A DNA stretch of 60,024 bases, counting the filler. It is 4 parts of 4 records of this genome, joined end to end, with 100 filler letters (N's around TTAATTAATTAA, not from the genome) between each part and the next. Parts side by side here need not be neighbours in the genome. Positions count along the whole stretch, not along the records: positions 51,587 to 60,024 come from DRR723986_17695; 3 more parts are not named here. One strand, 5' to 3'. The position numbers and the translations under genes were made by a program. Under the pieces are notes generated by a model. That model made no database searches, was not told where the DNA came from, and saw only the letters and a list, made by a program, of their open reading frames with translations. Every line of letters starts with the position of its first letter. Positions within the stretch are counted from its first letter, which is position 1. Shown piece by piece: positions 1-60,024 of this stretch.

Positions 1-1019
1 TATCGTCGTGAGAATGCCCAAAGGCTTCTTATTAATCGATCTTCCTTTCCCTTGGTGCATTCGTTGGCGCCGTCGACAAACAGCGTGACCGGACACCCAA
101 TTAGTCTAGCCGCCTTGAGTAACGCCCCTATGGAAAGTGCGCCCAACAAGAGCACTTCGTCATCCAGCAGAGTACTTAAACGACCGTTGTAACTTTTTGC
201 AGCGACTGTCACCGGGATATGCTTCTTTGCGATTGAGCTCATAGCACAGCTATGAAGTAACAGTGATTTCCCGCAGCCCGAGGGGCCGGTAATTAGCCAG
301 TTTGACTCATTATCCATGACCTGCGTTCGGACGGTGTCTGCGTCCACCTGCGTTTGTCCACTTTGGTACTCATCCGGGATCAGTTTGTTCGCTACTGGGC
401 GGTAAGTTTCGGAAAATGCATCAAGATAGCTATCAATTTGGCGTTTAGCGTTGAGCAAAGACTGATCGCAGGCAGAGTTTGGCTCGTCTACTGCTTCAAG
501 AGATAAACGACGTGCTAGGTTTTCACATTCGGAGGCTGCTAGAGTCATGCCTGACGGTTGTTTAAGGACGTCTCCAAGCTCCCTGAGTGCTCCTACCGTT
601 ACTTTGAAGTCTCCCCTGGTGACAGACGAACCCTTCGGTATCTCTGGACAAATCGCAACAAAAGCTTTCCCATAGTCTTCCGGATCTGGCTTTATGAAAT
701 CGCGTAACGCAAAGCTCGCGTCTAGGGCTTGAGTATAGGCGTTCCGCATAGACCGCTTTCCATACGGGGTCTCCTGGTGCCAACGTCCATTTATGTTCCC
801 ATGAACGGGGAATCCGTAATATTTAGCTTCGATAATGAGCGTTGTATGCTCGCAAAACACCGCAAAATCGATTTGACGGCCCCCGACCTGAAAATTCGCG
901 AAAACATAATTTTGGCCTGGAACGGACTTTAGAAGTTCCGATACACATCTCAGGCATTGATACTCAGATTCATACTCGATCGGAGCACCGATAAATAGCT
1001 TCGAGATAGATTCATGCAT
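1..1019 (-). CDS. NERD-like nuclease fused to a NACHT/STAND-like P-loop NTPase (3' end runs off the window)
   Basis: Translated by hand; absent from the ORF track because no stop codon falls in the window. ATG at 1019 gives MHESISKLFIGAPIEYESE...FANFQVGGRQIDFAVFCEHTTLIIEAKYYGFPVHGNINGRW (NERD-type QID...IIEAK motif). Walker A GPSGCGKS at 264-287 and Walker B LFVDGANE at 60-83. The frame is open for 339 codons. Confidence 0.8.
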   Translation of the reverse strand, partial: MHESISKLFIGAPIEYESEYQCLRCVSELLKSVPGQNYVFANFQVGGRQIDFAVFCEHTTLIIEAKYYGFPVHGNINGRWHQETPYGKRSMRNAYTQALDASFALRDFIKPDPEDYGKAFVAICPEIPKGSSVTRGDFKVTVGALRELGDVLKQPSGMTLAASECENLARRLSLEAVDEPNSACDQSLLNAKRQIDSYLDAFSETYRPVANKLIPDEYQSGQTQVDADTVRTQVMDNESNWLITGPSGCGKSLLLHSCAMSSIAKKHIPVTVAAKSYNGRLSTLLDDEVLLLGALSIGALLKAARLIGCPVTLFVDGANECTKGKEDRLIRSLWAFSRR

Positions 1020-1097
1020 CTGGTTTGGCTTCAAATTAGGACATTATCGCTAAATAAGATTCACTCGAAGAGCGGAGTTCCAAGCGTGCACCCTTGC

Positions 1098-2963
1098 TCA
1101 GATGGCGTCCAATATGGTCGTCCCATCTATTGTTTCGACTCCCGCTGGGGCCAACAATTCCTGTATCCAGCCTATAGCGCGCCCTCGTTCAACGCACTGG
1201 GAAAAGAACGCACGTTGCTTTGCTCTGGTAAAGGCAACGAAGAAGGTATTCAGCTCTTCACCACGGTCCGGTTTAAGGCTCCACCAAGTCTGATTGTCGA
1301 GTCCGTAAAATATCATCGTATGGAATTCAAGGCCTTTGCTTTTATGGACGGTCATTAGAGCGACCTGGCCAATACCTTCGAACTCATCCAGCGCTTCCGT
1401 CCAGGCACTACTATGTTCTGCACACTCTTTCAAGAGTGTGACGAATCCACTCCACACCCGCTCAAAATCCCTTTCCTGTTGATAAGCGGGAAATGATCGC
1501 CGCAACACAGGAGCTCCAATGAATTCAAGAAGCATCTCTGCAATTTTTTCTGCCGAATCTGGATCAGGCTCGCGACGCGCCAGCTCTGCTCTTAATTGAC
1601 GGACGAATGCTTCAAGCTTAACCCGCAATCGTTCGTGTGTAAGATGGTTATCCGGATCAGCAGCCTCCAGAAACAGATAGTTCAGCTGTGCCTGCTCCCA
1701 GTTTTCAGGGCTTCGGTCAGTCGCTCCCAATCGAAGCAAAGGAACGAATATGCCGGAGAGCTCTTCAGTAAGTAGATCTTGTATCTGGATCTCACCGACT
1801 GAACGGGCCGCATTTCTGATCCTGAGAGCTCGTGCCGCAAAAGCAGGGGCTATCTCACCTTCTACCTGATCTGCCCGCATTCTGATCAAAATTGCTATAT
1901 CATGTGGCTCGACTCGCCCTGACCGGACCTCACGGCTCACCCATTCAGCCAGATAATTGTTCTCGTCATCTGCGCTCCGGAATTGCCAGATGGCCGAAAC
2001 CTCCCCTTCTATTTCACGGGTCCCTTGTGCCTGCGCTTCTTCCACATGATTGTCTATACGGCGAGCAATCTGATGCTGAATACGCACCAAATCCACATGT
2101 GATCGCCAGTTTGACAGCAGTGTTATGCGTCTGGCGTCGAAGTCGTTTTCAAACTGATCGAAGGCATCATCCATGGCACCCGCCCATCCCATGATGCGCT
2201 GCTTATCATCACCGACTGCCGTAAAGATAGCATCGCTACCATCGAACGCCGTTCGCAGCATGTCGTACTGGGCATAGGTAGTATCTTGGTATTCATCAAG
2301 AAAGACGATTGGATATGTTGCCTGTAAAGCCCTGCGGATATATAAATTCTCCTGAAGCAAAAGTTTTACAAGCCTGTTTATCATCGGGAAGGACAGCGAA
2401 ATCTCCTCGTCCCCGAAGAATCGTTCATGCCAGTACTCTGCCAATGCGCGATGTAATTCAGAGCCATTAGATTCGTCAATTGGCAGGTCTGTCAGAGCCA
2501 CTCTTTTCTCAAGACGCTGAGCATCAACGCCTCGATATCCGTGACGTTGGAGAAATTTCTCATAATCCCGACGAAACGGCGTAACGATCTGATACGTGCC
2601 GTGTGCATTGAATGGCTCCGGTATGGCAGGTCGAAACCGATCCAAAAGTCCCTTTGTAAAGGCATCGAAAGTAATTGAATCAAAGCGCCGCGCCTGATCT
2701 CTCGGACAACGCTTTGAAACCCTATCTTCGAGGTTTCGGGCGGCATCTTTTTTAAAGCTAATGGCAAGGATACGCCTAGGGGCTGAACAAATACCTGTCT
2801 GCAAAAGATAGGTAGCCTTCTGTGCTAGAAACTCAGTTTTTCCGGCACCAGCACCAGCTGTTACAAGGACGCTGTTCTCGGTTTCACGTAAAGCCTCCCA
2901 CGCCCGATCTTCCAGACCAGCGACCCCCTGCGGTACCCAGTCGATTTTTCTGACGCGGGTCAC
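1098..2963 (-). CDS. gajB: UvrD/SF1 helicase, GajB-like
   Basis: AGAGAGKT, FLDEYQDT, VGDDKQRIMGW, NWRS, MTVHKSKGLEF and FVAFTRAK motifs; overlaps the upstream OLD nuclease gene by 1 bp. Confidence 0.85.
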   Translation of the reverse strand: MTRVRKIDWVPQGVAGLEDRAWEALRETENSVLVTAGAGAGKTEFLAQKATYLLQTGICSAPRRILAISFKKDAARNLEDRVSKRCPRDQARRFDSITFDAFTKGLLDRFRPAIPEPFNAHGTYQIVTPFRRDYEKFLQRHGYRGVDAQRLEKRVALTDLPIDESNGSELHRALAEYWHERFFGDEEISLSFPMINRLVKLLLQENLYIRRALQATYPIVFLDEYQDTTYAQYDMLRTAFDGSDAIFTAVGDDKQRIMGWAGAMDDAFDQFENDFDARRITLLSNWRSHVDLVRIQHQIARRIDNHVEEAQAQGTREIEGEVSAIWQFRSADDENNYLAEWVSREVRSGRVEPHDIAILIRMRADQVEGEIAPAFAARALRIRNAARSVGEIQIQDLLTEELSGIFVPLLRLGATDRSPENWEQAQLNYLFLEAADPDNHLTHERLRVKLEAFVRQLRAELARREPDPDSAEKIAEMLLEFIGAPVLRRSFPAYQQERDFERVWSGFVTLLKECAEHSSAWTEALDEFEGIGQVALMTVHKSKGLEFHTMIFYGLDNQTWWSLKPDRGEELNTFFVAFTRAKQRAFFSQCVERGRAIGWIQELLAPAGVETIDGTTILDAI

Positions 2964-4948
2964 TATTCCTCTCCTGCCAGACCAAGCTTTTGTTTAACAT
3001 GCTCAATGAGTGCCCTAAGCTCAGGAGGAGAGGCGCTGGCCAATTCAGCGTCCGAAATTCGGGCAAAAGCCGCCATGTGAGCTTCAGGCTTACTACGATT
3101 AAGGAATAAGTACGGATACCATCTGAACAACCCATCGTAATGACGACCGTATAAGGCGGGGGTTCCGCCCGTTTTCAAGGTAGTGTGTTTCCTGGACTGA
3201 ATTGCCTTCGCACCTCCCATTGGTCCGCGTCCGCCCGGGTGCGGTACCTGGTAGGCCTGCGGAAACGCACTCAGCATGGCAAAGTCGAGGTCAATAGGGT
3301 AGGAAAAGAAAACACCTTCATCCTGAAAAGCCCGAAGCCAGTTATCTCGCAGCTCTCCGCCAACGAGAAGTTGTTTGTCGGTAAGTCCATCGACTTGATC
3401 GGGATAAATGTCGCCAAGAAGGTATGGTTCATTATTCCGGAAGTCATTCCCAATATCCGCCAGATTATTGATGCAGCTTCTCATGGCGACCGCCCCTCCA
3501 TGCCTGCGCCCTAAATCAAGGTCGAGCAGTGTGGCATGTGGAATATCAAGATCATTAAGTAACCGCCAAAAATGGGCAACAAACCGTCCGCCTAGTGGAA
3601 CGACGGGAACGAATGATGGATCAAGGGAAACACCCATCTCCTCTGCAATTTTTGGAATAACGACGCGCTCTGAATCACCCTCACCTAAAATTACAACCCT
3701 TGCAAAATATAGTTCGGGGTATGCTTTGACCGCTAGCCTGACATAGACGCTTGCCTCATCCCCTTCCTCCGGCAAGGTTAGCTTACGAATCGATGAGCGC
3801 CGGGCTCCCCGATCCATACGAAAGTATCTCACTTCTTCAGGCTCTATCCGGCTCAGAATCGCAGGGGAATGGCTGGAGAGCATGACCTGCGCGGAACACA
3901 GTTCGCCTATCTCCCTCGCCTGCTTCACAATACGAGACAGAAAGAAAGGCGACAGGCTGTTCTCAGGTTCTTCGATGGCGAGGATCGTCAGATGAATGCG
4001 CCGTAACTTATCCTGTTCAAATGAGCTGTCCTCAGCAGGCAACGCAAAAGCTTCCCTCTCAGTTTCAAGCGTTGCCGCTGTGAGAGCGATATGGAACAGA
4101 GAGCGCTGACCGTCACTCAGTTCAGACAGTGGACGCTCCTGACCTTCTTCGTCAGGGGTAAAAGTAAATTCGGCTCTACGAACAAGCTCCTCAAAACGGT
4201 TTTCAATGAGCCTTAAACGGGGCCTACTGTCGGTATCGGCCTCGTGGACCTGTTGCCAACGCGTAGAAAGACGGTCCAGCAGAACCTTCGACGCCTCTTC
4301 CTCCTCGAAACGGTTTTGGATTTCTCCCGCACTACAAGAGCTCGCTTCCCTGAATGCCGACGACCATTTGGCGGCCTGCCACAACCGACCTTTGAGAAGA
4401 GCAGTAACCTGCGTTGTTGCGTCTCGGTTTGCCGGTAAGTAGATAAATTGGATGGCGGACCGCTCTACGGCCTGCACCCTAGAACATTCTTCCCAGTCGA
4501 AATCATCACTCAGTGATCTTATCCAGCGTAGATCCTCTTCAATTGATCCTTCCGGCGTCCCATCATCTGTCCAAGTTGCCTTTAGTCGGATCCGCGCCTT
4601 GAGCGGCTCTCCCTCATCCGAAGCCGCCATCTGATTGAAAAATTCCGGAATGGCATCAAGTGAAGAGTCCTCCTCTGCTGCCAGTTCGGGGAAAGAAAGT
4701 ACCGCTTCTACAAATAGGCTGTCGCCGGAACGCAGTTCCTGCCGATCAACAGGTACATGAAAATCTCGGCGCTGTACCGATCGCTGTGCTGATGACGTAC
4801 CAAACAGTCTGGACACCGCTTGCAACAATGCCGTCTTCCCGGATCCGTTTCCACCAACAAGTGTCGTCAGCACTTCCTCGAAATCGAGTACTTCTGTCTC
4901 GTTTCCAAAACAACGGAAGTTCTGTAATCGTACTTTCTCGATTTTCAT
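2963..4948 (-). CDS. gajA: OLD-family ATP-dependent endonuclease (ABC ATPase + Toprim), GajA-like
   Basis: LQNFRCF start, GGNGSGKT Walker A, LSDGQ signature, AIEEPEN Walker B, SSHSP, Toprim ILGEGDSE and LLDLD. Confidence 0.88.
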   Translation of the reverse strand: MKIEKVRLQNFRCFGNETEVLDFEEVLTTLVGGNGSGKTALLQAVSRLFGTSSAQRSVQRRDFHVPVDRQELRSGDSLFVEAVLSFPELAAEEDSSLDAIPEFFNQMAASDEGEPLKARIRLKATWTDDGTPEGSIEEDLRWIRSLSDDFDWEECSRVQAVERSAIQFIYLPANRDATTQVTALLKGRLWQAAKWSSAFREASSCSAGEIQNRFEEEEASKVLLDRLSTRWQQVHEADTDSRPRLRLIENRFEELVRRAEFTFTPDEEGQERPLSELSDGQRSLFHIALTAATLETEREAFALPAEDSSFEQDKLRRIHLTILAIEEPENSLSPFFLSRIVKQAREIGELCSAQVMLSSHSPAILSRIEPEEVRYFRMDRGARRSSIRKLTLPEEGDEASVYVRLAVKAYPELYFARVVILGEGDSERVVIPKIAEEMGVSLDPSFVPVVPLGGRFVAHFWRLLNDLDIPHATLLDLDLGRRHGGAVAMRSCINNLADIGNDFRNNEPYLLGDIYPDQVDGLTDKQLLVGGELRDNWLRAFQDEGVFFSYPIDLDFAMLSAFPQAYQVPHPGGRGPMGGAKAIQSRKHTTLKTGGTPALYGRHYDGLFRWYPYLFLNRSKPEAHMAAFARISDAELASASPPELRALIEHVKQKLGLAGEE

Positions 4949-5409
4949 CCATGATTACCTTTTGTCGTTGGGGCTTTAACTATCGATTCCAGAAATGGAT
5001 ATGCTAACCACGCAATCTTATTACTAAGGTATCGTTCCCGATCACGATGGCAATTGTGCTGTCACAACAGGGCCTACCAACCACCCCATTCAGAATTTAT
5101 GGCGCCTCTTAGCAAGTCCCTTCACGACGCATTGCTCTCAAACGATAGCGGCAATTCCGAAATGTTATTTTGCGAGGATTATCATACAGTAAATAAACCT
5201 TTTAATGCCTTGAGGGAGTCGATCAAATTCATCGACAAGCGAGCGAAAGATCTGGGACGCTAATTTCTCGGTATTGCTAGGGCAACAACTGTTGCGGTGA
5301 GATATGAGACAAAATCCCGCGCGCAATTTGATCAATTATTCAAACGGTACAAAATATTTCTCAACGGTCGATCTCAATATCATTTTAACGACATTGAGCA
5401 TGGCCTATT

Positions 5410-6150
5410 TCAATGAAAATCCACACCCTCCAGAAAATGTGCTCCGTCGAACGTTAGCACATTCGTGTATACCTCTGTGGACTCCACGCTACGGTGACCG
5501 AGCAACTGACTTACAAACTTCAACGGCCGCCCGTGCAGCAGCAAATGCACCGCAAAGCTGTGCCGAAAGGTATGGCAGCCAATCTTGAACGGCGGTTCTC
5601 CCCCGACCTGCTCGATCAGCCTGTCGATATTGGCACTGACCGCCTGGCGCGTAATCGGAAAGATCCGCTCGTCCTTCCGAAACTTTCCCATCCACAGGTG
5701 GCTCTGGATCCGGGTCTGGAAGTCCCGATCGAGGATCGGGATGAAGCGCTTGGGCGAGCGTTGCAGACTGCGTTTGCTCGGCCGCCCTGCCCCTTGTTTG
5801 AGTGTCTTGAGGACCACCCCGAAGTCGTAGCCGTCATCCATGAAACTCCCCGGCGTGATCGCGAGCGCCTCGGAGACCCGCGCGCCAGTGCACCACATCA
5901 GATCCAGGATCAGCCGGTGCATGGGGTGGGTTTCGGCCTCCAGCAGCGTCAGCACCTCGGGCTTGAGGAGGTACTTGGGCATGGTGTCGAGGGTCTCCAG
6001 CAGCAGCGGCCGCTTGTCGATGAGCCGGTCCCAATCGATGGTGACTTCCTGGATCGGGAACGAGACCAGCGGCCGCTCCTGAAAGCCGAGCGAACGCGTA
6101 TTTCGAGACGGGCGCGGAAATGATCGCGCGCTGGTGATGGATTTTGACAT
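5410..6150 (-). CDS. Tyrosine recombinase / plasmid-type resolvase (ResD-like)
   Basis: Catalytic set TGARVSE, HTFRH, LLGH, STEVY; only 246 aa, so probably lacks an N-terminal arm-binding domain. Confidence 0.9.
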   Translation of the reverse strand: MSKSITSARSFPRPSRNTRSLGFQERPLVSFPIQEVTIDWDRLIDKRPLLLETLDTMPKYLLKPEVLTLLEAETHPMHRLILDLMWCTGARVSEALAITPGSFMDDGYDFGVVLKTLKQGAGRPSKRSLQRSPKRFIPILDRDFQTRIQSHLWMGKFRKDERIFPITRQAVSANIDRLIEQVGGEPPFKIGCHTFRHSFAVHLLLHGRPLKFVSQLLGHRSVESTEVYTNVLTFDGAHFLEGVDFH

Positions 6151-6263
6151 TTCCCCTCCGGGGTTCTGTCAATTTCAGGGAGGAATTACAGGCCCGGCCA
6201 AGCGCCCTCTTCCGGTCCCCTAAGTATGGCAAGTGTCCGGAAAACTGCAAGAAACGGGGGTTG

Positions 6264-6290
6264 GTTGACGAAATACCGGGTAACGTCAAC
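6264..6290. promoter_or_regulatory. Inverted repeat GTTGACG-N13-CGTCAAC between the resolvase and tnsA; possible recombinase or regulator site
   Basis: Perfect 7-bp inverted arms in the divergent intergenic region; function is inferred. Confidence 0.3.
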
Positions 6291-6305
6291 AAATATCACA
6301 CTGGG

Positions 6306-6318
6306 CAGAAAGCGGTTT
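6306..6318 (+). repeat. 13-bp direct repeat CAGAAAGCGGTTT, copy 1
   Basis: Identical to 11439-11451; the two copies bracket tnsABC-tniQ. Confidence 0.7.
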
Positions 6319-6411
6319 TCTGGCTAAACTTTGACCAGTTGTGAGTTAGGCCGTCTCATAACGTCAGCCCACTGGTATTAAGCCAAGGGCAAGCTGAGGA
6401 GGCCTATTGTT

Positions 6412-7110
6412 GTGCAGATCCGTGCGTCCCAAACACCTAAGTTTGCTAGCGCCCTGCGCGTCGGTGCTGCGAACGGTGGCCTCGTTCCGAATCAACAGCC
6501 CACACCATTAAAGCTGACGAAAAGGGCGGATTATTACGAGCAGCATTGCGTCAAATACCCACACCGGGCGTCCTTTCACAGTTATGCGGAGTTTATCCAT
6601 GCGCTGTTGCTGGAGGCGGATGTCGATGTAACCTCTTTCGTGCCTCAGCCCTACCGTTTGCGCATCGGGCGAAAGCTATACACGCCGGACGTCTATGTCG
6701 TGCGTAATGGGCGAATCACAGTAGGGGAACTGAAACCCGCTGGGCGGTCACTCCCGGACGCCTGGCTGTGCGCTCTGGAAGCCTTTTTTACCCATCAGAA
6801 CATCCACTTTGAAATGATCAGCAACGAGGACGTCCTGGAACATGAGACCCTGGCGCTTCATTGGTTGCCCATCGTTCAGGTTCTGGCAGAAGCGCAACGA
6901 GAGGGCGTCGAAACTACGTTCGAAGAGGATGAGCTGCTAAGGGAGTTGCTGGAGTGTCGCTGTCTTGCTGTCCGCGAACTCCTGACGGAAGGGCCGAGAG
7001 ATGACCGTTATCGGCGTGAACTGGCGTTGCTGCGGTTGCTACACCAGCATCGAATTGAAGCAGATCTCAGCGAGGCACCCTGGGATTACGACACAGTGGT
7101 GCAACTGTGA
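6412..7110 (+). CDS. tnsA: TnsA-like PD-(D/E)xK endonuclease
   Basis: LLEADVDVTSFVPQP...YTPDVYV...GELKP; AGGAGG RBS upstream of the GTG start. Confidence 0.8.
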   Translation: MQIRASQTPKFASALRVGAANGGLVPNQQPTPLKLTKRADYYEQHCVKYPHRASFHSYAEFIHALLLEADVDVTSFVPQPYRLRIGRKLYTPDVYVVRNGRITVGELKPAGRSLPDAWLCALEAFFTHQNIHFEMISNEDVLEHETLALHWLPIVQVLAEAQREGVETTFEEDELLRELLECRCLAVRELLTEGPRDDRYRRELALLRLLHQHRIEADLSEAPWDYDTVVQL

Positions 7111-8990
7111 GCATCTCATGGCGCGAGCGGCTGAATGCAGAACCCCACTGGCAGGATTTCAACCATTGGCCCTTCATTGATGTACAGACTTTGTCGAAAG
7201 ATGCAAGACGAGCCTACCAACGAAACGTTGAAATCGTGCATGCCGTGTTGTCTGGCGAGCTTATGCGAGAGGTGGCCCAGCGCCATCAACTAGATCCGAG
7301 CCGAGTTACCCAGCTGATGAATCGCTGTCTCGGCGGTGCTCCCGATGTCGAACCGGCGTTAAGTTCGGGTCTCGTACTCCATCAGCGCCTAGGGGCATCC
7401 AGTCGTCAATCACCGTTGCCGGCACATGGTAAGAAAGGAGGGGCCCGGTGTTCCTTTCAAAACTTGCTTGATTCGGTTCCGGGATTAGAGGCCCAACTGA
7501 ATGAAAGGGTCCGCCTTTCGGTCCGCCAATCCAGACACGGTCAGAATCTCAGCGCTAAAGCACTACATGCGACTTTTCTGGCCCACCTTGAAAGCCAAAA
7601 CTGGCCCCGGGATGTCTATCCCTACACGTCGGTATCCCGTGGCTACGAGTCTGTCCGCCGATTCCTGAACCGACGAACGGCTGAACTGACCGTGCCGAAG
7701 CCCCCAACTCGCGAGATTCTCTCTCGACAACTGGCATCGCGAGTGTTCCAGGAAATCCAGATAGATGAGCACACAGTTGACTGTAAGGGAGCGGCAGCTG
7801 TGGTTTTCCAAAATCAAATGCAGCCGATGCGCCTCTCGCGGATCTCCGCGCTGGTCGCACGGGATGTCGCCACCGGTTGCTACCTGGCTCACACCGTGGC
7901 GCTCACCCAACATCCCGCCGCAGACGATGTGCTTACCCTATTCGAGGCGATGACCCGACCCTGGGAGCCTATGGAATTGACCACGCCGGGGCTGAGCTAC
8001 GCTTCAGAGACCCCCTTTCCATCGGCGCTGGGTGAAGCCTTCCTGCGACCGGCGTTCGGAATCATCCGACTCGACAATGCTCTCTCCCATTTATCCCACA
8101 CCGTGCGGTTGATGATCACACAGACGATGCTTGCAACCGCCAATTTTGGCCTTCCCCGCCTGCCCAAAGGACGCAACCTGATTGAACAGGCTTTCGGTCG
8201 GTTGAATGTTGATATTCATCGTTTTCCCTCGACCACAGGGAGTCATCCTGTGGATCCGGCCCGAGAACCTCACAAAAACCAGAAAAAAGCTCCTTATGTG
8301 TCACTAAAGATCTTGGAGGAAGTTCTCAGTGTATTACTCGCCGAGTTCAACGTTCGACCTTTGGCGAACCAAGGCGCCGTTTCTCCGATTGAGCAGGTGC
8401 GCTATCAGATGAGCCACCATTTACTGCCATTGCGTTCCCCGCATCGCGGCCCGGCTCTGGCGCCGTTCGAAAGCGTGCGCGAAGTGACCGTGCGTCGACC
8501 AGAACGAGATCGAAAGCTACGAATAAACTTCGAAAAAGTGAGTTACGAAGGCCCCGCTCTGAAATCGTCCGAATTGGCCAACCAAAAAGTGGTTATCCGT
8601 TTCGATCGGCGTGACATCCGGTCACTTCAGGTCCAATCCCTCGATGGTCGCGCACTAGGAGAGGTCTACGCGCCTCGCACGTGGCAACGCTTCGGGCACA
8701 GCCTTGCTACACGGAAACGCATCAATCGACTCATTCGAGAAGGTTATATCTCACGGCGCGATCCTCTTGGAGAGTACTTCGACTATACCGCGGCGCATCG
8801 CAAGCTCCCCAGTCAGGCTCTAACGCTGGTACAGCTTTCAAGGGAGTTTGGCATGAACACCCCCTCACCAACGTTGGCAGAGCCTGTGGAATTCGCTGAG
8901 GAACCTACGACGGCGAATGAGAAGAGTGTTGCCGAAAAGCTTAAGGAGCTGCCACCATGGAGTGCAGAAATGGTCCGCAATCGACGGTAA
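7107..8990 (+). CDS. tnsB: TnsB-like DDE transposase
   Basis: IQIDEH (D), IRLDNA (D), GRNLIEQAF (E); Mu-transposase-like C-terminal segment IRFDRRDIRSL. Confidence 0.85.
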   Translation: MSISWRERLNAEPHWQDFNHWPFIDVQTLSKDARRAYQRNVEIVHAVLSGELMREVAQRHQLDPSRVTQLMNRCLGGAPDVEPALSSGLVLHQRLGASSRQSPLPAHGKKGGARCSFQNLLDSVPGLEAQLNERVRLSVRQSRHGQNLSAKALHATFLAHLESQNWPRDVYPYTSVSRGYESVRRFLNRRTAELTVPKPPTREILSRQLASRVFQEIQIDEHTVDCKGAAAVVFQNQMQPMRLSRISALVARDVATGCYLAHTVALTQHPAADDVLTLFEAMTRPWEPMELTTPGLSYASETPFPSALGEAFLRPAFGIIRLDNALSHLSHTVRLMITQTMLATANFGLPRLPKGRNLIEQAFGRLNVDIHRFPSTTGSHPVDPAREPHKNQKKAPYVSLKILEEVLSVLLAEFNVRPLANQGAVSPIEQVRYQMSHHLLPLRSPHRGPALAPFESVREVTVRRPERDRKLRINFEKVSYEGPALKSSELANQKVVIRFDRRDIRSLQVQSLDGRALGEVYAPRTWQRFGHSLATRKRINRLIREGYISRRDPLGEYFDYTAAHRKLPSQALTLVQLSREFGMNTPSPTLAEPVEFAEEPTTANEKSVAEKLKELPPWSAEMVRNRR

Positions 8991-8995
8991 GCGAA

Positions 8996-9958
8996 ATGAG
9001 GGAACCGGCTTCCAAGCTAGCCGACGCTAGCAGTTTCTTCATTCCCACACCTATGGTAGACGCTCTCCATAAACGTCTTGAGGAATGGACCCAATGTGGC
9101 CACACCGGTGGTCTAGTTCTCGGCGAGGCCCGTCAGGGTAAGACCACAGCCGTGCGAGCGCTGAGTGATCGCCTTACCAACCGTGACAATCAAACCATTC
9201 CCCTGTTTCGCATGCACTTTGGACGCCGGGATGCGGACAGTGTTCGGGCCGTATTCGTAAAAATAGCCCGTAGTTTAGGGTACCAAGTCCGACGGCACCA
9301 GACCTCGGATGAATTGCAGGAGCAGATCAGTGTTCGACTGGCAGAAGCTGCTTTAATCAACGGCGATCGAAAGGTCGTGCTTGTTGTCGACGAAGCCCAA
9401 ATGCTCAGCCTGCAGCAATTTGACGCATTCTCCGAAATCTACAATCAGCTTTTTGATTTAAGAATCAATTTTGTGGTGTTCTTTGTCGCCAACCAAGACC
9501 TTTTTCAGCCACTGGCTCAAACATTGCTCAGTGACGAGTACCGGTATTTACGGGACCGCTTCTTCAATAACCTTACCTACTACTATGGGATCCGTAGCGA
9601 AAAAGAACTTGCTCGGTGTCTGGCGGGGTACGACAACTACCCGGTAACAGAGGATGAGCGCATGACGGCAACCGCCTACTTCTGCCCTAGTCTTTACGAA
9701 CGCGGATGGCGGCTTGCGCACTTGGCATCCGCATATTGGCGACATTATCGGGAACGTTATGGAGTGCCCCTGCGCCAAAAAGCCTGGGGGATGAACCAGT
9801 TCATTCGTAGTACCAACCTCTTGCTTATGGACTATCTTCCCTTGTGCTGCGATCCAGCGGATACGTCCATGCTCGAAGCCTGCATCATTAAAAGCCTCGG
9901 AGCGGCCGGCATTGAGCCCGCATTGGCACAATTGTTCAAGGAGCCTGCCGATGGTTAA
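8996..9958 (+). CDS. tnsC: TnsC/TniB-like AAA+ ATPase
   Basis: Walker A GEARQGKT and Walker B LVVDEAQ; start placed at the ATG just after the tnsB stop. Confidence 0.85.
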   Translation: MREPASKLADASSFFIPTPMVDALHKRLEEWTQCGHTGGLVLGEARQGKTTAVRALSDRLTNRDNQTIPLFRMHFGRRDADSVRAVFVKIARSLGYQVRRHQTSDELQEQISVRLAEAALINGDRKVVLVVDEAQMLSLQQFDAFSEIYNQLFDLRINFVVFFVANQDLFQPLAQTLLSDEYRYLRDRFFNNLTYYYGIRSEKELARCLAGYDNYPVTEDERMTATAYFCPSLYERGWRLAHLASAYWRHYRERYGVPLRQKAWGMNQFIRSTNLLLMDYLPLCCDPADTSMLEACIIKSLGAAGIEPALAQLFKEPADG

Positions 9959-11327
9959 TACCGGTTTGTTGTTGCGTCGCCCTTACGAAAGTGATTACGC
10001 GGCTTTTCGACGTTTCTTGGTGGCCAACCAGTTCGAAACCCCTATTAGGTTGAAGTCTGAATTACAGGCATGCGGGGAGCCGTCAGCTAGGATACATGGA
10101 AAACCGTGGATCGCACCCAAGGCCCAGGAGTGGGAGCGCAGGTTCTGCAGCGCGAACGACCTCACTTTTGCTTCAGCAACCCCCATTGATCATCGAGACC
10201 CACTTAGGAATTGCCCGGTTTGCGCGGCTCAGTGCTACCACTCGTTCCTATTTCAGTATCCCTGGGCAACGAAATGTCCCATTCACGATCAGGCTCTGAC
10301 CACTACATGCCCTTCTTGCAAGCAACCGTGGCCATCGCCAAGTGAACTGCTAAAACGATACTGTCGGTATTGCAGCGCCCGATTGTCGTTGGCGCATTTG
10401 GCTGGCAGTAACTCCTTTTCCGAACGTATGGATACACGTCATTTTGATGCGGTGAATTTAGCCTTAGAGCAGTTTGATCAAACACGCAAGCCAGTTTTAT
10501 CTGCGAAGTATGCTGGCGTTAACCAATACGGGAATCATTCTTGCGTCAGAACCGACCATCAGAACTGGCCCTCACTGGTAGCCCATAATGATTCTACTCG
10601 GCAAGCCGCTTTTCGGGCTTTTGGCGCGGATCTTTTTCCTGTCCAAGAACGGACCTTCGACATTGGCCCGGTGGCAGAGGACACGAAAACGAACCGATTT
10701 AGGGAAACTCGCTGGGAGACTCGGTTGTCCAGGTGGTTCGACGCAGACTTGCGTGAACAATTGCGCCACCGGTTCGGTGCCGAGGCGGCTGATGGGTCTG
10801 TTGATTTTCTCTTTGCCAACAGGTATTCCGTCGCCCACGTTGTGTATCTATGCCACATTAACTGGAGTGCAGTGGTCAACCAGCCACCCCGAAGACGTTC
10901 GCATCTGCCCTATGTATCCGGCTGCGAATTATTTGCTAAAAGGGAGTTCGGGATGCCTGGCACGCCCTGCTTTGTCACACATGTTGGGGAAGACATCCCT
11001 TCATCACCCGAATTGTTTGCACTGTCCGGGAATTCGCAACCGCGTCAGCTTTCGCGGCAGCTTCAGGTGTGGCTATACCGCTGTGACCTTTGGTGGACGT
11101 TCCTGGCCATGTTGCGATACTTAGATGCTGTTGCCGTGGGTATTGCTAGCGGCAGGGGCTGGCAGAAAATTTATCAGGACCTTCGAGGTGTGGGTGATCC
11201 ATATTCGTGGTATCGACCACGTTACTTTATTAACGAAAGTGAAGATGGTCATCTCATAATCCGCGTACCTAGCTGGGTTGCGAGCGTTGACAAAAGCGAT
11301 CTGAGACTACAGCTTGAAGACCTCTAG
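9951..11327 (+). CDS. tniQ: TniQ/TnsD-like target selector, 458 aa
   Basis: Zn-binding CPVC...YHSFLFQYPWATKCPIH...CPSC...CRYC; AAGGAG RBS before ATG 9951; long C-terminal extension. Confidence 0.8.
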   Translation: MVNTGLLLRRPYESDYAAFRRFLVANQFETPIRLKSELQACGEPSARIHGKPWIAPKAQEWERRFCSANDLTFASATPIDHRDPLRNCPVCAAQCYHSFLFQYPWATKCPIHDQALTTTCPSCKQPWPSPSELLKRYCRYCSARLSLAHLAGSNSFSERMDTRHFDAVNLALEQFDQTRKPVLSAKYAGVNQYGNHSCVRTDHQNWPSLVAHNDSTRQAAFRAFGADLFPVQERTFDIGPVAEDTKTNRFRETRWETRLSRWFDADLREQLRHRFGAEAADGSVDFLFANRYSVAHVVYLCHINWSAVVNQPPRRRSHLPYVSGCELFAKREFGMPGTPCFVTHVGEDIPSSPELFALSGNSQPRQLSRQLQVWLYRCDLWWTFLAMLRYLDAVAVGIASGRGWQKIYQDLRGVGDPYSWYRPRYFINESEDGHLIIRVPSWVASVDKSDLRLQLEDL

Positions 11328-11438
11328 CGGTTTTAAAGTGGTTGTCCGCGGGCGTGTTTGACTTGGTTTTCAGGATGGTGCGCTCGCTAATCAACCATCG
11401 TTGAGGCAACTCACCACCCTGGGGTGCCCACACCTACA

Positions 11439-11451
11439 CAGAAAGCGGTTT
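11439..11451 (+). repeat. 13-bp direct repeat CAGAAAGCGGTTT, copy 2 (overlaps the stop codon of the jetD-like gene)
   Basis: Identical to 6306-6318. Confidence 0.7.
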
Positions 11452-12304
11452 AGCTAGTGGGGAGCAGATCGAAATTCAGGATCGTGATGGGAAGATCGTG
11501 GGATAGGATGTGTTCCTGCATAACCGCAATTTTATTGTGAGCAATATGCCGCCTCATTGCTGGCGGAATACGGGTGTCTTGGGATAGCAGGTCTCTCTTA
11601 CTGATCTGTTTCATGTACTTGGTCGCGTTGTTGTAAGGGGAGCGATTCACAATGGCTCTCCAGTTTCTGGGAACAATGCATCTTTGAGCCTCGTATTGTC
11701 GGGTCATATCGATCCCTTCCGGATCAAAGTCAAAGAAAGGTATGATCAGAGCCCTGTCGGGCACTTCACGTACCCACTTCTTGATCTCCGGTAGGTTGAT
11801 GCCGTGGCCCCGGTATAAAACAATCGGATTTGGAATGTCGTCGGGCCATCGGATAGTTTCCAGGTGCGCCATCATCGCACCGTTCTCCATGATCACAATT
11901 GGATCTGACACGGTTTTTGGCGGCATCATCTTATCGATTGAGACACAGGCGAGGGCGCCGGCCGGCAGTTCCCCCATTTCTTTAATAGGGACACTCCCAC
12001 CCTTAGGGCGACCGGCGATGACCATTGAGTCGAACACCCCTCCCCTGGCCAACTTCTCATTCACCGACACAGCGGATTGCTCCACCCTGCCCTCTTTCAG
12101 TGTATCCATGGTTGGATCAAACCCTGCCTCCCGGATCACAAAGGAACGCAGCCGCTCCATGTCGGCCTGTGTGAATCGTATTTTTTTTCCTTCAATGTCA
12201 CCGGCCTCGGTAATCTGGCATATTCGTTTCCAGGTCTGATTGGCCGAAACCTCACGTTTGCCTGAAATCAGGGCCTTTCGAATTGCCTCTATCTCACGAC
12301 GCAT
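11450..12304 (-). CDS. jetD: Toprim-domain nuclease, JetD/MksG-like
   Basis: IVIMENG (Toprim Glu), LYRG and FFDFDPEG (DxD); last gene of the SMC operon and overlaps the upstream gene. Confidence 0.7.
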   Translation of the reverse strand: MRREIEAIRKALISGKREVSANQTWKRICQITEAGDIEGKKIRFTQADMERLRSFVIREAGFDPTMDTLKEGRVEQSAVSVNEKLARGGVFDSMVIAGRPKGGSVPIKEMGELPAGALACVSIDKMMPPKTVSDPIVIMENGAMMAHLETIRWPDDIPNPIVLYRGHGINLPEIKKWVREVPDRALIIPFFDFDPEGIDMTRQYEAQRCIVPRNWRAIVNRSPYNNATKYMKQISKRDLLSQDTRIPPAMRRHIAHNKIAVMQEHILSHDLPITILNFDLLPTS

Positions 12305-13532
12305 AGGTAGGCCTGAGGATGATGTCTGTGACGAACATGTTGTCCCAGTAAACTGGGTCTTCGATGCCTTTGTACTCCAGCCTCACACGGCTCCGCTGCT
12401 CCGGCGGCAATGAACTTACGTCGGTAGCGATCATTTGTAGCCATGAAGGAAGGTCTATGTCGACCTCCAGGACGCTTCTGGACTTCTTGGCGCTAACGGT
12501 GACCCCCTCCTCAAGGACCACGGTCATTATCTCTTCAATGGCCTTCTGGGCAGGATCAATTTCCATTCTTTCTTCATCGGGCCCGTCGGGCATGTCGATG
12601 GCTTGCCTTTGTGCCTCCTGGACCAGCTCCTCTTCCTCAGGAACCTTACGAATGCCGTTGGCCAGATCGGCTAGCAGAATCTCCTGGTCCGGGTCGTTGA
12701 TGTCGGCGTAAGCATGAACTTTTAATGACGACGTGCGGTTGATCGCTGAGGGGCAGATGGCCAGGTCGATATCGTCAATGTCCGGTCGAAAACCCGGGTC
12801 ATTCGCATAGACAGATTCGAAGCTGGCAAGCAGTTTGACCATCCGCTGCTCGCTTCTCAGCCTGCTGAGAAGCTTTCGCAGTTGGTAAAGTGAATGGCCG
12901 AGGTCCTTACGGCTCTTCTCCAGCGCCGCCGGCAAATGTTTGAGCAGCAATTTCTCCAGAAAGGGAGAGCCAATGCTGAGGTGGGCCATCTCATCCAAAG
13001 AAAAGCTGTCGAAGAGGACGTTTAGCGCATGCGCCCGAGAAAGAACCCGGTCATTTTCCTTGATCTTGAGTTCCAGGTTGTTGATGTAGGCTAGTTCGCT
13101 GGTCACATAGTGGTTAAAGCTTGTGGCTGCCAGACGTATGTCTTCAATCAGCTCCAATATTCTCTCGGGGATCTCCTCTTCAAGACGGCTTCGGTCCTCG
13201 AACAGACCTTTTTTGACAGCGATGTGGTAGGCGTCAAACTTGTCCTGGAGATACTGCCATTGGCCAGCGATGTGCTCATGGGCAGAGTGCCGCCTCTGAT
13301 TCTCGGTGACATGGTCGAGCAGACGGGATACCACGTTCCTTAGCTGGTAGTTTTCACTGTCATCGAGGCGCCAAAGTATGCGGTACTTCTTTAAGCTTCC
13401 AATGAGGGATTCATTATCGGCCGTGTCCTCAATCTGACCGCTCTTTCTGAGGAAGGCCTCAAGGATATCGTCTGCGTGGGTACCTAGTGCCCTCAATGCT
13501 GACTTAGCGTTTCCCGCCTTTCCCTTGCTCAT
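12294..13532 (-). CDS. MksF/JetA-like kleisin subunit
   Basis: 412-aa predicted helical protein inside the SMC operon, overlapping both neighbours; assigned by position and size. Confidence 0.55.
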   Translation of the reverse strand: MSKGKAGNAKSALRALGTHADDILEAFLRKSGQIEDTADNESLIGSLKKYRILWRLDDSENYQLRNVVSRLLDHVTENQRRHSAHEHIAGQWQYLQDKFDAYHIAVKKGLFEDRSRLEEEIPERILELIEDIRLAATSFNHYVTSELAYINNLELKIKENDRVLSRAHALNVLFDSFSLDEMAHLSIGSPFLEKLLLKHLPAALEKSRKDLGHSLYQLRKLLSRLRSEQRMVKLLASFESVYANDPGFRPDIDDIDLAICPSAINRTSSLKVHAYADINDPDQEILLADLANGIRKVPEEEELVQEAQRQAIDMPDGPDEERMEIDPAQKAIEEIMTVVLEEGVTVSAKKSRSVLEVDIDLPSWLQMIATDVSSLPPEQRSRVRLEYKGIEDPVYWDNMFVTDIILRPTYAS

Positions 13533-14170
13533 TCAAGCAGCCCCATCTGATCGTCACCGGCGACTTCCGGCTCAGGAAGATTCTCGTGAGTCTTGATGAA
13601 AGCCATGACGTCGTAAAGCCAACTCCATTTCCCTGTTGCCCTGTAACGAGTGCCTGCGGTACCGATCTTTACCAGGTACCCTTCATCTACCAGCTTCGTC
13701 ATGACAGAGGAAAGTCGCCCTTTGCTTTCTGCATGCCTGGAAAGGAAGAGTCCCGATTTAACCAGTGCATCCAGCTTGCTTTCCAGAGTTGGCACTTGCT
13801 CTATGTGCGTTTGCATCTCGGACTCTGAGACGATCTCCCCGGGAACAATAGGCCTCTCTGATCCGGTGACATCCATGACCAAGCGAAGCCATTTAACCAG
13901 CGGCTCAATCTGATTCACTACTAGAGAAAACTCTGACTTTATCGCCTCTCTTGCCTTGGGATTGGACGAATCAGAATAGGCCAGGAGAAATGATGATCGG
14001 TCCTGGGTCGATCGGACCTGGCGGTTGAGCATTTCCAGAGTGAGGTTCATCCGGCTAAGGTATTCTTCAAACTGGAGGATGTTGTGTTCCTCCGGATATC
14101 GATGCTCGCAGATTATTTCGCCGGCCAGCAGCAGTCTGAAGGCTGATTCGAACACGGGGTTATACGACAT
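13529..14170 (-). CDS. MksE/JetB-like KITE subunit
   Basis: 213 aa; LLAGEIICE N-terminus and winged-helix-like C-terminus (LVDEGYLV...YRATGK). Confidence 0.65.
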   Translation of the reverse strand: MSYNPVFESAFRLLLAGEIICEHRYPEEHNILQFEEYLSRMNLTLEMLNRQVRSTQDRSSFLLAYSDSSNPKAREAIKSEFSLVVNQIEPLVKWLRLVMDVTGSERPIVPGEIVSESEMQTHIEQVPTLESKLDALVKSGLFLSRHAESKGRLSSVMTKLVDEGYLVKIGTAGTRYRATGKWSWLYDVMAFIKTHENLPEPEVAGDDQMGLLE

Positions 14171-17100
14171 CGGACGTCTCCTCCGTAAAGGCCAGCTTGC
14201 TCTTCAACTGATTTCTTCGCTCCTGGCTCATCTTGATCGCCTCATCTTCGGTGTACTGGACAACTCTGCCGGGCAGAACCCCCATCTTGTTCTCAAAGAA
14301 TCGACTCAAGGCCTGGCTCAGATCCGGACAGGCAGACATCATGGTGAGATTGTTCTTCTCCAGCATGTCGGCGAGCTTGGGAATATTGTTATTGCTCAGT
14401 GTCGCTAATTCATCGACCGGCCATGTGATTCTCACCTTGTCATCCGGGCAGAGGAAACGCGTCATCCCCATGAAAATTACCATGATTGCCAAATAACTGA
14501 GGCCCTTTGAGCTGCTGTCCTCGAAATCCACTTCTGAACGTATAATGGTATCCCGGCCGCCTTCCTTCATGGCAATGTGAACATCGACCATCGTCTTGAT
14601 ATCGGTACCGAGTTTGGCTTCCTTGAGCGTGTCCTGGACCAATCGGAAAAGTCGAATGATTTCATCATTGGGAAGGTGTCGATGGTTGAGCGACGACCAG
14701 TCTTTCCAGGTCATGGAAAAATCCTTCAGTGGTCCCCAGCTCTTATCATCCTGAACCTTCGGAGTCAGCACGATTCTGATGTCTTCCAACGATTCAATCT
14801 GCTGATCGGTGTTGATGTTCTTGTCCAGAATCGACGCGACAGACTTCACCTTCCGGGTCAGATTCTGAAGACCTTCAAAGTAGGCAACGAGCTTTCCAGA
14901 TTCATTGAAGAAGTGTTCCCTGGCCGCCGATTCCAGCTGAGGAATGTTGGACTCAATCAGTGTTCTCAAGGCTTCCACATGCCGGATGGCCATCTCTTCG
15001 GCATCCATATTTTCAGGCGTAGCAAGCATGGCATTTCGGTGCTCAATGATCTCTTCCCAGGTTTTGTGAATCTGGGTTCCCGTATAATTGTGAATGACAG
15101 CCTGGGCGCTACGGAAGGACTGGAAGACCTGCTTCTTCAGCTTCGCGAGTTCGGCCAGCTGATTGCTCAAGGTTTGGGTTAGCGATCCAATCTCGGAAAC
15201 CCTACCTTCAAGACCAAAGGGTTCATCAGAGAACCGATCGACAATGGTCTGGGCATCGGTGATCTTCTTGTCGAGCTCACTGACCTCTTTTGCCAGTGCC
15301 TTCCTCTTATTCAGGCGGACCTGATTTTCGTCATCGAAGGCTTTCTGCTTCTGGTAGTCGTCGGTCTTGAGCTTGTTGTGTTCAGCCTTGGCGCTACTGT
15401 GCTGTTCATTCAGGTTGCTTAGCCTCGACCATTCATTTCTCAGCCAGAGCTCATACTCTACGACCCGTTCTTTCGACTGCGCGATCGCTTCTTCCCTGGA
15501 AACCAGTTCCTCAATATCCTTGTGGAGCATGGAAACATAGTCAGGATCGACACCATGTTCTGAACAAGCCTGAACGAAAAGCTCGTTCATCTTCTCAAGC
15601 GTTTTATTATGGTCTTCGATCGCAGTGTTGATTCGGCCCTCGATCTTTCCCTTTTCATCGTTCAGATCCTGAATTGTGCCCTGCCAGCTGGATCTCAATT
15701 CCATTTCATCCTCAAGGTATCGTCCTTTAATCTCTTCCTTTCCATCGGCAGTATCTGTGCGGTACTTATCTAGGTCGCCCGAAACCTTTTTCAGCTCTTC
15801 TTTGCATTCAAGCTTTCGGATTTCGACGTTCTTGAGCAATTCCCGCTTGAGGTTTTTAAGATGACCCTTTCTGGTTTCCAGAAGGTTATGCTTCTGGCTC
15901 AGCTTTACCCGGGCATCGTCTACAGCCTTTGATTTCTCAGCATGGGCAGAGGCTGCCTTCACAGTGGCTTTCTTGGCATCTTCGTGGGCGCGCGTGGCCA
16001 TTGTGACGCTGGCATTAGAACGATCAATGCGTTCCTTTATCTTCGACTCACCCTCAGCCACTTCCGGAAGCTCGATCGCACCAAAATCCAATGTCCACCC
16101 AAACACTCTCCATTGTTTGAGATTCGGATCGAACGATGGCGCAAGATCCTTCCTCATGAGCAGTTCCGGGCGGATTATTTTTCCAAGCGTCGAACCCCAC
16201 TCGGGGTCGATTTCTCGCAATTCGCTCAACCAGGTACCCGGCTCAGGATTGAGGCGAGCCATTAGTTCGTCACGCTCACCAATCCTTGAGCTCAGGATTC
16301 TTTTTGCGCCGGATTCCTTCTCAAGGCAAGCGTCATAATCAGACTTGGCTTTGATCTCTTCTTTGAGTGATTCTCCAAGTGCCGCATCGGCCTCCTGGTA
16401 ATCTTCAAAAGCCTGATCCACGTTTGTGGTGGCCTCATCGATCCGAGCTTGCTCTTCAGCCAGATAGCCTGCGTTTTCAATTTTCGATTCGAGCACCGCT
16501 TTTCTCGAATTGAGTTCTGTCTCCCGGGCTTGCCGATCGCTTACATACTTCAATGCCTCCTCGGTCTGCTTCTTTCCGAGCGAGGTAATTTCGTTATTCA
16601 TTCGGGATTCGGATGTCAGAATCTCCCTTTCCTTGTTTGAGTATTGCTTTCGAAGAGAATCCAGCTGCCGATCATGATCTTTGCTGATGCGATTGACCTC
16701 GGCCTCATACTCCCTGCGGAATTGATCGACTTTCTCTGTCACTTTCTCAAGTAGGGTCCTGAGCTCTGCCAGCTGCTTCTTTATATCAGGTAGAGTTTTG
16801 AGCGCAGCCGCCTTCCCGGGCAAATCCTCCTCACGGTATTCACTATCCTTTTCATGCAGGCGATTCAGCTGACCATCGATGCTTTCCTTGCGAATTCTCG
16901 CTTGCTCGATGAGGCGATAACGTTCGCTTCGGGCCTTGTTGAATTCAGCCTCCAGATTCTCGATGGACTCTTTTAGCCTTCCGAGCTCCTGGCGCTTTGC
17001 ATCAAGCCGGTCCCTTTCAATTTTCATAGTGGCAATCAGATCGAGCTTCACCTGGAGTGCTTCGTCTCTGAGGGCGAGCCGCTTTTGGTCATCAACCAGG

Positions 17101-17888
17101 CACCGGCGGATCCGATCCGTCTCCTGGGAAAAAGCCTTCAGACTGTTGATTTCTGAAATGAGGTTGTCGGCGTCGAACGAAACCGGTGCCGTGTTCAGGT
17201 GAACGTCCTGAAACATGGTTTCACAGATCATGGTTTTAAAGTTGCCCATCAGGTTGTTCTTGTTCAGAACCACGTGAGCCAGCTTATGGATAAATCTCAT
17301 CTTGGTCTCTGGGCCTCCAAGACCAAACTCCATCGCTTCCGCGCGCAATACTCGGCTATCTGCGCCCTTCCTGCGAATCAACTCGGGATCCCGCTGAATG
17401 ATGGCGCGGTAGTCTTGAATTGTGAGTATCTGACGAGAAACTCGGACGTCCGATTCCTTCAGAAGGTCGATGGCCTCCTGGGCAGACGCTCCTTCCCGGA
17501 GCTTTTCGGATATGGATTCCGAGAAAATGGTTTCGTCGGCAGCGCCTTTGATAAAGCGATAGCACACCTTATTGGAACGGTGCCGATACAGAACAACGCA
17601 GCAAAAGCCCTCTGCCTGGGTGTATTCGAAAATAATCATCGACTGGGGCGACGAAAGGTAGAATTCGAGAAAGGAGGACTTACTGCCGGCTTTCGAAACC
17701 AGCCTCTCTGGCTCTTCCCCATAGAATACGGGGATCAGCGATAGGATGCTCGTTTTGCCGGCGCCATTGTCTCCAGACAAATGGGTCCGTTCTCGACAGG
17801 GCACCCGTACAGTTTTCCCGGCCATTTTCTTAAAGGTGTGATGCAGAATTACTTCTTCAAGGCCAAGGGTTTGTCCTGTTCGTGCCAC
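14160..17888 (-). CDS. MksB/JetC-like SMC ATPase
   Basis: Walker A SGDNGAGKTS, long coiled coils, degenerate signature SSSKGLS, Walker B WPVDE; 1242 aa. Confidence 0.85.
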   Translation of the reverse strand: MARTGQTLGLEEVILHHTFKKMAGKTVRVPCRERTHLSGDNGAGKTSILSLIPVFYGEEPERLVSKAGSKSSFLEFYLSSPQSMIIFEYTQAEGFCCVVLYRHRSNKVCYRFIKGAADETIFSESISEKLREGASAQEAIDLLKESDVRVSRQILTIQDYRAIIQRDPELIRRKGADSRVLRAEAMEFGLGGPETKMRFIHKLAHVVLNKNNLMGNFKTMICETMFQDVHLNTAPVSFDADNLISEINSLKAFSQETDRIRRCLVDDQKRLALRDEALQVKLDLIATMKIERDRLDAKRQELGRLKESIENLEAEFNKARSERYRLIEQARIRKESIDGQLNRLHEKDSEYREEDLPGKAAALKTLPDIKKQLAELRTLLEKVTEKVDQFRREYEAEVNRISKDHDRQLDSLRKQYSNKEREILTSESRMNNEITSLGKKQTEEALKYVSDRQARETELNSRKAVLESKIENAGYLAEEQARIDEATTNVDQAFEDYQEADAALGESLKEEIKAKSDYDACLEKESGAKRILSSRIGERDELMARLNPEPGTWLSELREIDPEWGSTLGKIIRPELLMRKDLAPSFDPNLKQWRVFGWTLDFGAIELPEVAEGESKIKERIDRSNASVTMATRAHEDAKKATVKAASAHAEKSKAVDDARVKLSQKHNLLETRKGHLKNLKRELLKNVEIRKLECKEELKKVSGDLDKYRTDTADGKEEIKGRYLEDEMELRSSWQGTIQDLNDEKGKIEGRINTAIEDHNKTLEKMNELFVQACSEHGVDPDYVSMLHKDIEELVSREEAIAQSKERVVEYELWLRNEWSRLSNLNEQHSSAKAEHNKLKTDDYQKQKAFDDENQVRLNKRKALAKEVSELDKKITDAQTIVDRFSDEPFGLEGRVSEIGSLTQTLSNQLAELAKLKKQVFQSFRSAQAVIHNYTGTQIHKTWEEIIEHRNAMLATPENMDAEEMAIRHVEALRTLIESNIPQLESAAREHFFNESGKLVAYFEGLQNLTRKVKSVASILDKNINTDQQIESLEDIRIVLTPKVQDDKSWGPLKDFSMTWKDWSSLNHRHLPNDEIIRLFRLVQDTLKEAKLGTDIKTMVDVHIAMKEGGRDTIIRSEVDFEDSSSKGLSYLAIMVIFMGMTRFLCPDDKVRITWPVDELATLSNNNIPKLADMLEKNNLTMMSACPDLSQALSRFFENKMGVLPGRVVQYTEDEAIKMSQERRNQLKSKLAFTEETSDVV

Positions 17889-18099
17889 AAGGAATCTCCG
17901 ATCCGCTAATTGTCATGTGGCACCATAGCGCGCTATCGAGGGACTGTCATCAAACTCGACACCCGGCGCAACCGGTCATTCTTTGGACACAAAGATGGGA
18001 AATGCTTCCCACAATCCATGATCGGGAAAGTGGCCGGCATCCGCCGGATCTGCGATGTAGTGTCGATCGGGATAGTAGCCCAGCTGACGAGTCCAAGTT

Positions 18100-18382
18100 T
18101 ACCCGTGGTCCTTGGTTTTTAGCCTAACGATATCGGCGCTCGCTTCGTATCAATTCCTGTATGGGCCGATCATTACTTTATAAGCACTGACCCGCTCCCC
18201 TCTAGTTGAACAGCTTCTTAGGTAGGGAAGGCCCCGGTCGCAGAGCAAACAATTGATTCACCGAATCAGGGTTTGTGAAAATGGCCTCCAAGTTACGCTC
18301 GGATCTGTCAGACCTATCGGAGAACTGCAGTTGAAAGCTTGCTCCTTTCCTTCAGGGTTGACGAATGAAAGCAAGTGAGCAT
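18100..18382 (-). pseudogene. Decayed RelE/StbE-like toxin remnant
   Basis: Immediately after the antitoxin stop: MLTCFHSSTLKERSKLSTAVLR*, then in shifted frames LEAIFTNP, AVQLEGSG and SAYKVMIGPYRN*YE, all resembling RelE segments but broken by stops and frameshifts. Confidence 0.5.
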
Positions 18383-18631
18383 TCAAAATTCATTAAGATC
18401 AACTCGTATGCTGGATTCTGCACTGCGATCATTAACAACCGCAATCAACTCCTGATCATCCAGTCTGTCGAGCATAGCCTCGTAAGCTGCAGCCGGAACG
18501 CAGTAAAAAACGGGTTTATTCCGATTCAAAACAGCGATTGGAAATCCCTTACCAGAATCTACTGCCGCCATAGGGTTTCTTTTAAGCTCCGAGATGCTTA
18601 CCGCAACCTCAGATAAGATTTGATTGGTCAT
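18383..18631 (-). CDS. Phd/YefM (StbD/YafN-like) type II antitoxin
   Basis: SISELKRNPM...PIAVLNRNKPVFYCVPAAAYEAMLDRLDDQEL; GGAG RBS before ATG 18631. Confidence 0.9.
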   Translation of the reverse strand: MTNQILSEVAVSISELKRNPMAAVDSGKGFPIAVLNRNKPVFYCVPAAAYEAMLDRLDDQELIAVVNDRSAESSIRVDLNEF

Positions 18632-18835
18632 GTAAATGTCTCCATATAGCGCCCCATTCACAATTTACTGACTCCAGTGCCCCAGTGCACGGTTAAGTTT
18701 AGCGGGGGCGTCTACATAGCCAACATTCTTTGGTAGATTTGGTCGCAAAGCGAACGTTCAGGCAAATAGAATTTGGAATATGCGCAGTAGACGGGTAGGC
18801 ACTCTGCGAATGATCGTGATAACCGGTAAAGACGT

Positions 18836-18875
18836 GATAGCAAGGTGCCAGGCCGAATCTTGGCACCTTGCTATC
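18836..18875 (-). terminator. 15-bp perfect stem-loop just after the cusA stop
   Basis: GATAGCAAGGTGCCA-N10-TGGCACCTTGCTATC; U-tract is weak. Confidence 0.5.
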
Positions 18876-18879
18876 GGCG

Positions 18880-20319
18880 TTACTCACCAAGAGTTCGCTG
18901 TTTCCAGAGATAAAAGAGCACAGGAATCACCAGCAGCGCCAGAATGACAGCGGAAATCATACCGCCCACCATAGGTGCCGCAATCCGGCCCATCACCTCC
19001 GACCCTGTACCGGTGCCAATCATAATGGGCACAAGCCCCCCGATAATGGCGGCCGCCGTCATCATGATTGGCCGAACCCGCATACCGGCACCGTGTAGTA
19101 CGGCATGGCGGAGGGTTTCTCGCCTTGGCGTCAGCCCTTTGTCATCACACGTTTCCAGCATTGCGTTATAAGCCTGATTCAAATACACCAGCATGATCAC
19201 CCCAATCTCTACCGCAACGCCGGCCAGCGCAATGAAACCGACACCGACGGCTACCGAAAAATTATAACCAAGCAGATACATCAGCCAGATAGCACCGATC
19301 ATCGCAAACGGTAGCGTGCCCATAATAATCCCCACTTCGGCAAAACGGCGGAAGTTAAGAAACAGCAGGATGACGATGATGGCCAGCGTTAACGGCACCA
19401 CATAGGTCAGTTTTTCCTTCGCACGGAGCATGTACTCATACTGACCAGACCAGTTGATTGAATAACCGGGAGGTAGATCCAGCTCTTCACTCACGGTAAC
19501 CATGGCCTGTTCAACATAGGTGCCTACGTCGACACCCTCAATATCCACAAAGGTCCAGCCGTTCAGGCGGGCATTCTCACTCTTAATGGCCGGCGGGCCA
19601 TCCTCCACGCCGATCTCCGCCACATCTGCCAGGGCAATGCGCTGGCCGGATGCGGTCACGATGGGCAGTTGCTCCAGCTTCTCGGGCGAATCCCGGTAGT
19701 CTTCCGGATAACGAAGATTAATGGGATACCGCTCAAGTCCCTCGATGGTTCTGGAAACGTTGATTCCACCAATAGCGGAGGCCACTACCTGCTGAACATC
19801 AGCGATATTCAGCCCATAACGAGCGGCACGCTCACGATCAATATCCACCTTGATGTAGCGGCCCCCAGCGACTCGCTCAGAGTAAACGGAGGCTGTACCG
19901 GGGATGTCGACCATGACTTCCTCAAGGCGTTTACCGATGTTCTGGATGACGGTAAGGTCCGGACCGGCAATCTTGATGCCCACCGGCGTTTTAATACCCG
20001 TTGCCAGCATATCGATGCGCGTGATGATCGGCATAACCCAGGCATTGGTTACCCCCGGGAACCGAATCAGAGTATTGAGCTCCTGCTTCAGCTTTTCGGT
20101 GGTCATGCCTTCCCGCCATTGATCCCTCGGCTTGAGCTGGATGAAGGTCTCGATCATCGTCAATGGAGCCGGATCGGTAGCGGTATCCGCCCGCCCCACT
20201 TTGCCGAACACGGTTTCGACTTCGGGTACGGTGGCAATCAGCTTGTCCGTTTGCTGCAACAGTTCCCGAGCCTTACCAATGGAGATGCCCGGGTAGGTGG
20301 TGGGCATGTACATCAGGTC
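18880..20319 (-). CDS. cusA: CusA/SilA heavy-metal RND efflux permease (5'-truncated by the gap)
   Basis: YMPTTYPGIS, ATDPAPLTMIET, RIDMLATGIKTPVGIK, GFIALAGVAVE and RVRPIMMT motifs. Confidence 0.93.
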   Translation of the reverse strand, partial: DLMYMPTTYPGISIGKARELLQQTDKLIATVPEVETVFGKVGRADTATDPAPLTMIETFIQLKPRDQWREGMTTEKLKQELNTLIRFPGVTNAWVMPIITRIDMLATGIKTPVGIKIAGPDLTVIQNIGKRLEEVMVDIPGTASVYSERVAGGRYIKVDIDRERAARYGLNIADVQQVVASAIGGINVSRTIEGLERYPINLRYPEDYRDSPEKLEQLPIVTASGQRIALADVAEIGVEDGPPAIKSENARLNGWTFVDIEGVDVGTYVEQAMVTVSEELDLPPGYSINWSGQYEYMLRAKEKLTYVVPLTLAIIVILLFLNFRRFAEVGIIMGTLPFAMIGAIWLMYLLGYNFSVAVGVGFIALAGVAVEIGVIMLVYLNQAYNAMLETCDDKGLTPRRETLRHAVLHGAGMRVRPIMMTAAAIIGGLVPIMIGTGTGSEVMGRIAAPMVGGMISAVILALLVIPVLFYLWKQRTLGE

Positions 20320-20419
20320 NNNNNNNNNNNNNNNNNNNNNNNNNNNNNNNNNNNNNNNNNNNNTTAATTAATTAANNNNNNNNNNNNNNNNNNNNNNNNN
20401 NNNNNNNNNNNNNNNNNNN
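20320..20419. other. Artificial contig linker (N-TTAATTAATTAA-N)
   Basis: N runs around a six-frame stop spacer. Confidence 0.98.
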
Positions 20420-20590
20420 GACATAGCGGCGCTGGCCTTCGGCATAGATTGTGTCAAAGGCGAGGGACGATTTACCCGAGCCGGACAGGCCGGTCATCAC
20501 GACCAGTTCGCCGCGGGGAATGTCCACGTCGATGTTCTTGAGATTATGTTCCTTGGCGCCGCGAACGCGGATGAAGGGGGACTCGGCCAT
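20420..20590 (-). CDS. uvrA: Excinuclease ABC subunit A (5' fragment)
   Basis: [15 protein letters not shown]...[23 protein letters not shown]. Confidence 0.97.
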
Positions 20591-20687
20591 GTCGAGAACT
20601 TTCGGGCTGTTTGCTCGTTACGTCTGCAAAACGGGATTTGGATTGGTGCTAGTGCTTATGTGTGTCGCGAGTCCAGCTTGACGACAA

Positions 20688-20702
20688 GAACAAAGTATGA
20701 AC
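20688..20702. promoter_or_regulatory. Alphaproteobacterial LexA (SOS) box
   Basis: GAAC-AAAGTAT-GAAC (GAAC-N7-GAAC) between the divergent uvrA and ssb genes. Confidence 0.85.
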
Positions 20703-20852
20703 AATTGCTGGCTGCTGCAAAAATGTGTCAGCAGTCATCTCTTGTGGACAGACTGGCCGTTGCCGCTTCCTGGCAGGCGACAGAATGGGCCTGTCGGGGT
20801 ACAAGAGTCGAATCGAATACGAAACGGATCAGATCGGAGCGGAGTTTCAACC

Positions 20853-21335
20853 ATGGCAGGATCAGTGAACAAAGTCATCCTCGTAGGGAATGTTGGTCAG
20901 GATCCTGAGGTTCGCCAGTTCCAGAACGGTGGACAGGTGGCCAGCTTCACGCTCGCGACGTCTGAAACCTGGAAAGACAAGAACACCGGCGAGCGCCGCG
21001 AAAAGACCGAATGGCACCGCATAGCGGTGTTCAGCGAAGGCCTTGTCCGCGTGGTTCAGAACTACGTGAAGAAAGGCTCGAAGCTATACATCGAAGGCCA
21101 GCTCGAAACCCGCAAATGGCAGGACAAGGACGGGCAGGACCGCTACACGACAGAGGTCGTGCTTCGCGGCTTCAATTCCACGCTGACCATGCTCGACAGC
21201 CGCGGCGAAGGCGGCGGCCGGTCTGCAGGCGGTGATTTCGGCGGCTACTCGCAAGGTGGCGGCGGTGCCCGCCAGATGAGCGGCCCGCAGGAAAGCTTTG
21301 CCAGCCACGATCTCGACGACGAGATCCCGTTCTAG
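20853..21335 (+). CDS. ssb: Single-stranded DNA-binding protein
   Basis: [13 protein letters not shown] start and DDEIPF C-terminus. Confidence 0.97.
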
Positions 21336-21346
21336 GCTTATCCGTG

Positions 21347-22186
21347 ATGGTCAGGGCGATGCTACGGCCGCTGCTGGCGATACCTGCCTTTCTGCTGGCG
21401 GCATGCTTGCTGCCAGCGTTTGGCATTGCACCGCAGAGCATTGAATCATCTGTGGAAAATTTCGGCATGGATCCATCCCGGTCTGCCATGCTGATCGTCC
21501 GCCTTGAGGATGGTGCAGAATGGTCCAGCGGCGGGGCGCGGGTGGACCAGCGCTTCGTCGCCGCATCCACATCGAAGATCCCGCACACGCTGATCGCCAT
21601 TGAAACTGGCGCGGTCTCCGGCCCGGAAGAGTGGTTCGAATGGGACCGGCAGACGCGGTTCCTGCCGGCATGGAACAAAAGCCAGACCTTGGCTGACGCT
21701 TTCCGGCACTCGACGGTCTGGATCTACCAGGCGATCACGCCGCGCATTGGCGGTGAAGCCCTGCATGGCTGGCTGACCACTTTCGGTTACGGAAACGCCG
21801 ATACAGGCGCGCCAGAGGACATCACGACCTATTGGCTAAGTGGCCCGCTCCGTATCTCTGCGCGCGAGCAGGTGGCTTTCCTGACGCGTCTCGTGCGGCA
21901 TGAATTGTCCCTTTCGGCACGGACTTATGAGCTCGCTGTGCCGGTCATGCTGGCAGAGGAGGGCGAGAATTGGCGTATTCACGCCAAGACTGGCTGGTAC
22001 AGCAGTGACGATGAGCAGGATATCGGCTGGTATGTGGGCTGGCTGGAGCAGGCGGGCGGTCCGGCGCCGGGCACATACGTGTTCGCCTTCAACCTGGACA
22101 TCATGACACCGGACACCGACATTCCGAAGCGTCCGGCGGCCGTCCGTCAGGCGTTCGCGGACATTGGTGCGCTGCCTGCGCCCTGA
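21347..22186 (+). CDS. Class D (OXA-like) beta-lactamase
   Basis: Signal peptide; ASTSK (SxxK), STVW (SxV), YGN, YWL and KTG motifs. Confidence 0.85.
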   Translation: MVRAMLRPLLAIPAFLLAACLLPAFGIAPQSIESSVENFGMDPSRSAMLIVRLEDGAEWSSGGARVDQRFVAASTSKIPHTLIAIETGAVSGPEEWFEWDRQTRFLPAWNKSQTLADAFRHSTVWIYQAITPRIGGEALHGWLTTFGYGNADTGAPEDITTYWLSGPLRISAREQVAFLTRLVRHELSLSARTYELAVPVMLAEEGENWRIHAKTGWYSSDDEQDIGWYVGWLEQAGGPAPGTYVFAFNLDIMTPDTDIPKRPAAVRQAFADIGALPAP

Positions 22187-22333
22187 GCCTTGTAGTAAAA
22201 ACGTTTTTTTACCCCGGAATCGCTGCAATTTTCGGGGCTTTGCGGTTTGTTTTGGCGCCCTGAAATGCTAGACAAATAACAGTATTCTGATGCGCGATTC
22301 CCGCGCGCCCTCTGCAGCAGACACGAGTTTCTC

Positions 22334-25123
22334 ATGAGCGACGAGACGACCCCTCCGGAAGACCCGGAAACCCCTGAGAACGGCGGTGGTGGCGGCGTCC
22401 TGCCGGACGGGATTGAGCCCGTTTCCATCGAATCCGAGCTGAGAAGCTCCTATCTCGACTACGCGATGAGCGTGATTGTCAGCCGGGCGCTGCCGGATGT
22501 GCGCGACGGCCTGAAGCCGGTGCACCGGCGGATCCTGTATGCGATGCAGGTCAACGGCAATACGCCGGACAAACCCTACAAGAAATCGGCCAACATCGTC
22601 GGCGCCGTGATGGGTAACTATCACCCGCACGGCGACAGCGCGATCTACGACGCGCTCGTGCGGATGGCCCAGCCCTTCTCCATGGGGCTGCCGCTGGTCG
22701 ACGGGCAGGGCAATTTCGGCTCGATCGATAACGATCCACCGGCCGCCATGCGTTACACCGAATCCCGGATGATGAAGGCGGCGACACACCTCCTCGCCGA
22801 CATCGACAAGGATACGGTCGACTTCCAGGACACCTATGACGGTTCCCAGCAGGAGCCGATGGTCCTGCCGGCGCAGTTCCCGAACCTGCTGGTAAATGGC
22901 GGCGGCGGCATCGCGGTCGGCATGGCGACGAACATTCCGCCGCACAATCTGGGTGAAATCGTCGATGCCACGATTGAGGTGATCGACAATCCCGAAGTGG
23001 ACGATGACGCGCTCTGCGAAATCGTCCCGGGGCCGGATTTCCCGACTGGCGGCCTGATCATGGGCATGTCCGGTTCCCGCAAAGCCCTGTTGACGGGGCG
23101 CGGCAGTGTGATCGTCCGGGCCAAGACGGACATTGAGGAAGCCCGCAATGGGCGCCAGGCCATCATCGTCACCGAGATTCCCTATCAGGTGAACAAGGCC
23201 GCGATGATTACCAAGATCGCCGAACTTGTGCGCGAGAAGCGTGTCGAGGGCATTGCAGACCTGCGGGACGAATCCGACCGTCACGGCATCCGCGTCGTGA
23301 TCGAAGTGAAGAAGGATGCCAGTGCCGACGTCGTGCTGAACCAGCTTTACCGCTTCAGCCAGATGCAGAACTCGTTCCCGGTCAACATGCTGGCGCTGAA
23401 CGGCGGCCGGCCGGAACTGATGAATTTGCGCAAGGTGCTCGATTGCTTCATCGCCTTCCGTCAGGAGGTCGTTGTCCGCCGCACCAAGCATGACCTGAAC
23501 AAGGCGCGCGACCGCGCGCACGTCCTCGTCGGGCTTGCCATGGCTGTCGCCAATATCGACGAAGTCATCCGCATCATCCGCCACTCACCGGACCCGAACA
23601 CGGCGCGCGAACAGCTGCTCGCCAAGGCCTGGCCGATCATGGATATGGGACCGCTGCTGGACCTCATCGCCGACCGGCGCACGCGCAAAGGTGATGGCGA
23701 TACAATCTATCTGTCAGATGAGCAGGCCCGCGCCATTCTCGCGCTGCAACTGTCGCGCCTCACCGGTCTTGGCCGCGACGAAATCGGCAATGAAGCCAAG
23801 GGCTTGTCGGAGAAGATTGCCGACTATCTCGACATTCTCCGTTCCCGCCCGCGCATCCGTGAGATCATCAAGGCGGAACTTGCAGAAGTAAAAGAGAAGT
23901 TCGCTGTACCGCGCCGCTCCGAATTCACGGCCGGCGGCATCGACATGGAAGACGAAGACCTCATCGAGGTCGAGGACATGGTCGTCACCGTCACCCATGG
24001 CGGTTACGTCAAGCGGACCCCGCTCTCGACCTACCGGACGCAGCACCGCGGCGGCAAGGGCCGCTCCGGCGTGTCGATGAAGGAAGACGATTTCGTCGTC
24101 CAGCTCTTCTCGGCCACGACGCATACGGAAATGTTGTTCTTCTCGTCGGCCGGCATGGTCTACAAGGAGAAGGTGTGGCGTCTGCCCGTTGGCGGGCCGA
24201 CCTCCCGCGGCAAGGCGCTGGTCAACATCTTCCCGCTGGCGGCTGATGAACGCATTGAAAGCGTCATGCCGCTGCCGGACGACGAAGAGTCCCGCAACGA
24301 ACTTGACGTCATGTTCGCCACCAAGACGGGCAACGTCCGCCGGAACAAGCTGTCTGACTTCATTCGCGTGAACCGCAACGGCAAGATCGCCATGAAGCTG
24401 GAAGAAGATGCCGATGACGGCATCGTCAGTGTGAAGATCTGTTCCGAGAAGGACGATATCCTGCTGACCACGGCCCTCGGCCAGTGTATCCGCTTCCAGG
24501 TCACCGATGTGCGTGTGTTTGCCGGCCGGAACTCGACGGGCGTGCGTGGCATCCGATTGGCTGATGGAGATGAAGTCATCTCCATGGGCATTCTGCGCCA
24601 CGTCGATGTCACGTCGGAAGAGGCGCGTGCCTATCTCAAACATGCCTCGGCCATGCGCCGGGCGGCGACGGGCGAGGAAGAGGAGGTCTCCGACGATGAT
24701 GAGGAGGCCGTCGAAGAAGCCTCGCTCTCGACAGAGCGTCTCGCAGAACTCGGCGCCGCGGAAGAGTTCGTCCTGACCATTGCCGATGACGGCATGGGCA
24801 AGCGGTCTTCTGCCTACGACTACCGGGTCACCGGCCGGGGCGGCAAAGGCCTCGTGGCCCAGAATATCTGGGGCCGGGACAAGAAAAAGGGACCGGTCAA
24901 GAAAGTGGCCCAGTCCTTCCCGGTCGATGATGGTGACCAGGTCATGCTTGTTACCGATGGCGGCCAGCTGATCCGCACACCGGTGGACCAGATCCGGATT
25001 GCCGGCCGGTCTACGGGTGGTGTCTGGGTGCTTCGCACGGCGGAAGGTGAACGCGTTGTTTCCGTTGCTCGCCTTGTGGAAGACGCTGAAACCGGTATGG
25101 AAGAGGGCGGCGGCGCTGAATAA
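22334..25123 (+). CDS. gyrA: DNA gyrase subunit A
   Basis: [18 protein letters not shown] and the GyrA-box QHRGGKG. Confidence 0.98.
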
Positions 25124-25164
25124 GCGCCGCTGTTTCACGTAGAATAGGGCCGGGGAGGGCCGCC

Positions 25165-25662
25165 ATGCACCGCGTAGGACTGTATCCGGGAACTTTCGAC
25201 CCCCCGACGATCGGCCATATCGACATCATTGGCCGGGCACGTAAGCTGGTCGACACGCTGATCATCGGCGTGGCCATCAATGAAGCCAAGAAGCCCTTGT
25301 TTTCACTGCAAGAACGCGTCGATATGGTGCGGTCGGAATGTGAGAAGCTGAACGGGCCGGGCCTGGCCGACATCAAGGTCATGCCCATGCATGGCCTGCT
25401 CATGAAATTCGCCGAAGCCTGCGGGGCGCAGATCATCGTGCGCGGCCTGCGGGCCGTTCAGGACTTCGAGTACGAATTCCAGATGACGGCGATGAACGAG
25501 CAGCTCAATCCCGACATCGAAACGGTGTTCCTGATGGCTGATGTGCGCCACCAGGCGGTTGCATCGCGGCTGGTGAAGGAAATCGCCAGTTTGGGCGGCG
25601 ACATCACGCCGTTCCTGACGCCGGACGTGAAGCGTGCCCTGATGGAAAAGTACGGGAAGTAA
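25165..25662 (+). CDS. coaD: Phosphopantetheine adenylyltransferase
   Basis: YPGTFDPPTIGH and RGLRAVQDFEYE. Confidence 0.97.
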   Translation: MHRVGLYPGTFDPPTIGHIDIIGRARKLVDTLIIGVAINEAKKPLFSLQERVDMVRSECEKLNGPGLADIKVMPMHGLLMKFAEACGAQIIVRGLRAVQDFEYEFQMTAMNEQLNPDIETVFLMADVRHQAVASRLVKEIASLGGDITPFLTPDVKRALMEKYGK

Positions 25663-25771
25663 TCCCGCAGGGCGGATCTACTGTCTCAGACCGTTGAATC
25701 CTGACGTGTGATGCCTGACATTGGGTAACACACGGCGCCACCCGTGCGCCTGGATGGAGACGTTGCGTACC

Positions 25772-26674
25772 ATGAAACTGGCCCCCAAAGAATTCGCCCC
25801 AATTGCGCTTGCGGTTTCCGCGTTCGCCATGTCGTTGACGGCATTCGCCGAGGATGCGGCTGAGCCGGTGGCGCCGGCCGAATTCAATTTGGCTGAAGCG
25901 AAGGCCGATCCGGCAAACTGGCGGCAGGTGGATCCGGAGAACCTCTTCATCTTCGAGACGACCAAAGGACGCGTCCTGATCGAAGCATTCCCAGAGGTCG
26001 CCCCGAAACACTATGAGCAGTTTGCAACGATTATCCGCTCCGGCGATTTTGATGGCACCGCGTTTCACCGCGTCATCGACGATTTCATGGCGCAGGGCGG
26101 CGACATCTTCGCCCTGAAGGGTGAGGATTCCGGTCTGCCGAATCTTGAAGGTGAATTCACATTCCGCCGTGATCCCGTCTCGATGCCGCTTGAGGCGACC
26201 ATCGGCCCGGAAGACACCGCAAAGTTCGGCTATATCAAGGGCTTCCCGATCGGGACCCAAGCCAGCTTCTTTGCGGAAATGTCGGTCGACGGCATGGTCG
26301 AAAGCTACATCCCGCATTGCAAGGGCATGGTGTCCACCGCCCGGACCGATGATCCGAACTCAGCCAATTCGCAATTCTTCCTGATGCGCGGACAGGCCGA
26401 ACATCTCGACCACAAATACACGGCCTGGGGCCGCGTGGTCGTGGGTGAGGATGTGGTGATGGCTATCAAGCATGGCCCCGATGCCCGGGATGGCCACGTC
26501 GACAATCCGGACATACTGAAATCGGCCAAGGTTGCTGCAGACCTGCCGGAAGCCGAACGCCCGGACGTCTGGGTTGAGCGTACGGATGGCCCTATCTTCC
26601 TGGCTGAGATGGCTGACAAGGACGACATCGATGTCTGCTCGCTGCCTTCCGTCCCGGCGGTGGTGGACAAGTAA
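25772..26674 (+). CDS. Secreted cyclophilin-type peptidyl-prolyl isomerase
   Basis: FHRVIDDFMAQGGD, ANSQFF, LDHKYTAWGRV; N-terminal signal peptide. Confidence 0.92.
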   Translation: MKLAPKEFAPIALAVSAFAMSLTAFAEDAAEPVAPAEFNLAEAKADPANWRQVDPENLFIFETTKGRVLIEAFPEVAPKHYEQFATIIRSGDFDGTAFHRVIDDFMAQGGDIFALKGEDSGLPNLEGEFTFRRDPVSMPLEATIGPEDTAKFGYIKGFPIGTQASFFAEMSVDGMVESYIPHCKGMVSTARTDDPNSANSQFFLMRGQAEHLDHKYTAWGRVVVGEDVVMAIKHGPDARDGHVDNPDILKSAKVAADLPEAERPDVWVERTDGPIFLAEMADKDDIDVCSLPSVPAVVDK

Positions 26675-26728
26675 GGCCTGCGCCGGGCTTGTTGCGCGGC
26701 TCGCCTCTTTCTGCGAGACGGGCGCCCC

Positions 26729-27784
26729 ATGGATCTGACCCAATTCCAGTTTGACCTGCCTGAACGGCTGATCGCGCTTCGCCCGGCCGAACCGCAGGAT
26801 TCCGCGCGCCTTCTGGTCGTGCACGGCGACGGTCGTCTGGAAGATGCTGGAGTGAGGGACCTGCCGCGCTACCTGAATGCTGGCGATGTGCTCGTCTTCA
26901 ATGATACGCGCGTCCTGCCCGCCGCCCTGAAAGGCGTGCGCCCGGCGCGGGACGAGACAGGGCAGGACGTTGCCTGCGATGTGAACCTCACCGAGCGGAT
27001 CGATGAATGCAACTGGCGCGCACTGGCGCGGCCGGGCAGGCGGCTGAAGGATGGCGATACAATCGTCTTCGCCGAAGGGTTCACGGCAGAAATTACCGGT
27101 CATCATGAAGGCGGAGAGATCGGTCTTCGTTTTTCCCTCGAAGGCGATGCGTTAACGGCTGCGCTGGACCGGCACGGCGCCATGCCCTTGCCGCCCTACA
27201 TTGCGCGCCGCCGCCCGGCAGATGCGAAGGACCGGGAAACCTATCAGACGAAATTCGCGGGCGAGGATGCCGCCTCTGTCGCTGCGCCGACGGCGGGACT
27301 CCACTTCACGCCGCGCCTCCTGTCAGAGTGCGATGCGGCCGGTCTTGTCCGTGAGACAGTGCGCCTGCATGTCGGCCTCGGCACGTTCAAGCCTCTTGAA
27401 GAGAAACAGCTGGAAGAGAACCGCCTGCACGAGGAATGGCGCCGCCTGACGCCGGAGACGGCGGAGCGCCTGAATGCGGCGAGGACCTCAGGCCGCCGTG
27501 TCGTGCCGGTTGGCACAACGGCCATGCGCACGCTGGAAAGCTGTGTGGATACGGACGGAACCCTTCACCCGGCAACCGGCCCGACGGATATCTTCCTGAA
27601 GCCCGGCGATGCCGTGCGGGGCACGGATGCGCTGGTGACGAACTTCCACCTGCCGGGCTCCAGCCTGTTCATGCTGGTCTCGGCCTTTATGGGAACAGAC
27701 GTGATGCGCGCGGCTTACGCTCACGCCATTGCGAACGAGTACCGCTTCTACTCCTACGGCGACGCCTGCCTGTTACTTCCCTAG
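26729..27784 (+). CDS. queA: S-adenosylmethionine:tRNA ribosyltransferase-isomerase
   Basis: PLPPYI, AAPTAGLHF, TNFHLP and YRFYSYGDA. Confidence 0.97.
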   Translation: MDLTQFQFDLPERLIALRPAEPQDSARLLVVHGDGRLEDAGVRDLPRYLNAGDVLVFNDTRVLPAALKGVRPARDETGQDVACDVNLTERIDECNWRALARPGRRLKDGDTIVFAEGFTAEITGHHEGGEIGLRFSLEGDALTAALDRHGAMPLPPYIARRRPADAKDRETYQTKFAGEDAASVAAPTAGLHFTPRLLSECDAAGLVRETVRLHVGLGTFKPLEEKQLEENRLHEEWRRLTPETAERLNAARTSGRRVVPVGTTAMRTLESCVDTDGTLHPATGPTDIFLKPGDAVRGTDALVTNFHLPGSSLFMLVSAFMGTDVMRAAYAHAIANEYRFYSYGDACLLLP

Positions 27785-28261
27785 TTGCGAAGCAACATCC
27801 GGGCGGAGTTCCTTCATTTCACGGATGGCCTTGGCGGCCGTGATGCGGGCGAGGTGGCGGCCCTTGTCGTCACGCCAATCGGCTTCGACGAGTCCGGTTG
27901 TTCGCCCGCGGCTGACCAGGCGGCCTTCGATCGTGATGATACCGTGCGGCACCGGACGCAGGATGCGCGTCTGCAGTTCCATCGTGGTGAACCACTCGCC
28001 ATCTTCCAGCGCACTCGCCATCGTCATGGAGACGATATGGTCCGATAGGCCCGCGACCCAGCCGCCGAAGACGCGGCCATCATTGATGTCGCGGTCGCCC
28101 TCGTTCGGCCACTCGTACAGTGTACGGCCATAGCTGACCTCTTTCAGCCACAGGTCCGGTCGGATGCCCATGTTGCGGATGCCCGGTGGCAATTCCCACT
28201 TGCCGCTTCTCAGGCGGTCGAAAAAGGCTTTCTGCTGTTCGGATAGTTCGGTCCGGCTCAT
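27773..28261 (-). CDS. PaaI-family hotdog-fold thioesterase
   Basis: VFGGWVAGLSD, TMELQTRILRP, GRT motifs. Confidence 0.8.
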   Translation of the reverse strand: MSRTELSEQQKAFFDRLRSGKWELPPGIRNMGIRPDLWLKEVSYGRTLYEWPNEGDRDINDGRVFGGWVAGLSDHIVSMTMASALEDGEWFTTMELQTRILRPVPHGIITIEGRLVSRGRTTGLVEADWRDDKGRHLARITAAKAIREMKELRPDVASQLGK

Positions 28262-28629
28262 GCGAGACGTGCTCCATTGGGGACGGGTTTGTCAGGTGAA
28301 AACATAACGATGGCGCCTTCCTCGTCGGCAAAGCCGAGTGTCAGGACCTCGGACATGAACTTGCCGATCTGGCGCAGCGGGAAGTTGACGACCGCGGCGA
28401 CCTGCTTGCCGACCAGCGTTTCAGGCACGTAGTGCACGGTTACCTGTGCCGAGCTTTTCTTGACGCCGACGCCCGGCCCGAAATCGATCACCATACGGAT
28501 GGCTGGCTTGCGGGCGCCTTCCAGCGGAGCGGCTTCCAGTACGGTGCCGATGCGGATATCGACCTTCCGGAAGTCGGCAAAGTCGATCTCGCCGGCCGCC
28601 GGGCTGTCCGGTGGGTCTGTCAGGTGCAT
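28258..28629 (-). CDS. csaA: CsaA / tRNA-binding protein
   Basis: DFRKVDIRIG, KKSSAQ, VVNFPLRQIG and SEVLTLG. Confidence 0.9.
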   Translation of the reverse strand: MHLTDPPDSPAAGEIDFADFRKVDIRIGTVLEAAPLEGARKPAIRMVIDFGPGVGVKKSSAQVTVHYVPETLVGKQVAAVVNFPLRQIGKFMSEVLTLGFADEEGAIVMFSPDKPVPNGARLA

Positions 28630-28636
28630 GCAGGCC

Positions 28637-29401
28637 TCAGCAGGTCGCCCCGCCATCGACCACGATGGTCTGGCCGGTCATGTAGGCACCAGCCTTCGAG
28701 GCCAGGTAGACGGCGGCGCCGGCAATTTCTTCCGGTTCGCCGATCCGCTTCAGCGGCGTTCCGGCCAGGCTGCGCTTCAGCGTGTCGGGATTGTCCCACA
28801 GCGCTTTGGCAAAGTCGGTCTTGATCAGGCCCGGCGCGATGCAATTCACACGGACATTATCTTCGCCGAACTCGGTGGCGAGATTGCGGGCGAGCTGGAA
28901 GTCCGCCGCCTTGGAAATGTTGTAGGCGCCGATAATCGGCGTGCCGCGCAGGCCGCCAATGGATGAGACGATGATCACCGAGCCGTCCTTGCGCTCGCGC
29001 ATCTGCGGCACGCACATCTGAATCAGCCAGTTGTTGGAGATGATGTTATTCTGCAGGATCTTGGTGAAGGCATCGTCGTCGATGCCGCTCATCGGGCCGT
29101 AATAGGGGTTCGAGGCGGCATTGCAGACGCAGATGTCAATCTTGCCGAAGGCCTTGTTTGTGGCGTCCACCATGGCCTGCAGCTCTTCCTTGGAGGAGAT
29201 GTTGGCAGGCACGGCGATGGCGGTGCCGTCGCCATGTTTCGCATTGATCTCCGCGGCGACTTCCTGGCACGGGCCGGGCTTGCGCGACGAGATCGTCACT
29301 TTGGCGCCGGCGTCGGCCATGGCTTCGGCGATGGCCTTGCCGATCCCGCGGGAGGATCCGGTGATGACGGCGACTTTGCCGGTAAGGTCGAACAAGCTCA
29401 T
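28637..29401 (-). CDS. SDR-family oxidoreductase
   Basis: TGSSRGIG and YNISK motifs. Confidence 0.93.
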   Translation of the reverse strand: MSLFDLTGKVAVITGSSRGIGKAIAEAMADAGAKVTISSRKPGPCQEVAAEINAKHGDGTAIAVPANISSKEELQAMVDATNKAFGKIDICVCNAASNPYYGPMSGIDDDAFTKILQNNIISNNWLIQMCVPQMRERKDGSVIIVSSIGGLRGTPIIGAYNISKAADFQLARNLATEFGEDNVRVNCIAPGLIKTDFAKALWDNPDTLKRSLAGTPLKRIGEPEEIAGAAVYLASKAGAYMTGQTIVVDGGATC

Positions 29402-29501
29402 GGCGGGGCTCCCTGCATGTTTTATATCGACATGCAGGCTAAGCCCTCCGGCGGGCCGCCGCTAGGGGGTCCCTAGGGAAAGCCTCCCTGACGTGTGTAG
29501 T

Positions 29502-31181
29502 TCAGATGTCCCAGACCTGGCAGAGGATTTCGACCAGCATCTCGGTCCGCTTGCGCACCACGTCCGCCGTCCAGGCATCCTGCTCCTGCAGGTCGCGGGT
29601 GAGAGCGAAGTCCATGCCGCCGCCGCCATTGAAGTAGACTTCCTTCTTCGCGCGATAGTCCTGCCGGTCGGCCTTCTGGTTCACCTTGTGGGTCAGCAGT
29701 ACGAAATTGCCGAGCGTATCACATTGCTCTCGTCGCTTGGCGGGATCTGGCCAGACGGTCAGCCAGTGGCTGTCCTCATGGATGTTGCGCGGCAGCACGT
29801 GCTCCACGGTGGCGTCGGATTCCGGCGGGATGGTCACGCCGTTTTCGAGCGCCGCATTCAGCCGCAGCGCCATGGCGCGCCGTTGAGCGAATGTCGCAAA
29901 CCGGCCCAGCATCCGCTCACGGGCCTTTTTTGCGTCGGACCGGTCCACCGACAGGGGGCCATTCTTCGCGAACAGCACCCGGTCATTGTTGATGGCGTCC
30001 ATCACCCTGTTAAAGCGCTTGTTCCTTTGATCGCGGTCGGTGATCACCAGCATGATCACAAAGGACAAGCGTTCCAGCCGGGTGAAGAATTCAGGTGCCT
30101 GCGGGTCGTCGACCCCGCGTTCGACCAGGAATTTCAGCGCCGGTGCCCGCCAGCTGCTCTGGTCGAGCGCCCGCATCTGGTTCAGCTTGTCACTGATGAT
30201 CTTCGCGTTCGTCCCGTCCTGCACTTCGCCGGTCGTGATCAGCCGGTAGGCGTCGACATAGCGCGGCAGGACTTCTTCCAGGAAGGTGCGCGGATCGACC
30301 TTGGACAGGACCGCCTTCGGGAAGGCCGAGATCAGTTCCCCGCGGCCCGATTTGTCATAGATGGAGCGGATCTGGCGCAGCAGGTCGTCAAAGGCCGAGC
30401 CGCCAAGCGCGGCTTCATGTTCCGACCAGCGCTCGGCATAGGAGCTGGCTTCCTTGTCGGTGAAGCGGGCGCGCTGGAACAGTTCGGTCTTGATGATGTC
30501 GTGCGCGTCCGGCTCCTTGCCGCGCGTGTTGAGCACGCGAAACACTTTGAAACCCTGTTCTTTCTCGCCCACGACAACCCGCACCAATGCGCACCGGTTC
30601 ATCACGACATCGGCCAGGGCGCGCCGGTCTTCGTCGCTCATTGTGCTCAGGCGTTTCATGAACGCAGCAGCGTTGCGCACCATGCGCTGCTGGCTTTCGC
30701 TTTCGCCCGGTTCCTTGTCCAGATTCCGCGTCGCGCCCGGCGTCTGGATGGCATCGCGGAAAAATGGCCCATCCATATGGTTCAGCGTCAGCCGCCAGTT
30801 GGCGCCTTCGCCCAGCATCGGGCGTGCATCGTCGGCGATCAGCGCATGCAGCATCGCCGCGCGGGCCTTGTCCGGTTCCAGATCCCGCAGCACGGCGAGC
30901 AGGATAGTCAGCGTCGTCAGTCTCTGCTGGCCGTCGACAATCTCCAGCACGCCATTTTCAGCGCCATTGATCAGGACGATTGCGCCGACGAAGTGCGGCG
31001 TACCGGTTTCCACCGAATCGATGAGGTCGCCCAGCAACTCGTTTGCCTCGCGCGCTTCCCAGGAATAGCTGCGCTGGTAGGGGGGCATCTGGAGCTGCTC
31101 ACCCGGCGCGAAAATCGCCCTGACAGAGCTTTCCTGCGCCCGGACGCCGAGGTCGATATTCTGATCCATGCCGTTGTCCAT
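29502..31181 (-). CDS. GmrSD-like DUF262 + DUF1524 (HNH) protein, candidate modification-dependent nuclease
   Basis: PPYQRSYSW, IVDGQQRLTT, FRVLNTRG (DUF262); VEHVLP...LGNFVLL...N (DUF1524). Confidence 0.88.
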   Translation of the reverse strand: MDNGMDQNIDLGVRAQESSVRAIFAPGEQLQMPPYQRSYSWEAREANELLGDLIDSVETGTPHFVGAIVLINGAENGVLEIVDGQQRLTTLTILLAVLRDLEPDKARAAMLHALIADDARPMLGEGANWRLTLNHMDGPFFRDAIQTPGATRNLDKEPGESESQQRMVRNAAAFMKRLSTMSDEDRRALADVVMNRCALVRVVVGEKEQGFKVFRVLNTRGKEPDAHDIIKTELFQRARFTDKEASSYAERWSEHEAALGGSAFDDLLRQIRSIYDKSGRGELISAFPKAVLSKVDPRTFLEEVLPRYVDAYRLITTGEVQDGTNAKIISDKLNQMRALDQSSWRAPALKFLVERGVDDPQAPEFFTRLERLSFVIMLVITDRDQRNKRFNRVMDAINNDRVLFAKNGPLSVDRSDAKKARERMLGRFATFAQRRAMALRLNAALENGVTIPPESDATVEHVLPRNIHEDSHWLTVWPDPAKRREQCDTLGNFVLLTHKVNQKADRQDYRAKKEVYFNGGGGMDFALTRDLQEQDAWTADVVRKRTEMLVEILCQVWDI

Positions 31182-31292
31182 TCTGGAGTCCCCGTGTCTG
31201 TCTTCTGACTAGCTCTTGCCAACCCACGCCACAACGCGAGATGAACCGCGTGAGGTGTGTTTCTGGCTGAAGTGTGACGAGAGGGTAACGAT

Positions 31293-32126
31293 ATGCATTT
31301 GATCAGGTTTCGCCATCAGAGTTCCATCAGATATGGAATACTTTCCGCCCAATCTGTAACCCCCATTCGGGGGACAGACCTGGAAGACGCCCTCAAGGGC
31401 GAGCCGGACGGGGGCCCCATTCCCCTGTCGGAAATCGAAATCCTGTCACCGGTTGCGCGGCCCGGAAAAATTCTTGGCATCGGCGTGAACTATGCGGCCC
31501 ACGCCGCAGAGAGCGTCAGCTTCGTCGATACGAAAAAGCCGGAAATCCAGAAATGGTTCAACAAGCAGGCGACCGCGATTAATGATCCGTATGCAGATGT
31601 ACATTTTCCGAAAGTGTCGGAACAGCTTGATTATGAAGGCGAACTGGTCGTCGTGATCGGCAAGCAGGGGCGCCACGTACCACGCGAGCGGGCCTTTGAA
31701 ATCGTTGCGGGCGTGACGATTGGGTGTGACTATTCGGTGCGCGACTGGCAGCGGGCCAGCCAGACCATGATCATGGGCAAGGGATTCGATACGCACGCCC
31801 CGGTCGGTCCGGCCATCGTTACACTGGATGAGATCGACGACCTCTCTGCCCTTGAGGTGCGGACATTCGTGAATGGCGAGCAACGCCAGTCCGGCCATGT
31901 CCGCGACATGGTTCATGACATTCCCGCCCAGATTGCGCACCTGACGGCTGCTTTCACGCTGGAGCCAGGCGACCTGATCTTCACGGGCACGCCGGCCGGC
32001 GTTGGCGCGGGCTTTGATCCACCCAAATGGCTGAAGGCCGGAGATCGGGTGCGGGTCGAGATCGATCAGCTGGGTTACATCGAGCAACAAATCGTGACAG
32101 AGCCGGGAACCACAGTGATCGGCTGA
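31293..32126 (+). CDS. Fumarylacetoacetate hydrolase family protein
   Basis: GVNYAAH, DYEGEL, GKGFDT and GDLIFTGTPAGVG. Confidence 0.92.
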   Translation: MHLIRFRHQSSIRYGILSAQSVTPIRGTDLEDALKGEPDGGPIPLSEIEILSPVARPGKILGIGVNYAAHAAESVSFVDTKKPEIQKWFNKQATAINDPYADVHFPKVSEQLDYEGELVVVIGKQGRHVPRERAFEIVAGVTIGCDYSVRDWQRASQTMIMGKGFDTHAPVGPAIVTLDEIDDLSALEVRTFVNGEQRQSGHVRDMVHDIPAQIAHLTAAFTLEPGDLIFTGTPAGVGAGFDPPKWLKAGDRVRVEIDQLGYIEQQIVTEPGTTVIG

Positions 32127-32142
32127 TCCGGGAGGTTTTGCC

Positions 32143-32877
32143 GTGCCGCGCGCCAGCGTTCTCGTCATTCTTGTCTCTATGTTTCTGGCGGCGTGCAGCG
32201 GCGGGCAGGGCGCAGACATTGCGGTTTCGCCCGATGATGTCCGGAGCGCCGACTTCGCCCTGCTGCCTTGTGCGGCTTCTTCGGAAGCAGCGCCCTGCCT
32301 GCTGGTTGTTGCCGGCGGCAAGCGGGTTCTGTTCGGCACGCCGTCGGGCCTTCGCAAAGCGATGGACGGCAAAACGCTGGCGAGCCTCGACGCCGTGCTT
32401 TTGTTTTCACTGCAGGCGGCAGATCTCGAGGGGCTGGACGAAGTGCGCAATGCGGGCTGGACGGCCGGACGGGAAACGCCGCTCGCCGTGGGTGGCCCCT
32501 CCGGATTGCGGGATGTCGTGGCCGCCCTGAACAAGGCCTATGAATTGTCGGATGCCCAAATCTTTGTCGAAGCATCGCCAAAGGGCGGGTTTGGCGCGGC
32601 GCTGCTGGGCGTGCTCCCCGGTGAAGGCGATGCGAAAACAGAAGTCTTCAATACCGGGGACCTGGTCGTCACCAAGCTTGAAGCCGCTGACGGACGGGCT
32701 GGTTATTGGGTGGACTATGGCGGCCAGCGCGCCGTCCTGCAGCCTTGCAGCATGGACCTCGCCACGAGATTCAATGAAATCGATGCCTTCACGCTGGCTT
32801 GCGGCGAGGAGGCTGCAAACACGTGGCCGCTTCAGAACGCCAAGTATCTCATTCAGGGCGCCAGCGCAGAGCCTTGA
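32143..32877 (+). CDS. Lipoprotein with a degenerate metallo-beta-lactamase (RNase Z/AtsA-like) fold
   Basis: Lipobox LAAC; PCLLVVAGGKRVLF and PLAVGGPSG resemble MBL segments, but FSLQAAD occupies the expected THxHxDH position. Confidence 0.55.
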   Translation: MPRASVLVILVSMFLAACSGGQGADIAVSPDDVRSADFALLPCAASSEAAPCLLVVAGGKRVLFGTPSGLRKAMDGKTLASLDAVLLFSLQAADLEGLDEVRNAGWTAGRETPLAVGGPSGLRDVVAALNKAYELSDAQIFVEASPKGGFGAALLGVLPGEGDAKTEVFNTGDLVVTKLEAADGRAGYWVDYGGQRAVLQPCSMDLATRFNEIDAFTLACGEEAANTWPLQNAKYLIQGASAEP

Positions 32878-33233
32878 TCGCAGCCTGAAGCAGCCATGAT
32901 CGCACTCTGAATCTGATCGTGTGCGGAAGCCAGATAAAGGACCGGGGCGCACATTTCTGCGCGCCCCGTGTCTCCCCCGAGACTGCCCCCGCTCCGGCCA
33001 ATAAGATGGCCGCGGACCGGTGGTGCCGGGTCTCTGTATCCTCGCTATCGGTCAGGCAGGGTCCTGTCCAGTTACGGATTGTATCCGTTTATGACAGCGC
33101 CAGCGCATGTGACCTCTCCGCAACAATGTGAGGCGGGATTGCCGGACCACCCAAATTGCGCCACATCCAAGCAATTCGTTAACTTATGGACCATATCTGT
33201 TAAGATTGACGAATTGTTTCGGGTGCTGAGCTG

Positions 33234-34463
33234 ATGACATTTTTCTTGTTCCTGCTGTACATCGCAGCCGGCGGCGCGGCTGGATACGCCAGCACGACCA
33301 TGCTGCAGCTGGGCCTGCCATTGTCGGTGGGCGCAGGCGTCCTGACGACAGCAGTGCTTAGCCAGATTCATGTCCTTGTCTCCAATGGCAGTTCGAAGCG
33401 CGAGATCGATGCCCGCATGCAGGCGATCGAGAAAGAGAATCGCGAGTCCGAACGCCGGATGGATGTCATCGAGGCGCGTACCGATGTGGTGGAGGAAACC
33501 GTCAAGCACGAGCTGACCGAACGGCGCGATGCGCTGGTTTCCGAAATGAAGCAGCTGGAAAGCCTGATCGACCGCCTGTCGCACAGCTTCGAGAGCCGGC
33601 TGGCCGAAACGTCGACCAACAAGATCGTCGCCCCACAGGAAGATGCGATTCTCCGCGATGTGCGCGATGCCCTCAAGGATGGCCGTGTCGACCTGCACCT
33701 TCAGCCTATCGTTTCGCTGCCCCAGCGCCGCGTCTCCTTCTATGAAGGCTTCACCCGCCTGCGTCGTCCGGATGGCTCGCTGATCCTGCCGGCGGAGTTC
33801 CTGGATGCCGGCCGCCGGGCGAACCTGATGGGGCAGATCGATAATTTCACCCTGTTCCGCTGCGTGCAGATCGTGCGCCGCCTGGCAGAGCGTGACCGCC
33901 GCGTCGGCGTCTTCTGCAACATTGCGGCAAGCTCGCTCGAAGATTCGACCTTCTTTCCGATGTTCCTTGAATTCATGACAGAAAACCGGGATCTCTCCGG
34001 CGCCGTCATCTTCGAGATCCGGGCTGACCGGTTCGAGACCCGTTCGCGCACGATGCGGGACAATATGGATAAGCTGACCGAGCTTGGCTTCCGCTTCTCC
34101 ATCGATCACGCGCCGGACCTCGGCCTCGACCTGCCGCGGCTCCAGTCTGCCGGTGTGCGATTCGTGAAAATGAACGGCGCCGCCCTGATCGACCAGCTGC
34201 GCGATCCGGCGGGCCCGCGCCCGGTTTCCTCGATCAATCGCCGTGTCGATGGCGAAGAAGTCTCCGCCGTGTTCTCCCGCTATGGCATCACCATGGTGGC
34301 CGAGAAGATGGAAGACGAGGCAAGCGTCGTCGAGATCCTCGAATACGAGATCCCCTACGGCCAGGGCCATGTCTTCGGCGCGCCGCGCCCGATCAAGGCC
34401 TCGCTGATGGAAGAGACCGCCCCGCCGCGGGAAATGGTCCAGCGCCTCACCAATTTCGGCTGA
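33234..34463 (+). CDS. Membrane-anchored coiled-coil EAL-domain protein, TipF-like
   Basis: Two N-terminal TM segments, coiled coil, LQPIV...YEGFTRL, FSIDH (degenerate DDFG loop), GQGHVFG. Confidence 0.75.
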   Translation: MTFFLFLLYIAAGGAAGYASTTMLQLGLPLSVGAGVLTTAVLSQIHVLVSNGSSKREIDARMQAIEKENRESERRMDVIEARTDVVEETVKHELTERRDALVSEMKQLESLIDRLSHSFESRLAETSTNKIVAPQEDAILRDVRDALKDGRVDLHLQPIVSLPQRRVSFYEGFTRLRRPDGSLILPAEFLDAGRRANLMGQIDNFTLFRCVQIVRRLAERDRRVGVFCNIAASSLEDSTFFPMFLEFMTENRDLSGAVIFEIRADRFETRSRTMRDNMDKLTELGFRFSIDHAPDLGLDLPRLQSAGVRFVKMNGAALIDQLRDPAGPRPVSSINRRVDGEEVSAVFSRYGITMVAEKMEDEASVVEILEYEIPYGQGHVFGAPRPIKASLMEETAPPREMVQRLTNFG

Positions 34464-34547
34464 GCCTCTTTTTCCGGAAGGCCGCTACCCTCAAATCGCC
34501 CCAATCCCGGTATTCCCTGTCCTCCGTATCGAAGCGGAGGATTGTCC

Positions 34548-35033
34548 ATGCGCGCATTCATTCTGGCGCTGGTTCTCTGGCCTGCCGGGACGGTTCTGGC
34601 CGATGTCCAGCAGGTCGTCGCCACGCTCCCGGGAGACACCGAATTCGAGGCACCGGGGGCGCTTCAGGACATGGCCGAGGGCCCGGTCTGGCTGGATCTC
34701 ACCGTGGCGCCGCCGCTTGATCCGTCGGTGCAGCTCGAAGACGGCTCATGGTCCGGCCTAGTCTGCGATAGTCATGGCGAAGTCAGAGCGAGGTCGGTCT
34801 CAGTCCCCACAGGGTCGAACCATTTGCTGCTCGATATCCGCCCCGGATCACCCGACCGGCACGCGGCCAACATGGTCTCCTGCAACTACGCCCCGCAGTA
34901 TTCAGACGAGACCAGCCTTGGCCATGTGATCCGTATTAAGGGCTGCTATTTCGCCAATTCGGTCTCCATTCCGACCGCCATTCAATGGATCCTGAACCCG
35001 CTGCCGGCCAGCGGCTGCAACGCCGGCAATTGA
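34548..35033 (+). CDS. Secreted hypothetical protein (4 Cys)
   Basis: GGAGG RBS and signal peptide MRAFILALVLWPAGTVLA. Confidence 0.6.
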   Translation: MRAFILALVLWPAGTVLADVQQVVATLPGDTEFEAPGALQDMAEGPVWLDLTVAPPLDPSVQLEDGSWSGLVCDSHGEVRARSVSVPTGSNHLLLDIRPGSPDRHAANMVSCNYAPQYSDETSLGHVIRIKGCYFANSVSIPTAIQWILNPLPASGCNAGN

Positions 35034-35065
35034 CCGCAGCGCCTCTGCAGCCTACCTCGCCGCGC

Positions 35066-35929
35066 ATGACCACACCACAATTCCCGCAAGGGCTCTCCGA
35101 AATCGCCAGCCGCTACGACACGATCCTGTGTGACGTCTGGGGCGTGATCCACAATGGCCGCAGCGCATTCACCGATGCCTGCAATGCGCTGGTCCGCTTC
35201 CGCCAAGGCGGCGGCCATGTCTGCCTGATCACCAATGCGCCTGTGCCGAAGGCGCAGGTGACGCGCTACTTCAAGCCACTGGGCGTGCCCGATGCGGCCT
35301 TCGACGATTGCGTCTCCTCTGGCGATGCGACGCGCGCGGAGTTGGCCCGGTTCCAAGGCCAGACCATCTGGCGCCTCGGCGCAGATGAGGGCTGGGAGCA
35401 TGACCGCCACCTCTATGAAGGGCTGGATCTGAACTTCGCAGATGCCGACGAGGCGGACATGCTGCTTTGCATCGGCCTGCGAGACCATGTCGGCGAACAT
35501 CCCGAAGACTACCGCGAGGAGCTGTCCCAGGGCGTGAAGCGCGATATTCCCATGATCTGCGCCAATCCGGACAAGCAGGTGCGTGTGGGCGGCCAGCTCT
35601 ACTGGTGCGCCGGGGCGCTGGCGGATGTGTACGAGGATCTTGGCGGCAAGGTCATCTATTCCGGCAAGCCCCATCCGCCGATCTACCACCTCGCCATCGA
35701 GCGGGTTGAAGCCCTGACAGGCGGCCAGCCGGTCGACCGGTCGCGCATCCTCTGCATCGGCGACAGCCCCGGAACCGACGTGCGCGGCGCCGGCGTGCAG
35801 GGCTTCGACAGCCTTTATGTCGGCACTGGCCTCAAGGAGCATGGCGAGGATTTCGAAGAGGAAGTCGTCGAACTGCTGACGGCTTACGGAGAGCAGGCGA
35901 CCTGGGCCATGACGGGCTTAAGGTGGTGA
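35066..35929 (+). CDS. HAD-IIA hydrolase (TIGR01459-like)
   Basis: CDVWGVIHNG, CANPD, GKPHPPIY and IGDSPGTD. Confidence 0.9.
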   Translation: MTTPQFPQGLSEIASRYDTILCDVWGVIHNGRSAFTDACNALVRFRQGGGHVCLITNAPVPKAQVTRYFKPLGVPDAAFDDCVSSGDATRAELARFQGQTIWRLGADEGWEHDRHLYEGLDLNFADADEADMLLCIGLRDHVGEHPEDYREELSQGVKRDIPMICANPDKQVRVGGQLYWCAGALADVYEDLGGKVIYSGKPHPPIYHLAIERVEALTGGQPVDRSRILCIGDSPGTDVRGAGVQGFDSLYVGTGLKEHGEDFEEEVVELLTAYGEQATWAMTGLRW

Positions 35930-35985
35930 CGTCCCGCTTTTAGGCGTGTAACGAAGCCCGTCGAAAGAATCGGAGCATCCCCGGA

Positions 35986-36417
35986 ATGACTGAATTTACC
36001 GGCTTCAAATACGAAGACCTCGAAATCGGGCAGTCGCACGAAACCGTGCACACGATCACTGCTGATGACATCCAGCGCTTTGCGGAAGTTTCGGGCGATT
36101 TCAACCCGTTGCACATGTCCGACGAATACGCCGCCACGACCATGTTTGAAAGGCGCATCGCTCATGGCGCGCTGACGGCAAGCTACATTTCCGGCATTCT
36201 CGGCAACAATCTGCCAGGCCCGGGCGCTGTTTTCGTGGGACTCAACATGCGGTTCCGCCGCCCGGTCTATATCGGGGATACGGTCACGGCTCGCGCAACG
36301 GTCGCCGAGAAGATCGACCGAGGCAACCGCATCGTCCTCAAGATCGAGTGCATTGTGGACGGCAAGCGCGTCATCGCTGGCGATGCCGAAGTGGTTGCGC
36401 CGAGCCGGGAGGCCTGA
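35986..36417 (+). CDS. MaoC-family (R)-enoyl-CoA hydratase
   Basis: SGDFNPLH...IAHG and LPGPG. Confidence 0.9.
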   Translation: MTEFTGFKYEDLEIGQSHETVHTITADDIQRFAEVSGDFNPLHMSDEYAATTMFERRIAHGALTASYISGILGNNLPGPGAVFVGLNMRFRRPVYIGDTVTARATVAEKIDRGNRIVLKIECIVDGKRVIAGDAEVVAPSREA

Positions 36418-37341
36418 TTGGCCATTTATGCCGACTACCGGGGACTGCCCGCCAGCGCGCGGGGAGCCTCGGTTGCGCTCGGCAATTTTGACGGTCTCCA
36501 CGCCGGCCACAAGGCAGTGATGCAAGCGGCGCAGCAGGCGGGTGGCGGCAAGTTTGCCGTCGCGACCTTCGAGCCGCCACCCCGCGCCTATTTCCGTCCC
36601 AGCGATCCGCCCTTCCGTATCTTCCGGCCCGAGCGGCGCAATAACGCCATTCTGGCTGCCGGGGCTGACCTCGTGTTCGAGCTGCCGTTCAATGGCGAAA
36701 TGGCCTCCATGACGGATGAGGGCTTCGTTCGGGATGTCCTGGTCGACGGGCTTGGAGTCAGCCATGTTGCGGTCGGGTTCGATTTCCGCTTCGGGCGTGG
36801 CCGGATGGGCCACGCCCAGCGGCTGGCAAGCCTTGGCCGGGCGCTCGGCTTTGGCGTGACGATCGTTGACGAAGTGATCGAGCTGGAAGGCAAGGCCTCG
36901 TCCACTGCCATCCGTCAGGCCCTGCATGCGGGCGAGCCTGAAGTGGCGGCCGAACTGCTTGGCACATGGTGGATTGCCGATGGCGTGGTCGAAAGCGGTG
37001 AAAAGAACGGCCGCACGCTGGGCTTCCCGACCGCGAACCTGCATCTCGGCGAACTGATCCATCCGCGCCACGGTATTTATGCTGTGCGGGCGCGGGTCGA
37101 CCGGCAGGGCGAGTGGCTGGATGGCGTCGCCAATTTCGGTCGCACGCCCACGACAGGCATCCGCGATCCACTGCTGGAAACGCATATTTTCGATTTCGAC
37201 GGCGATCTCTACGGCAAGTGGCTGGAGGTCCAGATGGTGTCCTTCATCCGGCCCGAGCTGAAATTCGACAGTCTGGACGCTCTGGTTGAAGCCATGCACG
37301 CAGACGCTGCAGAAGCGCGCAAACGGCTCGCGAATCTGTAG
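36418..37341 (+). CDS. ribF: Bifunctional riboflavin kinase / FAD synthetase
   Basis: GNFDGLHAGH, GFPTAN and ETHIFDF. Confidence 0.96.
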   Translation: MAIYADYRGLPASARGASVALGNFDGLHAGHKAVMQAAQQAGGGKFAVATFEPPPRAYFRPSDPPFRIFRPERRNNAILAAGADLVFELPFNGEMASMTDEGFVRDVLVDGLGVSHVAVGFDFRFGRGRMGHAQRLASLGRALGFGVTIVDEVIELEGKASSTAIRQALHAGEPEVAAELLGTWWIADGVVESGEKNGRTLGFPTANLHLGELIHPRHGIYAVRARVDRQGEWLDGVANFGRTPTTGIRDPLLETHIFDFDGDLYGKWLEVQMVSFIRPELKFDSLDALVEAMHADAAEARKRLANL

Positions 37342-37426
37342 ATTTTGTTAGAATTCCCTCTTTTCATGCCTCCCGGCGCCCGTCATGCTGGCGCCAGACT
37401 GGGGACATCAAGAGAGGGAGTTTCCC

Positions 37427-37987
37427 ATGCGTACTTTCCTTGCCGCTGCAGCTTTGGCCGCTGCCGTATCCATGACCGCTTCGGCGGAAGACTTCAGCGC
37501 GGACACGTCACTTGCGGATGACGACCGCGTTGTTCGCAGCGTGAGTCTTGAAGACCTGAAAGCCATTGCGGTTTCCGAGGGTCACACGATCACGGAAGTC
37601 GGCGGCGAGGGCGACGTCTCCGTCCGCGCAACCACGCCGGATGGACTGATCTTTCATCTGATCGGGACAGCGTGCAATTCCGAGTATTCCGACCACTGCC
37701 TCGGCATGATGGTCCAGGTCCGCTATGACGACGATGACGAAGTCACGGATGCGGCGATCAACAATGCCAACCTGTCCTATGCCGCCGTATCAACCTGGTG
37801 GGACAAGGACGGTGATACGGTTGGCGTCACGCGCTACCTCATCCTCGATGGCGGCCAGCGCATGGAAAACCTGAAGATCAACCTTCAGAACGCCCTCGCG
37901 CTCGGCCCGCTCGTCGCCGATGTCATCTGGCCCAGCGACGACGAAGACTTGTACGACTGGCTCTACGACGACGAAGACGACGAGTAA
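37427..37987 (+). CDS. Secreted YbjN-like protein with an acidic tail
   Basis: Signal peptide, Cys pair and TRYLILDGG motif; tail DDEDLYDWLYDDEDDE. Confidence 0.65.
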   Translation: MRTFLAAAALAAAVSMTASAEDFSADTSLADDDRVVRSVSLEDLKAIAVSEGHTITEVGGEGDVSVRATTPDGLIFHLIGTACNSEYSDHCLGMMVQVRYDDDDEVTDAAINNANLSYAAVSTWWDKDGDTVGVTRYLILDGGQRMENLKINLQNALALGPLVADVIWPSDDEDLYDWLYDDEDDE

Positions 37988-38073
37988 TCTGCCCCGGCAC
38001 TGCCACATTGCTGACATCGAACGTTGGCAATAACATCCCTAGGTGGGGGCATGTGGCAGTCTGAGGGTGAAGT

Positions 38074-38613
38074 TTGCGCAAGGCATTTGCAGCAGCTGTA
38101 GTGATGGCGCTGGGAAGCGGCGGTGCGCTGGCGCAAGTACCGGAAGATCCGCTGCGTCTGACTCGTGCGCCCGACGTCATGATCAGCAATGTCCAGCTGG
38201 ACGATCTTCGCCTGATCGTTGACGAAATGGGCGGCACATTTCTCGCCGCAGGCCAAAACGACTCCGGGTCGCCCTTTGTGTTTGCCCGTCTGCCGGATGG
38301 CTTGACGCTGGGCATCTATACCGTTTGTGCCGACGAAGCCGCCTCCGATTGCCGGGGCGTCGAATTCATGGCGGCATTCGGGTCTGTCCTGTCCTATGAG
38401 CAAGTGACGGAGATCGACCGGGCTTTCAGTGCTGTCTCTGTCTACAAGGCCGACGCGGATACGGTGAACATATCGCGTTATGTGATCCTCGACCGCGGCA
38501 TTACCTGGGGCAATCTGATCGAGAATGCCGCTGTTTTCGATGCGCTCTGCTCGAAAGTGGCCGAGCGTCTCGCCTACGGTCCGCCCCAGTCAACGGCTTC
38601 GGCACCCCGCTGA
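38074..38613 (+). CDS. Secreted YbjN-like protein (paralog)
   Basis: Signal peptide, Cys pair (VCADEAASDC) and SRYVILDRGIT motif. Confidence 0.65.
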   Translation: MRKAFAAAVVMALGSGGALAQVPEDPLRLTRAPDVMISNVQLDDLRLIVDEMGGTFLAAGQNDSGSPFVFARLPDGLTLGIYTVCADEAASDCRGVEFMAAFGSVLSYEQVTEIDRAFSAVSVYKADADTVNISRYVILDRGITWGNLIENAAVFDALCSKVAERLAYGPPQSTASAPR

Positions 38614-38792
38614 GGCATCGCCCTAGTGACAGGTTAACCTCTGCCTGTTAAGGCGCTTGCCGATGGAACGGATATTCACAATTCGAATTAGCCGCCCGGC
38701 TGCGCGCTGACCCCACCGAAGGGTCTGGGCCAGGCCGGGATTTGCTTTTCTGAGCCTCAAACCTCTCCCAATCCGTTCACCACTGAAGATCC

Positions 38793-39122
38793 ATGACCGA
38801 TTCCCTGACCGACCGAGACTATCGCGACACCCTGTTCCTGCCCGCGACCGAATTCCCCATGCGTGGCGGCCTGCCCAAGCGTGAGCCTGACTGGATCAAG
38901 CGCTGGGATGACCTGAAGCTGTACGAGCGCCTGCGTGCCGATGCAAAGGAACGGGGCGCCAAGCCGTGGATCCTCCACGATGGCCCTCCTTATGCGAACG
39001 GGCACATCCACCTCGGCACGGCGATGAACAAGATCGTCAAGGACATCATCGTCCGCTCCCACCAGATGGCGGGCTTCGATGCGGCCTACCTGCCGGGCTG
39101 GGACTGCCACGGCCTGCCGATC
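38793..39122 (+). CDS. ileS: Isoleucine--tRNA ligase (5' fragment)
   Basis: [22 protein letters not shown] and GWDCHGLPI. Confidence 0.97.
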
Positions 39123-39222
39123 NNNNNNNNNNNNNNNNNNNNNNNNNNNNNNNNNNNNNNNNNNNNTTAATTAATTAANNNNNNNNNNNNNNNNNNNNNN
39201 NNNNNNNNNNNNNNNNNNNNNN
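39123..39222. other. Artificial contig linker
   Basis: N-TTAATTAATTAA-N. Confidence 0.98.
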
Positions 39223-39252
39223 CTGAGGAAGCGCGAAGCGCTGTCTCGAAGG
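39223..39252. repeat. Partial alphaproteobacterial REP-like palindromic element
   Basis: CTGAGGAAGCGCGAAGCGCTGTCTCGAAGG at the contig edge fits the CTGAGG...GAAG...TCTCGAAGG pattern. Confidence 0.55.
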
Positions 39253-39320
39253 TTGGGCCGCTTGCTCAATTCTCTGTGTTCTGAAGGAATACGGTGACTA
39301 CCGGTGTGATCAGCCCAAAC

Positions 39321-39345
39321 AAAAACCCCGCCGAAGCGGGGTCTT
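39321..39345 (-). terminator. Intrinsic terminator after the response regulator
   Basis: ACCCCGC-CGAA-GCGGGGT stem with a T-tract on the minus strand. Confidence 0.8.
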
Positions 39346-39371
39346 GGGTTTCGGAATTGCGGCGGCAGGCC

Positions 39372-39767
39372 TTACGCGTAGCGGCGGGTCTCGCTCGGCA
39401 GATCGCCGGAGATGGCGTTGCGCACGGCCTTGCGGATATCGGCCAGCGAAAACGGCTTGGTGACCACGTCATGGACCAGGGATTCCAGGCCATTGGCCCG
39501 TTCACGCTGGTCGGCAAAGCCGGTCATGAGGAGGATCGGCAGCCGTGGATAGTCGCGCGCCGTATGCAGAGCCAGAGCGATGCCGTCCATGACGGGCATC
39601 TTGATGTCGGACAGCAGCAGATCGAAGCTGCCCTTCTCGCGGGTCAGAACTTCGACGGCTTCGCCGCCATCCTCGGCCGCTTCAACGGAATGACCGTCAA
39701 GCTCCAGGGCACGCTTTACGAAGCTGCGGACAGCTTCATCGTCTTCAGTAAGAAGAATGCGAGCCAT
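39372..39767 (-). CDS. Single-domain response regulator, CpdR2-like
   Basis: MARILLTEDD...DIKMPVMDG...MTGF...KPF; directly downstream of hpt, as in rhizobia. Confidence 0.85.
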   Translation of the reverse strand: MARILLTEDDEAVRSFVKRALELDGHSVEAAEDGGEAVEVLTREKGSFDLLLSDIKMPVMDGIALALHTARDYPRLPILLMTGFADQRERANGLESLVHDVVTKPFSLADIRKAVRNAISGDLPSETRRYA

Positions 39768-39769
39768 GC

Positions 39770-40333
39770 TCACTCTCCTGTGTTGCCGTCAGCCGCTCCG
39801 TCGTCCGGGGCGACAACGTATCCAATATAGGGCAACTGCCGCCAAGCGTGGCCCATATCCATACCATATCCGACGACAAACTTATCAGGACAGGCAAAAC
39901 CGACATAATCGGCAGATATGGCAGCTTTACGGCGCTCGGGTTTATCCAGCAGAGCTGCGATCTTCACCGAGTGCGCGCCCCTGTTCAGCAGCCGCTCCCG
40001 CGCGAAGGCGAGCGTGCGACCGGATTCCAGGATATCATCCACTAAAATAATATCGCGCTCGTTAACGTCACTTTCAACATCGCGCAAAATCCGGATGGTG
40101 TCGGAGCCTTCAGTCCCGGCGCCATAAGAGGACAGGTGCATGAACTCCATTTCCGGCTGCAGCCCTGCCCGGTGCATTGCCCGCACAAGATCGGCCGCAA
40201 AAATGAAGCTGCCTTTCAGAACCGCGACAACCAAAAGATTTTGCGGTTTGCCTTCGGCGATTTCCTCTGCGAGCGCGCCAACACGTTGGGCAATGGCGTC
40301 TTCATCGAACAGAGTATGGATATCTGATGTCAT
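39770..40333 (-). CDS. hpt: Hypoxanthine phosphoribosyltransferase
   Basis: LKGSFIF, SSYG, VDDILESGRT and FVVGYGMD. Confidence 0.96.
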   Translation of the reverse strand: MTSDIHTLFDEDAIAQRVGALAEEIAEGKPQNLLVVAVLKGSFIFAADLVRAMHRAGLQPEMEFMHLSSYGAGTEGSDTIRILRDVESDVNERDIILVDDILESGRTLAFARERLLNRGAHSVKIAALLDKPERRKAAISADYVGFACPDKFVVGYGMDMGHAWRQLPYIGYVVAPDDGAADGNTGE

Positions 40334-40335
40334 GG

Positions 40336-41277
40336 TCACTCTAGAACTACCTGGCGTTGGCCGCGTTCAACAAACCGGACCTGGATATCGGACGCGGTTT
40401 TCGGAGGGTCGGCTAATATCGTCCTGAACCGGGTTTCGTCCAGTGCGTTTAGCGATTTTGTTCTGGGCTCGACAGTCCAGGCATAAACTTCCTGCATGTC
40501 CGCACCGCGGATCGAGAGGCGCACGGCGGGCACCGAGTTCAGTTCATCAAGCAGGTTGCGGATCGACCCCTCGACCACGAGAACCTTCTTGCCGTCCTCG
40601 ACCTCGGTGAAGGTGCGCAGGTTTCGGAATTCAAGTCCGCGCAGATTGACTTCAAACCCGATCATCCGGAACAGGCTTGCCAGGTCAGGAGATTGTTTGA
40701 CGAGCGAGTCTCGCATGAGGACAAACAAAACACAGGCCGCAACCGCGACGCCGAACAGGGCAACGCCGCCAATGCGCCGATAATTTCGCCGCAGGATCCA
40801 GTTGAGGATCGCACCAATCTGGTCCCGCCGGAACTTGTTCGGATTGACGATGATCTTCGGCCGCTTGGCCATGGATTCGATGTCGGCCTTGTTTTCGGGC
40901 TCACCGGTCCTTGCGTCTTCCTTCAGATCCGCAGCGAATTTTGCCTCGTCGCTGGCCGTACGGGCGGCTGCGGGTTCGGGAGCGACGGCGGCTTCGGGTT
41001 CGTCGTCCTCGTCATCCGCTTCCGCGTCGAACGTTTCTTCTTCCGCGTCGGCTGCCCAATCGGCTTCGTCCTGTGCGGGATCTTCTTCAACGGAAGGAGG
41101 TGCAATTTCGTCGACGTCGTTCTTTGCGCTGAACGCAACATCGCCTTCTTCGTCATCGTCGGGCGAAACGAACCAGCGGTTGCCGCACTTGGCGCATTTG
41201 ACGCTACGCCCTTCCGGGCCAAGCGCCTCTACCTTAATCTCGTAGGACGTACTGCAGTCCGGACATTTGATCTTCAT
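40336..41277 (-). CDS. MJ0042-type zinc-finger membrane protein (DUF3426-like C-terminus)
   Basis: CPDC...CAKC N-terminus, acidic linker, one TM segment. Confidence 0.85.
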   Translation of the reverse strand: MKIKCPDCSTSYEIKVEALGPEGRSVKCAKCGNRWFVSPDDDEEGDVAFSAKNDVDEIAPPSVEEDPAQDEADWAADAEEETFDAEADDEDDEPEAAVAPEPAAARTASDEAKFAADLKEDARTGEPENKADIESMAKRPKIIVNPNKFRRDQIGAILNWILRRNYRRIGGVALFGVAVAACVLFVLMRDSLVKQSPDLASLFRMIGFEVNLRGLEFRNLRTFTEVEDGKKVLVVEGSIRNLLDELNSVPAVRLSIRGADMQEVYAWTVEPRTKSLNALDETRFRTILADPPKTASDIQVRFVERGQRQVVLE

Positions 41278-41414
41278 GTGCGAAGACCTTTCGCCATGGC
41301 ATGCTCTAGCGGTTCACTTTGGAACCGGGGGGTCGAAATCCGGCACGAAATATTGGACAAGGGCCAAGCAAATCCTATGACGGGCTTTCAGGTCCTTAAT
41401 GGACCTTTATATGA

Positions 41415-41430
41415 TTAATGCACCGTTAAC
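41415..41430 (+). promoter_or_regulatory. CtrA binding box upstream of ftsE
   Basis: Exact TTAA-TGCACCG-TTAAC (TTAA-N7-TTAAC). Confidence 0.8.
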
Positions 41431-41471
41431 GGCCACGCTATAGCGTTCGGGCCATCAACAGGAGTAATTTT

Positions 41472-42131
41472 GTGATCCGCTTCGAAAATGTCGGATTGAG
41501 ATACGGAATGGGATCGGAAATCCTGCGCGACCTGACTTTTCAGATCGAACCGCAGTCATTTCAGTTCCTGACCGGTCCCTCGGGGGCAGGCAAGACCAGC
41601 CTGATCCGGCTCCTGTTCATGTCCCTGCGCCCGACCCGAGGCCTGATAAAGGTTTTCAACCGCGACCTGAGCGTGATCGACAAGCAGGAATTGCCGAAGC
41701 TCCGGCGCAAGATCGGCGTGGTGTTTCAGGATTTTCGCCTGCTGGACCATCTGACAACCTATGAAAACGTGGCACTGCCACTGCGCGTGGTGGGAAAGGA
41801 CGAATCCGAATACCGCTCCGATGTGATTGATCTGTTGAAATGGGTCGGACTTGGGGATCGCATGCATGTGCTGCCGCCGGTGCTTTCGGGTGGGGAAAAG
41901 CAGCGTGCGGCCATTGCGCGGGCGCTGATCACCCGGCCGGAGGTGCTGCTCGCGGACGAGCCGACCGGTAACGTGGATCCGCCACTTGCACGTCGTCTGT
42001 TGCGCCTTTTCATCGAATTGAACAAACTCGGCACCTCTGTCGTCATCGCGACCCACGATATCGCGCTGCTGGAACAGGTGGACGCCCGGCGCATGGTGCT
42101 TGCCGACGGGCGCCTCTCAATTTTCGATTAG
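41472..42131 (+). CDS. ftsE: Cell division ATP-binding protein FtsE
   Basis: GPSGAGKT, VFQDFRLL, LSGGEKQR and ADEPTGN. Confidence 0.95.
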   Translation: MIRFENVGLRYGMGSEILRDLTFQIEPQSFQFLTGPSGAGKTSLIRLLFMSLRPTRGLIKVFNRDLSVIDKQELPKLRRKIGVVFQDFRLLDHLTTYENVALPLRVVGKDESEYRSDVIDLLKWVGLGDRMHVLPPVLSGGEKQRAAIARALITRPEVLLADEPTGNVDPPLARRLLRLFIELNKLGTSVVIATHDIALLEQVDARRMVLADGRLSIFD

Positions 42132-42136
42132 GCGGC

Positions 42137-43192
42137 ATGATGGCTCAGTCCGACGACACAGACAAAAAACAGGCAAGCGCCGCCAGTGTTCGCCCGCCCA
42201 AGCGAGCCGAACGACCGAAGCGTGGCCGAAAGCCGGCGCGCAAGGCCGCCCCCAGGCCGAAGAACGAAGCACCCCAGGGGGACGATGCCAAGTTGCGCCC
42301 CTCCGCGGCGATCGTTCCGCCACAGGCAGTCGCCGGGCGGGCTCTCACTCTGGTGGTGGCCATCATGAGCTTTCTGGCCTGTCTGACGGTCGGTGCAGTG
42401 TCGGTGGTGTGGGACGCAGCCGATGCGTGGCAGAACGATCTGGTGCGTGAGATCACCATTCAGATCCGCCCGGCCGAAGGCGTCGACATGCTGCGGGAGA
42501 TCGACAAGGCCGTTGCGCTTGCGCAGGAGTTTCCGGGCATCGATTCCGTACGGGCCCTGTCAGATGCCGAAACCAAGTCATTGCTGGAGCCCTGGCTGGG
42601 TGAAGGCCTTCAGCTTGACGGCCTGCCGGTGCCGCGGCTCATTCAGATCACGGTCGGGGATCCGGAACTTCTGAACCTGTCGCAGCTGCGCTCGATGGTC
42701 TCGCAGAGCGTGACGGGCGCGAGCGTCGATGATCATTCCGTCTGGACGTCTCGTCTGTCGGCCATGGCAGGCGCGGTGGTGCTGGGCGGCTTTGCGATCA
42801 TGGTGCTTGTGCTCGGCTCGATGGTCTTGAGCGTCGTCTTTGCCACCCAGGCAGCCATGGCCGGCAACAAGGACGTCGTCTCCGTTCTGCATTTCGTTGG
42901 AGCGGAGGACGGTTTCATCGCTCGTGAATTCCAGCGCCACTTCCTGATGCTGGGCCTGAAGGGCGGTGTTTCCGGCGGTGTTGCGGCCATCCTGGCCTTT
43001 CTGACGGTTGACATGCTGACCCGGCAGAGCTCCGGCCAGGCGGGGTCGGACCAGATGTCGGCTCTCTTCGGCGGCATCTCCGTCAGCCTGCCCGGCTACC
43101 TCGGTGTATTCGGTGTGGTGTTCCTTGTCGCGATCCTGACAGCCCTGACTTCTGGCCTTGCCGTCAAGGCCCATTTGGCAAAAGTGGATTGA
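42137..43192 (+). CDS. ftsX: Cell division permease FtsX
   Basis: Follows ftsE; four TM segments, LLEPWLG and LHFVGA. Confidence 0.9.
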   Translation: MMAQSDDTDKKQASAASVRPPKRAERPKRGRKPARKAAPRPKNEAPQGDDAKLRPSAAIVPPQAVAGRALTLVVAIMSFLACLTVGAVSVVWDAADAWQNDLVREITIQIRPAEGVDMLREIDKAVALAQEFPGIDSVRALSDAETKSLLEPWLGEGLQLDGLPVPRLIQITVGDPELLNLSQLRSMVSQSVTGASVDDHSVWTSRLSAMAGAVVLGGFAIMVLVLGSMVLSVVFATQAAMAGNKDVVSVLHFVGAEDGFIAREFQRHFLMLGLKGGVSGGVAAILAFLTVDMLTRQSSGQAGSDQMSALFGGISVSLPGYLGVFGVVFLVAILTALTSGLAVKAHLAKVD

Positions 43193-43244
43193 TTTTATCG
43201 CACAATGCCGTGAAATTGGCCGAATCACTTATCATAGTCGCGCC

Positions 43245-43970
43245 ATGACCCATGCTGACACAGTGTTAGACCCCGTTCTGGACGACGGTTCTTCCGTCGT
43301 TGGCGATCGGCGTGTGTCCGTTTCAAAGGACAAGGGCACAGCACGCAGGAATGCCACAAGCGGCGATGCGCGCAAGAAACGCTTCGGTCTCAGGATCCTT
43401 TTCGTTGCCGTCATCACGGCTCTTGTTGCGGGAACCGTCGGGCAGTTTGCCATGTTCGCGCAGAAGGTTGCCAATGCCAGAGTGCCGGCTTCCGCAAATG
43501 CGGATGCCATTGTCGTGCTGACAGGCGGGCATGCCCGCGTCAACGAGGCAATCCGTCTCCTGGAAGAAGGCCGTGCCAACCGGTTGCTGATTTCGGGCGT
43601 TCATCCCGGCACCACGCGTGAACAGCTTGCCGCCGTTACTGCGTCCAGCATGCCGCTGGAAAAAAACAGCGTCGATCTTGACCGGGTCGCGCTCAATACA
43701 GCGGGCAATGCGGTGGAAACCGCCAACTGGGTCAAGAAGAACGGGTTCTCGTCCCTCTTGGTCGTGACCAGTGCCTACCACCTGCCGCGTGCCAAGGTGG
43801 AACTTGCCGGCGCCCTGCCGAATGTCGCCCTGATTGCCTATCCGGTCTTTTCCAAGGACCTGAAGCTGGACAGCTGGTACAGGGAACCGGCAACGATGCG
43901 GCTTCTCATGCGCGAATATGTGAAGTATATCCTCGCCCGACTTCGGATTACCGTGCAGGGTGTGCGCTGA
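43245..43970 (+). CDS. YdcF/ElyC (DUF218) family protein
   Basis: IVVLTGG, LLISG, NTAGNA, VTSAYHLPR and REYVK. Confidence 0.9.
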   Translation: MTHADTVLDPVLDDGSSVVGDRRVSVSKDKGTARRNATSGDARKKRFGLRILFVAVITALVAGTVGQFAMFAQKVANARVPASANADAIVVLTGGHARVNEAIRLLEEGRANRLLISGVHPGTTREQLAAVTASSMPLEKNSVDLDRVALNTAGNAVETANWVKKNGFSSLLVVTSAYHLPRAKVELAGALPNVALIAYPVFSKDLKLDSWYREPATMRLLMREYVKYILARLRITVQGVR

Positions 43971-44027
43971 CAGCTGTCGGACCACGGCCGAGCGGTGGCT
44001 TCACCCACGACCAGTCTTTATGGTGCC

Positions 44028-44804
44028 ATGGTTTTTCTGCGCTCTACCCTTTTCCAGATCCTGTTCTATTTCGTCACGTTCGTGCTGATGATCCTGTTCG
44101 CGCCAGTCATGCTGCTGCCGCGGCGCTGGGGCTGGTGGGTGGTGCCGACCTGGTCACGGGTGTTGCAGCTGCTGATGCGTGTCTTTGCGGGCATCAAGGT
44201 GGAAGTCCGGGGACGGGAAAACCTGCCTGACGGCGGTTTCATCGCCGCCATGAAGCACCAGTCCGCCTGGGAGACAGTGGCGCTGATCCCCCTCTTCAGA
44301 AGCCCGACCTTCATCCTGAAGCGCGAACTGCGCTGGATACCGATTTTCGGCTGGTACACAGCCAAGTTCAAGCAGATCCCGATCAACCGGGGCAAGCGGT
44401 CAGAAGCGCTGGCGGCAATGATGCAGGCTGCAAAGGAAGCGATTGCCGAGAAACGCCAGATCCTGATCTTTCCGGAAGGCACCCGCCGGCCGGCCGGGGC
44501 AGAGCCGAAATACAAGTTCGGTATCGCGCATCTCTACCGCGACCTGAAATGTCCGGTTGTCCCGATAGCTCACAACGCCGGCCTCTATTGGCCTCGCGCC
44601 TCGTGGAAGGTCTATCCGGGCACGGTGATTGTCGAGATTCTGCCGCCGATCGAGCCGGGCCTGGCGCCCAATGCCTTTTACGAAAGAATGGTCACGGATA
44701 TCGAGACGGCCAGTGATCGGCTGATCGAGGAAGCCCGCACGGCCCGCAAGCCCTCGCCGGTGCTCGAAGAAGTCGACACGCGCCGCAAGGCACAGCCGGT
44801 CTGA
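44028..44804 (+). CDS. plsC: 1-acyl-sn-glycerol-3-phosphate acyltransferase
   Basis: KHQSAWET and IFPEGTR. Confidence 0.9.
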   Translation: MVFLRSTLFQILFYFVTFVLMILFAPVMLLPRRWGWWVVPTWSRVLQLLMRVFAGIKVEVRGRENLPDGGFIAAMKHQSAWETVALIPLFRSPTFILKRELRWIPIFGWYTAKFKQIPINRGKRSEALAAMMQAAKEAIAEKRQILIFPEGTRRPAGAEPKYKFGIAHLYRDLKCPVVPIAHNAGLYWPRASWKVYPGTVIVEILPPIEPGLAPNAFYERMVTDIETASDRLIEEARTARKPSPVLEEVDTRRKAQPV

Positions 44805-44806
44805 AA

Positions 44807-44839
44807 AAAAGACCGCCTCAATGCGTTGAGACGGTCTTT
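44807..44839. terminator. Bidirectional terminator between plsC and the NCS1 gene
   Basis: AAAGACCGCCTCAA-TGCG-TTGAGACGGTCTTT stem; a second hairpin lies at about 44851-44878. Confidence 0.65.
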
Positions 44840-44892
44840 CAGTTTGAACGGGTTCAGGCGATATCATCGCCTGAACCTGTCTTCAGGCTGCC

Positions 44893-46353
44893 TTATTGTG
44901 CTGTCTTGCCGGCTTCGGTCGTCTGCAGGCGCATCAGGCCCAGATGCAGCACACCACCCAGAACCGCGCCGATGACCCAGCCGTAGCCGGAGAGTTCCGA
45001 CAGGGCCGGAACCCAAACGGTTGCCACCGAGAACAGTGCGGCGATGGCAAAGGCAAAGATCGCCTTCATGTTCCAGCCGTTGTTGTAGTGGTAGCGGGCG
45101 TCCGGATCGGAGGAAAACAGCGCTTCGACATCGATGTTCTGCTTGCGAACCAGGTAGTAGTCCGCGACCAGAATGCCGTAGAGCGGTGCCAGGAAGGCGC
45201 CAAGCGTGTCGACGAAAGCGGCAATGCCGATGTTCGAGATGACCGACACCCACAGTGCGCCGATGAAGAACGCAATGACAGCGGTGATGATGCCGCCGGT
45301 CCTGGCCGAAATCTTTTCCGGGTTGAGGTTGGCAATGTCATAGGCGGGCGGAATGAAGTTTGCCACCAGGTTGATGCCGACCGTTGCCGCAAAGAAGGTG
45401 ACGGCAGCGATCAGCGTCAGCAGGACGTTGTCGACACGGTCGACAATATCAGCCGGGTTCACCAGTTTTTCTCCGAACAGCACCACGGTGCCTGCCGTCA
45501 CGAACAGGGCGATGAAGGAGAAGAAGGCCATGGAAACCGGCAGGCCCCAGAAGTTGCCGCGCTTCATGGCGCGTTCATCCGACACGAAGCGGGAAAAGTC
45601 GCCGAAGTTGATCACGACGGCGGCGAAATAGGCGATCATCGTGCCGACCACCGCGACAAAGGCCGCAACAGGACCGCGCGGGTCGGTTGCTTCGCTGCCT
45701 TCGAAGATGGTGCCGAGAGCCGAGAAGATGCCGTTGCCGGCCTTCCACCAGATCACCAGGCACAGCGCGATCATGACGATGTAGACGAACGGACCTGCCC
45801 AGTTCAGGAATTTGCCGACCCAGTCGATGCCTTTCATGAACAGGGCAACCTGGAAGACGCAGACGATGAGATAGGAAATCCAACCGACCGTTGTCATGCC
45901 GAGGAATTCCGCGCCGCCCTCAGTGCCGAGCAGCGTGTTGAACAGCAAGGCAACCGCCGTGGAGGCGAAGTAGGTCTGCACGCCATACCAGAAGATGGCG
46001 ACGATACCTCGCACGAGCGCCGGGAAACGGGCGCCGTAGACGCCCATCGAGGCGCGTGCGATCACCGGATAGGGCACGCCGTGCTTTACCGACGGGCGGC
46101 CGGTGAGATTGACCAGCACCATGACGAAGAAACCGGCCAGCACGATTGCCGCGAAAACCATCCAGCCGTTGAGGCCATAGGTGATGAACAGCGATGCGGC
46201 CAGCGTGTAGCCGAACAGGCTCTGGATATCGTTGTTCCAGACGTTGAAGATTTCGAAGGCGCCCCACTTGCGCTCCGAAGCCGGGATCGGCGCCAGGTCC
46301 TCGTTGTAGAGGCCTCCGTCTCGCGGACCCGATTTGCCAGATAAATTCGCCAT
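44893..46353 (-). CDS. NCS1 nucleobase:cation symporter
   Basis: LYNEDLAP, RASMG, WYGVQT, NFGDFSRF and ADYYLVRK; about 12 TM segments. Confidence 0.92.
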   Translation of the reverse strand: MANLSGKSGPRDGGLYNEDLAPIPASERKWGAFEIFNVWNNDIQSLFGYTLAASLFITYGLNGWMVFAAIVLAGFFVMVLVNLTGRPSVKHGVPYPVIARASMGVYGARFPALVRGIVAIFWYGVQTYFASTAVALLFNTLLGTEGGAEFLGMTTVGWISYLIVCVFQVALFMKGIDWVGKFLNWAGPFVYIVMIALCLVIWWKAGNGIFSALGTIFEGSEATDPRGPVAAFVAVVGTMIAYFAAVVINFGDFSRFVSDERAMKRGNFWGLPVSMAFFSFIALFVTAGTVVLFGEKLVNPADIVDRVDNVLLTLIAAVTFFAATVGINLVANFIPPAYDIANLNPEKISARTGGIITAVIAFFIGALWVSVISNIGIAAFVDTLGAFLAPLYGILVADYYLVRKQNIDVEALFSSDPDARYHYNNGWNMKAIFAFAIAALFSVATVWVPALSELSGYGWVIGAVLGGVLHLGLMRLQTTEAGKTAQ

Positions 46354-46602
46354 AGTCTCCTCCATGTGGCCGCATCCCCGGCGGCCTCGTTGTTTTCCGG
46401 ACATTCGCAGGTCTTCTTGCGTTCTCCCGGACGCAGGAAGCTCTTGGCTGTGCATTGCAAAAAGTTTGTGCTTGCATCTAACATTTTACAAAGCATGTTA
46501 GGTAACAGACTATACGGAATTTCAAGCAGGTCCTTTCGGCTTTGCTTGGAAATGCCAGTGGCGACAACCTGCGATCATCCGGACCGGATCGACGGAGCTG
46601 CA

Positions 46603-47259
46603 ATGAAGGACGCAAACAAGGGTGAATTGCTGAACGACAAGGCTTTTCAGGCGCTTGTCGAAGCCTTGCGCAGCGGTTCGCTGCGCAATGGCCAGTTCCT
46701 GTCGATGTCCCAGCTTGTCGACCAGCTGGACTATCCGATCGCGCCCGTGCGCGAAGCCGTCAAATACGCCAGCTCTCAGGGGTTCCTGACGACGGTGCCC
46801 AAACGCGGCCTGCAGGTGATGGAAGCTAGCCCGGACAACATTCGCGAATGTCTGGACGTGCGTCTGGTGCTGGACCAGGAAGGTGCGCGCCGGCGAATAT
46901 CACAGGGAAATCTGGAGGGTCTGGACGCCTTGCGCCGGCGTCACGAGATCATGCGCGACGAGGTGCGGACGGGGCCTGCGGCCAGCCTGCCGCCCAAGGC
47001 GATCGAGGTGGATCTGTCCCTGCACACGTACCTTGGCGAGGGACTTGGAAATTCGCTGCTGTCGGCTGCCTATGCCGCAAACCGTATCCGGATCGCCGTC
47101 ATCCAGCATGCGCGGCCGTTTCTTGCCGATCGGATCGCCTCGGCGATGGACGAGCATCTGGCGGTCATCGAGGCGCTGGAAACCCGGAACGAGGCCGCTG
47201 CGGTGCAAGCCTTGAAATATCATTGCGAGCAGACATTGCGCTGGTGGGGTGTTCCCTGA
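46603..47259 (+). CDS. GntR/FCD family regulator
   Basis: N-terminal wHTH (PVREA...PKRG) and FCD-like segment (EHLAVIEAL...H); divergent from NCS1. Confidence 0.85.
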   Translation: MKDANKGELLNDKAFQALVEALRSGSLRNGQFLSMSQLVDQLDYPIAPVREAVKYASSQGFLTTVPKRGLQVMEASPDNIRECLDVRLVLDQEGARRRISQGNLEGLDALRRRHEIMRDEVRTGPAASLPPKAIEVDLSLHTYLGEGLGNSLLSAAYAANRIRIAVIQHARPFLADRIASAMDEHLAVIEALETRNEAAAVQALKYHCEQTLRWWGVP

Positions 47260-47304
47260 GCGTTAGCATCCTGCAAGACCTGTACTGCCGTCCCTGAGCC
47301 TGGC

Positions 47305-47823
47305 TCAGGCTTTCAGGCGCTCGGCCAGCCAGGCAAGACCCGTATCGGGAATGCCCATTTCCTGGAGGTGGGCGGCGGTGTTGATGACATAGTCCGGATT
47401 GGCGCCGGACTTGCCGACAGCGCCTCTTACGATTTCCAGCTGCTCTTCAAGCGGCAAGGAACCCGCATATTGGGCATGGCCGTGATCGACCATGTAGACC
47501 AGCGCTTCCACCTTCTCGCCGCTGTCGAGCTCGACGTGATGATGGTGCTCCTTGTAGACCATCGTCGTCTGTTCCCGGGCACGCAGATATTCCAGCACCT
47601 GCGGCCAGATATCCCCGGAGACCTGATAGGCGATGCCCCGGCATGCGCCGCCGTTGTCGAGGCCGAAGACGAGACCTGGTCTCTGCTGCGTGCCCCGATG
47701 TACCCAGGAATAGACGCAAAGCGAGCGATGTGCACCACGCAGCAGCGCCGGTTCGGCGCGCTGGTGATCAAATCCTGGGTTCCACATCAAAGAACCGTAG
47801 CCAAAGACCCAAAAATCGCTCAT
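47305..47823 (-). CDS. chaC: ChaC-like gamma-glutamylcyclotransferase
   Basis: WVFGYGSLMWNPGF, HRGT and YLRAREQ. Confidence 0.9.
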   Translation of the reverse strand: MSDFWVFGYGSLMWNPGFDHQRAEPALLRGAHRSLCVYSWVHRGTQQRPGLVFGLDNGGACRGIAYQVSGDIWPQVLEYLRAREQTTMVYKEHHHHVELDSGEKVEALVYMVDHGHAQYAGSLPLEEQLEIVRGAVGKSGANPDYVINTAAHLQEMGIPDTGLAWLAERLKA

Positions 47824-47973
47824 ATCGACCTGTCTTGTGTTACCGCAGCTGCGGAGATAGCAAGCTGCACCGGTCGTTTCAATGGCACTCCGGCAGCGCC
47901 TGTCCTGCAGGTGGCCCTTGTCGGCAGTGTGACCGGTCCGGAAATCGCCCGAACAAGAAGAGAGTGTCTCCCA

Positions 47974-49023
47974 GTGTCCGATATCAAGACCAAGCCGCCG
48001 AAACCCACCAGACGCGGGTATATCCTGCTGGCCGGAGCTGTCGTTCTGGTGATTGCTGGCTGGTCGGCCGCCTGGTTTTATGGGCAATCCGTCCTGCGGG
48101 AACAACTCGACCGGCAAATTGTCCGCATGGCGGACCAGGGCCTGGATGTGAGCTGCGCGGATCTTGCCATTGCCGGCTATCCGTTCCGCTATGAGGTCTC
48201 CTGCGCGGACATGCGTTCGGCCGATCGCTGGGGAACAGCCGCATCGCTCGGCGGGCTGAATGCCGTCGCGTTGATCTATAATCCGTGGCACGTGATCTTC
48301 GAGGCAAAGTCGCCTGCGGCCATGTCGGTGCCGGTGAACGGCCTCGAGGGTGGTCTGACGTGGCAGACGGCCCGCGCCAGCGTGAAGTTCAGCGACAATG
48401 CGCTCGGCTCGTTCGATGCGGTGATCGACAAACCGGAAGCAGCGTTCGACACCGCCCTCGCCCGGGGCCTGTTTGCGGCTGAAAAGTCCGAAGTCCATCT
48501 GCGCAAGCAACCCGAGAGCGCGGCGACACTGGAAAGTTTCGTAACGGTTCAGGACCTCAGCCTCAAATCTCTGCCGGAACTTCAGCAGACGATTTCCCTG
48601 CGCAGCCATGCCCGTATCGAAGGCGGCACGGCCCTGCTTGCGGGGGCAGACCTCGTTTCGCTTGTGCGGGCGCAAGGCGGAGAACTGCCGGTCGAACTGG
48701 TGCTTACCGAGATACTGCTCGGGGCCGGCAAGACCACGGCAAGCGGCAATCTTGTGCTTTCGGGTGACGGCACCCTGAGCGGATCACTGGAGCTGAACCT
48801 CGGCAATCCGGACGCGCTTCTGGACAGCGTGAAGCCCTTGTTCCCGCCTGATGATCAGACTTTTTCACTGCTGCAGAATGTGGTGAAGAGCCTGGAGCCT
48901 GCCGCCAGGGAGGTCGACGGTGTGCGGACCATCACGCTGCCGGTCTCGGTCGACCGCGGCGTGGTTCGCATCGGTTTTCTGCCGCTTGGTCAGATCCCGC
49001 CGTTGTTTCCCGCGGGATCCTGA
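47974..49023 (+). CDS. DUF2125-like membrane-anchored protein
   Basis: N-terminal TM ending WSAAWFY, IAGYPFR, LIYNPWHVI and the C-terminal GFLPLGQIPPL. Confidence 0.75.
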   Translation: MSDIKTKPPKPTRRGYILLAGAVVLVIAGWSAAWFYGQSVLREQLDRQIVRMADQGLDVSCADLAIAGYPFRYEVSCADMRSADRWGTAASLGGLNAVALIYNPWHVIFEAKSPAAMSVPVNGLEGGLTWQTARASVKFSDNALGSFDAVIDKPEAAFDTALARGLFAAEKSEVHLRKQPESAATLESFVTVQDLSLKSLPELQQTISLRSHARIEGGTALLAGADLVSLVRAQGGELPVELVLTEILLGAGKTTASGNLVLSGDGTLSGSLELNLGNPDALLDSVKPLFPPDDQTFSLLQNVVKSLEPAAREVDGVRTITLPVSVDRGVVRIGFLPLGQIPPLFPAGS

Positions 49024-49095
49024 TCACTTGATGGCCTCAGTCCGCACCCTGAACAGCGGTATGCGGACTGAAACCTGCCTGAAGGCGAAGCCCGG

Positions 49096-49557
49096 TCAGT
49101 CGCCGGCGATGCGGTCGATCGGGATCAGGTAGCTCTTGCGATGATCGGGTTCTGCGATCTTTTCGTAGAGCGCAACCGCCGGGGTGTTCTTGCCCGGTAC
49201 GAGCCAGCGCAAATGCAGCCATCCGCGGCTCTGGCCTTCGCTGACCAGGGTTTCGATCATCTTGCGGCCGGTGCCCTTGTTGCGGTGATCGGGATGGACA
49301 TAGATGTCATCCATCTGGCCGATCCTGAGACCCGTAATGAGTTCCGGCAGGTCGAAGAAAACTGCGAAGCCGACCAGCTTGTCGCCTTCGAAAGCTCCCA
49401 GAACCTCGGCGGTCTTGTCCGACAGAATGCGTTCGGCGTAATAGGCGTCGGGACGACGCGGTGCACCGCGCCGCAGCGCCTGAGCATTTTCGGCAATAAG
49501 CGGCGCAAGCTTATGAGCATCATCCAGCCGAAGGGCCCTGATTTGCGTTGTCGTCAT
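49096..49557 (-). CDS. GNAT acetyltransferase
   Basis: DDIYVHPDHRNKGTG and N..AVALYEK. Confidence 0.88.
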   Translation of the reverse strand: MTTTQIRALRLDDAHKLAPLIAENAQALRRGAPRRPDAYYAERILSDKTAEVLGAFEGDKLVGFAVFFDLPELITGLRIGQMDDIYVHPDHRNKGTGRKMIETLVSEGQSRGWLHLRWLVPGKNTPAVALYEKIAEPDHRKSYLIPIDRIAGD

Positions 49558-49760
49558 GATTTCCCCGGAAAGCAAATCGATTAAGAGTGTGACTTTGGCC
49601 CACCATGTCCCGAAACGGGTTCGCTGATCAAGGACTTCGATCAATTAATGGCTGCGGCATTGCTGACGGTCGGCTACGCAGGCCCTGTCCGAGGTCTGCG
49701 GCCTTTCGCTTGCGGCAATTTCGTGCCATGAGCGTTGCACGGAAAACACGGGAACAGGAA

Positions 49761-50678
49761 ATGGCGGACAAGCAAAAGTTGAGGGCGACGCTGATCGGAC
49801 TTACAGCTGTGCTGATGTGGGCGACCCTCGGCTTGTTCGGTGCCGGTTCCGGCAATGTGCCTCCGTTCCTGTTGAACACCCTGTGTTTCGGCTTCTCCGG
49901 CATCATGGCGCTCATCTGGCTGATCGCGACCGGCAAGACCCGGTTGCTCAGGCAACCGCTTGGCGTCTGGGCTTTCGGCACGTTCGGCCTGTTCGGCTTT
50001 CATTTTTTCTATTTCACAGCCATCCGCAACGCGCCGCCTGTGGAAGCAAATCTGATCAACTACACATGGCCGCTCCTGATCGTGCTGTTTTCCGCCCTGT
50101 TGCCGGGGGAACGGCTGCGTCTGCATCATGTCATTGGAACGGTTCTGGGTCTGGCCGGTGCAGTGCTTCTGATCACCGGCGGGGAAGGTGTCGGTTTTTC
50201 CTCCGGCTCGATGCTCGGCTATGGGGCAGCGGTGGCCTCGTGTCTGTTCTGGTCCAGCTATTCCGTGCTTTCGCGCAGACTGGGTGCGGTGCCGACCGAA
50301 GCCGTTGCGGGGTTCTGTGTGATGACCGCAATCCTTTCGGGTGTCTGCCATCTGGCGCTGGAGGAAACGATCCTGCCTGCATCGTCGCTGGAATGGGCAT
50401 CGGTGCTGGCGCTTGCCGCTTTCCCGGTGGGACTTGCGTTTTTCACCTGGGACGTCGGCGTCAAGCATGGCGATATTCAGGTTCTGGGCGCAGCGGCCTA
50501 TTCGGCGCCGCTCCTGTCCACCCTGTTGCTGATTGCCTTCGGCTTCGGGGCGCTGACACCTGCCGTTGGCATCGCCTGTGTGGCGATTACGCTGGGGGCG
50601 GTGATTGCCGCAAAGGACATGATCTTCAAACGCCGGCAGAAAGCGCCGGTGAGCATGCAGGCAGACGAACTCCCGTGA
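49761..50678 (+). CDS. EamA/DMT transporter (YddG-like)
   Basis: About 10 TM segments, APPVEANLINYTWPL and WDVGVKHGD. Confidence 0.88.
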   Translation: MADKQKLRATLIGLTAVLMWATLGLFGAGSGNVPPFLLNTLCFGFSGIMALIWLIATGKTRLLRQPLGVWAFGTFGLFGFHFFYFTAIRNAPPVEANLINYTWPLLIVLFSALLPGERLRLHHVIGTVLGLAGAVLLITGGEGVGFSSGSMLGYGAAVASCLFWSSYSVLSRRLGAVPTEAVAGFCVMTAILSGVCHLALEETILPASSLEWASVLALAAFPVGLAFFTWDVGVKHGDIQVLGAAAYSAPLLSTLLLIAFGFGALTPAVGIACVAITLGAVIAAKDMIFKRRQKAPVSMQADELP

Positions 50679-50811
50679 TCGGCGGCGGCGCCTGCGTTTG
50701 GCGGTACCCCGGTGCACGAACGCGGCCGTTCCCCCTTCGGCGAATTCCCCTGGCCGCCGCGATCCACTAGGTTTATCGGAAATCCGTTTTCCCGACTTGC
50801 AGGATCGACCC

Positions 50812-51486
50812 ATGACAACACAGCCAAGACCCCGCCGTTCCGCTCTCTATATGCCCGGCTCCAACGCCCGGGCGCTGGAAAAGGCGGCAACGCTGGATGT
50901 GGACTGCCTGCTGCTGGACCTTGAAGACGCGGTCGCTCCCGATGCCAAGGACATGGCGCGCACGCAGATCGTCGAAGCCGTTTCGGCCCGTCCCTATGGC
51001 AATCGCGAGGTAGTGATCCGCATCAACGGGCTCGAGACGCCCTGGGGCGAAGACGATCTGGCGGCAGCGGTAAAGGCCAATCCGGATGCCATTCTGGTGC
51101 CCAAGGTCAACAGCCCGGCCGACCTGCAGATGGTTGCGCACAAGCTATCGCTTCTGGGGGCGTCCGCTGACCTGAAACTCTGGGCCATGATGGAAACGCC
51201 GCTCGCCATGCTGAATGCCGCCGCCATCGGCGCCTGCGGTCAGGATCCGGCTGTGCGGCTTTCCTGTTTCGTGATGGGCACCAATGATCTGGCCAAGGAA
51301 ACAAGGGCACGCCTTACGCCCGGCCGCGCCGCCATGACGCCCTGGCTGATGACCTGCGTTGCGGCAGCGCGCGCCGGCGGCATCGATATTCTGGACGGTG
51401 TCTATAATGCGTTTCAGGACGAGGAAGGTTTCGCCGCCGAATGTGCCCAGGGTGTCGACATGGGCATGGACGGCAAGACGCTGATC
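50812..51486 (+). CDS. HpcH/HpaI aldolase / CitE-like CoA lyase (3'-truncated)
   Basis: RRSALYMPG, DLEDAV, IRIN, MMET and GTNDL. Confidence 0.92.
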
Positions 51487-51586
51487 NNNNNNNNNNNNNN
51501 NNNNNNNNNNNNNNNNNNNNNNNNNNNNNNTTAATTAATTAANNNNNNNNNNNNNNNNNNNNNNNNNNNNNNNNNNNNNNNNNNNN
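51487..51586. other. Artificial contig linker
   Basis: N-TTAATTAATTAA-N. Confidence 0.98.
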
Positions 51587-51812
51587 TATCTTGCTCAGCA
51601 TGCTCACGATGGGGGCTTATCTGTTTCTGCTACCCGCGTCTTGGAAGCTTTGGTTCAACGAATACAACTTCTTGTTCTGGATGGAGTGGATCGCCGTTTG
51701 GGCGTTTGCAACCGCCTGGCTGACTAAGGGGCGAGTAATCGCTGCTGAGATCGCAGTTGAACTGCTTGCGATTCCCCGCGAAGCACTAGCAGAACGATTC
51801 ACCGAGGATTAG
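51587..51812 (+). CDS. C-terminus of a membrane protein (5'-truncated)
   Basis: Hydrophobic segments ending FWMEWIAVWAFATAWLTKG. Confidence 0.55.
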
Positions 51813-51982
51813 CAGAAGCGTGCCGGATCAAGCGAAGCAACGGTGGCCACAACGAGGAGCGGAGCGACGGCAATCTATCCGTTGAAGCTTCTGCTGCACA
51901 CAATTGATATCGACGACCAAGTACCGGAACTGAGTCAAGCTCAATCTGGCCTACCCGACGCCGATGCAAGACGTCGCACTTT

Positions 51983-52393
51983 TCATGCTGCGATGTCATG
52001 GCTGACCGAGTCCAAGACTAACTGGAAAGCGTCGTTTAGCGATAGTTCATTGACGACCATCAAGTCGAACACCTGCAGCAAGCACTGATCCACCAACAGT
52101 TGTTCACTCACGAAAGCAAATTCGAGTCCACTTCTTCGAACAAGCTCGGCCTCAAGTGCTGGACGTATATCGACCACACCGCACTCGAAACATGCATAGT
52201 TGAGCTCGCATTGCGCCTTTTTAATCCACCGCCATTTAATTGGCTGCTCGTCGAGCCAGCTCACGCGCAATTGACCGAGCGGATTATCACGGACACGTGG
52301 TGAGATCTTTTTCAGCTTACCGGTTCGGGGGTAAGCCCTATCAATTCGCTCAACTAAGGGAACTGACGAAGTGATCGGGGACACAACGCTCAT
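51983..52393 (-). CDS. Hypothetical protein
   Basis: 136-codon ORF with a GGAG RBS; no family recognised. Confidence 0.45.
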   Translation of the reverse strand: MSVVSPITSSVPLVERIDRAYPRTGKLKKISPRVRDNPLGQLRVSWLDEQPIKWRWIKKAQCELNYACFECGVVDIRPALEAELVRRSGLEFAFVSEQLLVDQCLLQVFDLMVVNELSLNDAFQLVLDSVSHDIAA

Positions 52394-52710
52394 AGCAATA
52401 CTCCAATCTGCGTTACTAATTGAATTGAAAAACACGGGCTGCTACGCAGAGCAAAATCTGTGCCGGCGGGGACATAAGCCCGCGGACGTCGCTGACACAG
52501 TCGCTTCCATCGGTTCCATCCATGTCCCTAGTGCCTTCAGCTAACATCTGCCGACTGGCGGCGTTGTTTGACTGCGGGACGCGACGGAGTCTCCACCTTC
52601 TCAACTATTCCGTGATTCTACGCCCTGATCGGCACGCCATGTGCTTTCTTGAGAGCCGTTGCAGCGTTGGGGTTATGCGACGTTAGCTATTTGGGGTCCA
52701 GCGCCAAGAA

Positions 52711-52944
52711 ATGAGATCATCGGAACAGGAGCAGTTTGTGGCAGGTCCAGAACACACAACAATTTTTGACGTCGGAGACAGGAAGCATATTTGCAAGGTT
52801 CTTTACCTCGTGCCCCTTGCGCAAGGGCAGGTCGTGGATTTACCGAACGAGCCGTCCTACATTGTCGAAGCGGTGCATCTAAGAATTGATTCCAAGGGCT
52901 GCTGCGAGCAAAGAGTATCACTCGGCCGTCGCGGGGCCTGCTGA
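52711..52944 (+). CDS. Small hypothetical protein
   Basis: 77-aa ORF upstream of the epimerase; no motif recognised. Confidence 0.3.
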   Translation: MRSSEQEQFVAGPEHTTIFDVGDRKHICKVLYLVPLAQGQVVDLPNEPSYIVEAVHLRIDSKGCCEQRVSLGRRGAC

Positions 52945-52995
52945 GGGTTCTGAGACGCGCAATTCTTCGCTGGTTCCGAGACAGAGTATCCCGTA

Positions 52996-53712
52996 ATGAT
53001 CTTAGTAACTGGAAGTACAGGTTTGCTCGGCAACACGATTGTGCGACAGTTGCTGAGCGAAGGCCGCGCAGTACGAGCGTTTGTTAGGCCGACGTCAGAA
53101 TTGACGCCGCTGGCCGGTTTGGGTGTAGAGATATTGAAAGGGAGCCTTACATCAGTCGCCGACGTGCGTCATGCAGTCCAGGGTTGCGAGGCCGTCATTC
53201 ACTGTGCCGCGATGATTCACCTTGGCCGCACCAAGTTGCACGAAGCTCGCGAGGCCAATGTGTCAACGACGAAGCTGCTAGCAAACGAGCGTTCTCGCAC
53301 CGGTGCGAGGATGGTGTTTGTCTCAACTGTGAATGCTCTGGATGCGGCGCACAGTCTTGAGATGCCGCTAAACGAGCGAGAAAACGGGGTGAAGATGACA
53401 CCTTGTACTTATGTCATTACGAAACGCGAAGCAGAAGCAGTTATCTGCAGCCTTGCTTCGTGTATGCAGCTTGATTTTATAATCGTTCGGCGGGGATTCA
53501 TGCTCGGGCCTCACGATTGGAAGCCGTCCAGCGGTCGAATGTTTCGCAGTGTTGTCAGGTCACCGATCGTCGCGGCTCCACTTGGCGCTTGCAGCGTATG
53601 TCACACTCGCGATGTTGCTGAGCACCGTACAGGTGCGATTCCAGACAAATTCGAAGACGTGACCGGTCAGAGAGGGGATGAACGTCCGAAAGGGAAGATC
53701 AGGTCGAAGTAG
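52996..53712 (+). pseudogene. NAD-dependent epimerase/dehydratase (dihydroflavonol reductase/HpnA-like), probably C-terminally truncated
   Basis: GSTGLLG, VIHCAA, YVITK and LGPHD present; resemblance ends after CHTRDVA at about aa 210, versus roughly 330 aa for the family. Confidence 0.6.
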
Positions 53713-54416
53713 TCCAGACAGCAAAGCGCACCATAGTTCCCGTTGCTGTTTGCTGACCCAAGATCGCGATGCGACAGTATGCAGGCAAGTGTCGAACTTC
53801 CTCCTCGCGAATTCAGCTAGAAGCAGCATTTTGCAAACCCGTCGGAGTCATCCTGCGGATGGTGATATCCTAGACGGTAGCCTGACAAAGAGTCGACAAA
53901 GAAAGTATCGCCAAAGACAAACATGCCGCAAAGCCTTGGCATCTCGAAAAGAGAAGTCGGTCGACGAGGAACCGTTCCGACATCGCAATCGGCCTGGCGT
54001 ACTTCCCGTATGGAAGTCCGGTGAGGCCAATCCATAGTTCACGCAGAGCACTCTAGGACCTGCGCGGAAGCGTCGATCTTGCGACCGCACCACAGGCATC
54101 TGCTCAGCGCTCCGAGCTCATCGGCTGGAGACGACTCGATCTGTCAAGCGCAGACGCAAATCTCGTATTGCCTCGGTCAGATTTCCGATCAAAGCGTCAG
54201 AACCAACAATTCCTAAGCACTCCTTAGAAAGCTCACGATAGCTCTCAACAACAACTCGCTGCAATTGCTCACCTCTGAGCAGTGGGCGATAAGAACGTGG
54301 TCATCAGATCTAAACACGGACACATCAAGATGACAGTGTTTTTGCGATTCGCTATTGTCCATCGGCACTGCTCAGTTTCTCTACCCTCGAGTATCCGAAA
54401 TGAGCCGTAGTCTAAC

Positions 54417-55106
54417 TTAAGGCACAATGCTGGGTCTTGGGCTTGCTGCTGTCCGGATAATATGCCTGTTCAAATATCCTTTATGGATGTCCTCGGCGGT
54501 TAGACCAAGCTTTGAATTTGGTGAAGAAGTCTGGCCCGGTGGGGCGACCACGAGCACTGCGTTTCTCTGCCATGCCGTTTGGAAACACTGAGCCGTCATG
54601 CGGGTGTTGCCACGAAATGGATCTGCAAGGTAGACGACCCCCAAATGGTCATCGCGATAAACCACAAAGTGGTTAATGCCTTCGAGTTTGACGACCAGGA
54701 TCAGGGGAACCTTACTTTTGGTCAGTTTAGCGTACGTCAGTTCGCCGACGGTCGCGTTATATCCCATTTTTTTCGCGGCATCTTCAACGTCAGCAATGGT
54801 CAGTCCATCGGCCTCCCTATCGGCCAATTGTTCCTCGCTGAGCATTGTCTCTACTACACTAAGAACATCAGCCTCAGATACATCATGGCGCCAGTGGTAA
54901 CGCAGAAGAGTTGCCAGAGCAGCGGCACCACATGAGTAGTCTCGCTGCTGCATCACGACATTGTTTTCCCTGAGCTCTTTCCAGCTCAAGACTGGTTTCG
55001 ACATCCTGAACGAAGTGTCACGTACGCGTCCTCCCCTCGGCAGTTCTTGGGAGTAACACAGACCAGCAAGTGATGTGGCAATGTAAATAGCTAAGAGTCG
55101 TTGCAT
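54417..55106 (-). CDS. Stand-alone exported C39 cysteine peptidase, FapD-like
   Basis: Signal peptide; PVLSWKELR, QQRDYSCGAAALATLL (Cys), NHFVV (His) and LADPFRGN (Asp); no ABC domain. Confidence 0.88.
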   Translation of the reverse strand: MQRLLAIYIATSLAGLCYSQELPRGGRVRDTSFRMSKPVLSWKELRENNVVMQQRDYSCGAAALATLLRYHWRHDVSEADVLSVVETMLSEEQLADREADGLTIADVEDAAKKMGYNATVGELTYAKLTKSKVPLILVVKLEGINHFVVYRDDHLGVVYLADPFRGNTRMTAQCFQTAWQRNAVLVVAPPGQTSSPNSKLGLTAEDIHKGYLNRHIIRTAASPRPSIVP

Positions 55107-55116
55107 CGTCTTCTCC

Positions 55117-56202
55117 TTACCGTGTCCAGACTATTCCAAGCTCGCTCGACGGTGCAGTTTCAGTCAGTCCAAAGGTTACAAATGGCTCTACAATTTTACA
55201 TCGTTCTGCGATCGTAGCCGCCAACCGGACGCGCAGTGGCTCTTGGTCACTGTTGGAAAGGTTTATCCCTTCAATTTCCGTTTCGGTGATGTACGCCCCA
55301 AGAAAAGCGGTACTCAGTGTTACATGCCGGTTCACCGCGAAACCAACTCCGAAGTTGTAGTTAAGCTGGTGTCCCAGCTGAATGCGTATGTCCTGGTAGT
55401 CATCTGGCACACTGTAGATGTAACCAAGTCCGTAGAAGAGAACGACTGGGTCGATCGAACGCACTCGGAGCACGTCGGTACCGAACCGCCAAGAACCGTT
55501 GCCAAGGCCAACACTGTTTATCACAAGCGGATTTACCGGGGTGCCAGTTGGAGCGATCGCACGCATCGTCACGATTGTTGACGTACCGGTGCAAGAGTCC
55601 TGGTCGACTAGCTTCGTAACGCCAAACGTCAGGTCTCCCACCCCAACATCAGACCGGCTCTCATCACCAAACGCAGTGGCGATTTCGGTATCTGCCCAAC
55701 CAAGTGGTAGCGACGCAAATAACTGCGTCTTTTCGTTCCAGCCATAGCGCCAGCTGAGAGGCGTGAAAAAAGATCGGCGGCGTGAGTCAGCTCGCACAAG
55801 ATTCCCGCCAACAACCGCTGGGAAGTCGTATTCCTGAAGCGAGTAAACTATGCCGTAGTCAAACTGGTGCTGGCCAGCGGTCAACAGTGGCGTAACAGAC
55901 CTCAAGAATTGAGGGCCCACCTCTTCCGGCGCCTCGCCGTAGTTCTCCGCGGGCTCCGACGCACCACGGACATCGATCGCACTTGGTCCGATGGTGTCAG
56001 CAATGGTGTTGGGGGCTCTAGGCTCAGCGGGCTTTTGGAGCAGTGGGGAGAAAAAATTAGGGCGAACGCTCTTCGTTTCATCGGGCAGTGCCTGCGCGAT
56101 TGCCTTACCTGCGGGCGTTGCTGCGAGAATGAAAAAAACACATACTTGAATATTAAGAATACTGCGATGCGTACGTAGTACGGTTGAAAACAGACCGTCC
56201 AT
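55117..56202 (-). CDS. Outer-membrane beta-barrel, FapF/COG4313-like
   Basis: Signal-like N-terminus, amphipathic strands, RYG, GVGDLTFG, APTG..P, GLGNGSW, SIDPVVLFYGLGY and GVGFAVN, as seen in FapF-type barrels. Confidence 0.75.
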   Translation of the reverse strand: MDGLFSTVLRTHRSILNIQVCVFFILAATPAGKAIAQALPDETKSVRPNFFSPLLQKPAEPRAPNTIADTIGPSAIDVRGASEPAENYGEAPEEVGPQFLRSVTPLLTAGQHQFDYGIVYSLQEYDFPAVVGGNLVRADSRRRSFFTPLSWRYGWNEKTQLFASLPLGWADTEIATAFGDESRSDVGVGDLTFGVTKLVDQDSCTGTSTIVTMRAIAPTGTPVNPLVINSVGLGNGSWRFGTDVLRVRSIDPVVLFYGLGYIYSVPDDYQDIRIQLGHQLNYNFGVGFAVNRHVTLSTAFLGAYITETEIEGINLSNSDQEPLRVRLAATIAERCKIVEPFVTFGLTETAPSSELGIVWTR

Positions 56203-56292
56203 GGTCGTTGTTCCTCTTGGGCGTGACTGGGTGAAGAAGGTCGCGCAGCGTTTGCGGCTACGCGACCAGTTCGTTCTTCGAATCCCAATAGC

Positions 56293-57288
56293 TTAGAACG
56301 CAAATCCTGTCATGACCGAGAAGCCGATTAAATGCGTTTCAAGCTCACCACCGACTGCGTTGGTAACACCTACAGAATTTCCGAAGGTACCAGACGCAGC
56401 TTGGGCGATCGCGCTCCCATCGTTCGTGTCCCAATACTGGAATTCAACTCCAGCTCGTGCAAATGCTCGGCCATTGAAGCTGTCTACGCATTTTGACCAT
56501 TGCAGACCAGCACCAGCTTCCCCGATGAACATCGTCTCATCCTGTTGATCGATTGCCCCGTTCACGCTGCCAGCTGTTCCGAACGGACCAGAGAAATTTG
56601 AAATTGCTATGGCGCTCGTTTCGGCAGAGCCGAAGACTGTCGAACCTCGGGTGTTCCAGTAAGCACTAAGGCCGCTGCATGGGCGTAGGCACTTCAAGCC
56701 AGAGAGGCTAAACGTTAGTCCCGTCCCGTGAAATTCTTCACTGTTGATCGTACTCAGATTAAAAACGTCGCCATTGATCGCTCCGTAGGCCGACGCTGTT
56801 CGGTCATGATCGATTGAAGCGTGACGCACACCGAAAGTCCCGAGCAGATCCCAATCGCCTTGACGAAACTGTTTGGTCAGTTCCAAATCAATTGCGTAAG
56901 CATTGAATGAGTCTATCCCACCTAGCTCCTGCAGCTGGTTTCCAACGATCGGCGCAGGAAAGCCCTGTTGTGCTGCCTGACTCGAAAGCTCCCAGTATCG
57001 AGCCTGAATTCCAAACCCGGACTGCCTTTGCCAACCGAATGAGATTCGGGGCGCTGCAGTAAGTAGTTCAGCCGTGTCGAAAGTTGAGCCCAGTGAGATA
57101 GGGGCTGCGGCGGCCCCGGCGAGTTGGAAGCTTGAAGGAGCAACGTCGTACAGCGGAGCTAAATAAGTTGCTTCAACCCCAGCGTAGAAAGTGGAACACT
57201 GAGGGCGGCTGGTTAGGCACTGGGCGGGCAGTGCGGATGTCGACGATAGAATCGTGGCGAGCGTTAACAGAAAGATCAGGCGTTTCAT
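56293..57288 (-). CDS. Planctomycete-type outer-membrane beta-barrel (BBP7/Lpg1974-like)
   Basis: Signal peptide MKRLIFLLTLATILSSTSALPA; FYAGVEATYL, PRISFGW, GIQARYW and GVEFQYW; C-terminal Phe. Confidence 0.7.
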   Translation of the reverse strand: MKRLIFLLTLATILSSTSALPAQCLTSRPQCSTFYAGVEATYLAPLYDVAPSSFQLAGAAAAPISLGSTFDTAELLTAAPRISFGWQRQSGFGIQARYWELSSQAAQQGFPAPIVGNQLQELGGIDSFNAYAIDLELTKQFRQGDWDLLGTFGVRHASIDHDRTASAYGAINGDVFNLSTINSEEFHGTGLTFSLSGLKCLRPCSGLSAYWNTRGSTVFGSAETSAIAISNFSGPFGTAGSVNGAIDQQDETMFIGEAGAGLQWSKCVDSFNGRAFARAGVEFQYWDTNDGSAIAQAASGTFGNSVGVTNAVGGELETHLIGFSVMTGFAF

Positions 57289-57466
57289 TTTCGTTCTCAA
57301 TCCTTGAGAGGCGTATTCGTCAGAATGGTATCCTTTCACACATCCTGAGGGGCCGCATCAAGGCGATCCCCGTGAGGCTTTTCGCCCCTCACAACAGAAG
57401 CAGTTCGGTAAACCGCAAAGAGGCAAGACATTCCGGTAAACCCGTACGATCGTCGCTACTACATTC

Positions 57467-57482
57467 GCTCCCCCCGTGCCAA
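57467..57482 (-). promoter_or_regulatory. Possible sigma-54 -24/-12 promoter for the barrel/peptidase genes
   Basis: Minus strand TTGGCACG-GGGG-GAGC has exact GG-N10-GC spacing; the -12 box deviates from TTGC. Confidence 0.35.
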
Positions 57483-57490
57483 AGCATTGA

Positions 57491-57522
57491 AAAAGGGTGC
57501 TCTGTTCACACAGAGCACCCTT
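57491..57522 (-). terminator. Intrinsic terminator after the small secreted-protein gene
   Basis: 13-bp perfect stem AAGGGTGCTCTGT/ACAGAGCACCCTT ending in a T-run on the minus strand. Confidence 0.8.
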
Positions 57523-57556
57523 CGAATTGACGGTTTAAACGCTTAGGGAAGCTTTC

Positions 57557-57928
57557 CTAGAATCCACCGGCGAATGAGAAACCAGTACCGTAAACGAACG
57601 GCCCAGGGCCATTGGCTCCAGCGAAAGAAAATCCTCCCGAAAACGTCGGGTTGTTCGCAAAGTAACCATTTACGCTGCCGGAATTGTTGAAGAAGCCGTT
57701 GAACCTGGCATAGGAAACACCGAACACAATCGCTCCCTGGCCACGTACCTCAACGCTGTCTTCGCGTTCCATGACCTTCATACCGCTGAGGCCCATCGCG
57801 CTTAGCGAACTTTGGCTTACAGATTCGCCTGATGCAGCAGTGCGGAATGGATCCGCTGCTTTTGCAGATCCAACACTGGCAACTGACAGGACTGCAATCG
57901 CACATAGAGTTGTAACGATTCTCGACAT
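57557..57928 (-). CDS. Small secreted Gly/Phe/Asn/Ser-rich pre-pro-protein (candidate fibre subunit or peptide)
   Basis: Sec signal ending SAKA, pro-segment ending MEREDSVEVRGQG, then a 58-aa low-charge core containing GFSFAG twice. Confidence 0.75.
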   Translation of the reverse strand: MSRIVTTLCAIAVLSVASVGSAKAADPFRTAASGESVSQSSLSAMGLSGMKVMEREDSVEVRGQGAIVFGVSYARFNGFFNNSGSVNGYFANNPTFSGGFSFAGANGPGPFVYGTGFSFAGGF

Positions 57929-58599
57929 AGTTGTTTTCCCTGTTGTGGAGAACTCGGACGTAATTGCGAGGGACGGGCGTCTCTCGCCTCTCGGAACCGA
58001 TTAAACCCACAAATTGGAAGTAGTCAAACTAATTCCACCTATTTTCTGTGGAAACTACCCACGTCCCCCAAACAACCACGCACCAGTGAGCTAGTCACGC
58101 CCCCCCAACTATTCGCAGCTTGAATACATGCCCTTGAGATAGCGTGCCGCCTGAACGCCGTGAGATCTTGGTTGGTAGCCGTTCCAGGGACTGAAAAGAG
58201 CTTTGTCCACTCGGAGATCGCTTTAGAGCATTGCAGCGCCTTCTTCAGAAGTTATTAGATTCGCTCCATTCGGGTTTCTATTGCAACCCGCCGAATACGA
58301 GGCAGGCACGCATTGCGCGGTCAAGGCTGTTGGCGAGATCCAAAAACTCGCAACAGGCTAGACACCACTGCAACGGAAAGATCTAGGCCTTTTTGCTACG
58401 GATTCAGACCTGCGTGAAAGACTGGTCGGACTGTAGCGCGCTAAGTCGAAGGCGCAATTCGGCAGCGATGCCGAATGGCAAGTAGATTTCGAGGAAAAAT
58501 CACTCTCGTACTTCGGGTAGCAAGTTAGTCCGCGCCGTTTTCTTGGCAGCACGATCGGCACCGGTGTTTACGGGGAGACAGCCAGCGGCCGTCAGCGTC

Positions 58600-59883
58600 T
58601 TATCCGATCTGTTTGATGACATCCCTAGCTCTTTCCGCATCGCGTTCGGCATATACCTGTGTGACGTCTGCGGCAGCGTGCCCAAGTATGACCTGTGCAG
58701 CTTCAAGACCGAAGTCGCGACGGATGATCGTAGCTGCAGTATGGCGTAACTGGTTGGGGGACCATCGATGCGTCGATTGCCATACCTTTACAGCTTTCAC
58801 GCCAGAATCACCAATTCTGGCGAACCATTCCTTTTGCGTCTCACCGACTCCTTGAGCGAGTGGACCTAGTGGTGGGAATGCACGGTCGCAGGCGCGGTGT
58901 ACGGCGCGTCGATAGCTGCTCGAGTTGTAGGAATCGCTTGGAGGCCGCTCACGGCTCTTGCCGCGGCTCTTGCCTCGCCGGTTTCCGCAGGACAGTGGCG
59001 TGACACGTTTTTCCTCCTTGGCATGCAGCCAGTCTCGAACGTTTTCCTGCGGAGAAAAACAGTGGGCATTCTCATCCCGCTGCAAATAGGGTGTCAGCAA
59101 TGCCTGAGCGTCTGGACCAAGAAAGATGATTCTGTCGCGACCGCGGTAGTCCGTCTTGTGCGTGGCTGGTCGGTATTCCCAAACATCGCAAGGACGATCG
59201 ACATCGACCGGTCGGAGCCTGCATACTTCACCGGGTCGCATCCCAGTCAAAAGCTGGAGCCTGACCATATCCTGAACTATGGGCAATAGATGCAACATAG
59301 TTTGCTGGACGATTTCCACGGAAATCGGCCGAACTGGATCGGGCTCAGATGCCTCACTGCGACCCTTGCGAAGTCCCGGGACAGTCCGTAGTGTTTCGAA
59401 AATGCTCGAAGGAATAAGCTCTTCTGCAGCTGCCCACCTGAAGATACGGACAAGTTTCCGAACGTTGTTGTTAATCGTCGTACGTTTCTGCCCTCGGTCT
59501 AGCCAGGTTTGCCGAACAGCCTTCAAAGCCTTAGGACCGAACCCAGCAGCTTCAACGTCACCATAAAGCTGCCGAACGTCGCGGATTATGACTCGGTACG
59601 CGGCATTTTCGGTAGTCGGTTGGCCATTCTTGACGTAATAGGCTTTGGCGTGCTTCCAGAATGCGGCTAGGACCTCGACAACGGTAATCCCAGCCTCTTG
59701 CTCAAGCACCGAGGCCCTTCTCCCTGACGACAGATACTCGGCAATTAGCCGGTCATAAAGCATTCGACTCGCCTTCGAGCCAAACTTACCAAGATAGTGA
59801 TCGCGACCGGCCAGCGTGACAATTGCTTGTCCGCTGGCTCGGTGACGGCGATACTTCGGAACGGCCTGCGTAAGTCGCGGCAT
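58600..59883 (-). CDS. Tyrosine integrase (Planctomycete type)
   Basis: PKYRRHRASGQA N-terminus; TGMRPGE, HKT, NQLRH, LGH and TQVY. Confidence 0.92.
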   Translation of the reverse strand: MPRLTQAVPKYRRHRASGQAIVTLAGRDHYLGKFGSKASRMLYDRLIAEYLSSGRRASVLEQEAGITVVEVLAAFWKHAKAYYVKNGQPTTENAAYRVIIRDVRQLYGDVEAAGFGPKALKAVRQTWLDRGQKRTTINNNVRKLVRIFRWAAAEELIPSSIFETLRTVPGLRKGRSEASEPDPVRPISVEIVQQTMLHLLPIVQDMVRLQLLTGMRPGEVCRLRPVDVDRPCDVWEYRPATHKTDYRGRDRIIFLGPDAQALLTPYLQRDENAHCFSPQENVRDWLHAKEEKRVTPLSCGNRRGKSRGKSRERPPSDSYNSSSYRRAVHRACDRAFPPLGPLAQGVGETQKEWFARIGDSGVKAVKVWQSTHRWSPNQLRHTAATIIRRDFGLEAAQVILGHAAADVTQVYAERDAERARDVIKQIG

Positions 59884-59996
59884 GTGCTGGTCCTCCCCAA
59901 AACGGTAAGTACCGTTTTGATAATGTGGGAAAACGCCGCACTGCTCACCACGAGCAGGTATCGTAAATGCCGATTCGGCTTCAATTTAGGAAAAAG

Positions 59997-60024
59997 TCGG
60001 GGTGATAGGATTCGAACCTACGAC
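59997..60024 (-). tRNA. 3' part of tRNA-Pro (truncated at the window end); probable integration site
   Basis: Minus strand GTCGTAGGTTCGAATCCTATCACCCCGA gives a T-arm plus an acceptor strand typical of tRNA-Pro; the anticodon is outside the window. Confidence 0.8.

Follow-up and report, generated by a model that had tools for sequence, protein, structure and literature searches.

Gene layout of the cassette

The window analysed here is a stretch of 60,024 nucleotides consisting of four contigs joined at runs of N. The cassette lies on the last contig (positions 51587-60024), whose closest relatives are Pirellulaceae records. Four co-oriented genes had been claimed at this position by an earlier, sequence-only reading, and all four were found as minus-strand ORFs. 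They are listed in Table 1 and are called S (the small protein), B and F (two barrels) and D (a peptidase). Besides these genes, the contig has just two ORFs of more than 200 aa, one for a tyrosine integrase and one that is epimerase-like, so the claim that no ABC transporter is present holds for this contig. S, B, F and D each start with a hydrophobic stretch that is typical of a signal peptide, as judged by hydropathy. Promoter and terminator scans at the cassette stayed at chance level, and neither ARAGORN nor Rfam detected RNA genes on the contig. General mobility of the cassette is unsupported, as relatives of the integrase are absent from 68 other loci and tRNA genes were found at 9 of these 68.

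Table 1. Genes and features of the cassette, in positions of the window
Feature	Position	Strand	Remark
S, 123-aa precursor (signal peptide, leader and beta-rich core)	57557..57928	-	Founding member of an unnamed family
S, predicted Sec signal peptide, aa 1-24, ending A-K-A	57857..57928	-	Hydropathy
S, conserved leader motif, aa 42-63	57740..57805	-	Putative C39 recognition site
S, core, aa 65-123, four predicted antiparallel strands	57560..57736	-	Covariation, 214 sequences
B, predicted 10-stranded outer-membrane barrel, long extracellular hairpins	56293..57288	-	331 aa from ATG
B, predicted extracellular hairpin, aa 224-249, ungapped match to S core hairpin 1	56542..56619	-	Best site in B
F, FapF/COG4313-type 12-stranded plugged barrel, 361 aa	55117..56202	-	PDB 5o67, E 7e-10
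D, stand-alone signal-peptide C39 cysteine peptidase, 229 aa	54417..55106	-	PF03412, E 1.4e-19

The small protein S

S had been described as a secreted low-complexity protein of 123 aa. The length is correct, but the protein is more than low-complexity, having a conserved leader and a patterned core of four strands. At 50% identity, its family comprises 705 clusters (E<=1e-3). Pfam, NCBIfam and the PDB gave no match to S; in the protein atlas it retrieved only unnamed, mostly Planctomycetota clusters, and its core gave no usable named match.

The last residue of the signal peptide, Ala24, is invariant or nearly so. The leader has the consensus L-x-x-M-G-L-x-G-M-x-x-M-S-D-x-E-G-x-x-V-R-G, and S is probably cut by D after aa 63 or 64. 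Median pairwise identity is 52% in the leader versus 28% in the core. Compared with the double-glycine leaders in the available part of PMC6363468, the S leader fits the register at -12, -11 (Ser), -8 (Glu), -4 and -2, and differs from the canonical motif at two positions, having Gly/Ala instead of Leu at -7 and Gln/Met/Lys instead of Gly at -1. None of the leader models of NCBIfam and Pfam matches it, and at three proteobacterial loci a matrix built from it failed to detect the FapE-type motif. The tag was not found on the other cassette proteins either (D, 0/56; F, 0/55; B, 0/49).

Folding of the core, about 60 residues long, as a four-stranded antiparallel sheet is supported by covariation, with antiparallel diagonals for s1-s2 (8.6), s2-s3 (4.9) and s3-s4 (4.9) and a parallel one for s1-s3 (5.8); the maxima after shuffling did not exceed 3.9. 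A signal between strand 4 and strand 1, which would be possible for an edge-to-edge polymer, lies inside this null (2.0). One face of the core consists of conserved Gly/Ala/Ser/Asn, the other is variable and often aromatic.

That the cargo is unlike FapC, as had been proposed, is supported by motif and model searches. FapC-type or curli-type motifs are absent from 154 of 154 S proteins, and none of 103 family members matches the FapB/FapC models. In four cassette genomes, neither the FapC model nor a search for a FapE homologue gave a match, while the control was detected in both cases (an Aeromonas record for FapC; 1.3e-11 for FapE). By a likeness of the leaders that is seen by eye, S may be the functional counterpart of FapE. 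An amyloid character of S is conceivable.

The peptidase D and the barrel F

The catalytic residues of D are Q53, C59, H146 and D162. These Q, C, H and D positions are kept in 57 of 57 aligned sequences, which bears out the intact Cys/His/Asp triad read earlier. Comparison with FapD, suggested as a check, shows D to be a FapD-like stand-alone C39 peptidase; the match to the FapD model NF058616 has an E-value of 1.4e-25 and remains below the cut-off. A hydrophobic N-terminal stretch is present in 52 of 56 D sequences, and the protein is presumed to be periplasmic. C39 matches of ABC length fall into a class apart, with low scores, in 10 other genomes; S is absent from all of them.

The FapF-like nature of F stands, both by sequence and by predicted structure. 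In a sequence search, F finds 5o67 (E 7e-10), and 4rl8 is not among the matches at E<=10. Its model aligns with FapF 5o65 at Z 27.5 (rmsd 2.0, 247 residues aligned) and with the COG4313 channel 4rl8 at Z 25.0. The plug segment F-L-R..L-L and the first PTG motif are conserved in 50 sequences. F scores 44.9 with the FapF equivalog model (cut-off 700), and Aeromonas FapF is also under this cut-off, at 371. In addition, F matches PF13557. FapF's N-terminal coiled coil was not found: a crude heptad score is 0 for the window protein and for 39 of 50 sequences, with a maximum of 3.5, compared to 4.5-6 in three proteobacterial FapF-like proteins. The N-terminal region of F is Pro-rich and of low confidence in the model.

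Distribution and gene neighbourhood

The distribution was surveyed in 271 Pirellulales genomes, with counts that ignore kinship. S and D each occur in 51 genomes, 49 of which have both; two have S only, two D only and 218 neither, and in both D-only genomes a divergent S with leader lies close to D. In a sample drawn from the whole class, 16 of 251 genomes contain S, and the same 16 contain D. At 53 loci with D, F is always the adjoining gene (53/53), S is nearby in 45, B in 42, and all four genes are together in 41. The co-occurrence that a neighbourhood survey was meant to check is present across Pirellulales, and the clustering of the cassette genes is far beyond chance. The order of the genes is not fixed, with 11 different arrangements across loci. 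No further gene family occurs at more than 7 of the 53 loci, and no recurrent immunity, modification, ABC or catabolic gene was found there. With kinship ignored, the four proteins D, F, B and S correlate with one another in pairwise identity across loci.

S occurs in tandem arrays, with up to 11 matches per genome, while most loci have one B; in many genomes, S is a single gene. At two loci without B, the cargo is still leader-tagged and beta-patterned.

The barrel B and a possible likeness to S

B had been read as a beta-barrel ending in Phe, and this is upheld. An alternative GTG start at 57339 would give a protein of 348 aa. Its AlphaFold2 model (pLDDT 88.6) aligns with Legionella porin I 9nh1 at Z 22.7 (rmsd 2.7, 229 residues aligned), and by this model B is a barrel of the Legionella porin I / OpcA / OmpT type. 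The match to PF05150 (E 1.7e-5) is just under the cut-off. B as a second FapF is rejected, the FapF match reaching just Z 7.4. The earlier view of B as lineage-specific fails on its Legionella_OMP type and on the spread of the family, which is present in 122 of 271 Pirellulales genomes. Some of these lack the cassette, which also rules out that B is exclusive to it. The loops of such orphan barrels are equally long, and no S, D or F is nearby.

S core hairpin 1 scores above parity-preserving shuffles at aa 224-249 of B, with a p of 0.004 for a window chosen post hoc and one of four tested. The score of this hairpin has a median of -1.7 bits in cassette-linked barrels (n=49) versus -10.7 in orphan barrels (n=16; p 0.01). 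S hairpin 2 and the s2-s3 hairpin did not beat the shuffles in B (p 0.36 and 0.30), profile-profile comparison by hhalign found no S-B homology, and cognate S-B scores are scarcely above those of shuffled cores (28.5 vs 27.4). B is a candidate anchor or receptor for S, and it might act as nucleator.

Comparison with known systems

The cassette shares with Pseudomonas Fap (fapABCDEF; 5o65/5o67; PMC5557850 and PMC6173800, in the parts available) a Sec-exported cargo, which is predicted here, a catalytic C39 peptidase in the periplasm, presumed in the case of D, a plugged 12-stranded barrel of FapF fold with PTG motif, and the absence of an ABC transporter. It differs in having neither FapB/FapC repeats nor a FapE homologue, in an F without coiled coil, and in the added 10-stranded barrel. 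Whereas Fap has parallel beta-solenoid repeats, the cassette has one short cargo type with a predicted antiparallel four-strand core. The description of the locus as a divergent Fap-like pathway is in part sustained by the FapF-fold F, the FapD-like D, the co-occurrence and the non-FapC cargo, but not as regards a lineage-specific B. Fap had been called a system described mainly in Proteobacteria; fapD-fapF pairs outside Proteobacteria are already reported in the available part of PMC6173800.

Double-glycine export by PCAT (AMS) transporters likewise combines a C39 domain with a variable core that a short conserved leader precedes, and its leaders share with S the hydrophobic -12 and -4, Glu -8 and Gly -2 (PMC6363468, part available). 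In contrast, the S leader sits after a Sec signal peptide and deviates at -7 and -1, and D is stand-alone and presumably periplasmic, without a fused ABC domain. An example of a structural cargo is the MAM protein of Faecalibacterium, which, according to the part available of PMC12184118, is proposed to lose its leader by cleavage and to form a lattice at the surface. With the putative Fil pilus of Acinetobacter the likeness is weak: D and F match FilB (NF050078) and FilC (NF050079) far below the cut-offs, and none of the Fil models searched matches S or B. A second barrel gene is also part of the fil operon in Acinetobacter.

B shares a 10-stranded barrel with long extracellular strands with the PF05150 family (porin I 9nh1), OpcA and OmpT. 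It differs from them by its low identity (14%) and by extensions made up of Gly/Ala/Ser/Thr hairpins. The papers searched do not connect the PF05150 family with a C39/FapF locus. Neither do they describe the cassette, the S cargo family or the pairing of barrels, most subscription journals lying outside the search.

Proposed pathway and its alternatives

The cassette, found in a planctomycete group and related to the Pseudomonas amyloid-export machinery, most likely trims a small sheet-forming protein and exports it to the surface. We lean towards an export pathway of FapD/FapF type that is complete in itself and has a cargo of its own, with a beta-assembly at the surface and B as anchor. Its parts differ in strength. 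Export and processing by Sec, D and F are very probable. From their signal peptides, S, B, F and D would cross the inner membrane via Sec. In the periplasm, D would recognise the S leader and cleave at its V-R-G end, and the core would leave through F by analogy with FapF. Fap secretion is indeed reported to require FapD activity, and FapE to lose its N-terminus (PMC5557850, part available). That S assembles into a surface beta-polymer is somewhat favoured: outside the cell, the cores would fold into the sheet that covariation points to and join edge to edge into a fibre or coat. It is a tentative proposal that B anchors or templates the polymer, holding it on the cell via the hairpin that resembles S hairpin 1. 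In a more speculative form, S cores would polymerise by translation, yielding an antiparallel beta-ribbon or tube without end that the barrel's extracellular hairpin starts and holds.

If this last form were true, bacterial surface filaments would gain a new class, with Fap-type secretion and a beta-barrel nucleator, whose architecture differs from the parallel solenoids seen in Fap and curli; some of the surface fibres of planctomycetes might then be of this kind. Templating of S by B would in itself be a new way of anchoring a beta-sheet polymer on the outer membrane. The cassette gives surface structures in Pirellulales a defined set of genes; the fibres of this order are described mainly by microscopy, the available part of PMC5394234 being on Planctopirus and Gemmata, outside the order. 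Besides, a single peptidase goes here with a single short cargo family whose leader is sharply conserved, and the two co-occur nearly one to one, so that two small proteins are enough for a direct test of the cut site. For FapD-type periplasmic C39 peptidases, the available parts of PMC5557850 and PMC6173800 state substrate and recognition signal to be undetermined.

Among the alternatives, the one that survives best keeps the same export and processing and has a few S copies adding strands to the B hairpins, giving a stoichiometric cap, an adhesin head or an extended channel. The small, conserved face of S, which is like the inner face of the B hairpins, the missing strand 4 to strand 1 signal and the single S gene of many genomes all fit such a cap. 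It is nevertheless unlikely, given that tandem S arrays next to mostly one B fit a subunit in excess and that a leader-tagged, beta-patterned cargo persists where B is missing.

Secondly, the S cores could be glycine-rich peptides that resemble microcins, have an antibacterial or signalling function and are exported via Sec and F, with B as receptor or self-protection. Bacteriocin precursors typically have a conserved leader followed by a variable core, come in multi-copy arrays and are patchily distributed, and S has these traits, with a core of Gly/Ser/Ala and aromatic residues and a presence in 51/271 genomes. However, the fixed four-strand pattern with its conserved face is kept throughout the family, immunity, modification and ABC genes do not recur at the 53 loci, the integrase of the window is without relatives at the 68 other loci, and structural fibres are what the nearest FapD/FapF pair studied so far exports. 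This reading is accordingly rather improbable, and a surface beta-assembly of S is preferred.

Thirdly, F as a COG4313/SphA-type uptake channel in a cassette importing a nutrient or peptide, with S as periplasmic or surface accessory, is highly improbable: F matches PF13557, lacks the coiled coil and has a model that fits 4rl8 almost as well as FapF, but it is closer to FapF by sequence, the available part of PMC6173800 reports no C39 partner in COG4313 operons, catabolic genes do not recur at the loci, and a C39 peptidase adjoins F at every one of them.

The Cassette and Its Surroundings

The cassette, which encodes a small cargo protein (S), a second outer-membrane barrel (B), a FapF-fold barrel (F) and a stand-alone C39 peptidase (D), is real and conserved. 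The four co-oriented genes proposed by the sequence-only reading were borne out, and each product has an N-terminal hydrophobic stretch. The window consists of four contigs with runs of N as joints. The nearest relatives of the cassette are Pirellulaceae records, and D forms a supported group of four with the D of three of these in a quick tree.

Features of the window and cargo genes of two related loci
Feature	Position	Strand	Length	Remark
Contig joints (runs of N)	20320, 39123, 51487
Cassette contig	51587-60024			GC about 53%
S	57557..57928	-	123 aa
B	56293..57288	-	331 aa	ends in Phe
F	55117..56202	-	361 aa
D	54417..55106	-	229 aa
Region with tyrosine integrase (PF00589)	58600-60024		427 aa	just upstream of cassette
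Region downstream of cassette	51587-54400			low coding density
Epimerase/HpnA-like ORF	52996-53712		238 aa	spans only about two thirds of family model
Cargo of locus L135	4080-4403
Cargo of locus L136	11028-11357

The final ~30 bases of the window resemble a tRNA gene at its 3′ end, perhaps tRNA-Pro; ARAGORN and Rfam gave no match on this contig. The window's copy of the cassette may lie inside an integrated element. Relatives of the integrase were found at none of 68 other loci. The epimerase/HpnA-like ORF may be decayed. The third contig (about 60% GC) has DUF2125, EamA and HpcH/HpaI as terminal genes, with no link to the cassette.

Co-occurrence and Gene Order

Among the 271 genomes of the order sample, S and a D-type stand-alone C39 were each found in 51; 49 genomes have both, two S only, two D only and 218 neither (Fisher p 6e-49, kinship ignored). 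D-type matches were accepted at E<1e-50, from which C39 matches of ABC length are clearly separate (E>=1e-14). Both D-only genomes carry a divergent S, which has the leader and an alternating Val/Lys/Asn tail, with B absent nearby. At L135 and L136, two loci with F and D and no B nearby, the cargo has a leader of the same type ahead of repeats in which Val/Ala alternates with Lys/Asn/Asp, and is a candidate second class of beta-rich substrate. Class-wide, S and D occur in the same 16 of 251 genomes; 15 of these are also in the order sample, and the remaining genome carries the complete cassette. In the phylum-wide sample (301 genomes), S or D was found in the centre genome only, which, as this search scores few candidates per genome, means not found in the genomes searched.

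The loci compared number 55 and come from 50 of the 51 genomes with D; D itself is present in 53 of them. F adjoins D in all 53, S is nearby in 45 and B in 42, and 41 have the full set of four genes; the 12 incomplete loci are mostly short contigs or cut at a contig edge. There are 11 gene arrangements, the commonest having B divergent from F-D. Any other gene family is shared by at most 7 of the 53 loci. Tandem copies of S are frequent, and the number of matches in a genome reaches 11. Compared with the window, four of 13 relatives' loci are collinear, and five have F in another order (four of these with D or part of D). Another carries just S and B; in the last three, on short or cut contigs, B is accompanied by F alone or stands by itself. 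In one clade (L113, L114, L119, L132), where the cores of the S paralogues are longer, 2–3.5 kb separate B from F; this interval possibly holds a further component.

The Fap-Type Components F and D

F matches the FapF crystal sequences (E 7e-10) and the FapF model (E 6.7e-12, far below the model's equivalog cut-off). Its AlphaFold2 model, with pLDDT 71 overall and confident from about residue 105, matches FapF (5o65) at Z 27.5, with 247 residues superposed at rmsd 2.0, and the COG4313 channel 4rl8 at Z 25.0. The plug segment and the first PTG motif are kept among 50 sequences, in which no coiled coil was seen. D matches PF03412 and the FapD model; residues Q53, C59, H146 and D162 are intact in 57/57 aligned sequences, and 52 of 56 have the N-terminal hydrophobic stretch. 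At L126 and L133 the C39 genes are duplicated in tandem, with catalytic residues intact in both copies.

The Cargo Protein S

The S family comprises 705 clusters at 50% identity and has no match in Pfam, NCBIfam or PDB. After the signal peptide follows a conserved leader, L-x-x-M-G-L-x-G-M-x-x-M-S-D-x-E-G-x-x-V-R-G, then Q/M/K and G. The pattern fits 131 of 154 proteins strictly and all 154 loosely, a count that is partly circular because the search profile favours the leader region. Identity is 52% in the leader versus 28% in the core. In the C39 register given in the available part of PMC6363468, positions -12, -11, -8, -4 and -2 agree with the leader, whereas -7 and -1 disagree.

The core, with a median length of 68 aa and a Gly+Ala+Ser content of 46%, contains no FapC or curli motif. 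Covariation in 214 sequences gives antiparallel diagonals between strands 1-2 (8.6), 2-3 (4.9) and 3-4 (4.9), while the diagonal between strands 1-3 (5.8) is parallel, against shuffled maxima of <=3.9 in a null that ignores kinship; strand 4 to strand 1 stays inside this null. With strand limits placed by eye, Gly/Ala/Ser make up 74% of one face, which is conserved (2.8 bits), and the opposite face is variable (1.0 bit). An antiparallel filament templated by a barrel is a tentative possibility.

The Barrel B

Modeling (pLDDT 88.6, very long strands) predicts B to be a 10-stranded barrel with extracellular hairpins, on the basis of matches to Legionella porin I (9nh1; Z 22.7), OpcA (20.1) and OmpT (16.4), and of PF05150, matched by 11 of 52 family members; FapF scores 7.4. 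The B family is matched in 122/271 Pirellulales genomes (E<=1e-8), a wider range than the cassette. At 20 further high-scoring B loci, S, D and F are absent nearby in 14 and S lies beside B in 6. In a quick tree, 16 orphan barrels, which retain long loops, spread over at least 4 places among 49 cassette-linked ones. One genome (G423; L157-L159) has four close B-type barrels, nested among cassette-linked barrels, and no D or S match; possibly the cassette was lost and the barrel expanded. In another (G005; L156 and L020), two B barrels flank D and two S genes at one locus, and a second contig has three further S-like genes.

In a gapless consensus alignment, S 68-93 pairs with B 224-249, sharing A-G-S-[TV]-N-G-[AY]-x-A-x-G. 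Sliding the profile, a post hoc test, ranks B 224-249 first within the barrel, at 12.9 bits (p 0.004 in a parity-preserving shuffle), and above anything in F or D. The B of the window itself reaches 17 bits, and cassette-linked barrels outscore orphan ones (p 0.01). Three other windows in the same test were not significant, hhalign did not find homology between S and B, and cognate S-B pairs score barely above shuffled cores. This sequence likeness makes B as anchor for S a lead; a stoichiometric B-S cap is rather unlikely.

Comparison with Known Systems

By analogy, the cassette would work as Fap does, although it lacks Fap subunits, FapE and the coiled coil. Its proteins would be exported by Sec, D would cleave the leader of S, and the core would pass through F and assemble into a surface beta-sheet structure that B may attach to the cell. 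That S is instead a microcin-like peptide seems improbable, and a role of the cassette in uptake very improbable.

In the available parts of the sources, FapD is a periplasmic C39 required for secretion, its target being unclear, and FapE is processed N-terminally (PMC5557850); fapD and fapF are co-located in five further phyla (PMC6173800), which may include Planctomycetes; FapB and FapC are described as beta-solenoids (2026 preprint, 10.64898/2026.10.01.755530); a leader-cleaved structural surface protein is proposed in Faecalibacterium (PMC12184118); and planctomycete fibres are reported in other orders (PMC5394234). Neither S nor the cassette is described in the papers searched. Relative to FapD/FapF-type export, the cassette is new in its cargo family, which is undescribed, and in its additional barrel.

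At three proteobacterial Fap-type loci, proteins with similar R-G-ending motifs were seen by eye; a matrix built from the S leader did not pick these loci's proteins out. In Cupriavidus (L037) and Croceicoccus (L038), C39 and FapF-like genes are flanked by secreted proteins that match no Fap subunit model and have R-G-ending motifs after the signal peptide; one such motif is also present in the Cupriavidus barrel.

What the first reader, a model, noticed from the sequence alone, without database searches (positions are those of the whole stretch)
57557..57928. Small secreted protein has an internal double-glycine-like cleavage motif and an amyloid-like core
Seen: 24-aa signal, 41-aa pro-segment, then AIVFGVSYARFNGFFNNSGSVNGYFANNPTFSGGFSFAGANGPGPFVYGTGFSFAGGF (58 aa, one charged residue, GFSFAG twice). 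MEREDSVEVRGQ aligns with the C39 leader pattern (hydrophobic -12, acidic -8, V -4, G -2) but has Q at -1 and S at -7. Inference: two-step maturation (signal peptidase, then the neighbouring C39 peptidase) releases an aggregation-prone cross-beta peptide. A microcin-like toxin is an alternative.
Basis: partly seen in the sequence, partly recalled or inferred. Interest (0 to 1): 0.8.

Follow-up and report, generated by a model that had tools for sequence, protein, structure and literature searches.

The report
Leader-tagged cargo of Fap-like exporter
This small secreted protein of a planctomycete carries, behind its ordinary export signal, a second bacteriocin-style tag, and it sits beside relatives of the protease and outer-membrane pore that Pseudomonas uses to export amyloid fibres, so it is most likely that machine's cargo.

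Summary
The ORF (57557-57928, minus strand, 123 aa) is as described: a 24-aa Sec signal, a 40-aa pro-segment ending VRGQ, and a 59-aa core rich in Gly, Phe and Asn with one charged residue.

The pro-segment is a real, conserved leader. A 39-column profile of it found 786 protein clusters in 1.84 billion. Nearly all are 90-150 aa, and the match always lies just behind the signal peptide.

The conserved pattern (M-12, S-11, D-10, E/Q-8, V/I-4, R-3, G-2) follows the double-glycine consensus LSxxELxxIxGG. Position -1 differs: it is Met, Gln or Lys, not Gly.

The downstream genes encode a putative outer-membrane barrel, a FapF-type pore and a catalytically intact periplasmic FapD-type C39 peptidase. 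This linkage recurs across Planctomycetota. In a sample of 401 genomes, cargo and peptidase occur in the same two genomes only.

Best reading: two-step maturation, then export through the FapF-like pore of a beta-rich peptide that probably self-assembles. Cleavage and amyloid formation are inferred, not shown. A Nap-like bacteriocin or autolysis peptide is the main rival.

It is a new variant of a known kind. This scan has noted similar cassettes in other phyla.

The parts
57857..57928 (-). Sec signal peptide, residues 1-24 (MSRIVTTLCAIAVLSVASVGSAKA), with a predicted signal-peptidase site AKA|A
   Evidence: Sequence read directly. A22, A24 and P27 are nearly invariant across 19 family members. 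AlphaFold2 predicts a helix at residues 2-17.
57737..57856 (-). Leader (pro-segment), residues 25-64, ADPF...SLSAMGLSGMKVMEREDSVEVRGQ. It is a double-glycine-type leader with R-3, G-2 and Q-1.
   Evidence: Translation. Ungapped 13-sequence alignment with invariant L, G, L, R, G. Profile search: 786 hits. Logo over 150 proteins. AlphaFold2 predicts a helix at 55-62 that ends just before G63.
57557..57736 (-). Core (presumed mature product), residues 65-123, plus the stop codon. It is a 59-aa Gly/Phe/Asn/Ser/Ala-rich peptide ending in GGF.
   Evidence: Translation. Composition. Four predicted strands at 66-77, 82-93, 96-105 and 112-121, with block pLDDT 77-80. The core is 68% identical to its L001 orthologue, with dN/dS about 0.09.
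57487..57523 (-). Terminator-like hairpin: a perfect 14-bp stem followed by UUUUUCAAU, 34 nt after the stop codon of the small gene
   Evidence: RNA fold: MFE -34.1 kcal/mol, z = -3.1, and 0 of 200 shuffles fold as well. The simple consensus scan did not list it.
56293..57339 (-). Conserved third component: a 348-aa secreted protein, putatively an outer-membrane beta-barrel of no curated family, ending in ...TGFAF
   Evidence: Pfam Legionella_OMP E 2e-5, 24.1 bits, below the 25.4 cut-off. No NCBIfam hit. Homologues lie next to the cargo gene in 7 of 9, 9 of 17 and 2 of 5 loci. Three homologues have no Pfam hit.
55117..56202 (-). FapF-type outer-membrane pore, 361 aa
   Evidence: NCBIfam FapF NF058560, E 6.7e-12 (44.9 bits, far below the 700 equivalog cut-off), and Pfam Phenol_MetA_deg. 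A profile of 8 homologues matches only FapF chains in the PDB (5o65, 5o67, 5o68; E 1.2e-26 to 3.5e-25), over the barrel.
54417..55106 (-). Periplasmic FapD-type C39 cysteine peptidase, 229 aa, with its own signal peptide
   Evidence: Pfam Peptidase_C39 E 1.4e-19. NCBIfam FapD NF058616 E 1.4e-25 (89.9 bits, cut-off 330) and FilB E 1.6e-20. Q53, C59, H146 and D162 are invariant in 10 homologues. The best PDB match is the ComA peptidase domain 3k8u.
58600..59883 (-). Tyrosine integrase upstream of the operon. It lies inside a lower-GC segment (about 52-55% GC from about 51.5 kb to the window end, against about 59-63% before), which suggests a genomic island.
   Evidence: Pfam Phage_integrase E 3e-11. 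GC profile. No tRNA in the window.

Best explanation
The 123-aa protein is the leader-tagged cargo of a FapD/FapF-type two-step secretion system of Planctomycetota.

Proposed route (every step is inferred from sequence and comparison, none from experiment):
1. Sec export, with signal-peptidase cleavage after A24.
2. In the periplasm, the 40-aa leader is recognised by the adjacent secreted C39 cysteine peptidase. The leader carries a short helix ending at R62, followed by the invariant R-G. It is cut next to that R-G, most likely after Q64. That register puts G63 at -2, as in double-glycine leaders.
3. The unfolded 59-aa core leaves the cell through the FapF-like outer-membrane barrel.
4. Outside the cell, the almost uncharged Gly/aromatic-rich, all-beta core self-assembles into a fibre or matrix (amyloid-like). 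The conserved 348-aa outer-membrane protein possibly anchors or nucleates it.

The operon lies on a lower-GC, integrase-flanked segment, so it was probably acquired horizontally.
For: Machine:
- The C39 peptidase has a signal peptide, Pfam E 1.4e-19, and NCBIfam FapD as its best hit. Q53, C59, H146 and D162 are invariant.
- A profile of the pore matches only FapF structures, E 1e-26.

Leader:
- Thirteen leaders align without gaps.
- The profile finds 786 clusters, with the match always right behind the signal peptide.
- In 150 of the 153 stored proteins conservation runs L-23, M-20, G-19, L-18, M-15, M-12, S-11, D-10, E/Q-8, V/I-4, R-3 and G-2. It then collapses.
- This fits LSxxELxxIxGG (consensus seen in a table of PMC1538908) at positions -12, -11, -8, -4 and -2.

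Linkage:
- The C39 gene is adjacent in 9 of 9 loci and the FapF-like gene in 8 of 9.
- All three accessory genes lie within 7 kb in 9 of 17 further loci.
- Of the other 8 loci, the genomes of 5 were searched. Each holds exactly one such C39 gene. In three it lies 16-18 kb away on the same contig.

Co-occurrence: in 401 sampled genomes of the phylum, the cargo profile and the C39 profile give credible hits in the same two genomes only.

The same leader is attached to different cores. One core has 5.5 curlin-like 23-aa repeats (L009).

Motif-level parallel in Proteobacteria: the gene just after the FapD-like gene carries ...ITDYELATMRGG...LTDDEMSSLRGG...LSEEVLARQRGG...ARLDKQRGG or, in Aeromonas FapE...LADGELAHLRGR.

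Core:
- AlphaFold2 gives four strands with pLDDT 77-80.
- The core is as conserved as the leader between orthologues. dN/dS is 0.05-0.92 and below 1 in every unsaturated pair.
- No conserved small membrane-protein (immunity-like) ORF lies nearby. None at all was found in 15 of 23 loci.
- A strong hairpin follows the small gene, as is common after major-subunit genes.

Literature: the FapD active-site Cys is needed for Fap secretion, its substrate is unknown, and the first ~70 residues of FapE are missing from the mature protein (passages of PMC5557850 and PMC6173800).
Against: - No cleavage, secretion or fibre has been observed for any member.
- P1 is Met, Gln or Lys (M46, Q45, K30 of 150), not Gly, Ala or Ser. 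That is unprecedented for characterised C39 peptidases. The exact scissile bond (after G63, Q64 or G65) is therefore uncertain.
- Position -7 is Gly, Ala or Ser instead of Leu.
- The core matches no amyloid family. NCBIfam FapB, FapC and FapE models exist but did not hit it at E<=1. Pfam found nothing.
- The leader-to-FapE similarity is not statistically significant (hhalign probability 0.4%, E 0.14).
- RG also occurs inside the FapB amyloid repeats of Aeromonas, so the motif is not unique to leaders.
- The only other studied FapD/FapF-type module exports bacteriocin-like peptides, not fibres (PMC11798529).
- Some family members have basic, His-, Pro- or Cys-rich cores, which does not fit a single structural role.
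- The genomic-sample searches scored only 8-11 candidates per genome, so absence is under-tested.
Confidence: 0.55

Rival explanations
1. The mature peptide is a bacteriocin-like or autolysis (Nap-like) membrane-active peptide. It would be exported without an ABC transporter, by Sec plus a periplasmic C39 peptidase plus a FapF-type pore. It would act on competitors or on the producer's own envelope rather than building a fibre.
For: - Neisseria nap island: peptides with a GG motif, the C39 peptidase NapP and the FapF homologue NapF. It is horizontally acquired, like this lower-GC island (passages of PMC11798529; GC profile).
- A conserved leader joined to very diverse cores, and 1-3 tandem paralogues per locus, are typical of bacteriocin loci.
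- Of the 150 cores, 19 have a net charge of +5 or more. One subfamily is Lys/His/Gly-rich.
- From recall, class II microcins are also Gly/Ser/Ala-rich peptides of 60-90 aa.
Against: - The window's core has one charged residue and no hydrophobic helix-length stretch, and it is predicted to be all-beta.
- There is no immunity-like small membrane ORF in the window, and none is conserved across loci.
- Cores are under purifying selection and are as conserved as the leader between orthologues.
- Three distinct paralogue types are kept in the same order in nine Planctomycetaceae loci. That looks like co-assembling subunits.
- One relative carries curlin-like repeats behind the same leader.
- An extra conserved outer-membrane protein has no role in this model.
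Confidence: 0.2
2. The protein is not secreted as a free product. Its four-strand core would insert into, plug or complete an outer-membrane assembly. Examples are an oligomeric small beta-barrel, or a FapE-like initiator or adaptor of the pore. The machine's real cargo would lie elsewhere.
For: - The AlphaFold2 sheet has one aromatic face (F96, F100, F102, Y113, F117, F119) and one Gly/Ser/Ala face, like a membrane beta-strand pattern (sequence).
- The protein ends in Phe, as many outer-membrane proteins do. Of 150 relatives, 50 end in F, Y or W.
- In Pseudomonas, FapE is needed for secretion and is only a minor fibre component (PMC5557850).
Against: - No other leader-bearing or repeat protein lies in the operon. 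In many loci the small proteins are the only candidate cargo, present in 1-3 copies.
- Of 150 relatives, 63 end in R, K or H.
- A 59-aa, four-strand unit is short for a membrane barrel subunit.
- Fold search gave no barrel-like match.
Confidence: 0.1
3. The conserved segment is not a cleaved leader. It would be a retained targeting or chaperone-binding motif, for example for docking on the pore or on the 348-aa outer-membrane protein. The C39 peptidase would cut something else, or act as a chaperone.
For: - P1 is not Gly, Ala or Ser.
- From recall, non-catalytic C39-like domains that only bind substrates are known in type 1 secretion. The possibility is also mentioned in PMC5557850.
- The +2 position is still conserved (G117, F22 of 150), so conservation does not stop exactly at one bond.
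Against: - The catalytic Gln, Cys, His and Asp are invariant in all 10 peptidases aligned.
- The register of five conserved positions matches cleaved double-glycine leaders.
- In Fap, the active-site Cys is required for secretion (PMC5557850).
Confidence: 0.1

Closest known systems
Pseudomonas Fap functional-amyloid system (fapABCDEF; FapD peptidase, FapF pore, FapE)
   Same: - It has a periplasmic C39 peptidase with a Sec signal. FapD is the best NCBIfam hit.
- It has a FapF-type barrel; a profile matches only FapF structures in the PDB.
- The cargo is Sec-exported, unfolded and beta-forming.
- About 45 residues behind the signal peptide are absent from mature FapE (PMC5557850), against a 40-aa pro-segment here.
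- Aeromonas FapE has ...LADGELAHLRGRY in the same place and register.
   Different: - No FapA, FapB or FapC is present. The core does not match the FapB, FapC or FapE models.
- The peptidase and pore score far below the equivalog cut-offs (89.9 against 330 bits; 44.9 against 700 bits).
- The N-terminal region of the pore is unconserved and is not matched by the FapF model.
- There is an extra conserved outer-membrane protein.
- The cargo is a 59-aa peptide without Asn/Gln-rich repeats.
- The leader-to-FapE similarity is at motif level only (hhalign E 0.14).
Neisseria nap island (NapP C39 peptidase, NapF FapF-homologue, NapA-C peptides; Poncin et al. 2025, PMC11798529)
   Same: Small peptides with a double-glycine-type site sit next to a stand-alone C39 peptidase and a FapF homologue. 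There is no ABC transporter. The unit lies on a horizontally acquired island (passages). tblastn with the window's peptidase also hit N. gonorrhoeae records at 31% identity.
   Different: Nap peptides are cationic and microcin-like, with true GG sites, and they promote autolysis. The paper proposes a holin-like NapH for crossing the inner membrane. Here the cargo has a classical Sec signal, a nearly neutral all-beta core and G-Q rather than G-G. No regulator, holin or immunity genes were seen.
Double-glycine leader peptides processed by C39 domains of ABC exporters (ComA/PCAT type; class II bacteriocins and microcins)
   Same: Five leader positions match LSxxELxxIxGG (-12, -11, -8, -4, -2) (consensus in PMC1538908). 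A helix is predicted just before the site. The closest solved peptidase is the ComA peptidase domain 3k8u.
   Different: The leader lies behind a Sec signal, not at the N-terminus. The peptidase is a free periplasmic protein, not fused to an ABC transporter. Position -1 is Met, Gln or Lys, -7 is a small residue, and -3 is an invariant Arg.
Curli (CsgA/CsgB, exported through CsgG)
   Same: Both are Sec-exported subunits that pass a dedicated outer-membrane pore unfolded and assemble outside the cell. One relative (L009, 202 aa) carries 5.5 repeats of 23 aa with an N..S...[IV].QGG..N pattern. From recall, this resembles curlin repeats.
   Different: There is no Pfam Curlin_rpt hit for the window protein or for the L009 relative. 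The pore is unrelated (FapF type, not CsgG). Curli subunits have no C39-cleaved leader.
Acinetobacter Fil 'putative pilus' system (NCBIfam FilB, FilC)
   Same: The peptidase and pore also hit FilB (E 1.6e-20) and FilC (E 1.3e-3). It is another FapD/FapF-type pair with non-Fap cargo.
   Different: The hits are weaker than those to FapD and FapF. No chaperone-usher-like or other Fil components were seen. My one literature search for the Fil genes found no paper.

Membership tests
Fap system (fapABCDEF) | Periplasmic C39 peptidase FapD with catalytic Cys and His | tested here: met
   It has a signal peptide. NCBIfam FapD is the best hit (E 1.4e-25), but at 89.9 bits against the 330-bit equivalog cut-off. 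It is therefore a homologue, not an equivalog. Q53, C59, H146 and D162 are invariant.
Fap system (fapABCDEF) | FapF 12-stranded outer-membrane barrel | tested here: met
   A profile of 8 homologues hits only FapF chains (5o65, 5o67, 5o68; E 1.2e-26 to 3.5e-25) over the barrel. The single sequence scores 44.9 bits against the 700-bit cut-off.
Fap system (fapABCDEF) | N-terminal periplasmic coiled coil of FapF | tested here: inconclusive
   The FapF model matches only residues 149-354. The N-terminal ~90 residues are poorly conserved among 8 homologues. No coiled-coil predictor was run.
Fap system (fapABCDEF) | FapB/FapC amyloid subunits with Asn/Gln-rich imperfect repeats | tested here: not met
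   The small protein gets no FapB or FapC hit at E<=1, although the models exist and detect the Aeromonas proteins. No such gene lies in the operon.
Fap system (fapABCDEF) | FapE family membership of the cargo | tested here: not met
   There is no NCBIfam FapE hit at E<=1. hhalign of the leader profile against a FapE alignment aligns RG with RG, but with probability 0.4% and E 0.14.
Double-glycine leader peptides (C39 substrates) | Leader consensus LSxxELxxIxGG with Gly at -2 and Gly/Ala/Ser at -1 | tested here: inconclusive
   Positions -12 (M), -11 (S), -8 (E/Q), -4 (V/I) and -2 (G, 150 of 150) fit. Position -7 is G, A or S, and -1 is M46, Q45, K30, T8, S8 or E5 of 150. In the window they are M53, E54, D57, S58, V61, G63 and Q64.
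Double-glycine leader peptides (C39 substrates) | Leader at the extreme N-terminus, with export by a C39-fused ABC transporter | tested here: not met
   A 24-aa Sec signal precedes the leader. The peptidase is a 229-aa stand-alone protein. No ABC transporter lies among the operon genes scanned.
Nap-type peptide export (Neisseria) | Cationic, microcin-like GG peptides beside the C39 and FapF homologues | tested here: not met
   The C39 and FapF homologues are present. However, the core has a single charged residue and G-Q instead of G-G.
Curlin (CsgA/CsgB) | Curlin repeat (Pfam Curlin_rpt) | tested here: not met
   No Pfam family at E<=1 for the window protein or for the repeat-bearing relative in L009.
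Functional amyloid (generic) | Cross-beta fibrils, dye binding, and resistance to SDS or protease | not testable with these tools
   The only evidence is composition and a four-strand AlphaFold2 monomer with mean pLDDT 71. No multimer model or amyloid predictor result was obtained.

The most novel reading that the evidence does not exclude
The protein represents a large, essentially Planctomycetota-restricted family (at least 786 clusters at 50% identity) of leader-tagged beta-peptides. These would be the sole cargo of a FapD/FapF-type exporter and would polymerise into a new class of extracellular cross-beta fibre, neither Fap nor curli. They might contribute to the unexplained surface fibres of planctomycetes. 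Its sharply defined leader logo (phi-12, S-11, D-10, E-8, V/I-4, R-3, G-2, and a long unbranched residue at -1) would be the recognition code of all FapD-type periplasmic C39 peptidases, including the long-sought cut in Pseudomonas/Aeromonas FapE next to its invariant R-G.
Probability: 0.3. Interest if true: 0.75.

Novelty: new variant of a known kind. Interest (0 to 1): 0.55.

Why it matters
FapD-type periplasmic C39 peptidases are essential for Fap amyloid export, yet their substrate and cleavage site are still unknown (PMC5557850 and PMC6173800; a 2026 preprint still says only 'precursor processing').

This family supplies hundreds of natural substrates with one ungapped leader. That gives a precise, testable recognition motif, including an invariant Arg at -3 and a non-Gly residue at -1.

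The family also extends the FapD/FapF two-step, ABC-free export route to Planctomycetota, with a new, very small cargo and a third outer-membrane component. The envelope and surface fibres of this phylum are poorly understood.

The question of what such a machine exports (fibre or toxin) can be answered experimentally with a 59-aa peptide.

Tried and rejected
- Complex prediction (C39 domain plus leader): the job failed three times. It was sent twice with A3/A4 ranges and once with the trimmed alignments A7/A8. There is no result of any kind.
- RNA evidence: no RNA holder was listed.
- Foldseek of the monomer model against the PDB: the best E was 0.9, so nothing usable.
- AlphaFold2 of the curlin-like relative in L009, without an alignment: mean pLDDT 45, uninformative. 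Its PDB sequence search gave only a chance-level hit, E 0.099.
- Pfam on five distant cargo relatives: no family.
- hhalign of the leader against FapE: not significant.
- A leader-like 'DVRGA' in the N-terminal part of the window's FapF-like protein is not conserved in 7 homologues. I rejected it as a site.
I replaced it with two smaller subsets.
- The listing of cluster members on 10 diverse hits gave no taxonomy.
- The search of earlier findings by sequence found nothing.
- Literature: 'FapF' + 'Planctomycetes', 'Planctomycet' + 'C39' + 'amyloid', and 'FilA' + 'FilB' + 'FilC' + 'Acinetobacter' returned nothing relevant. A search on 'FapE' + 'leader' + 'double-glycine' listed 10 papers; by their listing only, PMC5557850 was the sole relevant one.
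- No whole genome is held for the window, so paralogues elsewhere in this genome could not be counted.
- No amyloid-propensity predictor was run.
- Supplements I could not open, which may bear on the claims: Suppl. Fig. 18 of PMC5557850 (FapE motifs), Fig. S1 of PMC6173800 (the five further phyla with fapD-fapF pairs), and S1 Fig of PMC11798529 (Nap cleavage sites).
Full report
**1.

One search lists an ATG-initiated ORF at 57557..57928 on the minus strand (123 aa) with exactly the quoted sequence.
- Residues 1-24 (MSRIVTTLCAIAVLSVASVGSAKA) form a classical Sec signal with an AKA|A site.
- Residues 25-64 read ADPFRTAASGESVSQSSLSAMGLSGMKVMEREDSVEVRGQ.
- Residues 65-123 read GAIVFGVSYARFNGFFNNSGSVNGYFANNPTFSGGFSFAGANGPGPFVYGTGFSFAGGF.
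- The core has G14, F12, N7, A6 and S6 and one charged residue (R75). GFSFAG stands at 99-104 and 116-121.
- With Q64 at -1, the pro-segment is 40 aa and the core 59 aa.

**2. The neighbourhood**

On the same strand, downstream of the small gene, lie four features.
- A strong hairpin with a U-run at 57487-57523 (z = -3.1; 0 of 200 shuffles fold as well).
- A 348-aa secreted protein (56293-57339). It has only a sub-threshold Pfam Legionella_OMP hit.
- A 361-aa FapF-like protein (55117-56202).
- A 229-aa C39 peptidase with its own signal peptide (54417-55106).

How well the two known components are identified:
- For the peptidase, NCBIfam's best hit is FapD (E 1.4e-25; 89.9 bits against a 330-bit cut-off). 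For the barrel it is FapF (E 6.7e-12; 44.9 against 700 bits). The Fil-system models FilB and FilC come second.
- A profile of eight barrel homologues hits only FapF chains in the PDB (E 1.2e-26 to 3.5e-25).
- Ten peptidase homologues keep Q53, C59, H146 and D162.
- The nearest solved peptidase is the ComA double-glycine peptidase domain.

Upstream lies a tyrosine integrase (58600-59883). GC falls from about 59-63% to about 52-55% at about 51.5 kb and stays low to the window end. No tRNA is in the window. The operon therefore sits in what looks like an acquired island whose far end is outside the window.

**3. The leader is a conserved family signature**

- Seven homologues were found by word-indexed search. 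Nine genome loci were found by pattern scan.
- Thirteen leaders from the window and the loci align without a gap over 39 columns, with invariant L, G, L, R and G.
- A profile of those 39 columns, run against 1.84 billion representatives, gave 786 proteins at E<=1e-3 and 29 at E<=1e-10. The 150 listed are mostly 90-150 aa, with the match just behind the signal peptide.
- In 150 of 153 stored proteins a loose regular expression finds the motif.

The observed logo is much tighter than that expression. The positions below are renumbered to cleavage after the variable residue.
- L-23 (149/150), M-20, G-19 (150), L-18 (147), G-16, M-15, M-12, S-11, D-10, Q/E-8, G/A-7, V/I-4 (149), R-3 (150), G-2 (150).
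- Position -1 is M46, Q45, K30, T8, S8 or E5.
- Position +1 is G117 or F22. After that, information is low.

In this register, positions -12, -11, -8, -4 and -2 agree with LSxxELxxIxGG, the double-glycine consensus (seen in a table of PMC1538908). Positions -7 and -1 do not. AlphaFold2 with a 19-sequence alignment puts a helix at residues 55-62, ending just before G63. I recall that double-glycine leaders behave this way.

**4. Linkage to the machine**

- First nine loci: the C39 gene is adjacent in 9 of 9, the FapF-like gene in 8 of 9 (the ninth locus ends inside the C39 gene), and the 348-aa OMP homologue in 7 of 9. Two loci carry two cargo genes.
- A second scan with another leader subgroup gave 17 loci, all labelled Planctomycetota. 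Nine have all three accessory genes within 7 kb, and there are 1-3 tandem cargo genes per locus.
- Of the eight loci without them, I searched the genomes of five. Each holds exactly one such peptidase. In three it lies 16-18 kb away on the same contig.
- A third scan gave six loci, one of them a duplicate. Of the five new ones, two have the full set, two have none within 8 kb, and one is cut by the contig end. Five of the six are labelled Planctomycetota. One is a 10.9-kb contig of a 'Granulosicoccus' MAG.
- In a sample of 401 genomes of the phylum, the full-length cargo profile hit three genomes. One of those was a weak hit (E 0.006) inside a 448-aa frame, which I discount. The peptidase profile hit two genomes at E<=1e-20. 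These were the same two, G001 and G375.
- Only 8-11 first-look candidates per genome were scored, so 'not found' is not the same as 'absent'.
- The ESM Atlas neighbours are unannotated clusters, commonly Planctomycetota.

**5. What the cores look like**

- Across the 150 proteins, the median core is 64.5 aa (IQR 58-73). Composition is G 17.8%, A 14.1% and S 11.9%. The median charged fraction is 7%.
- The last residue is F, Y or W in 50 and R, K or H in 63. Nineteen cores have a net charge of +5 or more.
- Many cores share the window's layout (GAIVWG.S.A ... NGY.A ... AGG.N.S.A ... AGGFS.AGGF). Others are His-, Pro-, Cys- or Lys-rich.
- One relative (L009:7286-7894, 202 aa) joins the same leader to 5.5 repeats of 23 aa. 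The BLOSUM62 autocorrelation is 1.01 and identity 34% at offset 23, against no more than 0.16 identity at any other offset. The N..S...[IV].QGG..N pattern recalls curlin repeats, but Pfam does not call it.
- Between orthologues the core is as conserved as the leader. For the window against L001, the core is 68% identical and the leader 45%. dN/dS of cores is 0.05-0.92 in all unsaturated pairs.
- Nine Planctomycetaceae loci keep three cargo genes in the same order. In the seven without nearby accessory genes, the lengths are about 120-131, 120-124 and 102-107 aa.
- A crude scan found no small hydrophobic ORF within 1.5 kb of the cargo genes in 15 of 23 loci, and none that is conserved.
- The AlphaFold2 monomer (mean pLDDT 71) shows four strands (66-77, 82-93, 96-105, 112-121; block pLDDT 77-80). 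One face is aromatic and the other is Gly/Ser/Ala. It has no PDB look-alike.

**6. Comparison with what is known**

Literature on Fap (passages only):
- Rouse et al. 2017 (PMC5557850) showed that FapD is periplasmic and that its Cys is required for FapC secretion. The substrate is unknown, and no peptides are seen from the first ~70 residues of FapE.
- The 2018 review (PMC6173800) notes co-localised fapD-fapF homologues in five further phyla.
- A 2026 preprint still describes FapD only as 'involved in precursor processing'.

Proteobacterial loci that I fetched through the plasmid collection:
- In Aeromonas, NCBIfam identifies FapB, FapC, FapD, FapE and FapF.
- Aeromonas FapE carries ...APELADGELAHLRGRY about 25 residues behind its signal peptide. 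D40, L43, R47, G48 and R49 are invariant in nine Aeromonas-type sequences.
- In Polymorphobacter, Photobacterium, Croceicoccus and Cupriavidus, the gene immediately after the FapD-like gene carries ITDYELATMRGG, LTDDEMSSLRGG, LSEEVLARQRGG or ARLDKQRGG.
- The Photobacterium protein matches the FapE model only over this N-terminal part (E 0.005).
- An Arg-Gly at -3/-2, preceded by the double-glycine helix pattern, is therefore common to proteins next to FapD-type peptidases. The -1 residue can be G, R, K, M or Q.

This is a motif-level parallel only. hhalign aligns the planctomycete leader to FapE in this register, but with probability 0.4% and E 0.14. An ..IRGS.. also occurs inside the FapB repeats.

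There, a horizontally acquired Neisseria island encodes GG-motif, cationic, microcin-like peptides, the C39 peptidase NapP and the FapF homologue NapF. Its peptides promote autolysis. FapD/FapF-type modules therefore export both amyloid subunits and bacteriocin-like peptides.

**7. Reading**

Membership of the cargo in a FapD/FapF-type two-step export route is well supported by comparison. I put it at about 0.8. That the product is a self-assembling, amyloid-like fibre subunit is the more likely of the two known outcomes. The reasons are:
- the neutral, all-beta, Gly/aromatic core;
- purifying selection on the core;
- fixed paralogue sets;
- a curlin-like relative behind the same leader;
- the absence of immunity-like genes;
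- an extra outer-membrane protein;
- a terminator-like hairpin after the small gene.

It remains untested, and the Nap precedent keeps a toxin or autolysis role alive. Overall confidence in the full statement is 0.55.

The scissile bond is uncertain. The double-glycine register argues for Q64|G65. The end of strict invariance argues for G63|Q64.

**8. Novelty**

My searches found nothing in print on such a system in Planctomycetota.

This scan's own notes describe FapD/FapF-type cassettes with Sec-plus-leader cargo in other phyla: 29 notes in at least 25 genomes hold the search words. They include Omnitrophota, Acidobacteriota, Armatimonadota, Bipolaricaulota and Alphaproteobacteria. None was found for Planctomycetota. 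The kind is therefore known.

What is new here:
- the cargo family, which is very small and very numerous;
- the leader with a non-Gly residue at -1 and an invariant Arg at -3;
- the third outer-membrane component;
- the phylum.

Noticed in passing
window 51000-60024: GC drops from about 59-63% to about 52-55% near 51.5 kb and stays low to the window end. The low-GC part holds the operon, a tyrosine integrase (58600-59883) and a stretch (about 51.8-54.4 kb) with few long ORFs and a 238-aa epimerase-like ORF (52996-53712). It is probably a genomic island with decayed genes, and its far border lies outside the window.
   Followed up: partly
L009:7286-7894 (+): A 202-aa relative joins the same leader (...LAAMGLSGMRPVSAAEGQAIRGKG) to 5.5 repeats of 23 aa with a curlin-like N..S...[IV].QGG..N pattern. 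Pfam gives no hit, and AlphaFold2 without an alignment was uninformative (pLDDT 45).
   Followed up: partly
L016, L017, L019-L022, L024-L026 (about 6.2-8.9 kb in each locus): Planctomycetaceae loci keep three tandem leader-bearing genes in the same order. In seven of them the lengths are about 120-131, 120-124 and 102-107 aa. This is reminiscent of major and minor fibre subunits. In those seven loci the peptidase and pore are not within 7 kb; where checked, they lie 16-18 kb away.
   Followed up: partly
L038:7599-8246; L043:5579-6262; L040:5663-6172; L041:5687-6403; L039:7995-8744: In five proteobacterial FapD/FapF loci, the gene right after the peptidase gene has a near-textbook double-glycine leader with Arg at -3. 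The sequences are ITDYELATMRGG, LTDDEMSSLRGG, LSEEVLARQRGG, ARLDKQRGG and, in Aeromonas FapE, LADGELAHLRGR. This may mark the unknown FapD cleavage site in FapE.
   Followed up: partly
L043:4583-4897; L040:3813-4148; L041:4594-4989; L039:6345-6884: Small proteins upstream of the proteobacterial FapD-like genes also carry leader-like motifs (VSDAELGKVAGK, LTEAFMTHSRGG, SDKLDGVRGG) followed by FapB-like Asn-rich repeats. No NCBIfam hit was found at E<=0.01 for any of the four.
   Followed up: no
L038:5188-5694: The Aeromonas FapB repeats begin ALSNIRGSMGVN / ALSQNRGLVGIN. They resemble the end of the leader motif (..[VI]RG.G). The leader might be evolutionarily related to half of a Fap repeat, or this may be coincidence.
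   Followed up: no
proteins P0064, P0122, P0145 (His-rich); P0063, P0151 (Pro-rich); P0030, P0077, P0150, P0130 (Cys-rich); L044 and L045 at 8097-8471 and L044 at 7018-7437 (Lys/His/Gly-rich): The same leader is attached to compositionally very different cores. The export route seems to serve several kinds of small product.
   Followed up: no
L047 (contig CAXMSB010000399.1, 10.9 kb): One leader-bearing gene lies on a short contig binned to a 'Granulosicoccus' (gammaproteobacterial) MAG. The other 31 rows returned by the three scans (one locus returned twice) are labelled Planctomycetota or its subgroups. This is probably a binning error, less likely a transfer.
   Followed up: no
window 55900-56000 (FapF-like residues about 70-80): The N-terminal region of the window's FapF-like protein contains SAIDVRGASEP, which looks like the leader's cleavage motif. 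It is not conserved in the seven aligned homologues, so I treat it as chance.
   Followed up: yes
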